Part shown: positions 1 through 49,572 of the stretch, one piece after another
Layout: every line of letters starts with the position of its first letter
How positions within the stretch are numbered: position 1 is the first letter of the stretch
NCBI GenBank assembly: GCA_034667245.1
Contig: JAXDKI010000106.1
Coordinates: 1 to 49,572, forward strand
Reading direction: 5' to 3'
Length of the DNA stretch: 49,572 bases
From: Thermomicrobiales bacterium
GTDB lineage: Bacteria; Chloroflexota; Chloroflexia; Thermomicrobiales; UBA6265
The notes under the pieces: generated by a model
Told to the model about the DNA's origin: nothing
Database searches by the model: none
The model's input: only the letters and a program-made list of their open reading frames with translations
Made by a program: the position numbers and the translations under genes

Positions 1-628
1 GGTGATCGGTACCGACGACAAGATCCAGGTCCGCGACCGTCTCCTCCATGCGGCGCACGCTCCCGGCGAGGCTGACCTTGGCGCTCGGTGGAAGTTGCGG
101 CTCGAGTAGAGCGAGCAGACGCCTGCCGATCGGTAGGATCGTGCCCAGGCGAAACCGGCCTGTTCTGCGCTGCAGCGCCGCGATCCCGGCCAAAATCTTC
201 GCCTCTGTTTTCTCGGAATACCCGGATAAGGTGCGGATCCTGCCGGTCTGTGCGGCCTCCTGAAGTCCCGCGAGGTCGACGATACCGAGCTCCGTATGGA
301 GGCGTGCCACGGATTTCGCCCCCAGTCCGGGCACCTCGGCAAGCTCGAGCAAGGATGGGGGTACCTGGCGCTCGAGATCCTGGATGGCCCGCGCGGTGCC
401 GGTGCGGACGAGTTCCTCGATCAGCGCCGAAAGCCCCTCGCCGACGCCCTCGATCTGACGGAGGCGTCCGGTCCGCGCCAGGTTCGTAACCGGCTCTGGA
501 TGGTGGCGCACCGCGTCCGCGGCGCGCTGATAGGCACGGACGCGGAAGCCGCTCTCTCCACTGAGCTCCAGCATCCGACCGTAACGGTGCAGGAGCTCCG
601 CGATCTCGTCATTCACAAAATCGGTCAT
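1..628 (-). CDS. polX: DNA polymerase X family protein (PolX), N-terminal part; runs off the window edge
   Basis: Not in the ORF track. Manual translation from ATG 628 gives MTDFVNDEIAELL...GESGFRVRAYQRAA...IEGVGEGLS...VPGLGAKS...AGSVRRMEETVADLDLVV, i.e. the PolX 8-kDa/HhH domains and the GSxRR...DxD nucleotidyltransferase motif. Confidence 0.93.
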   Translation of the reverse strand, partial: MTDFVNDEIAELLHRYGRMLELSGESGFRVRAYQRAADAVRHHPEPVTNLARTGRLRQIEGVGEGLSALIEELVRTGTARAIQDLERQVPPSLLELAEVPGLGAKSVARLHTELGIVDLAGLQEAAQTGRIRTLSGYSEKTEAKILAGIAALQRRTGRFRLGTILPIGRRLLALLEPQLPPSAKVSLAGSVRRMEETVADLDLVVGTDH

Positions 629-666
629 GCCGTACCCGAAAGGACGAACATTCGTCCCAAAACGGT

Positions 667-1917
667 TCAGTCGGCGGCCAACATATCCCGCGATCCCGCC
701 CGTGTCGCGCGAGACAGCGCTCTGAGCGCGGGCAGCGGCCGGTCGGCAAGGACGAGGAGGAAGTCGCGCGGTTTCGCCATGGCGAGCGCACGGCTGATTG
801 CCCGGCGCTCCGAGGGCGTGTGGACGATCGGCGGCGGTACGTCGCTGAGGGCGACACCTTGCCTGAAGCTGGTGGCGCGGCTGGTGTTCTCCGATTCAGA
901 GTGCAGCACCAGGCCGCTGCTGGCCCGACCGAGCAGGCGGCCGACCTCCGCCAGGTCGACATCCGGAACCGGATCGAGCCGGCCAACCACGGTGATCAGA
1001 CGCCCAATCGCCCTGTCCTTCACCGCGCGCAGCACGGGGCGAAGGAACCACGACGGTTCAGGTAGGCCGACAATCGCCGTCACTCCGTTGACGTCCACGA
1101 TATTGAACGACCCCGGCATCGAGCGCGGAGAGGGTCGAAAGGCGCGTAGCGCGCGCGAGATGTGAGCCTCACCGATTCCCATCGCCGTCGCGACCGCTGC
1201 CGCCATAAGCCCATTGTGCACTTCGAAGCCGGCTGCACCGTTCAGGGCAAACGCCAATTCGTCGGTTCTGCCCAGGTGCCGAGTGGCGGTGGCGTCGCCG
1301 ACGACGAGTGAACCGTCTTCGACCCAAGCGGCGTTCCCGCCGGCACTGAGATGCTCGCGCAGAAGGGGAGTCACCCGATGCAAGGCGACAAGCCACTGCG
1401 GTCGGTCGCGAGGGACCTCGTCCCCTGAGACCGAGAAGTCCTCCCCATTGAGCACGACGAGACCTTCGGGGCTAGCCGCGGAGAGGAGTTCGGGAAGCGT
1501 CTGCGATGCCAGTCTGGCTTCGCCGTGGATCATGCAGGCTTCTCGGTTGGCGCAGACATTGGTGACGGCGACGATCGCCGCCGAAGCCGGCTGCAGGCCG
1601 GACGTGCGAACCGTCGACCAGCCGATCTCACGAACCGCGACGTCCAGCGTTCCCTCGTCGAGACGCGAGTCGACTCGCGACCACGGCACCAGCTCCCCGC
1701 GTTGGGGTGTCCCTTCGACCTCGACACCCATGTCCGTCCAGATTGCCGACCGTAGGCCGGCCTCGTGGAAGATCGCGTCGAGAAGCCGGACGACCGTCGT
1801 CTTTCCGCGAGAACCGGCGACGACGACGACCGGCTTGATTCCGGCACTCGTGATGCGCGAGCGCCAATCGGCGAATGTCGGGAATGCAACTGGGCTACTG
1901 CTCTGCATAGAGCTCAT
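667..1917 (-). CDS. Mur-ligase-like protein resembling the C-terminal (M) domain of cyanophycin synthetase, degenerate
   Basis: P-loop VAGSRGKTT, plus VTNV, VVLNGED, HNGLMAAA and MPGSFN, which follow the CphA Mur-domain layout. ATGA overlap with rdgB. Confidence 0.75.
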   Translation of the reverse strand: MSSMQSSSPVAFPTFADWRSRITSAGIKPVVVVAGSRGKTTVVRLLDAIFHEAGLRSAIWTDMGVEVEGTPQRGELVPWSRVDSRLDEGTLDVAVREIGWSTVRTSGLQPASAAIVAVTNVCANREACMIHGEARLASQTLPELLSAASPEGLVVLNGEDFSVSGDEVPRDRPQWLVALHRVTPLLREHLSAGGNAAWVEDGSLVVGDATATRHLGRTDELAFALNGAAGFEVHNGLMAAAVATAMGIGEAHISRALRAFRPSPRSMPGSFNIVDVNGVTAIVGLPEPSWFLRPVLRAVKDRAIGRLITVVGRLDPVPDVDLAEVGRLLGRASSGLVLHSESENTSRATSFRQGVALSDVPPPIVHTPSERRAISRALAMAKPRDFLLVLADRPLPALRALSRATRAGSRDMLAAD

Positions 1918-2537
1918 GTCTCAGCGTCCTCGGTGAGACCAAATAGGGCCAATAGGGAGGGCAAGGCCGTTTGGCAAGCCCTTGCTCGGTGACTCTTCGC
2001 GTTCTTCTCGTCCGGCAGGAGTTGCGCCATCGTTCGACCATCGGGAAACACGAACAGGGGGTCGTAGCCGAAACCGTGCTCGCCGGACGGACTGAACGCA
2101 ATCGAGCCTTCACAAACTCCTTCCGACTCTACCTCCTGCCCGTCCGGTGTCGCAACCACCAGAACGCAGCGGAACCTGGCGCCCCTTTGGGCAAAGGGTA
2201 CACCCGTCAGCGCGGCCAGGAGCTTCTCTCGGTTGGCCCGGTCGTCTCCGCCTTCGCCGGCATACCGTGCCGAATGAAGACCGGGAGCACCGCCCAGGGC
2301 GTCCACTTCGAGGCCCGAGTCATCGGCCAGCGCGATCAGACCCGACTGGCGTGCGGCTGCCCGTGCCTTCAACCGAGCATTCTCGGCGAATGTGGTTCCC
2401 GTCTCAGGCGGAGACTCAAGTCCGACGTCCGTCAGCGACAGCAGCTCCAACGGACGAGGCAGCAGCGCTCTGAACTCCTTCAGCTTGCCGCGGTTGCCGG
2501 TCGCGACGAGCAGTCGCGGTCGTGCTCCTGTGCTCAT
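1914..2537 (-). CDS. rdgB: RdgB/HAM1 non-canonical purine NTP pyrophosphatase
   Basis: ATGNRGKLKE, ENARLKA, ADDSGLEVDAL, GFGYDPLF and KSHR motifs. Confidence 0.96.
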   Translation of the reverse strand: MSTGARPRLLVATGNRGKLKEFRALLPRPLELLSLTDVGLESPPETGTTFAENARLKARAAARQSGLIALADDSGLEVDALGGAPGLHSARYAGEGGDDRANREKLLAALTGVPFAQRGARFRCVLVVATPDGQEVESEGVCEGSIAFSPSGEHGFGYDPLFVFPDGRTMAQLLPDEKNAKSHRARACQTALPSLLALFGLTEDAET

Positions 2538-3364
2538 CGAGTTGACTCCGCCGGCTTTGCCTCTTCCATCCCGACGGACAATCCGAACACGCGGCGAGCA
2601 TTTTCAGTCGTCGCGTTCGCGACATCGTCGAGCGTAACCGACTTTAGCGAAGCGAGGGTGGCGGCGATCGCCGGGATGTTGACGGGAGAATTGCGGCGAT
2701 CCTTGATCCCCGCCGGGGTCAGATACGGGGCATCAGTTTCCAGCAGCAGGCGGTCCATTGGGAGGTTCCGAACGATCTCGCGGAGCCGGGCATTCGATTC
2801 GCGGGTGACCAGGCCACCGACGCCGAAGAAGAATCCCCGGCCGAGGGCGTATTCGGCCAGCTCTTCGGAGCCGTCGAAGCTGTGCAACACGGCGATCAGG
2901 TGGTCGCCGATGCGGTCGAGCTCAGATCGGAGATCTTCCTCGACCTCTCCGCGCATGTGGATCACAACGGGCAGGCGACACTGTGTCGCGAGGTCGAGTT
3001 GGGTCGCGAAGGCGCGGCGCTGGGAGTCCCGGTCGGACAAGTCGCGAAAGTAATCGAGCCCGATCTCTCCGAGCGCGACTGGGCGATGCTTCTCGATCGT
3101 CGCAGCGAGGTCCGCGAGCAAGCTGGCACTGAATTCGTCGGCGTGATGCGGATGCAGACCGAGCGTGAATGAAACGTCGTGGCGACGCTCGGCCAGGGCG
3201 ATTGACGTCCGCCAGCGATGCGGGCGGTAACCGATGTTGACGACATGCCGGACACCGACATTCGTCGCCGCGGCCAGGATGGCGTCAAGGTCGCCCTCGA
3301 AGCGCCCATCGTCAAGATGGGCATGCGTATCGACGAAGGTCGGTGTGTCGTTGCCTGAGATCAC
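2534..3364 (-). CDS. tatD: TatD family hydrolase/DNase
   Basis: DTHAHLD, GLHPH, GEIGLDY, IHMR, HSF and LETDAPYL motifs. GTG start at 3364 overlaps the glmS stop (GTGA). Confidence 0.94.
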   Translation of the reverse strand: MISGNDTPTFVDTHAHLDDGRFEGDLDAILAAATNVGVRHVVNIGYRPHRWRTSIALAERRHDVSFTLGLHPHHADEFSASLLADLAATIEKHRPVALGEIGLDYFRDLSDRDSQRRAFATQLDLATQCRLPVVIHMRGEVEEDLRSELDRIGDHLIAVLHSFDGSEELAEYALGRGFFFGVGGLVTRESNARLREIVRNLPMDRLLLETDAPYLTPAGIKDRRNSPVNIPAIAATLASLKSVTLDDVANATTENARRVFGLSVGMEEAKPAESTR

Positions 3365-5130
3365 TTCACCGTTACGCTCTTCGCGAGGTTGCGCGGTTTG
3401 TCCGGGTCGTTCCCGCGCAACAACGCCGCGTGGTAGCCGAGCATTTGGGCCGGCAACGCTTGAACCAGCGGTGCGGCCTCGCCCACGTCCGGTGTCGGCA
3501 GATGGACATCGAAGACCGGATCGCAGGTTGGGCCGATGCCGATAATGTAGCCGCCGCGGCTCTTCAACTCCATCGCCCCTGACAGGATGTCGGCGCGGGT
3601 CTCGTCGTTCGGTGCGTAGACGACGCACGGGGTGCCGGGAGCGATCAGAGCGATGACGCCGTGCTTCAGCTCGCCGCCCGCGAAGCCTTCCGCATGAATA
3701 TAGCTGACTTCCTTGATCTTGAGCGCGGCTTCGAGGGCGGTTGGGTAGGACAGACCACGCCCGATGATGTAGAGATGGTCGGCACGATGGACCTGTCGAG
3801 CAACCTCTCTGATGCGACCGAGCCACGGTTCGGCAAGCATCCAGCGCAGCGCATCGGCCGCGAGGAGGACTTGCTCACGGCCCCGTTCGTAGTTGCCCGT
3901 CAATGCGTGCGCGGTCAGCAGCAGCGTCGCCACCTTGGCCGTGTACGCCTTGGTTGAGAGCACGCACTGCTCCGGCCCGGCGCCGAGATGGACGCGCAGA
4001 TCCACCATGCGGTCAAGCGTCGACCGGGGCACGTTGACGAGCGCACCGAGCCGCGAACCCCGCTTTCGCGCGGCGAGCATCGCCTCGATCACGTCGGCGG
4101 TTTCGCCGCTTTGCGAGAGCGCGACCACGAGGCTGCGCGGAGTCAGAAAGTGCTCGTGGTATTTGAACTCCGAACCGACGACGAAGTTGACGTGGCGCGA
4201 CGCGACGCGGCTGAAGAGATACGAGCCGGTCAATGCCGCGTATGATGCCGTTCCACAGCCCATCAAAAACGTTCCGTACGACTCCTGGATCGCGTCCGCG
4301 AGCGCAAGAATCTGATCTTTGCCGTCGTTGGCCAGCCGCTCCAGGACAGCCGGTTGCTCCGCCATCTCCTTCGACATGAAGTGCGGGTGCTCGCCGAGCT
4401 CCACGTCGCGCGATTCCAGGTCCATGTCCACGAAGTCGCCGTCGATCTCCTGCATCGTCCGCCTGTCGTAGACCGTGATGCCGGAGTGGCCGAGGCGAAC
4501 CAGGTGATGGTCCTCCAGGTAGAGGATGCGATCGGCGTGACCCCGCAGGGCCAGCGCGTCGGAGGCGATTGAGGTTCCCGCCGGTCCGATGCCGACGACG
4601 AGCGGCGACACGCTCTTGGCGGCGATCAGCGAGCGCGATCCCAAGTCGAGCACGATGATCGCGCTCAAACCCTCCAGGCGCGAAAAGACCGCGGCGAGCG
4701 CCGCGGTGACGTCCGTCGTCCCGCCGGCGACCTCTTCCTCGAGGAGATGGGCGATCACCTCCGTATCGGTTTCGGATTGAAACTCGTGACCGCGTGCGAG
4801 AAGTCCGTCGCGGAGTTCTCGGAAGTTCTCGACGATGCCGTTGTGGATGATCGCCAGGCGTCCAGTGCAGTCCAGATGGGGATGGGCGTTCGCCTGCGTG
4901 ACGCCGCCGTGCGTGGCCCAACGCGTGTGTCCGAACCCGATGTCGGACGCGGGAAAGTCGACCGTTGCATTGGCGATCTTGCCGGGACGCTTCTCGACGC
5001 CGATGTGTCCGTTGACGCCGATGGCCACACCCCAGGAATCGTAGCCGCGGTATTCGAGGGTCTTGAGGGCATTGAGGACGGCGCCGCCGACCTCCATCTG
5101 CTCACCGACGTAGCCGAAGATTCCGCACAT
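3361..5130 (-). CDS. glmS: Glutamine--fructose-6-phosphate aminotransferase
   Basis: N-terminal MCGIFG, LEYRGYDS, GHTRWATHG, SQSGETAD, and C-terminal PRNLAKSVTVK. SD GGGAGG lies upstream of ATG 5130. Confidence 0.98.
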   Translation of the reverse strand: MCGIFGYVGEQMEVGGAVLNALKTLEYRGYDSWGVAIGVNGHIGVEKRPGKIANATVDFPASDIGFGHTRWATHGGVTQANAHPHLDCTGRLAIIHNGIVENFRELRDGLLARGHEFQSETDTEVIAHLLEEEVAGGTTDVTAALAAVFSRLEGLSAIIVLDLGSRSLIAAKSVSPLVVGIGPAGTSIASDALALRGHADRILYLEDHHLVRLGHSGITVYDRRTMQEIDGDFVDMDLESRDVELGEHPHFMSKEMAEQPAVLERLANDGKDQILALADAIQESYGTFLMGCGTASYAALTGSYLFSRVASRHVNFVVGSEFKYHEHFLTPRSLVVALSQSGETADVIEAMLAARKRGSRLGALVNVPRSTLDRMVDLRVHLGAGPEQCVLSTKAYTAKVATLLLTAHALTGNYERGREQVLLAADALRWMLAEPWLGRIREVARQVHRADHLYIIGRGLSYPTALEAALKIKEVSYIHAEGFAGGELKHGVIALIAPGTPCVVYAPNDETRADILSGAMELKSRGGYIIGIGPTCDPVFDVHLPTPDVGEAAPLVQALPAQMLGYHAALLRGNDPDKPRNLAKSVTVK

Positions 5131-5300
5131 ACTCGTAACCAACCTCCCGTGAACGCGCCAGCGCTCGTCCCTGTCTCTGCGACGGGGCCGGCGGCGCATA
5201 CGGTATGAATGCCCTGATGGCTGCCTGAACGACAGCCTGGGCATCTCGGGTACCTACCGATAGGATGGCACGGGAGGGGACATTTGGGGGGTGTGGTGAT

Positions 5301-5446
5301 GGCACTTAAGTCGGGTTTTGTACACCGGTTGCCCGGTTCTTTTGTCCCGACGTTGACGACCGTGCCGGCCGGGGAGCCATCCGCCGAAGGGTTCGATCGG
5401 CTCCCACCTCGTCAACTCGCAGCCTCCGCGCGAGTCCTGGCGCTAC
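5301..5446 (-). ncRNA. glmS glucosamine-6-phosphate-activated ribozyme
   Basis: Minus strand reads AGCGCCAG-GACUCGC..GCGAGUU-GACGAGG-UGGGAGCC-GAUCGAA..UUCGGCGGAUG-GCUCCC-CGGCC(GGCAC)GGUCG..GUCGGG-ACAAAA-GAACCGG GCAA CCGGU-GUACAAAA-CCCGAC-UUAA-GUGCC. This contains the core motifs, P1-P4 and the P3.1 pseudoknot (GGCAC/GUGCC), and lies upstream of glmS. Cleavage is expected between 5444 and 5443. Confidence 0.95.
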
Positions 5447-5606
5447 GTGCGTGATAAAGACGTTGACTCCACCCCTGATTTCGCGTCCTCATGCCCAGTG
5501 TGATCCGCGCTCAGTGTAGTCGTCGGTCTGCCTCAGCGCAATGCGATGCCGTATACTCGGCGTGGACCAAGGGTGTCCGTTCATTCGCTCGGAAGGGACT
5601 TCAGAC

Positions 5607-6947
5607 GTGATTGGTCGCTACACCAGACCCGAAATGGGTGCGGTCTGGAGCGACGAACGGAAGATCGATGCCTGGCTGGCGGTTGAGAAGGCGGTCTGCG
5701 AAGCCTGGTACCGGCGGGGCCGCATTCCTGACTGGGCGATGCCGGCGATCCGCGCCGCCACCTGCGACCTCGATCGCATGCGCGAGATCGAGCAGGAAAC
5801 CGACCACGACGTCATCGCCTTCCTCCGCGCCGTCGGTGAGACCGCTGGCGATGCCGCTCGATTTATCCACCTCGGCCTGACCAGCTCCGACATCGTCGAC
5901 ACCGGACTCGCGCTTCAGGTCAGCCAGTCTGGAGAATTGCTGACAGCCGGGCTTGCCCGACTCGTCGACGTGGTCGGCGCTCAGGCCGTTCGACACAAGC
6001 ACACCGTCATGATCGGTCGGACGCACGGCGTCCATGCAGAACCGACGACGTTCGGTCTCAAGCTGGCCGTCTGGTTCGACGAGTTGCGCCGGCACGAGCG
6101 GCGGCTCGCACTCGCATGCGAGGACATGGCGGTCGGAAAACTCTCCGGCGCGGTCGGCACGCATGCCCACGTCCCGTTGGGCCTTGAAGACGAGGTCTGC
6201 GCCGACCTAGGACTTCGCCCCGCCCCGGCCTCGACCCAGATCGTCCAGCGCGACCGGCACGCCTTCTTCCTCTCGGTCCTGGCCGGGATCGGCGGGACCC
6301 TGGAAAAGATCACGACCGAGATTCGGATGCTCCAGCGCACCGAAGTTCGGGAAGCGGAGGAGCCGTTCCCAGCCGGGAATCAGGGTTCGTCGGCAATGCC
6401 GCATAAGCGAAATCCCCACGCGTCGGAGCGCGTCGCCGGCTTGGCGCGCTTGCTGCGGGGCTATGCGGTCACCGCCCAGGAAAACGTGGCACTCTGGCAC
6501 GAGCGCGACATCAGCCACAGCTCGGCCGAGCGCGTGATCTTCCCGGACGCCTGCATCCTGACCGACTATCTGCTCGACCTCGTCACCGAACTCGTCGAAC
6601 ACCTCGTCGTCTACGAGGATCGGATGCGAGCGAACGTCGACCTCACCGGCGGGCTCGTCTTCTCACAGCGCGTCCTGCTCGCGCTCGTCGATGCCGGGAT
6701 GGATCGGCAGCGCGCCTACAAGCTCGTTCAGCGGCACGCGATGGACGCCTGGGATCGCGGAACGTCGTTCAAGGAGACGCTCGGCTCGGATCCTGAGGTG
6801 AATCGCCTTCTGGAACCGTCGCTCTTCGAATCGCTGTTCGATCCGCAGGAACAGCTGGTAAACGTTGATGAGATCTTTGCTCGACTGGGTCTCGGCAACG
6901 ATGTCGGGTCGGTCGAGTCGCGGTTCGCGGAGGCGGTCCTGGCGTGA
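5607..6947 (+). CDS. purB: Adenylosuccinate lyase
   Basis: HDVIAF, HLGLTSSD, GRTHGVHAEPTT and GSSAMPHKRNP motifs. GTG start at 5607 inferred. Confidence 0.97.
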   Translation: MIGRYTRPEMGAVWSDERKIDAWLAVEKAVCEAWYRRGRIPDWAMPAIRAATCDLDRMREIEQETDHDVIAFLRAVGETAGDAARFIHLGLTSSDIVDTGLALQVSQSGELLTAGLARLVDVVGAQAVRHKHTVMIGRTHGVHAEPTTFGLKLAVWFDELRRHERRLALACEDMAVGKLSGAVGTHAHVPLGLEDEVCADLGLRPAPASTQIVQRDRHAFFLSVLAGIGGTLEKITTEIRMLQRTEVREAEEPFPAGNQGSSAMPHKRNPHASERVAGLARLLRGYAVTAQENVALWHERDISHSSAERVIFPDACILTDYLLDLVTELVEHLVVYEDRMRANVDLTGGLVFSQRVLLALVDAGMDRQRAYKLVQRHAMDAWDRGTSFKETLGSDPEVNRLLEPSLFESLFDPQEQLVNVDEIFARLGLGNDVGSVESRFAEAVLA

Positions 6948-7837
6948 TCGCTCCGGTCCGCGAGACTGCCTTGCCGGGTCTGCCCCTCTTCCGCCGGGGC
7001 AAAGTACGAGACTCCTACGTCGTTGGCGAAGATCTGCTGATGGTGGCGACGGACCGGCTCTCGGCGTTCGACGTCATCCTGCCGACGCCCATCCCGGACA
7101 AGGGCGTGGTCCTCACCCAGCTGTCGCGATTCTGGTTCGGCCTTACCACGTCGATTGTTCCCAATCACGTGATTTCCGCGGCGGTCGACGGGTTCCCTGA
7201 GGCGCTGGCGGCGTATAGAACCGATCTCGGCGGCAGGTCGATGCTCGTTCGACGGGCGGAGCGAATCGACGTCGAGTGCGTCGTGCGTGGCTACCTCGCG
7301 GGCACGGCCTGGGCGGAGTACCGCGAGCATTCGACGCTCGCCGGCGAGGCTCTGCCGGCCGGACTGCGGCAGTCTGATCGGTTCACACAGCCACTTTTCA
7401 CACCGGCGATCAAGAACGACGCCGGGCACGATCAGAACATCTCTATCGCGGAACTTCGTAGCCTGGTCGGCGGAGAGCTGGCCGAACGGCTCGAAGCGAC
7501 GAGTCTTGCCCTCTACGAGTTCGCGGCGAATCACGCTCTGCAACGGGGAATCATCCTCGCCGACACCAAGTTCGAGTTTGGCTGGATCGACGGTGAGCTT
7601 CGGCTGATCGACGAGATCTTGACCCCCGATAGCTCCCGGTTTTGGGACGCGTCCGGCTACGAGCCAGGTCGGGATCAACCGAGCTTCGACAAACAGTTCG
7701 TCCGCGATTGGTTGAGCCAGACCGGCTGGAACAAGGAGCCGCCGGCTCCATCCCTTCCACCCGATGTCGTGTCGGGAACGGTGGCTCGATACCACGAGGC
7801 CTACGAACGCTTGACCGGTTCGCCCCTTCATGTCTAA
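6944..7837 (+). CDS. purC: SAICAR synthetase
   Basis: GKVRDSY, TDRLSAFD, ADTKFEFG, DEILTPDSSRFW and FDKQFVRDW motifs. Confidence 0.97.
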   Translation: MIAPVRETALPGLPLFRRGKVRDSYVVGEDLLMVATDRLSAFDVILPTPIPDKGVVLTQLSRFWFGLTTSIVPNHVISAAVDGFPEALAAYRTDLGGRSMLVRRAERIDVECVVRGYLAGTAWAEYREHSTLAGEALPAGLRQSDRFTQPLFTPAIKNDAGHDQNISIAELRSLVGGELAERLEATSLALYEFAANHALQRGIILADTKFEFGWIDGELRLIDEILTPDSSRFWDASGYEPGRDQPSFDKQFVRDWLSQTGWNKEPPAPSLPPDVVSGTVARYHEAYERLTGSPLHV

Positions 7838-7856
7838 GTCCAATGAGGCGCGTGCG

Positions 7857-8171
7857 ATGACGTTGAATCAACCCAACGGAGCCGGTGGCGCGCTCCAGCA
7901 GTGGACCGTCGAGGTCGTGGTCGTTCCCAAGGAGGGCGTCAACGACCCGGAGGGCGAAGCCATCCTGGGCGGTCTCCGAAGTCTCGGCTACGCGACGGTC
8001 CAGCGGGCACGGTCCGGGAGGTTCTTCACCCTGACAGTTTCCGCCCCGGATGCCGACGCCGCGCGCGAGGACGCCTCGCGGATGGCCGATCGATTGCTTG
8101 CCAACCCGGTCATCCAGACGTTTCGCATTGAATCGGTGCAACCGGACCAATCCGCGATCGGGAGGGTCTGA
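7857..8171 (+). CDS. purS: FGAM synthase subunit PurS
   Basis: PKEGVNDPEG and LLANPVIQ motifs; lies between purC and purQ. Start at 7857 (or 7830). Confidence 0.92.
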   Translation: MTLNQPNGAGGALQQWTVEVVVVPKEGVNDPEGEAILGGLRSLGYATVQRARSGRFFTLTVSAPDADAAREDASRMADRLLANPVIQTFRIESVQPDQSAIGRV

Positions 8172-8178
8172 TCCAGCG

Positions 8179-8889
8179 ATGGCGAGTCGAAGCCAGGTCG
8201 GTGTCATCAGTTTTCCCGGTAGCAACGGCGACCACGATGCGCTGCATGCGCTTTCTCACGACCTCGGCGTCCCGAGCCGCATGGTGGACTATCGAGAAAC
8301 AGACCTCTCACCGTTCTCCGCCCTCGTCGTCCCAGGCGGGTTCTCCTACGGCGACTACCTCCGCTGCGGCGCTATTGCCCGGTTCGCGCCGGTGATCGAG
8401 CCGCTACGCGAATTTGCGGCGCGAGGCGGTCCGGTCCTTGGCATCTGCAACGGGTTCCAGATCTTGACCGAGGCTCATCTGCTCCCCGGTGCGCTCCTAC
8501 GCAACGAGTCGCTCCGCTTCCAGTGCCATTGGACGCACTTGCGCATTGAGCAGACGGCGACCCCCTGGACCGAGGCATTGTCATCGGGCGAAAGGATCCG
8601 GTTGCCGATAGCGCACGGTGAGGGGGCATATTTTGCAGACGCGGAGACCCTAGACCGACTCGAAGCGACCGGTCGTGTCGTGGCACGGTACTGCGACGAC
8701 CAGGGCGGGGTAACTGCCGACGCAAACCCGAACGGCTCGGTCAACAACATTGCCGCCGTGGCGAACGAGACCGGCAACGTGGTTGGCTTGATGCCGCATC
8801 CGGAACGTGCGACCGATCGCACGATCGGCGGAGACGATGGCCTGCGACTGCTGCGATCGATTTTGTCCACGCTCAGCGTTCCCGCTTAG
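8179..8889 (+). CDS. purQ: FGAM synthase glutaminase subunit PurQ
   Basis: FPGSN, PGGFSYGDYLR, GICNGFQ, AHGEG and MPHPER motifs. Confidence 0.97.
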   Translation: MASRSQVGVISFPGSNGDHDALHALSHDLGVPSRMVDYRETDLSPFSALVVPGGFSYGDYLRCGAIARFAPVIEPLREFAARGGPVLGICNGFQILTEAHLLPGALLRNESLRFQCHWTHLRIEQTATPWTEALSSGERIRLPIAHGEGAYFADAETLDRLEATGRVVARYCDDQGGVTADANPNGSVNNIAAVANETGNVVGLMPHPERATDRTIGGDDGLRLLRSILSTLSVPA

Positions 8890-8921
8890 GCATTCTGCCG
8901 CATCATCCAGGAGAGAGACGG

Positions 8922-11120
8922 TTGCCAGTCGCCCCCGGACAATGGCGAGAGGTCGCACTCAGCGACGAGGAGTATTACCAGATCGTCGAGCTCCTCGGTC
9001 GTGAACCGACCCCGGTCGAGCTCGGCATGTTCGGCGCGATGTGGAGCGAGCACTGCGGCTACAAGCATTCGCGGCCACTGCTGAAACGGTTCCCAACCGA
9101 GGCGCCGTGGGTTCTCGAAGGGCCGGGCGAGAATGCCGGCGCCGTCGATGTCGGCGAAGGCTACGCGATCGTCTTCAAAGTCGAGTCCCACAATCACCCG
9201 AGCGCGGTCGAGCCCTACCAGGGTGCCGCGACGGGTGTCGGCGGCATCGTCCGCGACATCTTCACGATGGGCGCCCGTCCGATCGCGATCCTCGACTCCC
9301 TCCGCTTCGGCCCGCTCGCCGAGTCACGCAACCGCTACCTCTTCGATAACGTGGTCGGCGGGATCGGAGGATACGGCAATTGCCTCGGCATCCCGACAGT
9401 TGGTGGCGAACTCTTCTTCGACCCGTCATTCAGCGGCAACCCGTTGGTCAACGCAATGTGCGTCGGCGTGGCGCGACACGACGGGATCATGCGCGCCAAG
9501 GCGAGCGGTCCGGGAAACATCATCGTCCTGATCGGCGCCGACACGGGGCGAGACGGTCTCCACGGCGCGACCTTCGCCTCGGTCGAAGATCCGGAGTCCT
9601 CCCATCGCGGTGTGATCCAGGTTGGCAACCCGTTCCTCGAGAAGCTTCTGCTCGAAGCCTGTCTCGAGCTGCTCGAAGGCGACGAAGTCGTGGCGATGCA
9701 GGACCTCGGCGCCGCTGGACTGACCAGCTCGACCGTCGAATGCGCCAGTCGCGGCGGTGTCGGTGCAGACATCGACGTCGCGCTCGTGCCACGGCGTGAA
9801 GCCGGCATGTCCGCCTACGAGGTGATGCTGAGCGAAAGCCAGGAGCGGATGCTCCTGGTCGTTCGACCGGACGGCCTTGAGCGGGTCCGAAGCGTGGTCG
9901 AGAAGTGGTCGCTCCATGCGGCGGCGATCGGCCGGATTACCGACGACGGCATGGTCCGGATTCGCGACGGCGACCAGGTGGTGGCGGAGGTTCCCGCGCC
10001 GCTCTTCACGGATGAATGTCCCACTTACGTTCGCCCGGCGGCTGAATCTCCGGCTGTTCGATCCGCGCGTGAAACGGATCTGTCGAAGATCTCCGACATC
10101 TGCCCCGAGGAGACCCCCCAGGTCCTCCTCGATCTGCTGGGGTCACCGAACATCGGCAGCCGACGCCCGGTTTTCGAGCGGTATGACCACACCATCTTGA
10201 CGAATACGGTCGTGCCCCCTGGACAGGCGGACGCCGCTGTCCTTCGGATCAAGGGAACGGAGCGTGCGATCGCTACGGCGATCGACTGCAACTCCCGTTA
10301 CTGCTTTCTCGATCCGGAATTGGGCGGCATGCACGCGGTGGCGGAGGCGACGCGGAACGTGTCGTGCGTCGGGGCGACGCCGCTCGCGATCACGAATTGC
10401 CTCAACTTCGGGAGTCCAGAGAAACCGGCCGGGTACTATCAGCTCGACCGGGCCGTCTCTGGGATGGCAGCCGCCTGCACCGTCCTCGGCGTTCCGGTGG
10501 TTAGTGGAAACGTCAGCCTCTACAACGAGACTGCCGACGCGGCGGTCATGCCGACGCCGACCGTCGGTGCGGTCGGTTTGATCGAACGGGCCGACCGCCA
10601 CGCGACGATGCATTGGGCGGCTGGTGACACCGTGATTCTGCTCGGCAGCCAAACAGCGACGATCGGCGGCAGCGAATACCTCGCGGTTCACCACGGGATG
10701 ACCGCAGGGAGGCCGCCGGCTCTCGACCTCGACCTTGAACGGCGGGTCCAGGAATTGGTGCGCTCGTCGATTGCCGACGGAGTGATCCGAACGGCGCACG
10801 ACTGCTCAGAGGGTGGACTCGCCGTCGCCCTCGCCGAAATGGCGATCGTCTCGAACGTCGGCGTTGAGGTGTCGTCGCCACCGATCGGCACCGACCAGCG
10901 CATCGACGACGTGTGGTTCGGCGAAGCCGCGTCCCGCATCGTCATCACCTGCGACTCTGACACGTTGCCTGAGATCGGGCGGCGAGCCGAAGCGCTACAG
11001 GTTCCCCTGGTACGGCTCGGCATCGTCGGCGGCAGCGACATCGCCTTCGGCGGGGCCGCCCGACTGCCACTCGCCGTCGTTCGGGCCAGATACGAGGGTG
11101 CGCTGGATTACTTGTCATAA
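8922..11120 (+). CDS. purL: FGAM synthase subunit PurL
   Basis: MWSEHCGYK, KVESHNHPS, DLGAAGL, SESQERM and GNVSLYN motifs. Confidence 0.98.
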   Translation: MPVAPGQWREVALSDEEYYQIVELLGREPTPVELGMFGAMWSEHCGYKHSRPLLKRFPTEAPWVLEGPGENAGAVDVGEGYAIVFKVESHNHPSAVEPYQGAATGVGGIVRDIFTMGARPIAILDSLRFGPLAESRNRYLFDNVVGGIGGYGNCLGIPTVGGELFFDPSFSGNPLVNAMCVGVARHDGIMRAKASGPGNIIVLIGADTGRDGLHGATFASVEDPESSHRGVIQVGNPFLEKLLLEACLELLEGDEVVAMQDLGAAGLTSSTVECASRGGVGADIDVALVPRREAGMSAYEVMLSESQERMLLVVRPDGLERVRSVVEKWSLHAAAIGRITDDGMVRIRDGDQVVAEVPAPLFTDECPTYVRPAAESPAVRSARETDLSKISDICPEETPQVLLDLLGSPNIGSRRPVFERYDHTILTNTVVPPGQADAAVLRIKGTERAIATAIDCNSRYCFLDPELGGMHAVAEATRNVSCVGATPLAITNCLNFGSPEKPAGYYQLDRAVSGMAAACTVLGVPVVSGNVSLYNETADAAVMPTPTVGAVGLIERADRHATMHWAAGDTVILLGSQTATIGGSEYLAVHHGMTAGRPPALDLDLERRVQELVRSSIADGVIRTAHDCSEGGLAVALAEMAIVSNVGVEVSSPPIGTDQRIDDVWFGEAASRIVITCDSDTLPEIGRRAEALQVPLVRLGIVGGSDIAFGGAARLPLAVVRARYEGALDYLS

Positions 11121-11184
11121 CACGACGCTTGTACTGGCTGCGGTGTACAATCGCACGGAAAGTGGATCTGCGTCGGGGGGTGTC

Positions 11185-12594
11185 ATGAGGGACGACAAGC
11201 CACACGAGGAGTGCGGCGTCTTCGGAATCTATGGCCCCGGCGAGGATGTGGCGCGGCTCACGTTCTTCGGGTTGTACGCGTTGCAGCACCGTGGACAGGA
11301 GAGCGCTGGTATCGCGACCTCGGATGGTGAACGGATTCACATCCGAACAAGGCTCGGACTTGTCAACCAGGCGTTCGCCGAAGACGACTTACGAGATCTT
11401 CCCGGCTTGATCGCGGTCGGGCACGCACGGTACTCGACCACCGGCACCAGCAATGCCTGCAACGCGGGTCCGCTCGTATCGGACAGCAACATTGGACCGA
11501 TCGCCGTTGCACACAACGGCAATCTGGTGAATGCCTACGCGTTGCGGTCCGAGTTAGAGGAGCGGGGTGAGCGCTTCGTCACCACGACGGACAGCGAAGT
11601 GTTGACGCGCCTGATCGCCCTCAGTCCCGGCGACGAGATCGTTGCCAAGATCAGACGCGCGATGCCACGGATGATCGGTGCCTACAGCCTGGCAATCATG
11701 ACCGCCGATCGACTGCTGGCGGTTCGCGATCCGCTTGGCGTCCGTCCACTCTGTATCGGACGGCTTGGCGATCATTGGGTGATCGCGTCCGAGAGCTGCG
11801 CGCTGGCGACGGTCGGGGCGACGCTCGAACGAGAAGTGGTGCCCGGGGAGATCGTAGAGATCGACTCGACGGGACTTCGCTCGCATTTGCCCGCACAAAC
11901 CGGCCGCCATGCGACCTGCCTCTTCGAGTTGATCTACTTCGCGCGACCTGACAGCATGATCTACAACCAGCGTCTCCACCTGGTCAGACAGCGAATGGGC
12001 GAAGAACTGGCGCGAGAAGAACCGGCCGACGCCGACATCGTCGTTGGCTTGCCCGACTCGGCAACCCCGGCCGCCATCGGCTACGCGCGCGCCTCGGGTC
12101 TCACCTATATGGAGGCGCTGATCAAGAACCGGTACATCGGCCGCACCTTCATCCAACCGGATCAACGATTGCGCGAGATGGGCGTTTCCCTGAAGTTCAA
12201 TGCCCTGCCGGAGGTCCTCGAAGGTAAGCGCGTCGTGCTCGTCGACGACACGATCGTCCGCGGGACGACGAGCAAGCCGATCGTCCAGCTACTCCGGCAG
12301 GCCGGGGCAAAGGAGGTACACATGCGGGTGCACGCGCCCCCGATGATGTGGCCCTGTTACCTCGGCGTCGATCTCGCGCAGCGCGAGGAGTTGATCGCCG
12401 CGCGAATGAGCGTGCCGGAGATCGGCAAGTTCATTGGCGCCGACAGCATCGGCTATCTTTCCCTGGAGGGGCTGCTGCGCGCCATCGGTGTCTCGGACGG
12501 ATTCTGCACCGGTTGTCTAACCGGGAACTACCCCGTGCCCGTGCAGTTGTCGATGGACAAACTGGTCCTGGAACGCGTTCCCGTCGGCGCTTGA
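11185..12594 (+). CDS. purF: Amidophosphoribosyltransferase
   Basis: EECGVFG, LQHRGQES, HNGNL, PRPP-binding VLVDDTIVRGTT, and the Fe-S Cys motif FCTGCLTG. Confidence 0.97.
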   Translation: MRDDKPHEECGVFGIYGPGEDVARLTFFGLYALQHRGQESAGIATSDGERIHIRTRLGLVNQAFAEDDLRDLPGLIAVGHARYSTTGTSNACNAGPLVSDSNIGPIAVAHNGNLVNAYALRSELEERGERFVTTTDSEVLTRLIALSPGDEIVAKIRRAMPRMIGAYSLAIMTADRLLAVRDPLGVRPLCIGRLGDHWVIASESCALATVGATLEREVVPGEIVEIDSTGLRSHLPAQTGRHATCLFELIYFARPDSMIYNQRLHLVRQRMGEELAREEPADADIVVGLPDSATPAAIGYARASGLTYMEALIKNRYIGRTFIQPDQRLREMGVSLKFNALPEVLEGKRVVLVDDTIVRGTTSKPIVQLLRQAGAKEVHMRVHAPPMMWPCYLGVDLAQREELIAARMSVPEIGKFIGADSIGYLSLEGLLRAIGVSDGFCTGCLTGNYPVPVQLSMDKLVLERVPVGA

Positions 12595-12673
12595 CGAGGC
12601 GAGTTGGTCTGCCTAGAATCGGCCGGCTGTTCGGCCGTCGCCGGACGGGTTGTCCTGTCCGAAGGGAGCGTCT

Positions 12674-13804
12674 GTGACGATAATCGAGAACGCGTCTGCC
12701 GAGCGTCGGACGCCGATCTACGAGAGACACCTCGCGCTCGGCGCCCGGATGGTGCCCTTCGCCGGTTGGACCATGCCGGTCCAGTATTCGGGCATCATCA
12801 ACGAGCACCGGGCGGTGCGAAGCCAGGCGGGCTTGTTCGACCTCGGGCACATGGGTCAGGTCGATGTCTCTGGACCCGATGCGCTGGCTTTCCTGCAATA
12901 CGTGACGACCAACGACGTCTCGACCCTCGAACCGGGCGATGCTCACTACTCCCTGCTGCCCAACGAGCAGGGCGGCGTGGTGGACGACATCATCATCTAT
13001 CGCAATCCGGCCGGCGACGGCTACATGGTCGTGATCAACGCCTCGAACCGGGACAAAGACGTCGCCTGGCTGCAGAGACACGCTGCCGCACGTAATGACC
13101 TCGACGTCGCGGTAAAGGACATCTCCGACCGCACCGGGATGATCGCGATCCAGGGGCCGGCGGCCGAGCGGATTACCCAAGTGCTGACCGATCTCGACCT
13201 GTCTGGAATGCCATACTGGTCCTGGCACAGGGCGACCGTGGCAGGTGCCGCGGCGATGATGGCTCGTACCGGGTACACCGGAGAAGACGGGTTCGAGTTC
13301 TACACGTCGATCGACGACATCGGCCCGTTGTGGGACGCGCTGATGGAGGCCGGCAAAGCAGAAGGCATCGTGCCGGTTGGCCTGGGCGCGCGCGACACAC
13401 TTCGGTTGGAGGCTCGGATGCCGCTCTACGGGCAGGAGCTGGCCGACGACATCGGGCCTCTCGAAGCCGGACTCGGTTGGGCGGTCAAGCTCGACAAGGG
13501 CGACTTCGTCGGTCGCGACCACATCGCCGCGATGAAGGAGTCGGGGCCGCCGAGGCGGACCGTCGGCTTCAAGCTGACCGAACGAGGTGGATCGCCACGG
13601 ACCCATTACGAAGTTCGGGTCGAGGGCCGTCCGGTCGGCGAGGTCACCAGTGGCGCGATGTCGCCGACGCTCGGCGAGAACATCGGCTTGGCGCTCGTCG
13701 AGACCGACGTCGCCGGGATTGGCAAGCCGCTCGAGGTGGTTGTTCGTGACCGGCCGGTGGCGGCCGTCCAGGTCAAAACCCCGTTCTACAAACGACAGAA
13801 ATAG
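12674..13804 (+). CDS. gcvT: Glycine cleavage aminomethyltransferase T
   Basis: FAGWTMPVQY, FDLGHMG, RTGYTGEDGFE and GLGARDTLRLEA motifs. Confidence 0.97.
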   Translation: MTIIENASAERRTPIYERHLALGARMVPFAGWTMPVQYSGIINEHRAVRSQAGLFDLGHMGQVDVSGPDALAFLQYVTTNDVSTLEPGDAHYSLLPNEQGGVVDDIIIYRNPAGDGYMVVINASNRDKDVAWLQRHAAARNDLDVAVKDISDRTGMIAIQGPAAERITQVLTDLDLSGMPYWSWHRATVAGAAAMMARTGYTGEDGFEFYTSIDDIGPLWDALMEAGKAEGIVPVGLGARDTLRLEARMPLYGQELADDIGPLEAGLGWAVKLDKGDFVGRDHIAAMKESGPPRRTVGFKLTERGGSPRTHYEVRVEGRPVGEVTSGAMSPTLGENIGLALVETDVAGIGKPLEVVVRDRPVAAVQVKTPFYKRQK

Positions 13805-13842
13805 ATCGCGCTGACAGCGCCCAGATGAGAGGATTGGAGAGC

Positions 13843-14235
13843 ATGGCGTCGCCGAAGGACCTCCGGTACACCAAGACACACGAGTGGGTTCGCGTGGATG
13901 GGGACCTCGCCACGATTGGGCTGAGCGACCATGCCCAGAGTGAACTGGGCGACATTACGTACCTCGAATTGCCGGATGTCGGCGACGAGATCGCTCAGAG
14001 CGATCCGCTCGGCGTCGTCGAATCGGTCAAGGCCGCCTCGGACATCTACGCGCCGGTGGGCGGTGAAGTGGTCGAGCGAAACGAGGATGTCGTCGGCACA
14101 CCGGAGCTCGTCAACCAATCTCCCTACGAACGTGCCTGGCTGATCAAGGTCCGGCTGACGGATCCGACACAAGTTGAATCGTTGATGCCGTCCGATGAGT
14201 ATGACCAGTTCGCGGAGACTGCGGCTTCACACTGA
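13843..14235 (+). CDS. gcvH: Glycine cleavage H protein
   Basis: YTKTHEWV and the lipoyl-Lys motif ESVKAASD. Confidence 0.97.
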   Translation: MASPKDLRYTKTHEWVRVDGDLATIGLSDHAQSELGDITYLELPDVGDEIAQSDPLGVVESVKAASDIYAPVGGEVVERNEDVVGTPELVNQSPYERAWLIKVRLTDPTQVESLMPSDEYDQFAETAASH

Positions 14236-14290
14236 CCACCCGCCTGCAATCGATCCTGACCAACAGATACCGAAGGGACCCGAATCACCT

Positions 14291-15631
14291 ATGACGTTCA
14301 ACCCGCATACACCGGCGGACCGGCGCGAAATGCTGAGCGCGGTCGGGGTCGACTCGATCGAGAGCCTCTTCACGGCAATCCCCAAAGCTGGTCGTTTCCC
14401 GACGCTCGACCTGCCACCCGTATTGACAGAGATGGAGGCGGCTGCCCGGCTCTCAGAGCTGGCGGCCAAAAACGTGGTCCCGAGCAACGGGAATACGTTC
14501 CTTGGCGCAGGCTCGTATCATCATTACGTCCCTGCCACTGTCGGGCAGATTCTCTCCCGCGGCGAGTTCTATACGGCGTACACGCCCTACCAACCCGAGG
14601 TGGCCCAGGGAACGCTCCAGGTCATCTACGAATTCCAATCGATGGTCGCGGCACTCTTCGCGATGGATGTCGCGAATGCCTCGATGTACGACGGCGCCAC
14701 CGCCCTCGCCGAGGGCGTGCTGATGACGGTGTCCTTGCCGAAAAAGAAACGGCGGATCATCGTCTCGGGAACGGTTCACCCCAGCTATCGGGAAGTGTTG
14801 CGAACCTACACGACAGGTCTCCCGGTCGAGGTGATCGAACTGCCGATTCCGACCGAGGGCTTCGTCACCCAAGCGGAGGACTTCCGACCGCACCTCGGCG
14901 AAGGGCTGGCGTGCGTCGTCGTCCAGTACCCCAACTTCTTCGGCGCCATCGAAGACGTCGCGGCAGTTGGCGATCTTGTGCACGCCGCCGGCGGCTCGCT
15001 TGTGGTCAGCACGTTGCCAGTGCCGCTGTCGCTGCTGAAACCGCCCGGCGAGCTCGGGGCGGACATCGTGACCGCGGAAGGGCAATCGCTCGGCGTGGCG
15101 CAGAGCTACGGTGGTCCCTACGTCGGTCTTCTCGCCGCCCGGCAATCGTTCGTCCGCCAGATGCCCGGACGCCTCGCGGGGATCACGACCGACACCGAGG
15201 GGAAACGCGGTTTCGTCCTCACGCTGCAGACGCGCGAGCAGCACATCCGGCGCGAGAAGGCGACGAGCAACATCTGTACCAATCAGGGGCTCATGGCGAC
15301 TGCGGCAACCGTCTACATGGCGAGCGTCGGCCCCGAGGGATTCCGCGAGGTCGGCCGCCGCTGCTACGACAACGCGCATTATCTGGCCGAACGTCTCGCC
15401 GAGTTGCCCGGCTACGACCTCGCGTTCGACGTCCCGTACTTCCACGAGTTCGTCGTGCGTACGCCGATTCCTGCCGCCGACGTCAACCGACGCCTGGCCG
15501 ATGCTGGCATCATCGGGGGCTACGATCTCGCAAGGGTCGACCCAGCGCTCGATCATCATCTCCTGCTTTGCACGACCGAGCTCAACGACCGGGCGGGGAT
15601 CGACGCGCTGGTGACCGCGCTTTCGAGTTGA
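14291..15631 (+). CDS. gcvPA: Glycine dehydrogenase subunit 1 (P protein alpha)
   Basis: FLGAGSY, YTAYTPYQPEVAQG, NASMYDGATA and REQHIRREKATSNICTN motifs. Confidence 0.96.
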   Translation: MTFNPHTPADRREMLSAVGVDSIESLFTAIPKAGRFPTLDLPPVLTEMEAAARLSELAAKNVVPSNGNTFLGAGSYHHYVPATVGQILSRGEFYTAYTPYQPEVAQGTLQVIYEFQSMVAALFAMDVANASMYDGATALAEGVLMTVSLPKKKRRIIVSGTVHPSYREVLRTYTTGLPVEVIELPIPTEGFVTQAEDFRPHLGEGLACVVVQYPNFFGAIEDVAAVGDLVHAAGGSLVVSTLPVPLSLLKPPGELGADIVTAEGQSLGVAQSYGGPYVGLLAARQSFVRQMPGRLAGITTDTEGKRGFVLTLQTREQHIRREKATSNICTNQGLMATAATVYMASVGPEGFREVGRRCYDNAHYLAERLAELPGYDLAFDVPYFHEFVVRTPIPAADVNRRLADAGIIGGYDLARVDPALDHHLLLCTTELNDRAGIDALVTALSS

Positions 15632-15803
15632 GCGGTCCCCGGTTTGTCGCGTCGAGTCGAGGTACTCAGGCGTTCTGATATACTGCCGGTTTGCCGGTCG
15701 CCGAGGCACCGGTATTTTGGTTTGCCAAACAGCAACGGCGCGGGCGGACTTCATGTGCCAGACGGCTCCGCGCAGTGATCGTGCCGTCGGGAGCGGGGTA
15801 TCC

Positions 15804-17141
15804 GTGTCAAAGCCAATCGTCGCAATCGTTGGTCGCCCAAACGTCGGCAAGTCGACCCTTTTCAACCGCCTCGTCGGTGAGCGCCGCGCGATCGTCGAGG
15901 ACGCGCCGGGCACGACCCGTGACCGCGTCTACGGCTCCTCCGATTGGGGCGGGATCGAGTTCACCGTCGTCGATACGGCGGGTCTGCAAGACGAGCAGGA
16001 GATCATGACCTCATCGCTCGCGGAAATCGCCCGGCGTACTCGCGAGCAGGCGCAAAGCGCGCTCGACGAAGCCGACGTGATCGTCTTCCTGGTCGACACG
16101 AAAGCTGGACTCACCTCAGGCGACCAAGAGGTCGCCGAGTTGCTCCGACGAACCGATAAACCGACGATCCTCGTCGCGAACAAGGCCGACAACCTGCACC
16201 GCCGCGAAGACGCCGTCGAGTTTTACTCCCTCGGCCTGGGTGAGCCGATCCCCGTCTCCGCCATCCACGGCGCCGGCTCCGGCGACCTCCTCGACCGCAT
16301 CGTCGAGGCGCTGCCGGAGTTCGAAGAGGAACCGGAGTCCGAAGGACCGAATATCGCGATCGTGGGTCGGCCAAATGTCGGCAAGAGCCGTCTCCTCAAT
16401 GCCTTGATGGGTCAGGAGCGATCAATCGTTAGCGATGTCCCCGGTACGACCCGCGACAGTCTGGACACGCAGTTGGTCTGGGAAGGTCAACCGCTAACGT
16501 TGGTCGACACGGCCGGCATCCGGCGTAAGGGGCGGGTCGAGCAAGGCATCGAGCAGTTCAGCGTCCTTCGGTCGATGCGAGCGATCGACCGCTCGGACGT
16601 GGTGCTCCTGGTGATCGATGCCACCGAGAGCTTCACCGCCCAGGATCTCCACATTGCCGGGTACGTCGAAGAGCAGAAGAAGGGTCTGGTGGTCGTCGTC
16701 AACAAATGGGACCTCGTTGACAAAGGTCCGACGACGATGGAGACCTACCGGACAAAGGCGCAGGAAGCGCTCAACTTCATGCCGTACGCCCCATTGACCT
16801 TCATTTCCGCCAAGTTCGGACAGCGCGTTCATCAGGTGATGGACACGGCCCTGCAGGTCGTCGAGGAGCGCAATCGACGCATTACCACCGCGCAGCTCAA
16901 CAAGATCCTCCGCGAAGCCGTCTCGAATCATCCGCCGGCGAGCAAGCCGGGTAAGTGGGTGAAGTTCTACTACGCCACTCAGGTGGACGTTTCGCCGCCG
17001 ACCTTCGTCTTCTTCGTCAACGACCCCGCCCAGATCCACTTCTCGTACCGACGCTACCTCGAAAATCAGCTTCGCGAGACCTTCGGATTCACCGGGACTC
17101 CGATTCGGATGAGCTTCCGCGGCCGCGAAGAGAACGAATAG
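15804..17141 (+). CDS. der: Ribosome biogenesis GTPase Der (EngA)
   Basis: Two GRPNVGKS/DTAG GTPase domains and a C-terminal KH-like domain. Confidence 0.98.
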   Translation: MSKPIVAIVGRPNVGKSTLFNRLVGERRAIVEDAPGTTRDRVYGSSDWGGIEFTVVDTAGLQDEQEIMTSSLAEIARRTREQAQSALDEADVIVFLVDTKAGLTSGDQEVAELLRRTDKPTILVANKADNLHRREDAVEFYSLGLGEPIPVSAIHGAGSGDLLDRIVEALPEFEEEPESEGPNIAIVGRPNVGKSRLLNALMGQERSIVSDVPGTTRDSLDTQLVWEGQPLTLVDTAGIRRKGRVEQGIEQFSVLRSMRAIDRSDVVLLVIDATESFTAQDLHIAGYVEEQKKGLVVVVNKWDLVDKGPTTMETYRTKAQEALNFMPYAPLTFISAKFGQRVHQVMDTALQVVEERNRRITTAQLNKILREAVSNHPPASKPGKWVKFYYATQVDVSPPTFVFFVNDPAQIHFSYRRYLENQLRETFGFTGTPIRMSFRGREENE

Positions 17142-17217
17142 ACCAGTTTCCCCGGCCGGTGCGTTGGGTCCTACTCGTCGCGCTTCATCTCGATCTCTAC
17201 GGACCCAACCTGTCCGG

Positions 17218-18195
17218 CTAATCCGCATATCCGGCCGGATGCCGCTGGAACCACTCCCAGGCGCTGCCGATCATCTCATCGAGGTTGGACCGCCTCGGCT
17301 GCCAGCCGAGAAGCGTCCGGGCGCGGGTGCTGTCGGCAATCAGGACCGGCGGGTCTCCCGCCCTGCGAGGCGCGTACTCGATCGGGAGTTGGCGGCCGGT
17401 GACGCGTTCGACGGCCTCGACGATCTGCTTCACCGAGAAGCCGTCGCGTGTACCCAGATTGAGTGCCCCCAATCCCTGGTCGAGCTCGTCAAGTGCAAGC
17501 AGGTGGGCCTCGGCGAGGTCGACGACGTGGACATAGTCCCGGATTGCGGTGCCATCCGCCGTCGCGTAGTCGGTGCCGAAGACCTTGAATCGGTCGAACT
17601 TCCCGAGCAGTGTCAGCAACGCGACCGGAATGACGTGCGTCTCCGGTTCGTGGTGCTCACCGTGGACGGCTGTCGCCCCGGCGACGTTGAAGTAGCGAAA
17701 AGCGACGTATTGAAGACCGTAGGCAGCGGCGTGCCAGGGCAGCATCTGCTCGACGATCAGCTTGGAGAGCCCGTACGGGTTGATCGGCTGAGTCGGGGCA
17801 TCTTCGGTCACCGGAATGGTTTCGGGGACACCGTAGACGGCGGCAGTCGAGGAGAAGACGAACCGCCTTACGCCCGCTTCGCTCATAGCCGCGAGCAAGT
17901 TATGGGAACCGACCGAGTTCGCCGCGAAGTATGCGGCGGGGTCGGCAACGGACTCGGGAACGATTGTCGCGGCACCAAAATGCATGACGGCGTCTGGCCG
18001 GGCGGCGCGGACCGCCTCACTCGTCGCAGCGGCGTCGCGCAGATCCACGTTCAGCAGTTCGACCCCGGTTGGCACCGCACCACGATGGCCCCGCCAGAGA
18101 TTGTCGAGAACGATCACGTCATCGCCGCGCTCAGCAAGCAACTCGACCGCGACGCTGCCGATGTATCCGGCACCGCCGGTAACCAGGATCCGCAT
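17218..18195 (-). CDS. galE: UDP-glucose 4-epimerase
   Basis: MRILVTGGAGYIGS, FSSTAAVYG, YGLSK, RYFNVAGA and RDYVHVVDLA motifs. Confidence 0.95.
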   Translation of the reverse strand: MRILVTGGAGYIGSVAVELLAERGDDVIVLDNLWRGHRGAVPTGVELLNVDLRDAAATSEAVRAARPDAVMHFGAATIVPESVADPAAYFAANSVGSHNLLAAMSEAGVRRFVFSSTAAVYGVPETIPVTEDAPTQPINPYGLSKLIVEQMLPWHAAAYGLQYVAFRYFNVAGATAVHGEHHEPETHVIPVALLTLLGKFDRFKVFGTDYATADGTAIRDYVHVVDLAEAHLLALDELDQGLGALNLGTRDGFSVKQIVEAVERVTGRQLPIEYAPRRAGDPPVLIADSTRARTLLGWQPRRSNLDEMIGSAWEWFQRHPAGYAD

Positions 18196-18349
18196 GCTGT
18201 CCTCTTCTACCTCATCCGCTGCCAGCGCGGCAGGATCGCCACGGACAGCATGGTACACTAGCCGGGTGGCCCGCCCCGGACGAGTGACGTATTTTCCGCA
18301 CTTTCCGACTGCGAGTAGCTCCGTCATCTTTCGCTTGTGAGGTTTCGCG

Positions 18350-19609
18350 ATGATCAGCGCGCCGCCGTCTCTCCTGACGACCGACCCGGATGTTGCCGCG
18401 GCAATCGAAGGCGAAGTTCGCCGGCAGCGTGACGGCATCGAGTTGATCGCCTCGGAGAATTTCGTCAGCGGCGCCGTGCTGAGCGCTGTCGGCAGCGTGC
18501 TCACCAACAAGTATGCCGAAGGGTATCCCGGCAAGCGCTACTACGGCGGCTGTGAGTTCGTCGATCAGGTCGAGACTCTCGCCATCGAACGAGCGAAGGC
18601 CCTCTTCGGCGCCGAGCACGCAAACGTCCAGCCGCACTCGGGCGCAAACGCCAACCTGGCGGCGTACCTGGCGCTCCTCAATCCTGGAGATAAGATCCTC
18701 GGTCTCAGCCTCCAGGAAGGCGGGCACCTGACCCACGGTCTCGGTGTCAATTTCTCCGGACGGCTCTTCGACGCCCATTTCTATGGCGTCGACAAGGCAA
18801 CGGGATTGCTCGACTACGACGCGCTCCTCGCGAAGGCGAAGGAGGTCCGACCGCGGGCGATCATCTCGGGAGCGAGCGCGTACAGCCGTCAGCTCGATTT
18901 CGCGCGGTTCCGCGCCGTCGCCGACGAAGTCGGCGCGTACCTCTTCGCCGACATCGCGCACCCTGCCGGACTGGTCGCGGCCGGATTGCACCCGAGCCCG
19001 ATCCCACACGCGCACGTCACGATGACCACCACTCATAAGACGTTGCGTGGACCGCGCGGGGGGATGATCCTCACCAGCGAAGAGTTCGCGAAGGCGATCG
19101 ATAAGACGATCTTCCCCGGACTCCAGGGTGGGCCGCTGATGCACGTCATCGCCGGTAAGGCGGTCGCCTTCGGCGAGGCGCTGCAACCCGCCTTTCGTGC
19201 CTACTCGCAAGCGATCATCGACAATGCGCAGGCACTCGCATCGAGCCTCATCGACAGGGGGCTCCCCATCGTCTCGGGCGGCACCGACACCCACGTCATG
19301 CTCGTCGACGTCGGCGCGATCGGGCTGAGCGGGAAGCAAGCCGAGAAGGCGCTGGATGCCGTCGGTATCACCGTGAACAAGAACACGATTCCGGGCGACA
19401 CCCGTCCTCCTACCCAGGGCAGCGGCATTCGGCTCGGGACGCCGGCGATCACGACGCGGGGCTTCGGCATCGCGGAGACGCGCCAGATCGCCGAGATGAT
19501 CGCCGCGGTGCTCTCTGACCTGGATAACGTCGCCGTGCGGGAGCGAGTCGCCGATGAAGTGCGCGAACTCACCTCGCGGTTCCCACTGCCTGGAGCCGAC
19601 GAACTTTAG
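18350..19609 (+). CDS. glyA: Serine hydroxymethyltransferase
   Basis: [22 protein letters not shown] and the PLP-Lys motif [13 protein letters not shown]. Confidence 0.98.
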
Positions 19610-19652
19610 GGATACTTCCGACCGACCGCGCCAACGGAGCTAGAACCGGCCC

Positions 19653-20714
19653 GTGGAACATGCCGCGACCGTGCTGGTCATCTTTGCGCTGACGGCCGCA
19701 GTGTCGGTGGTACTCGTCTCGCGGACGATCGTCCTGAGTCGCCGGTTGGGACTCCTCGATCAACCCGGACCCCGTCGGGTGCACCAAACGCCCTTGCCGC
19801 GTGCGGGCGGGTTGGCGGTCTTTCTCGCCTTTACGTTCGGCCTCGTGCTCAGCTTCTCGTTCGATGTAGAGCGACTTGGTTCCGAGCCCGAGCGCCTGCT
19901 TCTCCTGCTCGGAGGGTCCTGCCTCATCGTCGGGCTCATGGTCTACGACGACGCCATTGGTATTCCTGCCTGGCTGAAGCTCGCCGGTCAGATTGCGGTT
20001 GCCGCGCTCGTCGTCCTGCCGCGACTTCGCGGTGCCGGACACGGGATCGTGCTGGACAGCTTCAATCTTCCGTTCGCCGGGCAGGCCTCGTTACCGCTCC
20101 TGGCGGCCATCGGCTTCACGATCTTCTGGATCGTCGGCATGATGAATACGATGAACTGGCTCGACGGACTGGACGGTCTAGCAGGCTCGGTCAGCCTCGT
20201 CGCCTGCGCGGTTCTCTTCGCGCACACCTACTTCTGGCCTCGAGGCGACCCGCAATTCACCATCTCCATCTTGCCGCTCGTTCTCGGTGCGGCGGTGCTC
20301 GGCTTCCTGCCTTACAACTGGCACCCGTCGCGGATCATCCTGGGCGACGCGGGAGCGAACTTTCTTGGCTTCGCGCTGGCGGTGTTGTCGATTATCGGCG
20401 GGGCAAAGATCGCGACGGCGCTGCTCGCCCTCGGCTTGCCCGTGCTCGACGTTGCCTGGGTGATCGCGTATCGGGCGGCACACGGTCGGTCACCACTCGG
20501 CGCCGATCGCGGTCATCTTCATCACCGTCTGCTCGATCGGGGTTGGAGCCAGGCGCGGATCGTCCTCTTCGTCGCCGGAGTCTCGGCGGTATTTGGGTTG
20601 CTGGCGCTGGTCCTGCCGTCGCGCGGGCTCAAGCTGGGCGCGATCCTGGCACTCGGTCTGGTCCTACTGTCGACCGTCGGCGGGTTAGCAATCCGTGACC
20701 GATCGCGCGGGTAG
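19653..20714 (+). CDS. MraY/WecA/TagO-family polyprenyl-phosphate HexNAc-1-phosphate transferase
   Basis: Multi-pass membrane protein with YDD, NTMNWLDGLDGL, GDAG and DRGHLHHRL motifs. Confidence 0.9.
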   Translation: MEHAATVLVIFALTAAVSVVLVSRTIVLSRRLGLLDQPGPRRVHQTPLPRAGGLAVFLAFTFGLVLSFSFDVERLGSEPERLLLLLGGSCLIVGLMVYDDAIGIPAWLKLAGQIAVAALVVLPRLRGAGHGIVLDSFNLPFAGQASLPLLAAIGFTIFWIVGMMNTMNWLDGLDGLAGSVSLVACAVLFAHTYFWPRGDPQFTISILPLVLGAAVLGFLPYNWHPSRIILGDAGANFLGFALAVLSIIGGAKIATALLALGLPVLDVAWVIAYRAAHGRSPLGADRGHLHHRLLDRGWSQARIVLFVAGVSAVFGLLALVLPSRGLKLGAILALGLVLLSTVGGLAIRDRSRG

Positions 20715-20771
20715 GGATTGGACAAGTAGCGTCCACAGCCTCGCTCGCCTGGGCGGAGCTAGCCAGTTGGT

Positions 20772-21020
20772 CTATTGCAGCAACAACTCGAACTTGAGTC
20801 GCTCGCGATCCGCCTCGTGCAGCCGACGGTCGACGACGCCGATCAGCGTGGCGACGAGTTGGGTGGTGTGCTGGCTGAGCACCGTGCCGACGACAGCCCC
20901 GGCAACGCCGCCAACGGCCGCGCCCAGCAGGAACGGCAGCAAAGCGTCCTGACCGTCAGGACCCTGGGCCACGGAATGACCGTTCGTGAGGTGGTTCATC
21001 AGCAGTGACCGTTCACTCAT
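20772..21020 (-). CDS. Small hypothetical membrane protein (Gly-zipper/YtxH-like helix)
   Basis: 82 aa with the hydrophobic segment FLLGAAVGGVAGAVVG; co-oriented and downstream of rsfS. Confidence 0.7.
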   Translation of the reverse strand: MSERSLLMNHLTNGHSVAQGPDGQDALLPFLLGAAVGGVAGAVVGTVLSQHTTQLVATLIGVVDRRLHEADRERLKFELLLQ

Positions 21021-21055
21021 GTCAGGTCGGTCCTTTGCCCGTCCATCGGGTCATA

Positions 21056-21460
21056 TCACTGGATAACCAGTAGCGTCGGAGCCTCCACCCAAAGGGCTTC
21101 CAATCGATAGAACGCACGTTGGTCGACATCGAAGACATGGACGATCGCGTCCCCGTAGTCCATGACCACCCAGCCGGAAGCCGGCGTGCCCTCGACTCGC
21201 CCGGGGCGAACACCATCTTCGGCAAGCCTGACCGAGATCGCTTCCGTGATTGCCCGGAGCTGACGCTCGTTTTCCCCCGAGCAGATCACGAAGTAGTCGG
21301 CAAAACTCGAGAGGCCCTGAATGTCCAGAACCACCGTGTCCGCAGCGGGCGTGTCCGCGATGATCTCCGCAATCCGCACGGCGAGTTCCCTGGTCGTCGA
21401 GACCGCGGGGAACGTCGCCGGGGACTGAACGGCGTCGTGGTTGGATAAAGACTCGATGAT
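21056..21460 (-). CDS. rsfS: Ribosome silencing factor RsfS (start uncertain: GTG 21379 or ATC 21460)
   Basis: DYFVICSGENERQLRAI, WVVMDYGDAIVHVF and RAFYRLEALW motifs. Confidence 0.93.
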   Translation of the reverse strand: MIESLSNHDAVQSPATFPAVSTTRELAVRIAEIIADTPAADTVVLDIQGLSSFADYFVICSGENERQLRAITEAISVRLAEDGVRPGRVEGTPASGWVVMDYGDAIVHVFDVDQRAFYRLEALWVEAPTLLVIQ

Positions 21461-21598
21461 GGGACCCTCCTGCGGCGCCTATATGTACGTACAACACGAA
21501 CGGACGCCGCCGATTATGGCGAAGTATACCAGGACGGAGCGGCTTGGCAATCGGGTCAGGGAGTCGCTCGAACGCTTCGCCCAGAGTGATGACCTGGC

Positions 21599-21673
21599 TG
21601 GTAGGCCCGGCAGGATTCGAACCTGCGACCCTGGGGTTATGAGCCCCGTGCTCTGCCACTGAGCTACAGGCCC
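21599..21673 (-). tRNA. tRNA with CAT anticodon, probably tRNA-Ile2 (lysidine-modified)
   Basis: GGGCCTGTAGCTCAGTGGCAGAGC-ACGGGG CTCATAA CCCC-AGGGTC-GCAGGTTCGAATCCTGC-CGGGCCTA CCA. It has an Ile-like acceptor stem (C4, C5), lacks the initiator C1 mismatch, and encodes CCA. Confidence 0.93.
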
Positions 21674-21926
21674 GTGCGCCGCCACATCCAAAAACGACCC
21701 CTGTCAAGCGCCCATTACAGTCTCCGTCCGTGCTGGATCGCTCATCACGGCACGGCCAGCACCGTTCCTCTCGATGGTAGCACGACTTGGGCCAAGCAGA
21801 GGCGGCAAGAGGTGGCGATGGTCGCAACCATCGCCGTTAGGAATGCAGTGCGAGGGAGTGCCTCGGGCACTATCGAAGTGCGATGCGGCGTACACCATCA
21901 GACGATAACCTGACCATCATGAGCGG

Positions 21927-23225
21927 CTAGGTCTCGGTATCGACCAGCGGAGTCGCGATCGGAAGGTCGCCGTCGACCGTCAGGTGGCAGAGTCCGATCA
22001 GAGCCGAGATGTTGTGCTGTACGTAGTCGATTCTTATCGCCGCATTGTCCGCGCTTCCCGCCCATCCTCCGATGACACGGTCTGGTCGGACGTATCTCGC
22101 CGTGTTCTCGGCCGTGTACTGTACGCGCATCTGAAACTGGGCGTTGCGTTGGGCTCCGAGTGTGAGGCGGTCAGCCCGCTTCTTGTTACCAGTGAACGTC
22201 GCCAACCCCCAGGCGGCGACGATCGCCTCGCCCTTGGTTGCGGTCGACGTGTAGCTGATCCCACTATCGCGCCGGGCGCCTCCAATTCGCTCTGGGTCTG
22301 CGTTCTCCGCGGTGTATTGATTGGAGATCATCGTGTCGGCTTGCAGGTAAGCCACCTTCGCGTAGCTCTGGTCCTCGTTCAGCCGGTAGAGCTCGCTGAG
22401 GGCAATCGTCAGCCAGTGGTCTTCGCGAGGCACCCTGCCGAGCTGAGGGATGTCCCCATCGCGGCGGTGTACCAGGTAGTCGGCCGCTCGCAACGCTACC
22501 TCCAGATAGGGCCCATCGGGAAACTGCTGCGCTAGTCGGGTCAATGCGAGAAGGGCTTCTCCAGGGTAGTAGACGACGTCGGGCGTTTCGAGCTTTCTTC
22601 GTGCTCCGTGATCGAAAGAGAAATAGAAGCGTCCGCTGCGATCCTCCTTCTCCATCCAGAGCAGAAACTTGGCCATGTCCAGGATCAACTCATCGGCGTC
22701 GGTCTCGCCGGTAACTCGCCTCCGCTCAAGGAGCGCCACCAGTGCAAGTGCCTGACCTCCGAGCGACGTATCCCCGTTTTGGATGTCCAGGAATGCGCGA
22801 CCGGCTGCCCGCACCGGTACCATGCTCCGACGAATCCAGTCGCTGGCGTCTTCTGCGACCTTAAGCACCGACTCATCGCGGAGGAGACCAAATGCTTGGT
22901 AGAGCGAGTAGGTGGTCCCGGCGTGCCGCACCTCGTTGTAGTCATTCGCCTCGTAGAGGTCGGATTCGGGATCGTAGATGTAATAAAACACCCCGGTCGG
23001 TCGTTGGTCCCCGGCCAGCCATCCAGCACCCAGGCGCGTCCTCTCCCGCGCCAGCTCGGCAAGATCGGCGGCGTCGACCGCGGTTGTTCCGTCGAGGGTT
23101 GCAACAACATCGATTTCGGCTTCGGGTGTACCGTCGGCCGCCGTCGCCGGCAGCGCCAGACGCGTGAGGCGAGGTGATCCCGTGACCGCGAACAGACCAG
23201 TAAGGAGGTTCCTCCGGGACAGCAT
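21927..23225 (-). CDS. Tat-exported hypothetical protein, probable alpha/alpha-barrel (six-hairpin-like) enzyme
   Basis: Twin-arginine leader MLSRRNLL; helical repeats carrying YNEVRHAGT, YYPGEALLAL, DHWL and RIDYVQH. Confidence 0.8.
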   Translation of the reverse strand: MLSRRNLLTGLFAVTGSPRLTRLALPATAADGTPEAEIDVVATLDGTTAVDAADLAELARERTRLGAGWLAGDQRPTGVFYYIYDPESDLYEANDYNEVRHAGTTYSLYQAFGLLRDESVLKVAEDASDWIRRSMVPVRAAGRAFLDIQNGDTSLGGQALALVALLERRRVTGETDADELILDMAKFLLWMEKEDRSGRFYFSFDHGARRKLETPDVVYYPGEALLALTRLAQQFPDGPYLEVALRAADYLVHRRDGDIPQLGRVPREDHWLTIALSELYRLNEDQSYAKVAYLQADTMISNQYTAENADPERIGGARRDSGISYTSTATKGEAIVAAWGLATFTGNKKRADRLTLGAQRNAQFQMRVQYTAENTARYVRPDRVIGGWAGSADNAAIRIDYVQHNISALIGLCHLTVDGDLPIATPLVDTET

Positions 23226-23583
23226 AAGATTCTCCCCTTGAAGCCACACCACCCAAGGAACCTTCGTTCCTAATTCAAGGACAACGTCTCATGACTCGGA
23301 TCTTGTGCCGGGAGGGAGGATACCAAAGCGGCCGAACGTTGAAGGTTCCCAACGAAAATCCCTGTGCCACGGTCACTTGCGCCCGCCCACGATCAGGCGG
23401 ACCAAGGATCACGGGTGAGGCGCGTTCTCGGCCCGGAATGGCATTTGGCGGTGAGTATCACGAGCAAGACGAGGAGGAAGAGAAAGAAGCGTTGGAAGGT
23501 GGAGCAAGGGATCGATGACATCATCCACTGCACCGCCGAACTCGCGTGGGATGGAACGCTTCAGCGCGCCGAGCGCTCGCCGG

Positions 23584-23796
23584 TCACCTCTCACCCGTGT
23601 CTCGTGATACGGCGGTGGCGAGCCCAAGGGTGGCGCCAACCGCGAGGGCGACCCACGCCGTCCAGGACGGGAGGTCGAAGCGATCGGCGAGCCCACCGGC
23701 CAGGGCGAAGAACGCCAGCACGGCAGCGAGCCCCACCAACGTCAGGACGCGCCGCCATCCTGTCGGCCGTGGCTGTCGCCGCACGATGATAGGCAT
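23584..23796 (-). CDS. Small two-TM hypothetical membrane protein
   Basis: 70 aa, SD GGAGGA upstream, two hydrophobic helices. Confidence 0.65.
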   Translation of the reverse strand: MPIIVRRQPRPTGWRRVLTLVGLAAVLAFFALAGGLADRFDLPSWTAWVALAVGATLGLATAVSRDTGER

Positions 23797-24029
23797 CCAG
23801 TGCTTCCTCCAACGGGTCGACGGCGACGGAGCGACTTGCCGCCCCGGTCCCGATCAGGCGCTCATTTCACTTCACTGGCCGCGCCGCCGCTGTCGCCACC
23901 GTGCCCTCGCTCGGACGCTTTTGGAAGACGCTCACGTTTGTGAACGCCTTCCCACCGGAGATCGAATCCACGCTACAGTACCTCCGCGCAGGCTCGCGTG
24001 AACAGATCATAAAAAACGACAGAAACGAT

Positions 24030-24055
24030 GAGACCGGGACGAGCGTCCCGGTCTC
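24030..24055 (-). terminator. Intrinsic terminator after the tRNA-Pro/tRNA-Gly pair
   Basis: Perfect 11-bp stem GAGACCGGGAC-N4-GTCCCGGTCTC, followed on the minus strand by a T-rich tract. Confidence 0.75.
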
Positions 24056-24086
24056 GAATCTGGCATATCTCCGCGGCTTTTTGGGG

Positions 24087-24159
24087 AGCGGGGGACGGGA
24101 CTCGAACCCGCGACAGCCTGCTTGGAAGGCAGGTACTCTACCAACTGAGTTACCCCCGC
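24087..24159 (-). tRNA. tRNA-Gly(TCC)
   Basis: GCGGGGGTAACTCAGTTGGTAGAGT-ACCTGC CTTCCAA GCAGG...GGTTCGAGTCC...CCCCCGCT; CCA not encoded. Confidence 0.96.
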
Positions 24160-24181
24160 ACGGGTCACGTGCCGCATCGAG

Positions 24182-24254
24182 TCGGGGTGAGAGGACTCGA
24201 ACCTCCGACCTCAGCGTCCCAAACGCCGCGCGCTACCGACTGCGCCACACCCCG
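24182..24254 (-). tRNA. tRNA-Pro(TGG)
   Basis: CGGGGTGTGGCGCAGTCGGTAGCGC-GCGGCG TTTGGGA CGCTG...GGTTCGAGTCC...CACCCCGA; CCA not encoded. Confidence 0.96.
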
Positions 24255-24275
24255 CCGGTTTCCGGCACAGTGGCG

Positions 24276-24305
24276 AGTATAGTCAGCCATTGAAACGACT
24301 GTCAA
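24276..24305 (-). promoter_or_regulatory. Sigma70-type promoter for tRNA-Pro/tRNA-Gly
   Basis: TTGACA-18 nt-TATACT, ending about 20 nt before the mature tRNA-Pro. Confidence 0.8.
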
Positions 24306-24359
24306 ACCGAGGAACCGAATCGAATGCGGCAGTGATTGCGGCACTCGCCATGTGCGCGG

Positions 24360-27300
24360 CTAGATGCCCGGCGGCAGGACGCGATAGATGGTCGTCGAGC
24401 CCGAGCGGAAGGCGACCTCGAGCACCGTCCCGACCATGCCTTCCAATGCCGCGATGCCATCCGCGGGATCCGTCGACACGCAGTCGTTTCCGACGATCTG
24501 CGGGTAAAGGCGTTCCAACTGCCCGACGACGACGAAACCCACGCCGTACTTGCGGAGTATGGCAACTTTGGAAGCTGGATCCGGTGAGGCGTAGAGCTCC
24601 CGTACGTCACTCACCCGCTCGCTCAATCCGTCCAGATAACGCTGCTGGGTCTCGTGCCGTTCCCAGCCGATGATCGTCGGGAGGCCGGTGTTGATCGAGA
24701 AGCGGGAGCCGTTACAGCGATAGGGTCCGATACTTGCTTCGGCGATCACCGGTGTTCCGGGTACCTTCTCGTTGATCCAGTCAATAGCCGCTCGGTCGTC
24801 CGCGAAGGAGAGCTCGCTTCCGTCCGGCGTCTCGATCGTACCGTAGTCCATCCAGGCGAGCGCATTGAGCGTTCCCGGCCCAGGATGACCGTCAAATCGC
24901 GCCGCAAGCCGTGGTTTCGTCGCGAGAAGTGGATAGGCGATCGACGCCAGGACGACGAGTCCACTCGCCGCCAACCCGAGCAGTGCCCATCGCGAGGCGG
25001 ACGGCTCACGCTCCGGCGCCTGCACCGCCTGCCCATCGTCTGCCGCCTCGGGCAGGGCGTCTGCGACGAAGCCCAAGCGTGCACGAGCGCCAGGCGGTCT
25101 AAGATGGCGTCCAGCTCGGTCCAACATCACCGAGACCGAAGCTGCGCCGGCGAGCGCGAAGAGAGCCCAGACCTGGTTGTAGAACTTGAAGACCGTGTTC
25201 ATCCGAAACCATTCGGTCGACATCAGGTCGTCCGCGAGGAACACCACTTCGGCGCCACCGGCTACCAGCGCCGCCGCCGCGATCATCGCACCCGTGAAGC
25301 GCTGATCTGTCCCATCCCCACGCAACCACAGCACGACGCCGGCATACGCAAACGCGAGCGAGAGGCCGAGGGCCAGACGGTCGTTGGCTGCCGCGATCAG
25401 GGTCGCTGCCAAACCTACGGCGATCACCAGCACCACGAGCTGCGACTGCCGACTCTGCCGCGCCGCGCCAGGCAGTCCGACGGCCGCGAACAACAATGCC
25501 GTCGTGAGAACGATTGAGATCGGGATCGCCGTCGCAAGCGTTTCCGATCCATCGTGGGTCGTCATCGCAACAAGCAACAGGGCAGCGAGCACCAGCACCG
25601 GCACGGTCGACATATCGGCAAAGAGGCCGCTTCGCCGCGTCCCGATCAGGAACACGACCAAACCGAATCCGATGATGACGAGCAGCCCACCCAGGTGGTC
25701 GAGAAATTCCCACGGCCCCGTGACCGACCGAACTCGCTCCACGGAGCCAAAGAGCGCGACATAATGCGTGTGGAACGGCAGATAGAGGAGATAGGCGAGC
25801 GCGCCGACAATTGCCGCGATGAAGGCGGTCAGAGCGACCCGGAAGGCGAAACCGCGCAGCCCGGCTGTCGCCATGAAGAGGGACACGGCAGCCAGCGCCG
25901 CATAGACAGGCACGTCCCAGGCGTTGGTGGGAAAGAGTGCTCCGAAGGCCAGGACGAGGAGTGCGAGGCGGGATGAGACTTCGAGACGTGCTGGGCGACG
26001 TAGAGACGATTCTGACAGGGCGAGGACAACCGACCTCGGTTCGCGAGCGATGGCCAGGCAAAGGCCAACAACCAGTACCGTGATCGGTAAGGCAACGACG
26101 TGGGCGTGGAGATCGGCGTAAAGCCCGGTGAAGTAGGGAAACTCGTTGATCGTGAACGGGATGACCCGGCTGGCCCCCCAGGTGAGCTCGAACGATGGGA
26201 CGAGTCGTTCGGGGAAGGCCCTGGCAACCCGGGTGATCGCCTCTAGATTGCCGATTCCCACGAGCAGCAGGGCACCAGTGAGCCCGCCCGCGATTCCCGT
26301 CGTTCGTCCCCGCGCCACGCCACGACCGAGTGTCGAGGCCACCCCAAACCCGGCACTTGCGAGAAGGGCGATCATCGTGGGCTGAGCCAAGTTGAACGCG
26401 ATCTCCGTAGGGATCCCGGTCAGCTTGATGCAGAAGGCGACGAGATACAGGCCGTAGTAGTAGTAGTTGATGTAGCCGTCGGCGAACCAGGGGTCGTAGG
26501 GTGGGAAGTGCGCGCTTCGGAGTATCGCGTTGATGTGCGCGAACTCCATCGGTTTCTCGCCGCCCCATAATGGATGCCATGAATCCGGGTTGATCCACCG
26601 ATAGGCCAGAAAGACGATGAAGACGGCCCAGAAGACGCCTTCGCTGGCCCAGGCAGCCCGTTTCTGTCTGGGTGAGGGGCGACTGGCAGCATTTCCCCGA
26701 CGCATCAACAGCCACGTTGACGCCACGATAGCCACCGCAATCCACGCCCAAACAGCGCGGAACGAGAACACGCTCAGGCTTGCACCGATCCAGACGAGAT
26801 AGCCGGCGACGATCAAGGTGACCAGTCGGGCGAACGACCACCCCGCGTCGGCGAAACGTCCGAAGGCGATTCGGACCAACGGTCGGCCTGCCACCTGCAG
26901 GACGATCAGGAGGACCACCCAGACGACGAGGGCCGCCGCGGAGTTGTCGGTCAGGCCTGCGCTCCACCGGGCGTCTGCCACGACGGGGAGGTCGCCGACC
27001 GGTTCGTCGAGGATGAGCGACTTGCTCGACTGGCGGGACGGTTGAAATGGCTCGTCGACGGCATGAGCCATCAGTTCGTCGTATGTCGCGCGCGGGACCA
27101 GCGAGTCCTTTTTGTAGATGCGGACGAGCGGGTGATCGTAGTTGATAAACGACTCGTCGGCAGATTGGTCGTCGATCCGTATCGGGCCGATACCGGGAAA
27201 GCGGTGAAACTCGGCCGCGAGTTGGAAACCGAGCCGGCCCGAGGTCAGGAGGTCGTAATACCGGTTCTGCACCGGGTACCGCCAGGGAAGTTGTCCAACC

Positions 27301-28847
27301 CCTCGCTCGACCCGGTTCGAGGCCAGGACGAGGTAGTCCGCCCGACCTAGATCAGCATAGAGGTCATCGGCAACGTCGGCACCTGGTCGATCGCGGTAGA
27401 GATCGATCGCCAGCGTCTGATACTGGAAATCCCAGGGCGTGAGACCGGTGCCGAACGGGACCGGCAGCGCGTCATCCCACATCTCGACGCCGACGACATC
27501 CCCGTTCGGGACGTTCTCATAGATCCACCGCGAGGCTTCGAGCCGGGTATGTGGCGCCGCATAGATCGACGTGAAGCAAGCCGTCCAGAGGACCACGCCG
27601 GCCAGACAGGCACCGAGCAATGCCGTGCCTCCGTGCCGGCCCAATCGGCGAGTTGCCAGCTGCCGAAATGACTCGAGCGCCAGCGCACCGGCGATAACAA
27701 GCGCCGGCAGCAACGGCGCGCTGTAGCGGAGAAACTTCGTTTCCGGCAGGACGACGACCAACCCTTGAAGGCAGAGCCAGCTGACGAGGACGATTCGAGA
27801 CGGGCTTGGCCGCCGAGCAGTTCGCCGAGCCATCAGGAGGAGACCGGCGGCGCACAGCAATCCGGCGACCGGCCCAAGTCCCCATCGAATCAACTGCTCG
27901 GCCTGGTAGACCACCGGTGTCGTCCCGACGTACTGCCGCGTGAACGCTGCGTCGAGCGTGCCGCGTACGATGCCTGATTGCACGCGAAGCTGATTCAGAT
28001 AGACGGATGGCCGAGCAATCGCGTAGGGCTCGAACAATCCGAAGCAGACGATGCCAAACGTTCCGGCGACCGCGATGCGAGCGACGACCGTGGCCATCGC
28101 GTCTGACGTCGAGTCGCCCATCTGCCAGCGACGCCATCCGACCAGAACCGCTGCTAGCGCGACGACAGCGAAAAGTGCGAGCACGCTGCCCTTGGTGGCG
28201 AGCGCGAGCCCACAGGCACCGCCGGCGGCGGCGAAGCCAACGAGTCGGCCCCCTTCAGCGGCTTGCATTGCGAGGAGCAGCGTGAGCGCCACGAAGAACG
28301 TCAGCCAGCTGTCGGTCGTGAAGAAGTGCGCGAGTTGGATCGTCATCGGAGCCAGCGCATACAACGCCGCGGCGAGCAACCCGACTCGACGATCGAGCAA
28401 CCGCCGACCAAGGAAGAAGATGAGCAGCACCGTACCCGTGTCGAATGTCGCCGACAGGGCGCGGCCGATCTTGTGGACGCGATCGAAATAGGATGTCCAC
28501 TCGGTGCCGGTGAGCGAGGTCATCGCCGTCGCGACGAGATCGGTGACAAGGACTGGCAGCGCCCCGTAGGCATATTGTCTGGCCACGCCGGTTTGTGGGT
28601 CGTCCGAGCGGGGGTTCAAGCGCGAGGAGGAAGGGTCGAGCAGATTGTCGAGATCTGGGGGCCAGTCGAACGAGATCCGCGTCGCGACCACGTCGACGAC
28701 GTGGAGCTCGTCCGGATGCTGCAGACGCCCCTCGTCCCAGTCGAGACGATAGACTCGCAACGCGAATGCCGCGACCAACAGCGCGATGAGGCCGAGCGTC
28801 ACGGGATGGGGTCGGTTCGCGATTCGGCGCAGACGCGGGACGCTCAT
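24360..28847 (-). CDS. Large membrane protein: N-terminal PMT/ArnT-like GT-C domain fused to a DUF2298 (Chlor_Arch_YYY) domain
   Basis: N-terminal HPDE loop, QLAHFFTTD and many TM helices. C-terminal half has GGEKPMEF, PPYDPWFADGYINYYYYG, INEFPYF..DLHAH, RMNTVFKFY and GWERHETQQR. Start at MSVPR (28847) inferred. Confidence 0.88.
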   Translation of the reverse strand: MSVPRLRRIANRPHPVTLGLIALLVAAFALRVYRLDWDEGRLQHPDELHVVDVVATRISFDWPPDLDNLLDPSSSRLNPRSDDPQTGVARQYAYGALPVLVTDLVATAMTSLTGTEWTSYFDRVHKIGRALSATFDTGTVLLIFFLGRRLLDRRVGLLAAALYALAPMTIQLAHFFTTDSWLTFFVALTLLLAMQAAEGGRLVGFAAAGGACGLALATKGSVLALFAVVALAAVLVGWRRWQMGDSTSDAMATVVARIAVAGTFGIVCFGLFEPYAIARPSVYLNQLRVQSGIVRGTLDAAFTRQYVGTTPVVYQAEQLIRWGLGPVAGLLCAAGLLLMARRTARRPSPSRIVLVSWLCLQGLVVVLPETKFLRYSAPLLPALVIAGALALESFRQLATRRLGRHGGTALLGACLAGVVLWTACFTSIYAAPHTRLEASRWIYENVPNGDVVGVEMWDDALPVPFGTGLTPWDFQYQTLAIDLYRDRPGADVADDLYADLGRADYLVLASNRVERGVGQLPWRYPVQNRYYDLLTSGRLGFQLAAEFHRFPGIGPIRIDDQSADESFINYDHPLVRIYKKDSLVPRATYDELMAHAVDEPFQPSRQSSKSLILDEPVGDLPVVADARWSAGLTDNSAAALVVWVVLLIVLQVAGRPLVRIAFGRFADAGWSFARLVTLIVAGYLVWIGASLSVFSFRAVWAWIAVAIVASTWLLMRRGNAASRPSPRQKRAAWASEGVFWAVFIVFLAYRWINPDSWHPLWGGEKPMEFAHINAILRSAHFPPYDPWFADGYINYYYYGLYLVAFCIKLTGIPTEIAFNLAQPTMIALLASAGFGVASTLGRGVARGRTTGIAGGLTGALLLVGIGNLEAITRVARAFPERLVPSFELTWGASRVIPFTINEFPYFTGLYADLHAHVVALPITVLVVGLCLAIAREPRSVVLALSESSLRRPARLEVSSRLALLVLAFGALFPTNAWDVPVYAALAAVSLFMATAGLRGFAFRVALTAFIAAIVGALAYLLYLPFHTHYVALFGSVERVRSVTGPWEFLDHLGGLLVIIGFGLVVFLIGTRRSGLFADMSTVPVLVLAALLLVAMTTHDGSETLATAIPISIVLTTALLFAAVGLPGAARQSRQSQLVVLVIAVGLAATLIAAANDRLALGLSLAFAYAGVVLWLRGDGTDQRFTGAMIAAAALVAGGAEVVFLADDLMSTEWFRMNTVFKFYNQVWALFALAGAASVSVMLDRAGRHLRPPGARARLGFVADALPEAADDGQAVQAPEREPSASRWALLGLAASGLVVLASIAYPLLATKPRLAARFDGHPGPGTLNALAWMDYGTIETPDGSELSFADDRAAIDWINEKVPGTPVIAEASIGPYRCNGSRFSINTGLPTIIGWERHETQQRYLDGLSERVSDVRELYASPDPASKVAILRKYGVGFVVVGQLERLYPQIVGNDCVSTDPADGIAALEGMVGTVLEVAFRSGSTTIYRVLPPGI

Positions 28848-28948
28848 ACGCTTCACATTGTACGTTTCGGTGCGAGTGAGGGTCGAGGCGCGATCCCGAC
28901 AAGTCGCCTCACGGGACCGGGCCGACAGGAGTAATTGGGGAGAAGCTT

Positions 28949-29938
28949 GTGACAACGGAGTCGATCAGGACTGTCTTTTTCGGGACGCCAACCTATGCTG
29001 TGCCGGCCCTGCGGGCGCTCGCCGACGATCCTCGATACGACGTGGTGCTGGTCGTGACACAGCCCGATCGTCCCGCGGGTCGAGGACGTCAGCTTCAACA
29101 ACCGCCCGTCAAGCTCGCCGCCGAGCGACTCGGAATCGAAATCTATCAGCCCAGGTCACTGCGCGACGCCGCAGCGCGGCAGCCCCTCGCCGATGCCGAC
29201 GCGGACCTCTTCGTCGTCGCCGCCTATGGCCTGATCTTCGGGCCCAAGACGCTCGCGCTGCCACGGTACGGCAGCCTCAACCTTCATGCATCGCTGTTGC
29301 CCGCGTATCGCGGCGCCAGTCCGGTCACGGCGGCCATTCTTTCGGGCGACTCGATGACCGGTGTCTCGCTCATGGTGATGGAGTCCGGCCTGGACACCGG
29401 ACCCGTTGTCGACCGCGTCTTCGTCCCGATTGCGGGCACCGACACGACCGAGTCTCTGACCGCGAAGCTCGCCGCCGCCGCGGCTGGGTTGGTCGTCTCA
29501 TCCGCCGATGGGTTTGTCAGCGGCGACTTGCGGCCAGAGCCGCAGGATGACCAGGACGCGACAAAGGTCCGGCAACTCGTCAAGGCGGACGGCTGGCTCG
29601 ATTGGGAGGACTCGGCAGCTAAGCTCGAACGGACCGTACGCGCCATGTGGCCCTGGCCGCGCGCCTGGACGACTTTCCAGGGCGAACTCTTGCAGGTCCA
29701 TCAAGCGTCGACCCTCACGCAGCCATCCGACGTTCCAATTGGAGCCATTGCGTTCGACGGAAAGGAAGTCGCCGTGGCCTGCGGGGAAGGCGCATTGCGC
29801 CTCGACGTCGTCCAGCCGGCAGGCGGCAAACCGATACCCGGCGCCGTCTGGGCGGCTGGCCGCCGTGTCAGCACAGGAGAACGTCTTGGTCTGGAGGATG
29901 CGCCGGAAACGCCACCACCGATGATTACCAGAGTGTGA
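28949..29938 (+). CDS. fmt: Methionyl-tRNA formyltransferase
   Basis: FFGTP, VVTQPDRPAGRG, NLHASLLPAYRGASP and LDTGP motifs. Confidence 0.97.
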   Translation: MTTESIRTVFFGTPTYAVPALRALADDPRYDVVLVVTQPDRPAGRGRQLQQPPVKLAAERLGIEIYQPRSLRDAAARQPLADADADLFVVAAYGLIFGPKTLALPRYGSLNLHASLLPAYRGASPVTAAILSGDSMTGVSLMVMESGLDTGPVVDRVFVPIAGTDTTESLTAKLAAAAAGLVVSSADGFVSGDLRPEPQDDQDATKVRQLVKADGWLDWEDSAAKLERTVRAMWPWPRAWTTFQGELLQVHQASTLTQPSDVPIGAIAFDGKEVAVACGEGALRLDVVQPAGGKPIPGAVWAAGRRVSTGERLGLEDAPETPPPMITRV

Positions 29939-29965
29939 CGCGGGAGAATCCAGTCGCCGCTGGCA

Positions 29966-30412
29966 CTACTGTCGCGGTGGGCGGCGCTGACCTCGGAAGA
30001 CGCGATCGAGCCAGAGCGGCCGGGACGACGGCGAGATGTCGAAATCTCGGCCTCGCCAGCGCTTCTCCATGCCCCGATTCGGTCGACTGAACGAGCGCAC
30101 GATGGCGAGGATGATCAATACGAGACAAAGCACTGCAAACATCCTCGCCAGGAATGGCGACGCATCGCGCACGAAAAAAGCGACGACGCCGAGGACGATA
30201 CAGGCGACGAACCACAACCCGGAATCCAGACCCGAGGCAATCTCGGCCATGAAGGCCGATGGCCGCCACCGGAGCGATCTTCTCGATCGTCTCAGGGTCG
30301 CGCGTGCGCGGTCGGTGAGTGAAGGCGGGCGATCACTCCGGTAGAGGATCTCAAGAACCTCGTCTTCGAGACGACTCCGTCGACCAAGAGGAGATTCGGG
30401 ATCTTCAATCAT
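29966..30412 (-). CDS. Hypothetical two-TM membrane protein
   Basis: Strong SD GGGAGGAGG before ATG 30412; two TM helices and a C-terminal KRWRG motif. Confidence 0.75.
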   Translation of the reverse strand: MIEDPESPLGRRSRLEDEVLEILYRSDRPPSLTDRARATLRRSRRSLRWRPSAFMAEIASGLDSGLWFVACIVLGVVAFFVRDASPFLARMFAVLCLVLIILAIVRSFSRPNRGMEKRWRGRDFDISPSSRPLWLDRVFRGQRRPPRQ

Positions 30413-30635
30413 TGGTTGCCTCCTCCCAGAGGGAGCAAGAAGCAGAGCCAGCGGAGACCAGAATTGTGGGCCCGGAGGCCTCGGTGGCAAGAGCGAGAGT
30501 CCAGGGGAACATAACGTGGGTATGCTACACTCGTTGCGATTGAACTGCCACGTTCAGGCGAATGCTTCGCTCATCAACCCCCATCGAGATATCCCACGCG
30601 TTGCGCCCTGATGTCGCGCTGGAGGCGCCGCGCCT

Positions 30636-31112
30636 ATGATGCGCTTCACTGTCGTTGATCGCGCCGGGACAATCAGTTTTCCCGGCCCCCCTCACGGTCT
30701 GAAGGCGCTCGCCGCCGGATGTAGCGCCGGTGCCGCCGATCACCGCGTGCTTATCGAAACGCTTGCAAGGTACGACGCCGAGCTCTCGACGTTTGTCCTC
30801 AACGGGCTCGCCGTGTTCGACGAGCACGTGGCGGTGGGGAATCCGGAATCCGTCCGAACTTGGCTCGACCGGGCTGACGGCACGGATCGGCGACCGCTAC
30901 GGGTTGTCGACGAGGCGACGCGCCGCGTCAGCCTGCAGCCGGGGCGCTTGGGAGTCGTGATCTTCAATTTGGCGGCCCGGCGCATTGTCCAGGTTCAAAA
31001 CAGCTACGCCGAATTGCTTCGCGCCGACCGCGGTCGTGTCCGGGTCGACGGTCGCCCCACGGGCCGGATCTATCGCTATTCGCTACCCAGCGACTGGCTA
31101 ATTTTGCCGTGA
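30636..31112 (+). CDS. Hypothetical protein
   Basis: 158-aa globular-looking ORF with SD GGAGG, filling the gap between neighbouring genes. Confidence 0.75.
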   Translation: MMRFTVVDRAGTISFPGPPHGLKALAAGCSAGAADHRVLIETLARYDAELSTFVLNGLAVFDEHVAVGNPESVRTWLDRADGTDRRPLRVVDEATRRVSLQPGRLGVVIFNLAARRIVQVQNSYAELLRADRGRVRVDGRPTGRIYRYSLPSDWLILP

Positions 31113-32189
31113 GCCATTTTCCCGGTCTCGCGTCGCGGTCCGTGAACCGGAACCAGGGACGCCACCGCGCGGGCGGCCGAGTCGATCTCCGGCGCTACCC
31201 CGCTTTCGCATGAAGCCGCCGAAGAGCATGCGCCCCATCTGGTCACCGAAACCCTCTTTGCTCAGTTCGGCCTGGGTTCCCTGGAGCAACTCGCCTTCGC
31301 GCGTCGTCTGGGTCGCCCATTCGGCTCTCGCGTCGCGCGCGTCGGTAAAGAACTTCGTCAAGTCGGCCGCGGCTTGTTCATCCGCCACATCCAACGAAGC
31401 CCGAAAATCCTGAAGCGATGCCTGGCAGGCATCAACCCAACGAAGCAGTGCTTGTCGGTTCGTGAGAGCGATATCGCGGTGCATGTCAGGACTACCGCCG
31501 GCGAGCCGCGTCATGTCTCGGAACCCGCCTGCCGTCAAGGACTTCATGTCGCGCCATGAGGAGTCCTTCGACAGCGAGTTCATCAGCGTGGCCGCGAGCA
31601 CGAACGGGAGATGGCTGATGCCGGCGACGTAGGCGTCGTGCTCTCCCGGATCAAGGAAGTAGGGTTCCGCTCCCAGCGCTGCGATCATCCCGAGCACGTT
31701 TCGGATCGCGGGATCGCCCGCAGTGACGGCCGGTGTCACGCACCAGGTCGCGCCCTTGAAGAGCTCGGCATCCGCGCCTTCTATGCTCTGGGCCTTCCCC
31801 GCCATCGGATGGCCGCCGACGAAGCTGACGGTGTTCGGGAGGAGCTCTTGCGCCCAGGCAAGCACCTCCGCTTTGGTCGAGCCGGTGTCGGTGACCACGG
31901 CGCCGCTCTTCAGATGCGGTCCAATGTCGCCGAAGACCTCTCTCGTTGCGCGAACGGGCGTGCAGACGACGACGAGGTCGGCGTCGCGGATCGCCTTACC
32001 GAGTTCCCACTCGGCGCGATCGACTGCGCCGATCTTCTTGGCGTAATGCTGTTGGTCGAGGTCGGTGTCGAAGCCAATAACTTCGAGCGCTCCCTCACCG
32101 CTCTTGCCGTTCTGTTCGGACCACCGGCGAAGACCCAGTCCGATCGACCCGCCGATGAGTCCGAGACCAACGATGGCAACACGCTGCAT
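31098..32189 (-). CDS. tyrA: Prephenate/arogenate dehydrogenase family protein
   Basis: GLGLIGGS, TDTGSTK, GGHPMAG, HDAYVAGISHLP and GFRDMTRLA motifs. Confidence 0.9.
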   Translation of the reverse strand: MQRVAIVGLGLIGGSIGLGLRRWSEQNGKSGEGALEVIGFDTDLDQQHYAKKIGAVDRAEWELGKAIRDADLVVVCTPVRATREVFGDIGPHLKSGAVVTDTGSTKAEVLAWAQELLPNTVSFVGGHPMAGKAQSIEGADAELFKGATWCVTPAVTAGDPAIRNVLGMIAALGAEPYFLDPGEHDAYVAGISHLPFVLAATLMNSLSKDSSWRDMKSLTAGGFRDMTRLAGGSPDMHRDIALTNRQALLRWVDACQASLQDFRASLDVADEQAAADLTKFFTDARDARAEWATQTTREGELLQGTQAELSKEGFGDQMGRMLFGGFMRKRGSAGDRLGRPRGGVPGSGSRTATRDRENGSRQN

Positions 32190-32242
32190 GGTACGGGCAT
32201 CCTTTCAAGATCGCATGACCAAAGCAAAGACAAGACGATGAC

Positions 32243-32779
32243 CTAGATCGGCACGAACGCGTCCTCGCGGAGCCAGCCCTCCAGCCCGTCTTGCGTGCGA
32301 AACTGGAGCCAATTGTTGCCGTCACTGTCGACTTGCTGTTCGCCAATCGCCTGGACCGGCGTGCCCGGGTCGAGGAGCGCAATCGGTTCCGAATCGAGAC
32401 TCGGTAGAGGCCTGAAATTAACCCGAGAGTTGGGATTGGTGAGGTGCGTTGCCCGGAATGCTTCCGGCGTCGGTGTCGGACGTGGAGCGGGTGTTTCTGT
32501 CGGCTCTGCTGGAGCCTCGGCAGGCTTCTCAGTCGGCTCCGCGTTCGCGGCGACGCCCTCGCCGGTCGCCGATGCGGACACCGTCGGCGTTGGTCGATCC
32601 GTCTGAGGAGTCGTCGCGTCCCGGCCCACGAAGTCCGCGAACAGGGGATCGGCCTTGGCGTAGATCCAGGCAAAACTGCCGATGCAGACCGCGATCGTAA
32701 GCGCCATCGTGAGGCCGACCGCCAGGCCGGCACGCCGAGAGCGCTGCCGGAGCCGATTGGTCAAACCTGGGTCGGACAT
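32243..32779 (-). CDS. Membrane-anchored bacterial SH3-domain protein with a Pro/Thr-rich linker
   Basis: N-terminal TM helix, PTETPAPRPTPTP linker, and an SH3b-like C-terminus (VNFRPLPS...W...GLEGWL). Confidence 0.82.
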   Translation of the reverse strand: MSDPGLTNRLRQRSRRAGLAVGLTMALTIAVCIGSFAWIYAKADPLFADFVGRDATTPQTDRPTPTVSASATGEGVAANAEPTEKPAEAPAEPTETPAPRPTPTPEAFRATHLTNPNSRVNFRPLPSLDSEPIALLDPGTPVQAIGEQQVDSDGNNWLQFRTQDGLEGWLREDAFVPI

Positions 32780-32971
32780 CGCTGCTTGCTGGCAACTCCC
32801 TCAATACCGCGCACGAGACGGTCCGGTGAACAGACGCCGGGACCGACCGAGTATAGCACGCGGGTTCCGACCGGCCTCTGTTGCCGGGTCGCTCGACGGC
32901 GGCTACACTCCGCCCGCTCTCTTGCCGGAGCATTGCTCTCCAGGTGGCGACCATAGGAAGGAACCGACATC

Positions 32972-33964
32972 GTGCTCGCTTTGTCCCGATCGGACGTGAA
33001 ACGCCTTGTGCCGATGCCCGAGGCGATCGAGTTGATGAAGCTGGCGTTTGTTGAGCTGTCGGCCGGACGGGCCACCTCGCCCTTGCGCACCGTGATCGAC
33101 GTCAATCACGATCCCTCGGCGATGCTGATCATGCCCGCCTACGTGCCGGCGGCCGAATCCCTGGGATTCAAAGTCGTCTCATTCTTCGGCGGCAATCCTT
33201 CCCGTCAGTTGCCAACGATTCAGGCACTCGTCTGCCTGATCGACCACGAGAATGGAGCACCGCTCGCCATCATGGAAGGCAGCTACGTCACTGCACTCCG
33301 AACCGGCGCCGTCTCTGGCGCGGCGACCGACCTTCTCGCGCGTTCGGACTCGCGGGTCCTTACCGTGATCGGAGCCGGCGCTCAGGGCGTGACCCAAGCT
33401 GCGGCTGTCTGCGCGGTCCGGCCGATCGAGCGAGTCATCGTCGTGGATGCTCGAGAGGACTCATTCCCCCGTTTTCTCGACGCAGTCCAGCGCGACTGGC
33501 CCGAGTTCGCCGACCGAATCGAGACCACAACGGACGTCAGTGCGGCGGTGAGAGCGGCCGACATCGTCTGTACGGCCACCACATCAAGGCAGCCTGTCTT
33601 CGACGACGCGGATCTCCGTCCCGGCACGCACATCAATGCGGTGGGCGCTTTCACTCCGGAGATGCAAGAGATCCCGCCGGCGACGGTTGTCCGCGCCACC
33701 GTCGTCGTCGATGCGATCGATGCCATACTCGCGGAGGCCGGTGATCTCATCATTCCGCTCCGGCAAGGATTGATCGACCAGGCTCACATCGCGCGGGAAC
33801 TCGGTGCCGTGGCAGCGGGTGCCGCACCGGGGCGCACACGCGATGACGAGATCACCTTCTTCAAGTCGGTCGGCAACGCGGTGCAGGACGTGGTCGTCGC
33901 GCGCCGCGCGGTCGATCGCGCACGCGAATCCGGAGTCGGCGCAACGATCGACCTCACTGCTTGA
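32972..33964 (+). CDS. Ornithine cyclodeaminase/mu-crystallin family protein
   Basis: MPAY, KVVS, TALRTGA, GAGAQG, HINAVGA and FKSVG motifs. Confidence 0.92.
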
Positions 33965-33985
33965 GCCGAGTCGAAAACGTGAGGA

Positions 33986-35716
33986 TCAGTCTCCAGCGGC
34001 GATCGCCGTGTCTCCCGCGCCGATCGGACAGGTCCCCGTCGGACAGACGCCGTCGATGATGTGCGCGCGAAATTCCTCCGGGTACATCTTCATCATGCCG
34101 AGCAGCGGCATGGGAGCGACCTGACCGAGTCCGCAGAGCGATAACTCGATGATGTGTTTCGACGTCCGCTCCATCAGCGCGAGATCGCTCGGCGTGCCGC
34201 GGCCAAGGCGGATCCGGTCGAGGATCTCGACCAGCGCCGGGTTGCCTCGCGAGCATGGGACGCACTTCGAGCACGATTCGTAGCGGTTGAACGCGGTCAG
34301 GTAGCGCGCGAAGTCAACTGAGCAGACCGTCTCGTCGAAGACGACGAAGCCACCCGATCCGAGCATGCCGCCGACGTTGGTCAGCGAATCGAAGTCCACC
34401 GGCAAGTTGAGGTGCTCGTCCTTGAGCGGGCCGGCGGAGACGCCTCCGGTTTGGATACCCTTGAACCGGAGCCCGTCTCTCATTCCGCCCCAGACGTCGT
34501 CGATCAACGTCCTCAGGGTGATCCCCATCGGTACTTCGACCAGACCCATCGTCTTTAGTGCGCCTTGGACCGTCATCAGCTTGGTGCCGGCACTCTTTTC
34601 CGTGCCGGTCTGCTTGTACCACTCGCCGCCCTTGTTGATGATGTCCCGGACGTTGGCAAGGGTCTCGGTATTGTTGGCGACGGTTGGTCGCTTCCAAATC
34701 CCTTCTTCCACGGAGCGGGGTGGTTTCGTACGTGGTTGGCCACGCACGCCCATGACCGAGTACATCAGCGCCGAACCTTCGCCGCAGATGTAGGCCCCAC
34801 CGCCGGTCCGGACGCGGAATGCGACATCCTTGCCTGAGCCGAGGACGTTCTTGCCGATGAGACCAAGACGCTCGGCGTCGGCAACGGCTTTTCGGAATCG
34901 TTTGATGGCGAGCGGGTATTCTCCGCCGATGTAGTTGTACCCACGTTCAGCGCCACAGACGATGCAGGCGATCAGGATGCCTTCGAGGATACGGTGCGGG
35001 TCGCCCTCGTGGATGCGGCGATCTTTGTAGACATTCGGTTCGCCTTCGTGGCTGTTACAGACCACGAACTTCGGAGTCGCTCGCGCCTTCCGACCACTCT
35101 CCCACTTGATACCCGCGGGGAATCCCGCGCCGCCGCGGCCACGCAAACCGGCCGCGGTCATCTCGGCAATGGCCTCCTCGGCCGACATGTCGAAGAGCAC
35201 CTTGAAGTACGCGCTGTAGGCGCCGCGCGCGATCGCGTCCTCGATCGAATCGGGGTCGATCACGCCGGTGTCCGCGAGGACGATACGATGTTGGTGTTTG
35301 AAGAATGGGAGTGAGTTCAAAGGGGGAATCGAGCCGAGTGCTTGGTCTCCCTCAACACCGATCGCCTTGGCCTGGAGGCTGCCCTCGATCAGCCCCGGAA
35401 CGTCGGCGGGTTCGACGTTCGCGTAATAGACTGCGGGCTGGCCTGGACGCTTGACCTGGACCTGAACCTCCATCCAGTCGGCACCGTCGACGCCAACTTT
35501 ACGGACGACGATCTTCTGGCCTTGCGCGTGCCGCTCGCACGCGGCGAGGACATCCAGCGCACCCTTTGCAATCGATGAACTGCCAACGCCAACGGAGACG
35601 ACGGTGGCGTCTCCATGCCAGAGCTTGTCCCACCGAGCGTTCGCTGCGGCTTGGTACTGCTCGAACTCGGCGCGCGTCGTCAGCCGCTGCGCCGGCAATC
35701 CGGGCACCTCAACCAT
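33986..35716 (-). CDS. NuoF/HoxF/FdsB-like FMN- and NAD(P)H-binding subunit
   Basis: GLRGRGGAGFPAGIKW, EGEP..KDR, YICGE and the 4Fe-4S motif ESCSKCVPC...SLCGLG; N-terminal thioredoxin-like domain. Confidence 0.92.
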   Translation of the reverse strand: MVEVPGLPAQRLTTRAEFEQYQAAANARWDKLWHGDATVVSVGVGSSSIAKGALDVLAACERHAQGQKIVVRKVGVDGADWMEVQVQVKRPGQPAVYYANVEPADVPGLIEGSLQAKAIGVEGDQALGSIPPLNSLPFFKHQHRIVLADTGVIDPDSIEDAIARGAYSAYFKVLFDMSAEEAIAEMTAAGLRGRGGAGFPAGIKWESGRKARATPKFVVCNSHEGEPNVYKDRRIHEGDPHRILEGILIACIVCGAERGYNYIGGEYPLAIKRFRKAVADAERLGLIGKNVLGSGKDVAFRVRTGGGAYICGEGSALMYSVMGVRGQPRTKPPRSVEEGIWKRPTVANNTETLANVRDIINKGGEWYKQTGTEKSAGTKLMTVQGALKTMGLVEVPMGITLRTLIDDVWGGMRDGLRFKGIQTGGVSAGPLKDEHLNLPVDFDSLTNVGGMLGSGGFVVFDETVCSVDFARYLTAFNRYESCSKCVPCSRGNPALVEILDRIRLGRGTPSDLALMERTSKHIIELSLCGLGQVAPMPLLGMMKMYPEEFRAHIIDGVCPTGTCPIGAGDTAIAAGD

Positions 35717-36251
35717 GGTGTGTCTCCCGTCTAGGTCCGCTGGCAATGACGCGCCGAATCACGTCGTTCAAACTCTCGGTCGTCAGCTCGCCATAAAAGT
35801 CGTCGTCGATTTTCGCGATCGGTGCGCGGTCGCAGACGCCAAGGCAACCATTGACCACCTGAACGGTGAGCTCCCCGTCTGCCGTTGTGCCCCCATCGTC
35901 CACGCCGTACCGGTCGGCCAACTCTTGCACCAAGCGCTGCGAACCCATTACATAGCAGGACATGCCGTGGCAGAGGAGCATGAAGTGGTTTCCGCGAGGT
36001 TCCGTGCGAAAGTCGGCGTAGAAAGTAAGAAGTCCGTAGATCCGATTGGAGGTGGTGCCAAGGTGTTCCGCGACGATCTCGGCGGCTTCGAGCGAGACCC
36101 ATCCGAAGTGCTCGTTGATCTCCTGAAGGGCGCTGAGAATCAGTTCCTGGGCTTCCTGATAATCCTGTGGGTGGAAATGCGACATGATCTCGCGGACAAC
36201 CGTCAGGTCGATCTCCCTGCGGTCCGCGGCTGGTGTTGCCGTCTGCGTCAA
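35709..36251 (-). CDS. NuoE/FdsG-like 2Fe-2S subunit
   Basis: LQEINEHFGWV, LTFY and the 2Fe-2S ligands CHGMSC...CLGVC; overlaps the start of the NuoF-like gene. Confidence 0.92.
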   Translation of the reverse strand: MTQTATPAADRREIDLTVVREIMSHFHPQDYQEAQELILSALQEINEHFGWVSLEAAEIVAEHLGTTSNRIYGLLTFYADFRTEPRGNHFMLLCHGMSCYVMGSQRLVQELADRYGVDDGGTTADGELTVQVVNGCLGVCDRAPIAKIDDDFYGELTTESLNDVIRRVIASGPRRETHHG

Positions 36252-36326
36252 CTGAGCCTCCCGGAGCTCGCACGGAATCGATGCGCGCCACCGCGTCCGT
36301 GAGCGATATCACGATCACCAGATGGG

Positions 36327-36355
36327 AGTATAGGTTCGGTCCCAGGGGCAGTCAA
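36327..36355 (-). promoter_or_regulatory. Sigma70-type promoter of the nuoE/nuoF-like pair
   Basis: TTGACT-17 nt-TATACT on the minus strand. Confidence 0.7.
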
Positions 36356-36443
36356 CGCGCCTGACAGCGGCTCCGCCGCAGGCGGTTTGACGGGCAACGG
36401 CCGCTCGCACGCACCTCGGTTGCGGCCCTGGGGTGATGGTCGA

Positions 36444-36821
36444 TTAGGTGCGCGACCGGGCAAAATGAGATTTGAAGTCGCCGTCGAATCCTTGGAGGAA
36501 CTCGTGCATCTCGAGCACGTCGTCGATACCGACCGGCGGACCCACCGGCTCCGCTTCCAGCTCGAACTCGACGACCTCGTCGTGCTGTTCGGCGCTCAGT
36601 TGGCGTAACGCCGTCCGGGCTGCCGCCGGATCGCCGTCACCGATCAGCGCTGCGACAAAGTTGCGCGCCTGACAATCCACGCACTGCACGACCATCATCC
36701 AGACGTCCGGTTTCCGCGAGAGGACGTGGATATCATCCGGTTCGAAGGTACGGTGGCAGACCGAACAGCGATCCATCCGCTCAAGGACGATACGCTTGAT
36801 TTGACGTTCAGAGGTATCCAT
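36444..36821 (-). CDS. Hypothetical protein with a CxxC...CxxC zinc ribbon
   Basis: CSVC and CVDC motifs, acidic C-terminus; begins 23 nt after the DUF151 gene. Confidence 0.8.
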   Translation of the reverse strand: MDTSERQIKRIVLERMDRCSVCHRTFEPDDIHVLSRKPDVWMMVVQCVDCQARNFVAALIGDGDPAAARTALRQLSAEQHDEVVEFELEAEPVGPPVGIDDVLEMHEFLQGFDGDFKSHFARSRT

Positions 36822-36844
36822 CGTGACTGTGTCCCCAGCCGCCC

Positions 36845-37393
36845 CTAATTCCCTCGTTTGCGTTCGAAGTCGTCGAGGTCGAGCGTATTGATGAACTCTT
36901 TGAACACCGAAAGACGCTCCTCGTCGACCGAGGAACTTGCGTCGCGTTCGAGTGACGGGGTCGAGGGATCATCGTCCTCGGCGTCCCCATCCCCATCTAG
37001 ACTAACGCCCGCGCGTTCCATGACGGATTCATCGACGAGAATTGGTGCCCCGGTGCGAACCGCGACGGCAATCGCATCGCTCGGCCGCGAGTCGACCTCG
37101 ACCGTTCGATTGGGCATCCGGATCACAATCCGCGCGTAGAACACGTCCTGCGAGAGATCCGTCACCAGCACTCGCTCAACCTTGCCGTCGACATCGCCGA
37201 CGATCGACTTGATCAGGTCGTACGGCAGCGGGCGCGGCGAAGCAACTCCCTGCAGCTCCATCGCGATCGCCTGCGCCTCGAAGTCACCGATCCAGATCGG
37301 CAGGTGCCTCTCGCCGTGAACTTCCTTGAGGAAGACAACACGATTCTGGGTAACCAGATTGACGCGGATACTTTCGACGATTGTCTCGATCAT
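36845..37393 (-). CDS. Bifunctional nuclease family protein (DUF151)
   Basis: LPIWIGDFEAQAI, PRPLPYDL, FYARI and DSRPSDAIAVAVR motifs. Confidence 0.93.
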   Translation of the reverse strand: MIETIVESIRVNLVTQNRVVFLKEVHGERHLPIWIGDFEAQAIAMELQGVASPRPLPYDLIKSIVGDVDGKVERVLVTDLSQDVFYARIVIRMPNRTVEVDSRPSDAIAVAVRTGAPILVDESVMERAGVSLDGDGDAEDDDPSTPSLERDASSSVDEERLSVFKEFINTLDLDDFERKRGN

Positions 37394-37550
37394 CGAACGG
37401 ACCTTTCGGCGCGACACGACCTTGCTGCGGCCAGATCGCAGGTAGGTTGCAGGAGGCGCCCCGAGAACGTATCACCCGCCTGAGAGGACCCGAGACGGCG
37501 ATCTAATTCTACACTCCGCCGCTTGGGCCACTCAATTGGGTTTGGCATGC

Positions 37551-38357
37551 TCACCGCTCGGAGATCTCGGGGTAGTCGTAGTGAGGCACGAGTCCGAAGT
37601 TGTCCATTGGCCAATACGTCAGCCAGGCTTTGCCGATAATGTCGTCGACGTCGACCAGACCGAAGATACGCGAGTCCGAGCTGTTGCGTCGGTTGTCGCC
37701 GAGAACGTAAACCTTTCCTTCCGGTACAACAGTTTGCTCGCATCTTTGTCGATTGCAGTCGGTAATCGGCCCCTGGATGTAAGGCTCCTCCAGGCGTTCG
37801 TCGTTGATATAGACATAACCGTCTTGTCGAATTTCCACCGTATCGCCCGGAACTGCAATCACTCGCTTGATGTAAGGCTTTTCCGAGGTGACAGGGGGTT
37901 GAAAGACGACGATGTCGCCTCGTTCCGGTGGATGAAAGGGATACACGATCCGCTCGCCCTCGCGATCCTCGCCGGGCAGGTAGTTGAGCCATTGGTTCAG
38001 GTCGAAGTGGAAGTAGACGTTCCGATTGACCAGGAGCATCTCCTGGTCGTGGAGGTTCGGCACCATGCTGTTGCCGTCTACGCGAAAGTTGAGCACGAGT
38101 GCGCGGACGGCAACGAAGATAACCAGCGCCAGCAGGAGGGTTTCAACGATTTCCCGGACGGCGCGCGCCGCGGACTTGCCGGCGGTCGACTTCGGGGCAG
38201 GAGTGGGGGCAACGTCGACTGGGATGGCTTGTGGTTCGCCGGCCGAGGGCCAGTACGCGTATTCGCCGGAGACGGGCCCCAGCGGATCGACTTGACCAGG
38301 GCTTGCGCTTCGTGCCGGGTTCCCGTCGCCAGCGAATCGTGAATCGTCGTCGGTCAT
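37551..38357 (-). CDS. lepB: Signal peptidase I
   Basis: TM anchor, catalytic GNSMVPNL and YIKRVIA, and GDNRRNSSDSR. Confidence 0.96.
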   Translation of the reverse strand: MTDDDSRFAGDGNPARSASPGQVDPLGPVSGEYAYWPSAGEPQAIPVDVAPTPAPKSTAGKSAARAVREIVETLLLALVIFVAVRALVLNFRVDGNSMVPNLHDQEMLLVNRNVYFHFDLNQWLNYLPGEDREGERIVYPFHPPERGDIVVFQPPVTSEKPYIKRVIAVPGDTVEIRQDGYVYINDERLEEPYIQGPITDCNRQRCEQTVVPEGKVYVLGDNRRNSSDSRIFGLVDVDDIIGKAWLTYWPMDNFGLVPHYDYPEISER

Positions 38358-38631
38358 ACGGTCCCAACACTTCGCGGATCGACTCTGCCAATAATCCCGG
38401 CATGATAGCGACCGCTGCCATCCGACGACAAGCCGCGTGTACCCGCCTGACGAATCGTCCGGTACTTAAGCCCTAACTGCGTGTCACCAACCCGTTCAGC
38501 GCTTCCTTCGACACGGCTCCGTCCCTAGAATGGCCTGGATGGACGTAGGCGTTCCGGTGTGTGGAGACACAAGCGCGCTCTGCGCGGAGTGGCCCAACGC
38601 CCGGTACGGACCGGAAGGCATAACCACAACA

Positions 38632-40647
38632 GTGCCCGTACCCGCAGGTAAAACCGAAGCTGCTTTGGTCGAACCGGGCCAGGACGACGGTCGGACGAAA
38701 CGACCGGCGACGCCGGGGCGTCCGAACGTGCTCAAGCCGGGGACGGTGCTCCAGAACCGCTATCGCGTTCTGGACGTGCTTGGCGTGGGCGGAATGAGTA
38801 CCGTCTATCGAGCTCGGGACTTGCGGTTCACGAGCGTTGAGCGTCTCTGCGCCATCAAGGAGATGTTCAATTCGACGGAGGATCCTAAGCTCCGCCAACT
38901 CCGACTCTCCAATTTTCAACGCGAAGCCGCATTGCTCGCGACGCTGACGCACTCGGCCATTCCCCGCATCTACGACTACTTCGAGCAGCAAGGCACGATC
39001 TACCTCGTCCTGGAACTGATTCACGGCCTCGATCTCGAGACGTTGCTAAGTCAGCGCGCCGAACCATTTGAGGAAGAGGCGGTTATCGACTGGACGCTCG
39101 AACTCTCCAGCGTCCTCGAATATTTGCATGGCCAGGAACCAGAGCCCGTCATCTTCCGCGATCTCAAGCCGAGCAACATCATGATCCGCGACGACGGCCG
39201 GCTGATGCTCGTTGACTTCGGAATCGCCCGGTCGTTCGCACCACAGCAAAGAGGCACGATGATTGGGACCGAGGGCTATGCACCGCCGGAGCAGTATCGC
39301 GGGATCGCGGACGCCCGCGGCGACTTGTACGCGCTCGGCGCAACGCTGCATCACCTCTCAACCGGCAGCGATCCCCGCAGCGAGACGCCTTTCACCTTCG
39401 CGCAGCGACCGCCTCGTCGTCTCAACCAGCGTCTCACGCCCGAATTCGAGCAGATCGTGCTCAAGATGGTTCAGTACTCTCCGGCCGATCGCTACCAAAC
39501 CATCCATGAGCTGAAACGCGCCATCCTCGAACTCAAGAACCGGCCGACGTGGGTCGCGAGCGCGGTCGAGGCGGTCGAGGCGAACAAGCGGAACCGTGCC
39601 AACGGCTCGAACTTATTGAGCGTTCCGGTCTGGGCGTCTGACGCCGCCGGTCGTTCGCCTGCAGCTGCTCCCGCAACCCAAGACAACCGCCTCGACTGGA
39701 CCCTCAAGACGGGAGACGAGGTGAGGAGCTCCGCTTCAATTGCCGGCGGGGCAGTCTACATCGGGTCTTATGACGGAAATCTCTACGCTGTGGACGAAAC
39801 AGATGGCACGGTACGCTGGCGTTTCAAAACGCAGCGCGGCATTGTTTCCAGACCGCTCCCAATTGCGGAGATGGTGATTTTCGGGTCGGAAGATCGCAGC
39901 GTCTACGCCGTGTCACGACAGACCGGCCGCTCGATCTGGTCCTATCGCACGAACATGGCCGTCCGGTCATCGGCGCTGGCCGATGACAGGTCATGCTATG
40001 TGGGGTCAGACGACGGGTTCCTCTACCGGCTCGACCGGACGAAGGGCACCGTCGGTTGGCGGTACCGTACCTGGGGACCCATACGCTCGTCCGCTCACGC
40101 CGACAGGGAACAGATCATCTTCGGCTCGGATGACGGATATCTTTACTGCGTGCAGCGGGAAACCGGGCAGCTTAATTGGCGCTACAACGTGGGATCTCCC
40201 GTCATGTCGTCGCCGCTGGTGGCCCAGGGCATCGTGGTCGTCGGCGCGTCAGATGGGGCAGTGCGTGGTTTGTCGACAACCGACGGCAAATTGCTCTGGA
40301 CATACCAAACAGGAAAGACGGTGATCGCCTCACCGGTGGTCGTCGATCAGACGGTCTACATCGGTTCGGCCGACGGGGCGGTCTACGCCCTGGCTCTCGA
40401 CTCGGGAGGGGTCAATTGGAAATCGCCGCTGTGCCGCCAATTGACGGCTACTGCTTCGACTGATGGGGGCTGGCTCTACGTCGGCGGGGTCGATGGCACG
40501 CTTTACTGTCTCAATCGGGATGATGGCTCGGTCAAATGGTCGGTCGCGCTCGGCGGCCCGATCGTCGCCAAGCCGCTCGTCACTCCGGATCACATTATCG
40601 TGGGCAGTCTCGACGGAACGGTTTACGCACTGCACCGGTCGACGTAG
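38632..40647 (+). CDS. Ser/Thr protein kinase with a C-terminal PQQ-like beta-propeller
   Basis: LGVGGMSTVY, AIKE, FRDLKPSN, DFG and GTEGYAPPEQ, followed by about 8 GSxDGxLY...G...W repeats. Start uncertain (38530-38728). Confidence 0.93.
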   Translation: MPVPAGKTEAALVEPGQDDGRTKRPATPGRPNVLKPGTVLQNRYRVLDVLGVGGMSTVYRARDLRFTSVERLCAIKEMFNSTEDPKLRQLRLSNFQREAALLATLTHSAIPRIYDYFEQQGTIYLVLELIHGLDLETLLSQRAEPFEEEAVIDWTLELSSVLEYLHGQEPEPVIFRDLKPSNIMIRDDGRLMLVDFGIARSFAPQQRGTMIGTEGYAPPEQYRGIADARGDLYALGATLHHLSTGSDPRSETPFTFAQRPPRRLNQRLTPEFEQIVLKMVQYSPADRYQTIHELKRAILELKNRPTWVASAVEAVEANKRNRANGSNLLSVPVWASDAAGRSPAAAPATQDNRLDWTLKTGDEVRSSASIAGGAVYIGSYDGNLYAVDETDGTVRWRFKTQRGIVSRPLPIAEMVIFGSEDRSVYAVSRQTGRSIWSYRTNMAVRSSALADDRSCYVGSDDGFLYRLDRTKGTVGWRYRTWGPIRSSAHADREQIIFGSDDGYLYCVQRETGQLNWRYNVGSPVMSSPLVAQGIVVVGASDGAVRGLSTTDGKLLWTYQTGKTVIASPVVVDQTVYIGSADGAVYALALDSGGVNWKSPLCRQLTATASTDGGWLYVGGVDGTLYCLNRDDGSVKWSVALGGPIVAKPLVTPDHIIVGSLDGTVYALHRST

Positions 40648-40679
40648 CTAACACGACGTAGGGAAGAGGAGGTCGCTCG

Positions 40680-40964
40680 GTGTCGATGATGGCCATTGTG
40701 CACCTGCACGGCGAGGAGTCGTTCTTGGCGGACTTGGACGAACTGCCGGATCCCAACCACAACTACATCATGCTGCGAAACATCCGTAAGAAGGACGGCA
40801 AGCCGCTCAGTTACGTCGCCGATGGCGCGACGGCCTTTCTCTATTCGTGGAGCCGTATCTCGTTCATCGAAATGATGGGGGAGATTCCGAGTTCGGCCCG
40901 GCCCGAACCTGCCCTGCCGGAGGGAACGACCGTCTTCGGGTTTTTCCGGGAGGACGACAAGTAA
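40680..40964 (+). CDS. Small hypothetical protein
   Basis: 94 aa, SD GAGGAGG, directly downstream of the kinase and followed by a terminator. Confidence 0.8.
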   Translation: MSMMAIVHLHGEESFLADLDELPDPNHNYIMLRNIRKKDGKPLSYVADGATAFLYSWSRISFIEMMGEIPSSARPEPALPEGTTVFGFFREDDK

Positions 40965-41011
40965 CGCGCGATTCCCTGGAGTTGCCGCCGTAGCGTTCGC
41001 CTGATACAAGA

Positions 41012-41059
41012 AAACACGGCGTCACCGGAAGTGCACGGAACTCCGGTGACGCCGTGTTT
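41012..41059. terminator. Bidirectional terminator hairpin between convergent genes
   Basis: Perfect 18-bp stem AAACACGGCGTCACCGGA-N12-TCCGGTGACGCCGTGTTT. Confidence 0.8.
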
Positions 41060-41078
41060 GCCAGGAAGTTTGGTATAC

Positions 41079-41309
41079 CTAAATCTCGTCGGCGCGAACC
41101 TCGCGGGTCTCGACAACCTTGACGCCGTCGTCGCGGCGCGTGGTCGTCGAGTCTTTGGGCAGGGCGCCCGTCTCATCTTCAGACGCCTTCTTGAATTCCT
41201 TGATGCTCTTGCCCATCGCACCACCGATCTCCGGCAGCTTGCCCGCTCCGAAGATAATGATGACGATGACCAGGACGATCATCAGTTCTTGCCATCCCAG
41301 GCTGGGCAT
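41079..41309 (-). CDS. tatA: Twin-arginine translocase TatA/E subunit
   Basis: [40 protein letters not shown]; SD GAGGAGG. Confidence 0.95.
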
Positions 41310-41590
41310 CGCTCGTTCCTCCTCGTGTCGCGCCCGGCCAACGGGTCGCGCTGTATCGGCGAACCGCGGCAGAGTATAGCGATCAGTGATCGTCGCTGAC
41401 AACCAAATTTCGCGGCGCAGGTACTTCAGAGGCGGATTCGGGTCGCATAACGGTGCCCAATCCTAAAGTCGGGACGTTGTTGCCAGCCGGACGATAGGTA
41501 GCGCGTTTGGCCACCGACAGTGTACTCGGTTATCATTGGCAGGTTTGAAAGACGGACGCTTTCAGTGATCGACAACCGGTTGAGGAGCAT

Positions 41591-41713
41591 ATGCCGACGC
41601 AGGTTCAATTGAGCGACGACGACGTCACGTTTCTGCTGACGTTTCTCCGCAATGCGACATCCCCTGTCACGACGCAGCAACTGATCGACGCCCTCCGTAG
41701 CCGCGTTCGGTAG
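41591..41713 (+). CDS. Unannotated 40-aa small protein
   Basis: SD GAGGAG then ATG; MPTQVQLSDDDVTFLLTFLRNATSPVTTQQLIDALRSRVR. Below the ORF-track length cut-off. Confidence 0.65.
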   Translation: MPTQVQLSDDDVTFLLTFLRNATSPVTTQQLIDALRSRVR

Positions 41714-41754
41714 TTTGCCCCCGCGGCCTGCGACGCCGAAGGAGACCATCGTCG

Positions 41755-43485
41755 ATGCTTTCGTTGGAAGAGAAAACAGACATTGCCTTTGCCGGCTCAC
41801 CCGAAGAGCAGCGCATCGCGCGTGAGGTGTTCGCGGTCATGCGTGCGCAGGGCCGGTTCATGTCCTCTGACGCACCGATTCGCGTCTCTCTCGATTCCGC
41901 CCGTGCCTTCCTAGCGCAGACTGCTGGAGAGGATGCGGCAGCAAGAATCGAGCGGGTGCTCGAACTTAACACGGAAATCTTTGCCCTCCTTGAGCTCGAC
42001 GAGCAGACGATTATCGAGACGACGAGGGGCGGCCGGGTGCCGCGTCAGACCATGACCGACCGTACTCACAGTTTCGACCGTCGGTTCATGATACCGTTGC
42101 CAAAACCAGAGGCTCCCGAGCGGCCCGTCCGCGAACGGCCCCGCGTCGATCCCTCCTGGGCGACCCTGGATCAGCTCCTAGCCCCGTTCGATGCGGAGGA
42201 CTTCGATCTCGATCTGCCCGCTGTCCAAGAAGTGCCAGAGTCGGAGGAGCCGGTCGCCGAGGTCGCCGCACCCGAGGCGCCACCGGTCGAAGTCGAAGAA
42301 GAGGTGCCGGTCGAGATCGCTCCCGCGCGGACGATTACCGTCCCCGCCGCCCCACAGGCCGATGTGGCCCGTGTCGACGACATCGAGTTGGCGAGCGCCA
42401 TCGCCGAGCGGCTGCGGACCGACTCCCGGATCGCCAACTTCGGCGATCAATGGATGCTCGAGGACCAGGTACCTCGCTTCAGCCGCGGTGATCTCCGTCG
42501 CCTCAAGGACTACATTCAGGAGCAGGAGCAGCCGCTGACGGATGATGTCCTGGTGCAGGACGTGCTCGGCATCCGGCCCACCACCCCGGACTTCGACTTG
42601 ATGCGGTTTGCCGTCAACTTCCGGCTCTCGCGCGAGCACCGGGAGTTCGATTTCGTCGGCACCGCGAATCAGCGGTTCTGGAGTACCAGCAATCTGCCGC
42701 AGATCGGCACCACCCGGCGCAAGCCGAACGAGATCGGCACCGACTATCGGTATCTCACCGACGAGCTCAGCGACCAGCCGGCCCAACGATCGGTGAAGTC
42801 GGTGGACCACGTCATCTCCTTCTACGAGTACTACCTAGGGCTGTTGCCGTACGACGCCGACATGCAGGCGCTTCTGCCGGCACCGCTTCTTCCGAACCAG
42901 CGCTCGGCCGTCCTGACGTTCGAAACGCCGCAGTCCTACACCACCTATCTGGTGGAACTCCGGTATCCGACGCCGAACCGGGGCGGGTTCATCTTGGGCC
43001 TGGACGACTTCTTCACCGAGAATCTCGTGCCGGGTGCGCTGATCTCAATCAAGCGCACCGACAACGATGGGCACTACCTGGTTGAGTACCTGTCGGCGGG
43101 TAACCAGAGCGCTCGGCTCCTTGAGTTGGAGGACCGCCGTCAGCGCTACGTCTTCCGCCCGACCTCCTATGCCTGCGGCGTCGAGGACTCGTTCCTGTTG
43201 ACCGAAGAGCGATTCCCGCACTTCGGTTCCGAGAAACCGCTCGACGAGAAGATCCGAAGACGGCCGGAATCTGTTGTCGCCGCCACGTTCGAGCGCCTCG
43301 GTCACCGGAGTGACACACAGGGATTCTGGGCGACCTTCGAGGATCTGCTCGCGGCGGTGAATATCGAGCGGCCGTTCTCGGAACGATATTTGCGTTCGAT
43401 TCTCGAAAACGACGAGACCGGCGCCTTCGCGCGCGATCCCGATGGATCAGATGCCTACACCTACGTCCCCGGAACAACGTCCTAA
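41755..43485 (+). CDS. Hypothetical cytoplasmic protein, 576 aa
   Basis: Long ORF with host-like codon usage; an acidic Pro/Glu linker separates folded-looking domains. Confidence 0.85.
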   Translation: MLSLEEKTDIAFAGSPEEQRIAREVFAVMRAQGRFMSSDAPIRVSLDSARAFLAQTAGEDAAARIERVLELNTEIFALLELDEQTIIETTRGGRVPRQTMTDRTHSFDRRFMIPLPKPEAPERPVRERPRVDPSWATLDQLLAPFDAEDFDLDLPAVQEVPESEEPVAEVAAPEAPPVEVEEEVPVEIAPARTITVPAAPQADVARVDDIELASAIAERLRTDSRIANFGDQWMLEDQVPRFSRGDLRRLKDYIQEQEQPLTDDVLVQDVLGIRPTTPDFDLMRFAVNFRLSREHREFDFVGTANQRFWSTSNLPQIGTTRRKPNEIGTDYRYLTDELSDQPAQRSVKSVDHVISFYEYYLGLLPYDADMQALLPAPLLPNQRSAVLTFETPQSYTTYLVELRYPTPNRGGFILGLDDFFTENLVPGALISIKRTDNDGHYLVEYLSAGNQSARLLELEDRRQRYVFRPTSYACGVEDSFLLTEERFPHFGSEKPLDEKIRRRPESVVAATFERLGHRSDTQGFWATFEDLLAAVNIERPFSERYLRSILENDETGAFARDPDGSDAYTYVPGTTS

Positions 43486-44407
43486 CGACCAGGCCACCCC
43501 GGCCGATGCCATTCGTGCCATCGGCCGGGGTGACTTCTCTCCCCGCGACCTTGTCCCTCTTTCCGACTTAGGCCGTGCCGACGCGGCAGCGTTCGCGCGG
43601 GCCTGGCCTACATTCACAGATGACCAGCGAGAGCGGGTCGTTCGTAGCTTGTCGGAGTTGGCTGAGACCAATGTGGAGTACGTCTTCGGTCGAGCGCTGC
43701 GTGTCGCGCTGAGCGATCCGTCGGCGGTTGTCCGGCAGCTCGCGGTCGCGGCCTTGTGGGAAGACGAAGGGTCCGACTTGGTCGCGACCCTTCTCGATCT
43801 CGTCGATCGAGACCCATCGCAAGATGTGCGCGCGGAGGCCGCCCAGGGACTCGGACGGTTCGCGGAACGCGCGGCCGAAGAGGAACTCGATCCCGGGCTC
43901 GCCGATCGCCTTAGAGAGACCCTTGTCGCGATCGCCGACGACGCGCGTGAGCCCTATGTCGTACGGCGTCGGGCGCTGGAAAGTGTGGCAGTGTTCGGAC
44001 GACGGGACGAGATCGTCGACCTCATTCGAGACGCCTACGATGCCGACGACGCCGGTCTTCGCGTTGGCGCAATCTATGCCATGGGGCGCTCGTTGGACAC
44101 CAACTGGCTCGATGTCGTCATGCACGAGTTCGAAAGCCCGGATGAAGAGATGCGGTTCGAAGCCGCCCGAGCTAGCGGAGAACTCGGTGACGACCGCGCG
44201 GTCTTGGCCCTTGCGGATCTCGCCGTGGAGGAGGACACCGAGGTGCGCCAGGCTGCGATCGGCGCCTTGGGGAAGATCGGCGGCACGTCGGCGGTGAATG
44301 CACTGCGGCGACTTTCGAGAAGCGTCGGCATCGCCGACGCCGAGGCGGTCCAGGACGCACTCGAAGAGGCCCTCGTGTCCGTCGATTCACTCCGGCCGCG
44401 GACGTGA
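43451..44407 (+). CDS. HEAT-repeat protein
   Basis: Repeated D...VR..A..ALG motifs. Confidence 0.88.
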   Translation: MPTPTSPEQRPNDQATPADAIRAIGRGDFSPRDLVPLSDLGRADAAAFARAWPTFTDDQRERVVRSLSELAETNVEYVFGRALRVALSDPSAVVRQLAVAALWEDEGSDLVATLLDLVDRDPSQDVRAEAAQGLGRFAERAAEEELDPGLADRLRETLVAIADDAREPYVVRRRALESVAVFGRRDEIVDLIRDAYDADDAGLRVGAIYAMGRSLDTNWLDVVMHEFESPDEEMRFEAARASGELGDDRAVLALADLAVEEDTEVRQAAIGALGKIGGTSAVNALRRLSRSVGIADAEAVQDALEEALVSVDSLRPRT

Positions 44408-45471
44408 AGAGGCTTCTCTCGAAAGTCTCCCGTCCTGCTGTCCTACCAATCGAGTCCCCGCTGTCGACTGATGCCGCGGCCTGGGATGAAGCCCTGGAGT
44501 CACTCGGTGGACATCTCCTCCAGTCGTGGAGGTGGGGTGAGTTCAAGTCTGGTCACGGCTGGACTGTCGAGCGCGTCGCGGTGAACGGCGTGGGGTCGGC
44601 GATGGCCCAAGTCCTGTTTCGTCGTCGCGGCCCGGTCTCGGTCGGCTACATCCCGCGTGGCCCCGCGTTCAGTCCCGGGGATGTCGAATCGCTGCGGGAA
44701 CTTTTCCAGCGTATCGATCAGGTTTGTCGAACGCACCGTGCCCTCTACCTGATCGTCGAACTGGACAGTCCGCTGCCATTCCAAGGCAGGTTCAAAGGCG
44801 AAGGTTTCGTCCGGGGCCCCGACCACATACAGCCAGGCCGAACGGTCAAAGTGCCGTTGCTCGACGATGAACGTCTCTTGGGGCAGATGCACCAGAAGAC
44901 GAGATACAGCGTCCGCCTCGCCGAGCGCCGCGGTGTCACGATCGAACGATGCCACGTCACTCCCGACAACGTTCGCTCGTTCTTTGACCTCCTCCAAGAT
45001 ACCTCCCAGCGAAACGGGTTCGGTATCCACGAGGAGCGTTACTATGCTGACTTTCTTCGCTTCTTCGGTGACGACGCGTTGCTGACCTTTGCGCTCGTTG
45101 AAGGATCGAGAGCGGCGGGTCTCATTGCTGCCAGGTTCGGCAGGGAGGCTATCTACATGTACGGAGCCTCTTCCAGTGAGCACCGCGCTCACGGCGCCGC
45201 GTTTCGCCTACAGTTCGAAGCCATGAGATGGGCGCGGGAACTAGGTTGCCACCGCTACGATCTGTGGGGAATCCCTGCCGAGGACCCAGTGACGACGGGT
45301 GAACAAGGAGGAGAACGGGTCGCCGCTACCCGTGGCGATGACTGGCGCGGCCTGTATCGATTCAAGGTCGGTTTCGGGGGCGAGATCGTGAGCTACCCAC
45401 CGACACTCGAGCGACGGTACCATCCAATGACCGCATTCCTCGCCCGTCGCGTCTATTCTACCCCTCGGTAG
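44404..45471 (+). CDS. FemABX/FemX family peptidoglycan bridge aminoacyltransferase
   Basis: HLLQSWRWGEFK, YIPRGP, KTRYSVRLAERRGV, YMYGAS, YDLWG and GLYRFKVGFGG motifs. Confidence 0.92.
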   Translation: MKRLLSKVSRPAVLPIESPLSTDAAAWDEALESLGGHLLQSWRWGEFKSGHGWTVERVAVNGVGSAMAQVLFRRRGPVSVGYIPRGPAFSPGDVESLRELFQRIDQVCRTHRALYLIVELDSPLPFQGRFKGEGFVRGPDHIQPGRTVKVPLLDDERLLGQMHQKTRYSVRLAERRGVTIERCHVTPDNVRSFFDLLQDTSQRNGFGIHEERYYADFLRFFGDDALLTFALVEGSRAAGLIAARFGREAIYMYGASSSEHRAHGAAFRLQFEAMRWARELGCHRYDLWGIPAEDPVTTGEQGGERVAATRGDDWRGLYRFKVGFGGEIVSYPPTLERRYHPMTAFLARRVYSTPR

Positions 45472-45484
45472 CCTGTGAGCGACC

Positions 45485-46990
45485 ATGCCTTCCGCGACCC
45501 TCACTGAGCTCGTCTCCAACCATCCCGAGCTCCGCCTTTCCGGCGATCCGACGACCCGTGTCACGGGTATGCAGTACGACTCGCGTTTGATCGCGCCTGG
45601 CGATCTCTTCGTCGCGATTCCTGGTGGTCATTTCGACGGTCATGCCTTCATCTCCGACGCCGTTGCCCGCGGTGCCGTCGCGGTCATGGCGGAGAGGGAC
45701 GCGCCGGAAGGGTTGCCGGCGATTCTCGCCGCCGACACTCGGCAGACGCTCCCGCCGGTTGCCGCGACCTTCTTCGGTCGGCCCTCGCTGGAGCTCGGGG
45801 TCATCGGGATCACCGGCACCGACGGGAAAACGACGACGAGCTATCTCGTCGACGCGATTCTGCGCGACGGCGAACTCGAGACCGGAATGGTCGGCACCGT
45901 CTCTGTTCGTATCGCCGGCAGCGTCGTCGATCACGAAACCCGGCAGACGACGCCGGAATCGCTCGACGTCCAGCGGTATCTCCGCCAGATGGTCGACGCG
46001 GACGTCCAATGGGCGATTCTGGAGGCGACCTCGCACGGTCTCGATCTCCACCGGTTGGACGAGGTCCGATTCGCCATCGGCGCCGTGACGAACGTCACCC
46101 ACGAGCATCTCGAGCACCACAAGACGATTGAGTCGTACCGGCGCGCCAAAGGCATCCTGTTTGAACGTCTGTCCGCCTCTGGCGGCACCGCCGTTGTCAA
46201 CCTCGACGACGAAGGCGCACGTGAGATGCTCAAATACGCTTGTGGGTCCAACGTGCTGACCTATAGTGTGCTCGATCCAGTGGCTGACATCCGGGCCGCC
46301 GATATCGTGCTCGGGGTGTCCGGCAGCCGGTTTGAGCTCGTCACACCTCAGGGTTCAGCTTGGATCGATCTCCCACTCGTCGGCGGCTTTAACGTTGCGA
46401 ATGCACTCTGCGCAGCCGGTGTGGCGATCGCCGCGGCTGTTCCGCTCCAGACGATCGCAGATTCGTTGGCGTGCGCGTCGCCGGTACCGGGCAGGATGGC
46501 GCGGATTGACCTTGGACAGCCGTTTACCGTGATCGTCGACTATGCGCATACGCCGGAGTCGTTGACGAAGGTCCTGCAACTTCTTCGTTCGCTCAACCCC
46601 GACGGCCGTCTGCTCGCGGTCAGCGGCAGCGCCGGCGACCGCGACACGACGAAGCGGCCGCTGCAAGGCGAGGTGTCCGCCAAGCTGGCCGACGTCAGCG
46701 TCTTCACGACCGAAGACCCGAGGTTCGAGGATCCCGACATTATCATCGACGAGATCGCCGCGGGTGCGGCGCGGGTTGGGGCTCGGCGGGGGTACGAGTA
46801 CCATTGCGTCACCGACCGCCGCGAGGCCATTCGCCTTGCGCTCTCTCTGGCGCGGCCCGGCGACTGCATTCTGCTCGCGGGCAAAGGTCACGAGCGCAGC
46901 ATTATCTGGGGGCATGAGAAGCGCCCATGGGACGAAGCCGGCGTCGCGAGAGAACTCCTGACCGAACTGGGCTTTGGAGTCCGCGGTTGA
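45485..46990 (+). CDS. murE: UDP-MurNAc-L-Ala-D-Glu:diamino acid ligase
   Basis: DSR, DGH, GTDGKTTT, TTPES, EATSHGL, VDYAHTP and AGKGHE motifs. Confidence 0.95.
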   Translation: MPSATLTELVSNHPELRLSGDPTTRVTGMQYDSRLIAPGDLFVAIPGGHFDGHAFISDAVARGAVAVMAERDAPEGLPAILAADTRQTLPPVAATFFGRPSLELGVIGITGTDGKTTTSYLVDAILRDGELETGMVGTVSVRIAGSVVDHETRQTTPESLDVQRYLRQMVDADVQWAILEATSHGLDLHRLDEVRFAIGAVTNVTHEHLEHHKTIESYRRAKGILFERLSASGGTAVVNLDDEGAREMLKYACGSNVLTYSVLDPVADIRAADIVLGVSGSRFELVTPQGSAWIDLPLVGGFNVANALCAAGVAIAAAVPLQTIADSLACASPVPGRMARIDLGQPFTVIVDYAHTPESLTKVLQLLRSLNPDGRLLAVSGSAGDRDTTKRPLQGEVSAKLADVSVFTTEDPRFEDPDIIIDEIAAGAARVGARRGYEYHCVTDRREAIRLALSLARPGDCILLAGKGHERSIIWGHEKRPWDEAGVARELLTELGFGVRG

Positions 46991-47955
46991 TCGCGTCTCG
47001 GTCCCCCAAACTCCTCTCGTTGCGATTCGCCGCGCTGCTCGTCGTCCTGGCGTCGTTCGGCAACCTGACTGCGTCACCTGCCCACGGAGAAGACAAGCAT
47101 CCTCCAGGACGGATCGCATTCGTTCGCAAGGGAGACATCTGGGTCTGGCAGAACGGAAAGACGGAGCGCATCATCAAGGACGGTGCCGCCAGCGATCCCC
47201 GCTGGTCGCCAACCGGTCGATTCGTGCTGTTCGTCCGATCCGGCGACAGCTATTCGAATCTCATCCTCTACGACCTTGAGACGGACTCGGAGACGCAGCT
47301 CACCTTTAACCAGTCCGACGCACAGCCGGGAAGCCCCGATTATGTGGCCACGACGTCGTGGGTGTTTGATCCTGATTGGACGCCGACGGGTCTCATCGGA
47401 TTCGCCTCCGACGCGACGACCGACGGCTCGACAATCCTGTGGTTGCTGCCCGATCCCGAGCTCTCCCCCGAGCCTGCGCCGGCGGCAGGCATCGAAGATG
47501 ACATCGAGGGCGTTAGCCTTGCCGCTGATGGCAGCCGGGCCGCCTACACGGTCCGCGCGCGTGACAAGGATGGAGGCAACCACACCTTCGTCGCGCTCCG
47601 AAACTTGTCCGACGGCACGACGACGATTGTGGCGGACAAGCCGGGCGGGGCATTTGACCCGGCCATCGCACCGGATGATGGATCGGTGGCCGTGGCCATC
47701 CGCGCCGACGATGGAACGAGCGACATCTGGCTCGTCGACCGCGCAGGTGGTTTGACACGCGTCACATCCGGCGCGCAAGCAACTGAGCCCGCTTGGTCGC
47801 CTGACGGCCGATGGTTGGCCTACATACGCATGATCGACTACAGCTTCGAGCTTTGGGCGGTACCGCGCGACGGCGATGGCTTCGGAAAGCCGCAGCGCCT
47901 CTTCCGATTCAAAAACCTCGATGCCACGAGCCGAATCTCCTGGACACTTTCCTAA
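46987..47955 (+). CDS. Secreted TolB-like/PD40 beta-propeller protein
   Basis: N-terminal signal peptide; repeats PRWSPTG, PDWTP, PAIAPD and PAWSPDG. TTG start overlaps the murE stop. Confidence 0.85.
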   Translation: MIASRSPKLLSLRFAALLVVLASFGNLTASPAHGEDKHPPGRIAFVRKGDIWVWQNGKTERIIKDGAASDPRWSPTGRFVLFVRSGDSYSNLILYDLETDSETQLTFNQSDAQPGSPDYVATTSWVFDPDWTPTGLIGFASDATTDGSTILWLLPDPELSPEPAPAAGIEDDIEGVSLAADGSRAAYTVRARDKDGGNHTFVALRNLSDGTTTIVADKPGGAFDPAIAPDDGSVAVAIRADDGTSDIWLVDRAGGLTRVTSGAQATEPAWSPDGRWLAYIRMIDYSFELWAVPRDGDGFGKPQRLFRFKNLDATSRISWTLS

Positions 47956-47994
47956 CCCTTTGGCGCCTCACCTCGCGGACACTGGCACAGGCGA

Positions 47995-49572
47995 CTATGA
48001 GTTCGTCTGACCCCTCTCCGGCGCAGGCTTCAGTGCCAGACCGACCTCGTCCAGTTGCTCGGACGGGACCGGCGAGGGCGCATCGAACATCAAGTCGATC
48101 CCGCGCTGATTCTTCGGGAACGCGATAACTTCGCGGATGTTCTCCTCACCCGCGAGCAGCATGACCGTCCGGTCGACGCCCATCGCGATCCCTCCGTGCG
48201 GGGGCGCCCCGTATTCAAGCGCGTCCAGCAGGGCGCCGAACCGCTCTTGCTGGCCCTCTTTACTGTGTCCCATCATGCTGAAGATGCGCTCCTGGTCCTC
48301 CCGCCGGTGCATGCGGACGCTGCCACCGCCGACCTCGTTGCCGTTGAGGACGAGGTCATACTGCTTGGCACGAACCGCACCCGGGTCGGTGTCGAGGAGC
48401 GGACGGTCCGACTCGAGGAAACCGGAAAAGGGATTATGGGTGGCATCCCATCGCTGGCCTTCCTCGTCCCATTCGAGTAGCGGAAATTGGTAGATCCAGC
48501 AGAAGGCAAAGACATTCGGATCGGCGAGGTTCAGCCGGTGTCCCAACTCTTCTCGCAGGGCCGAGAGCGTCTTTGCGACCACCGCTGGTAGGTCGGCGAC
48601 GATAAGCACGAGATCACCCTCGGCCGCACCGATTCCCGTCGTCAGTGCGGTAAGCTCGGCCTCGGACAGGAACTTGGCGATCGGCGACCGCACACCCTCC
48701 GGTGTGAGCGCAATCGTGGCCAGACCCTTGGCGCCACTCCGCTTCGCGAGTTCCGTCAGCTCGTCGATCTCTCGCCGGGTGTACGTCGCACACCCGGGCG
48801 CGACTAAGGCCTTCACCTGACCGCCGCCTGCGAGAACACCGGCGAACGCGTTGAACGCCGTTCCCTCGAGATCCTTCGACACGTCCCGTAGCTCCAGGCC
48901 GAACCGAAGGTCGGGCCGGTCGCTCCCGTATCGGTCCATCGCCTCCTGGTAGGTCAGGCGAGGGAAGGGGAGCTGTTGGATGTTCTTGTCCGTGTATCGC
49001 TCGGTCAACTCGACGTAGAGCCGTTCGAGCAGGGACATCACGTCCTCTTCGTCGACGAACGACATTTCGACGTCGAGCTGCGTGAATTCGGGCTGACGAT
49101 CGGCGCGCTGCGGCTCGTCACGGAAGCAGCGGGCGATCTGGAAGTACCGGTCGTAGCCGCTGATCATCAGAAGCTGCTTGAGCTGTTGCGGCGATTGCGG
49201 CAGCGCGTAGAACGTGCCGGGGAAGCCGCTGCTCGGCACCAGAAAGTCGCGTGCGCCTTCCGGCGTACTCTTGATCAGGAGAGGCGTCTCGACCTCGACG
49301 AAGCCGCGCTGATCCAGATAGTCACGCATGTGCTTCACGACTCGGTGGCGGAGGAGCACGTTGCGCTGTAGCCGGGCACGGCGGAGGTCGAGATACCGGT
49401 GCTGGAGGCGAAGACTCTCATCGACGTCCGCCTCCTCATTTACATAGAACGGAGGGGTCTTGGCAGCGTTCAAGAGCTCGACTTCGTGAGCCTCGACCTC
49501 GACCTCTCCCGTAGCCAGCTTCGGATTTATTGTGCCCTCGGGCCGATGGCGGACGAGTCCGGAAATCCGGAT
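47995..49572 (-). CDS. aspS: Aspartate--tRNA ligase, 5' part outside the window
   Basis: STPEGARDF, LPQSPQQLKQ, RCFRDE..RADRQPEFTQLD and GAPPHGGIAMGVDR motifs. Confidence 0.98.
   Translation of the reverse strand: MRISGLVRHRPEGTINPKLATGEVEVEAHEVELLNAAKTPPFYVNEEADVDESLRLQHRYLDLRRARLQRNVLLRHRVVKHMRDYLDQRGFVEVETPLLIKSTPEGARDFLVPSSGFPGTFYALPQSPQQLKQLLMISGYDRYFQIARCFRDEPQRADRQPEFTQLDVEMSFVDEEDVMSLLERLYVELTERYTDKNIQQLPFPRLTYQEAMDRYGSDRPDLRFGLELRDVSKDLEGTAFNAFAGVLAGGGQVKALVAPGCATYTRREIDELTELAKRSGAKGLATIALTPEGVRSPIAKFLSEAELTALTTGIGAAEGDLVLIVADLPAVVAKTLSALREELGHRLNLADPNVFAFCWIYQFPLLEWDEEGQRWDATHNPFSGFLESDRPLLDTDPGAVRAKQYDLVLNGNEVGGGSVRMHRREDQERIFSMMGHSKEGQQERFGALLDALEYGAPPHGGIAMGVDRTVMLLAGEENIREVIAFPKNQRGIDLMFDAPSPVPSEQLDEVGLALKPAPERGQTNS

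Follow-up and report, generated by a model that had tools for sequence, protein, structure and literature searches.

In the window, by which we mean the whole 49,572-nucleotide stretch of DNA analysed here by computation (a contig of a Thermomicrobiales bacterium, JAXDKI010000106.1), the glmS ribozyme is followed by a long spacer whose C-rich beginning is complementary both to the SD sequence of glmS and to a G-rich leader upstream of the ribozyme cleavage site. Across genera of the family this tract covaries with the SD region of its own mRNA and with its own 5' leader, and the two pairings partly overlap on the tract. We propose that the three strands may constitute a translational platform, attached to the glmS ribozyme and actuated by its cleavage, a reading to which we give a probability of about 0.4. 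Among riboswitches, the glmS ribozyme is the usual example of one that lacks an expression platform. If our reading is true, a metabolite-triggered RNA cut would be converted directly into masking of a ribosome-binding site, and a whole bacterial order would couple the glmS cut to translation too.

The features of the locus are collected in Table 1. The ribozyme sits in the 5' untranslated region of glmS and matches the full covariance model (1-167) without truncation. Its distance from the start codon is 167 nt, close to the 170 nt or so given by the first-pass annotation of this DNA. The GlmS protein has the N-terminus MCGIFG, which all its relatives have too, a GATase domain and two SIS domains. 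An in-frame ATG at 5244 was considered as another start of glmS and rejected, as every relative begins at MCG; the spacer limits follow from the start at ATG 5130. A strict sigma-70 scan found no consensus promoter. Judged from the position of the -10-like hexamer TACACT, transcription would start near 5506 and the excised leader would be about 62 nt long. Hexamers of the form TAN[AG][ACG]T occur in 88 of 105 upstream windows as against 27% of shuffles, and start 40-82 nt before the cut. A leader peptide was considered and rejected, for no start codon follows the SD-like 5' element at a usable distance. Rho (637 bits) and RNase Y are encoded in the genome. RNase J is encoded in two copies, so the textbook RNase J route is available here.

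Table 1. Features of the glmS locus in the window (coordinates of the window; features on the minus strand are read from the higher to the lower position)
Feature	Position	Strand	Remarks
glmS coding sequence (glutamine-fructose-6-phosphate aminotransferase)	3361..5130	minus	start ATG 5130-5128
Spacer, ribozyme end to glmS start codon	5297-5131	minus	167 nt
SD partner CACGGGAGG	5143..5151	minus	SD core GGGAGG 5148-5143, 12 nt before start codon
Variable structured insert inside the putative mask	5155..5244	minus	hairpins 5244-5209 and 5197-5155 in the minimum-energy fold
Post-ribozyme tract	5248..5297	minus	spacer positions 1-50; C-rich, G-poor over first 40 nt
Anti-SD CCUCCCGUG	5269..5277	minus	spacer positions 21-29
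glmS ribozyme RF00234	5455-5298	minus	84.1 bits vs gathering score 37, E 5.4e-18
Native P3.1 3' strand GUGCC	5305-5301	minus	direct reading
P3 loop GGCACGG of ribozyme	5366-5360	minus	direct reading
Ribozyme cleavage site	between 5444 and 5443	minus	
5' leader removed by self-cleavage	5444..5506	minus	G-rich, SD-like GGGGUGGAG (5475-5467) and CACUGGGCAUGAGGACG (5500-5484)
-10-like hexamer TACACT	5513..5518	minus	putative transcription start near 5506
Adenylosuccinate lyase gene	5541-6947	plus	divergent neighbour of glmS

The first-pass annotation had claimed that the 9-mer at 5277-5269 is complementary to the SD-bearing segment at 5151-5143. Direct reading bears this out: CCUCCCGUG and CACGGGAGG are perfect reverse complements and form 9 bp. 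The octamer GUGCCAUC is present twice, at 5305-5298 and 5271-5264, and its second copy overlaps the anti-SD; this copy, the P3 loop and the P3.1 strand all lie where the annotation had put them. The minimum-energy fold of the spacer includes the 9-bp helix. Its predicted energy of -72.6 kcal/mol (z -1.96) was equalled by 6 of 200 shuffles and would by itself be only mildly unusual. In the predicted ensemble the nine anti-SD:SD pairs have probabilities of 0.56-0.86, and the 9-mer duplex was computed at -17.0 kcal/mol. Helices of this length are uncommon by chance: a perfect Watson-Crick helix of at least 9 bp between the SD window and the upstream spacer arose in 0.6% of 5000 dinucleotide shuffles of the whole spacer, and an SD helix of at least 9 bp arose in 1.5% of shuffles when the C-rich first 50 nt alone were shuffled. 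The annotation had drawn this helix as closing a domain with inner hairpins. It does enclose the two hairpins of Table 1, but the CCUA-UCGG-UAGG hairpin that the annotation named is absent from the fold. A scan of the spacer against Rfam, a check of the kind that the annotation had suggested, yielded no family match and two noise hits (E 0.29 and 2.4).

Strain-level contigs from soil metagenomes depart from the window at four places (5216, 5217, 5296 and 5447), none of them inside the 9-bp helix. Those at 5216 and 5217 fall within an interior loop of the first hairpin. The variant at 5296, at position 2 of the tract, is a C to U change in the RNA and would retain a G-U pair with the leader, and that at 5447 lies 4 nt before the cut. 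These variants appear compatible with the structure, at a number of changes too small for a test. No reads from the one RNA run examined were placed on this region, and the contigs do not show RNA ends.

For comparison among relatives, 106 leaders from 38 genera were extracted from the end of the ribozyme to a verified MCG start; two further loci ran off their contigs. The ribozyme was present in 36 of 41 relatives, with the window's genome counted in, and 94 of the family's 108 genomes carry it. One near-duplicate leader (L003) was left out of most counts, which leaves 105 leaders, or 104 where the upstream flank was required. Two unpublished genomes (G007 and G011) contributed one leader each to the pooled tests, and the key tests were repeated without both, so that none of the conclusions depends on these two. 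The sole other genome of the window's genus, 96% complete, gave no DNA match to the leader, which makes a comparison within the genus impossible for the window. A metagenome scan for closer relatives gave a best match of 60% identity over 300 N-terminal residues, none closer than those of the genome set.

Spacers in the 105 leaders (Thermomicrobiales, Chloroflexota) are 79-319 nt long, with a median of 152, and their middle part is not alignable between genera. Their beginnings share a composition. In 30 leaders the first 40 nt of the spacer had C of 0.39-0.42 and G of 0.17-0.21, and later positions had 0.33 of each. Pentamers resembling an anti-SD reach a density of 3.64 per 100 nt over the first 50 nt versus 0.90 over the remaining spacer (105 leaders), and the tract carries them in 73 of the 105 leaders and 33 of the 38 genera.

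Two tests of tract:SD pairing were negative or uninformative. Comparing RNAduplex energies of the SD window and the whole upstream spacer with those of dinucleotide shuffles gave p<0.05 in 3 of 30 leaders (Fisher 0.36); because loops of any size were allowed, the null in this design is too strong. With 29 leaders, a first comparison of own with foreign tract:SD pairs was negative (p 0.19-0.31). For 12 leaders of one genus RNAalifold showed no long-range helix, a result that is uninformative because MAFFT left the helix strands unaligned. The later measure was stricter and used all leaders, taking the best contiguous helix that overlaps the SD core. By this measure 61 of 106 leaders have the partner in the first fifth of their spacer. 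Of the 106 helices, 59 have 7 bp or more, 35 have 8 bp or more and 17 have 9 bp or more.

Covariation was then measured by scoring each tract against its own SD window and against those of other genera, with one leader per genus and permutation. The window's genus was left out because the case was found there. In the remaining 37 genera the tract prefers its own SD window with a median permutation p of 0.009-0.013. The value was 0.003 in the 28 genera with leaders of at least 130 nt, and again 0.003 when the window and both unpublished genomes were left out. Three control pairs were null: spacer positions 51-100 against the SD (p 0.41), the tract against the coding sequence (0.68) and the tract against spacer positions -50 to -32 (0.60). 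The claim of an SD-masking helix 3' of the ribozyme thus gains from relatives, where p for own versus other-genus partners is about 0.003-0.013 with all three control regions null, and the helix looks real. Within one genus the flanks of the helix differ between species and still match, as in CUCCUCUGG:CCAGAGGAG and UCCUCCGG:CUGGAGGA, with UCCUCUUG:CAAGGGGA and CCUCCACGG:UCGUGGAGG as further pairs. The consensus fold computed from the spacers of one genus pairs GCUCC with GGAGC, that is, tract with SD. The signal is uneven, being strong in some genera; many others lack an extended SD helix, among them a genus with 14 leaders. Taken together, the comparison provides moderate evidence that the SD mask is probably real across relatives, though not universal. 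We rate the evidence as moderate because the positive result came after two negative designs.

The signal between the 5' leader and the tract, a pairing that the first-pass annotation had not noted, is stronger than that between the tract and the SD. At 15-45 nt before the cut, leaders of the family carry G-rich elements that often look like an SD and are complementary to the tract. In several genera, with the start placed from the -10-like hexamers, these elements would lie 4-10 nt from the 5' end. Own leader:tract pairs scored 19.2 versus 16.7 for pairs from other genera (p 0.0001-0.0006; 104 leaders, 36-37 genera). The signal was seen first on 29 leaders, and p was 0.0001 without the window and the unpublished genomes. 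The controls of the leader against spacer positions 51-100 (p 0.57) and against the coding sequence (p 0.38) were null; that of the 37-nt distal leader (-82 to -46) against the tract was borderline (p 0.05). RNAduplex energies gave the same picture, with -33.1 kcal/mol for own versus -28.5 for foreign pairs (p 8e-5). The signal rests on Watson-Crick pairs, and it holds up better with G-U than with A-C pairing, which is what RNA of the glmS strand should show. In the genus whose spacer-only consensus pairs the tract with the SD, an RNAalifold consensus built from full-length leaders has instead a leader:tract helix that brackets the ribozyme, with covarying flanks. All eight leaders of one genus have a GGAGCGAUC-like leader element, a GAUCGCUCCA-like tract and the SD UGGAGCG, again with covarying flanks. 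The leader also resembles the SD window of its own mRNA, the longest common word averaging 5.22 versus 4.78 (p about 0.01). In one leader both the leader element and the SD context are GGGAGAGG, and in the window the element CACUGGGCAUGAGG resembles the SD context CACGGGAGG with two insertions.

The window's own leader offers GGGGUG (5475-5470), which pairs with the tract segment CACCCC (5293-5288). For leader with tract, RNAduplex gave -30.5 kcal/mol and adds GGACG:UGUCC, CAC.GGG:CCCGUG and GGAU:AUCC, of which the CAC.GGG:CCCGUG pairing covers part of the anti-SD. Measured against foreign leaders, the window's leader duplex was no stronger (-27.7 vs -28.5).

Competition between the two pairings was assessed by position and by an equilibrium partition-function model in which the ribozyme was held in its own fold. 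In 47 of 104 leaders, at least 3 nt of the tract belong to both the best leader:tract helix and the best tract:SD helix. The overlap per genus is 0.37 versus about 0.21 for intervals taken from different genera, with a median permutation p of 0.021 that ranged from below 0.001 to 0.245. In the model, the probability of SD core:tract pairing falls from 0.48 when there is no leader to 0.37 when the leader is foreign and 0.27 when it is the own one; of the two leader values the own is the lower in 30 of 37 genera (p 0.0002). Across leaders, the SD was predicted to be unpaired at 0.305 before and 0.267 after cleavage, a difference short of significance (p 0.07), and coverage of the anti-SD was the same with the own leader (0.57) and with a foreign G-rich leader (0.56). 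For the window the model predicted SD:tract pairing of 0.78 before and 0.86 after cleavage, with the SD unpaired at 0.12 in both states, and the contiguous leader helix (tract positions 5-10) lies clear of the anti-SD (21-29). Folding the window under constraints, before and after cleavage, gave unstable structures in which the leader paired to coding sequence; these were not relied on.

From these pairings we infer an order of events, a release of the leader and an effect on translation. The platform would have three strands: a 5' leader, G-rich and SD-like, that precedes the cut; the C-rich anti-SD tract just 3' of the ribozyme; and the real SD 80-300 nt beyond the tract. Leader and tract would pair first because they are transcribed first, and would bracket the ribozyme; the SD that emerges later would then be free and glmS would be translated. 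Once GlcN6P triggers self-cleavage, the leader would be held by base pairs alone and could be displaced by the cis-acting SD region or degraded by nucleases. The tract would then re-pair in cis with the SD, ribosome loading would stop, and the masked message without ribosomes would leave the 5'-OH product open to RNase J decay. Several observations argue against this scheme. The leader:tract duplexes, predicted at -28 to -39 kcal/mol, would not dissociate unaided after the cut. The predicted accessibility of the SD barely changes with cleavage, and the own leader covers the anti-SD no better than a foreign G-rich leader does. In the window the helices do not overlap, the leader duplex is not better than foreign ones and the SD is masked in both states. 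Many genera lack an extended SD helix, the transcription starts are putative, and the tract:SD result followed changes of design after two negative tests. With still more reserve than for the platform itself, we suggest that in Thermomicrobiales and at least one other Chloroflexota family self-cleavage may sever a decoy SD, the leader, from an anti-SD and so mask the ribosome-binding site.

The absence of overlap in the window and the nearly constant SD pairing predicted there (0.78 and 0.86, with 0.12 unpaired in both states) are what one would expect if the anti-SD:SD helix formed whether or not the transcript is cut and set a low level of ribosome loading, the leader:tract helix being a separate matter. 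Such a standing mask would let RNase J overtake ribosomes on cut transcripts: an excerpt of a published account (PMC10810187) describes RNase J1 decay as competing with ribosomes, which hinder it at the SD, so slow ribosome loading would aid decay. We consider this reading rather unlikely. It leaves unexplained the likeness of the leader to the SD window, the sharing of tract positions above chance, and why the own leader outcompetes the SD better than foreign leaders do. GlmS is essential in most bacteria, and a 9-bp G+C-rich mask therefore needs a way to open. Somewhat less probable again is that the leader:tract helix is the functional one, a 5'-terminal stem that would shield uncut mRNA from decay dependent on the 5' end and insulate the folding of the ribozyme, with the tract:SD complementarity incidental. 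The leader:tract covariation is indeed the strongest signal we have, leader elements lie within a few nt of the putative 5' end in several genera, and 5' stems and SD-like 5' elements stabilise mRNAs in Bacillus. A pure side effect, though, would yield generic CCUCC:GGAGG matches alone, and the tract:SD complementarity reaches into non-SD flanks that differ between genera and is specific to the leader's own SD window.

The first-pass annotation had named another partner for the anti-SD: CCGUGCC (5273-5267) was to rival the tail GUGCC for the P3 loop, such that a native ribozyme would exclude an exposed SD. The SD-masking helix of that proposal is supported, but the P3 loop as competing partner is not: across the family, tract complementarity to the loop was not enriched (p<0.05 in 4 of 82 leaders, Fisher p 0.86; the loop pattern was missed in 23 leaders). 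The 7-nt complement to the loop is present in the window. It is limited to the window's genus and two neighbouring genera, where 4 of 5 leaders keep it at spacer positions 25-27, and in one leader CUGUGCC faces a changed loop, GGCACAG, which makes a compensatory pair. In these five leaders the block pairs with the 5' leader as well; in one genus that helix, GGCACGUUGG with UCAACGUGCC, has 10 bp. Since the same five P3.1 pairs can form with the second copy of GUGCCAUC, this copy need not inactivate the ribozyme. As far as excerpts of two papers go, the ribozyme is transcribed and can fold and cut while the tract is still to be made (PMC10810187), and the pocket that binds its ligand is preformed (PMC2258182). 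We regard competition for the P3 loop as improbable, and as the weaker explanation even for the window's small clade. If there is a switch at all, the cut is more likely to set it than ribozyme folding is, because the 5' leader covaries with the tract far more strongly. Slightly less probable still is a Rho loading (rut) site in the tract whose exposure would end transcription before glmS is completed; the composition of the first 40 nt and the presence of Rho are in keeping with it. A rut site is C-rich, G-poor, unstructured and roughly 70-80 nt long. Here the bias spans about 40 nt and the stretch pairs. The tract also covaries with two partners, something that composition by itself would not call for, and CU-only anti-SD pentamers are four times enriched in it. 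Functionless chance complementarity in a G+C-rich leader fits the z of -1.96 and the first two comparative tests, both negative, but is hard to credit beside a 9-bp helix met in 0.6-1.5% of shuffles, the position bias, covariation across 35-37 genera and the null controls.

The canonical glmS ribozyme of B. subtilis, the system to which Collins et al. 2007 reportedly refers, belongs to the same ribozyme family and lies at the same place before glmS. There, GlcN6P-dependent self-cleavage is followed by RNase J1 decay of the 5'-OH product. The leaders described here differ in their long spacer with a covarying anti-SD tract and in the covarying 5' leader partner. As in translational riboswitches, an anti-SD pairs with the SD and has a competing partner. 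In those, however, the ligand refolds an aptamer, whereas here the ribozyme is folded beforehand and the proposed trigger would be the irreversible loss of the covalent link. An mRNA with a likewise long-range, UCCCC-type anti-SD is icaR of Staphylococcus aureus, in which a UCCCC motif of the 3' UTR reportedly pairs with the SD of the mRNA's own 5' UTR with the involvement of RNase III; it differs in that a ribozyme is absent, the motif lies in the 3' UTR and works with RNase III. Excerpts of PMC2258182 and PMC10810187 describe the canonical glmS system as having no expression platform, and the former sets glmS ribozymes apart from the other classes on the ground that those do use one. In an excerpt of Felletti et al. 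2016 (PMC5052635), engineered hammerhead and twister switches carry SD and anti-SD in a ribozyme stem. There too self-cleavage changes the strand that holds the ribosome site. According to the same excerpt these switches are artificial and mostly free the SD, turning translation on, whereas the system proposed here would be natural and of opposite polarity, the cut freeing the anti-SD. Our literature search, which did not take in the two surveys likeliest to mention one (McCown et al. 2011 and 2012), turned up no account of glmS ribozymes with an SD mask or 5' clamp. If the proposed platform is true, it would be a natural case of cleavage-actuated control of a ribosome site, a kind otherwise known to us from engineered switches, and it would explain 80-300 nt of otherwise unexplained spacer.

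The own-versus-foreign comparison was also run by the same method on an outgroup of 23 leaders from 18 genera of other Chloroflexota families. It gave p 0.62 and 0.50 there, a null used as a negative control and not as proof of absence. One of these outgroup families shares the design: 4 of its 5 leaders carry AGGGGA about 17 nt before the cut and UCCCCU in the tract at positions 8-18.

The minus strand carries an ATG at 5244 that shares the reading frame of glmS; the interval 5244-5131 is free of stops, and a mechanical ORF call from this codon gives a 627-aa product. This start was ruled out. The sequence MCG forms the N-terminus of GlmS in all relatives, and the N-terminal Cys is the catalytic residue; on these grounds the true start of glmS is 5130. 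The SD core lies 12 nt from this start codon, and in most leaders of the window's family the gap is often 12-14 nt, which exceeds the usual optimum.

The arrangement of a G-rich leader upstream of the ribozyme cleavage site, a C-rich tract carrying the anti-SD at the start of the spacer, and the SD also occurs beyond Thermomicrobiales. In another Chloroflexota family, it was seen in four of five glmS leaders (L350, L354, L355 and L357). These four contain AGGGGA about 17 nt 5' of the cut, UCCCCU within spacer positions 8-18, and GGGG within the SD.

Hairpins were also observed in single genera. A genus with 14 leaders (e.g. L115, L119, L125 and L139) has a covarying hairpin of the GCCGG-loop-CCGGC type in the last 40 nt of the spacer. 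Located 5-6 nt upstream of the SD, it replaces the extended tract:SD helix and is a different solution at the same position. A small conserved GGGC-loop-GCCC hairpin occupies spacer positions 1-13 in a genus with 12 leaders (e.g. L113, L120, L128 and L138), immediately 3' of the ribozyme and 5' of the conserved UCCUC anti-SD motif. One genome of the window's family, G100, has two glmS ribozyme-glmS loci on separate contigs with similar leaders, an arrangement that could reflect duplication or contamination.

The TatD-family ORF, as listed, overlaps the 3' end of glmS. Its Pfam domain begins only at residue 165, so the gene probably starts near 3340, immediately downstream of glmS.

Other genes in the window
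Feature	Position	Strand	Evidence
TatD-family hydrolase ORF	2534-3826	minus	listed as 430 aa from GTG 3826; Pfam domain
tRNA gene	21602-21673	minus	Rfam tRNA, 66-71 bits (range over three genes)
tRNA gene	24087-24159	minus	Rfam tRNA, 66-71 bits (range over three genes)
tRNA gene	24182-24254	minus	Rfam tRNA, 66-71 bits (range over three genes)
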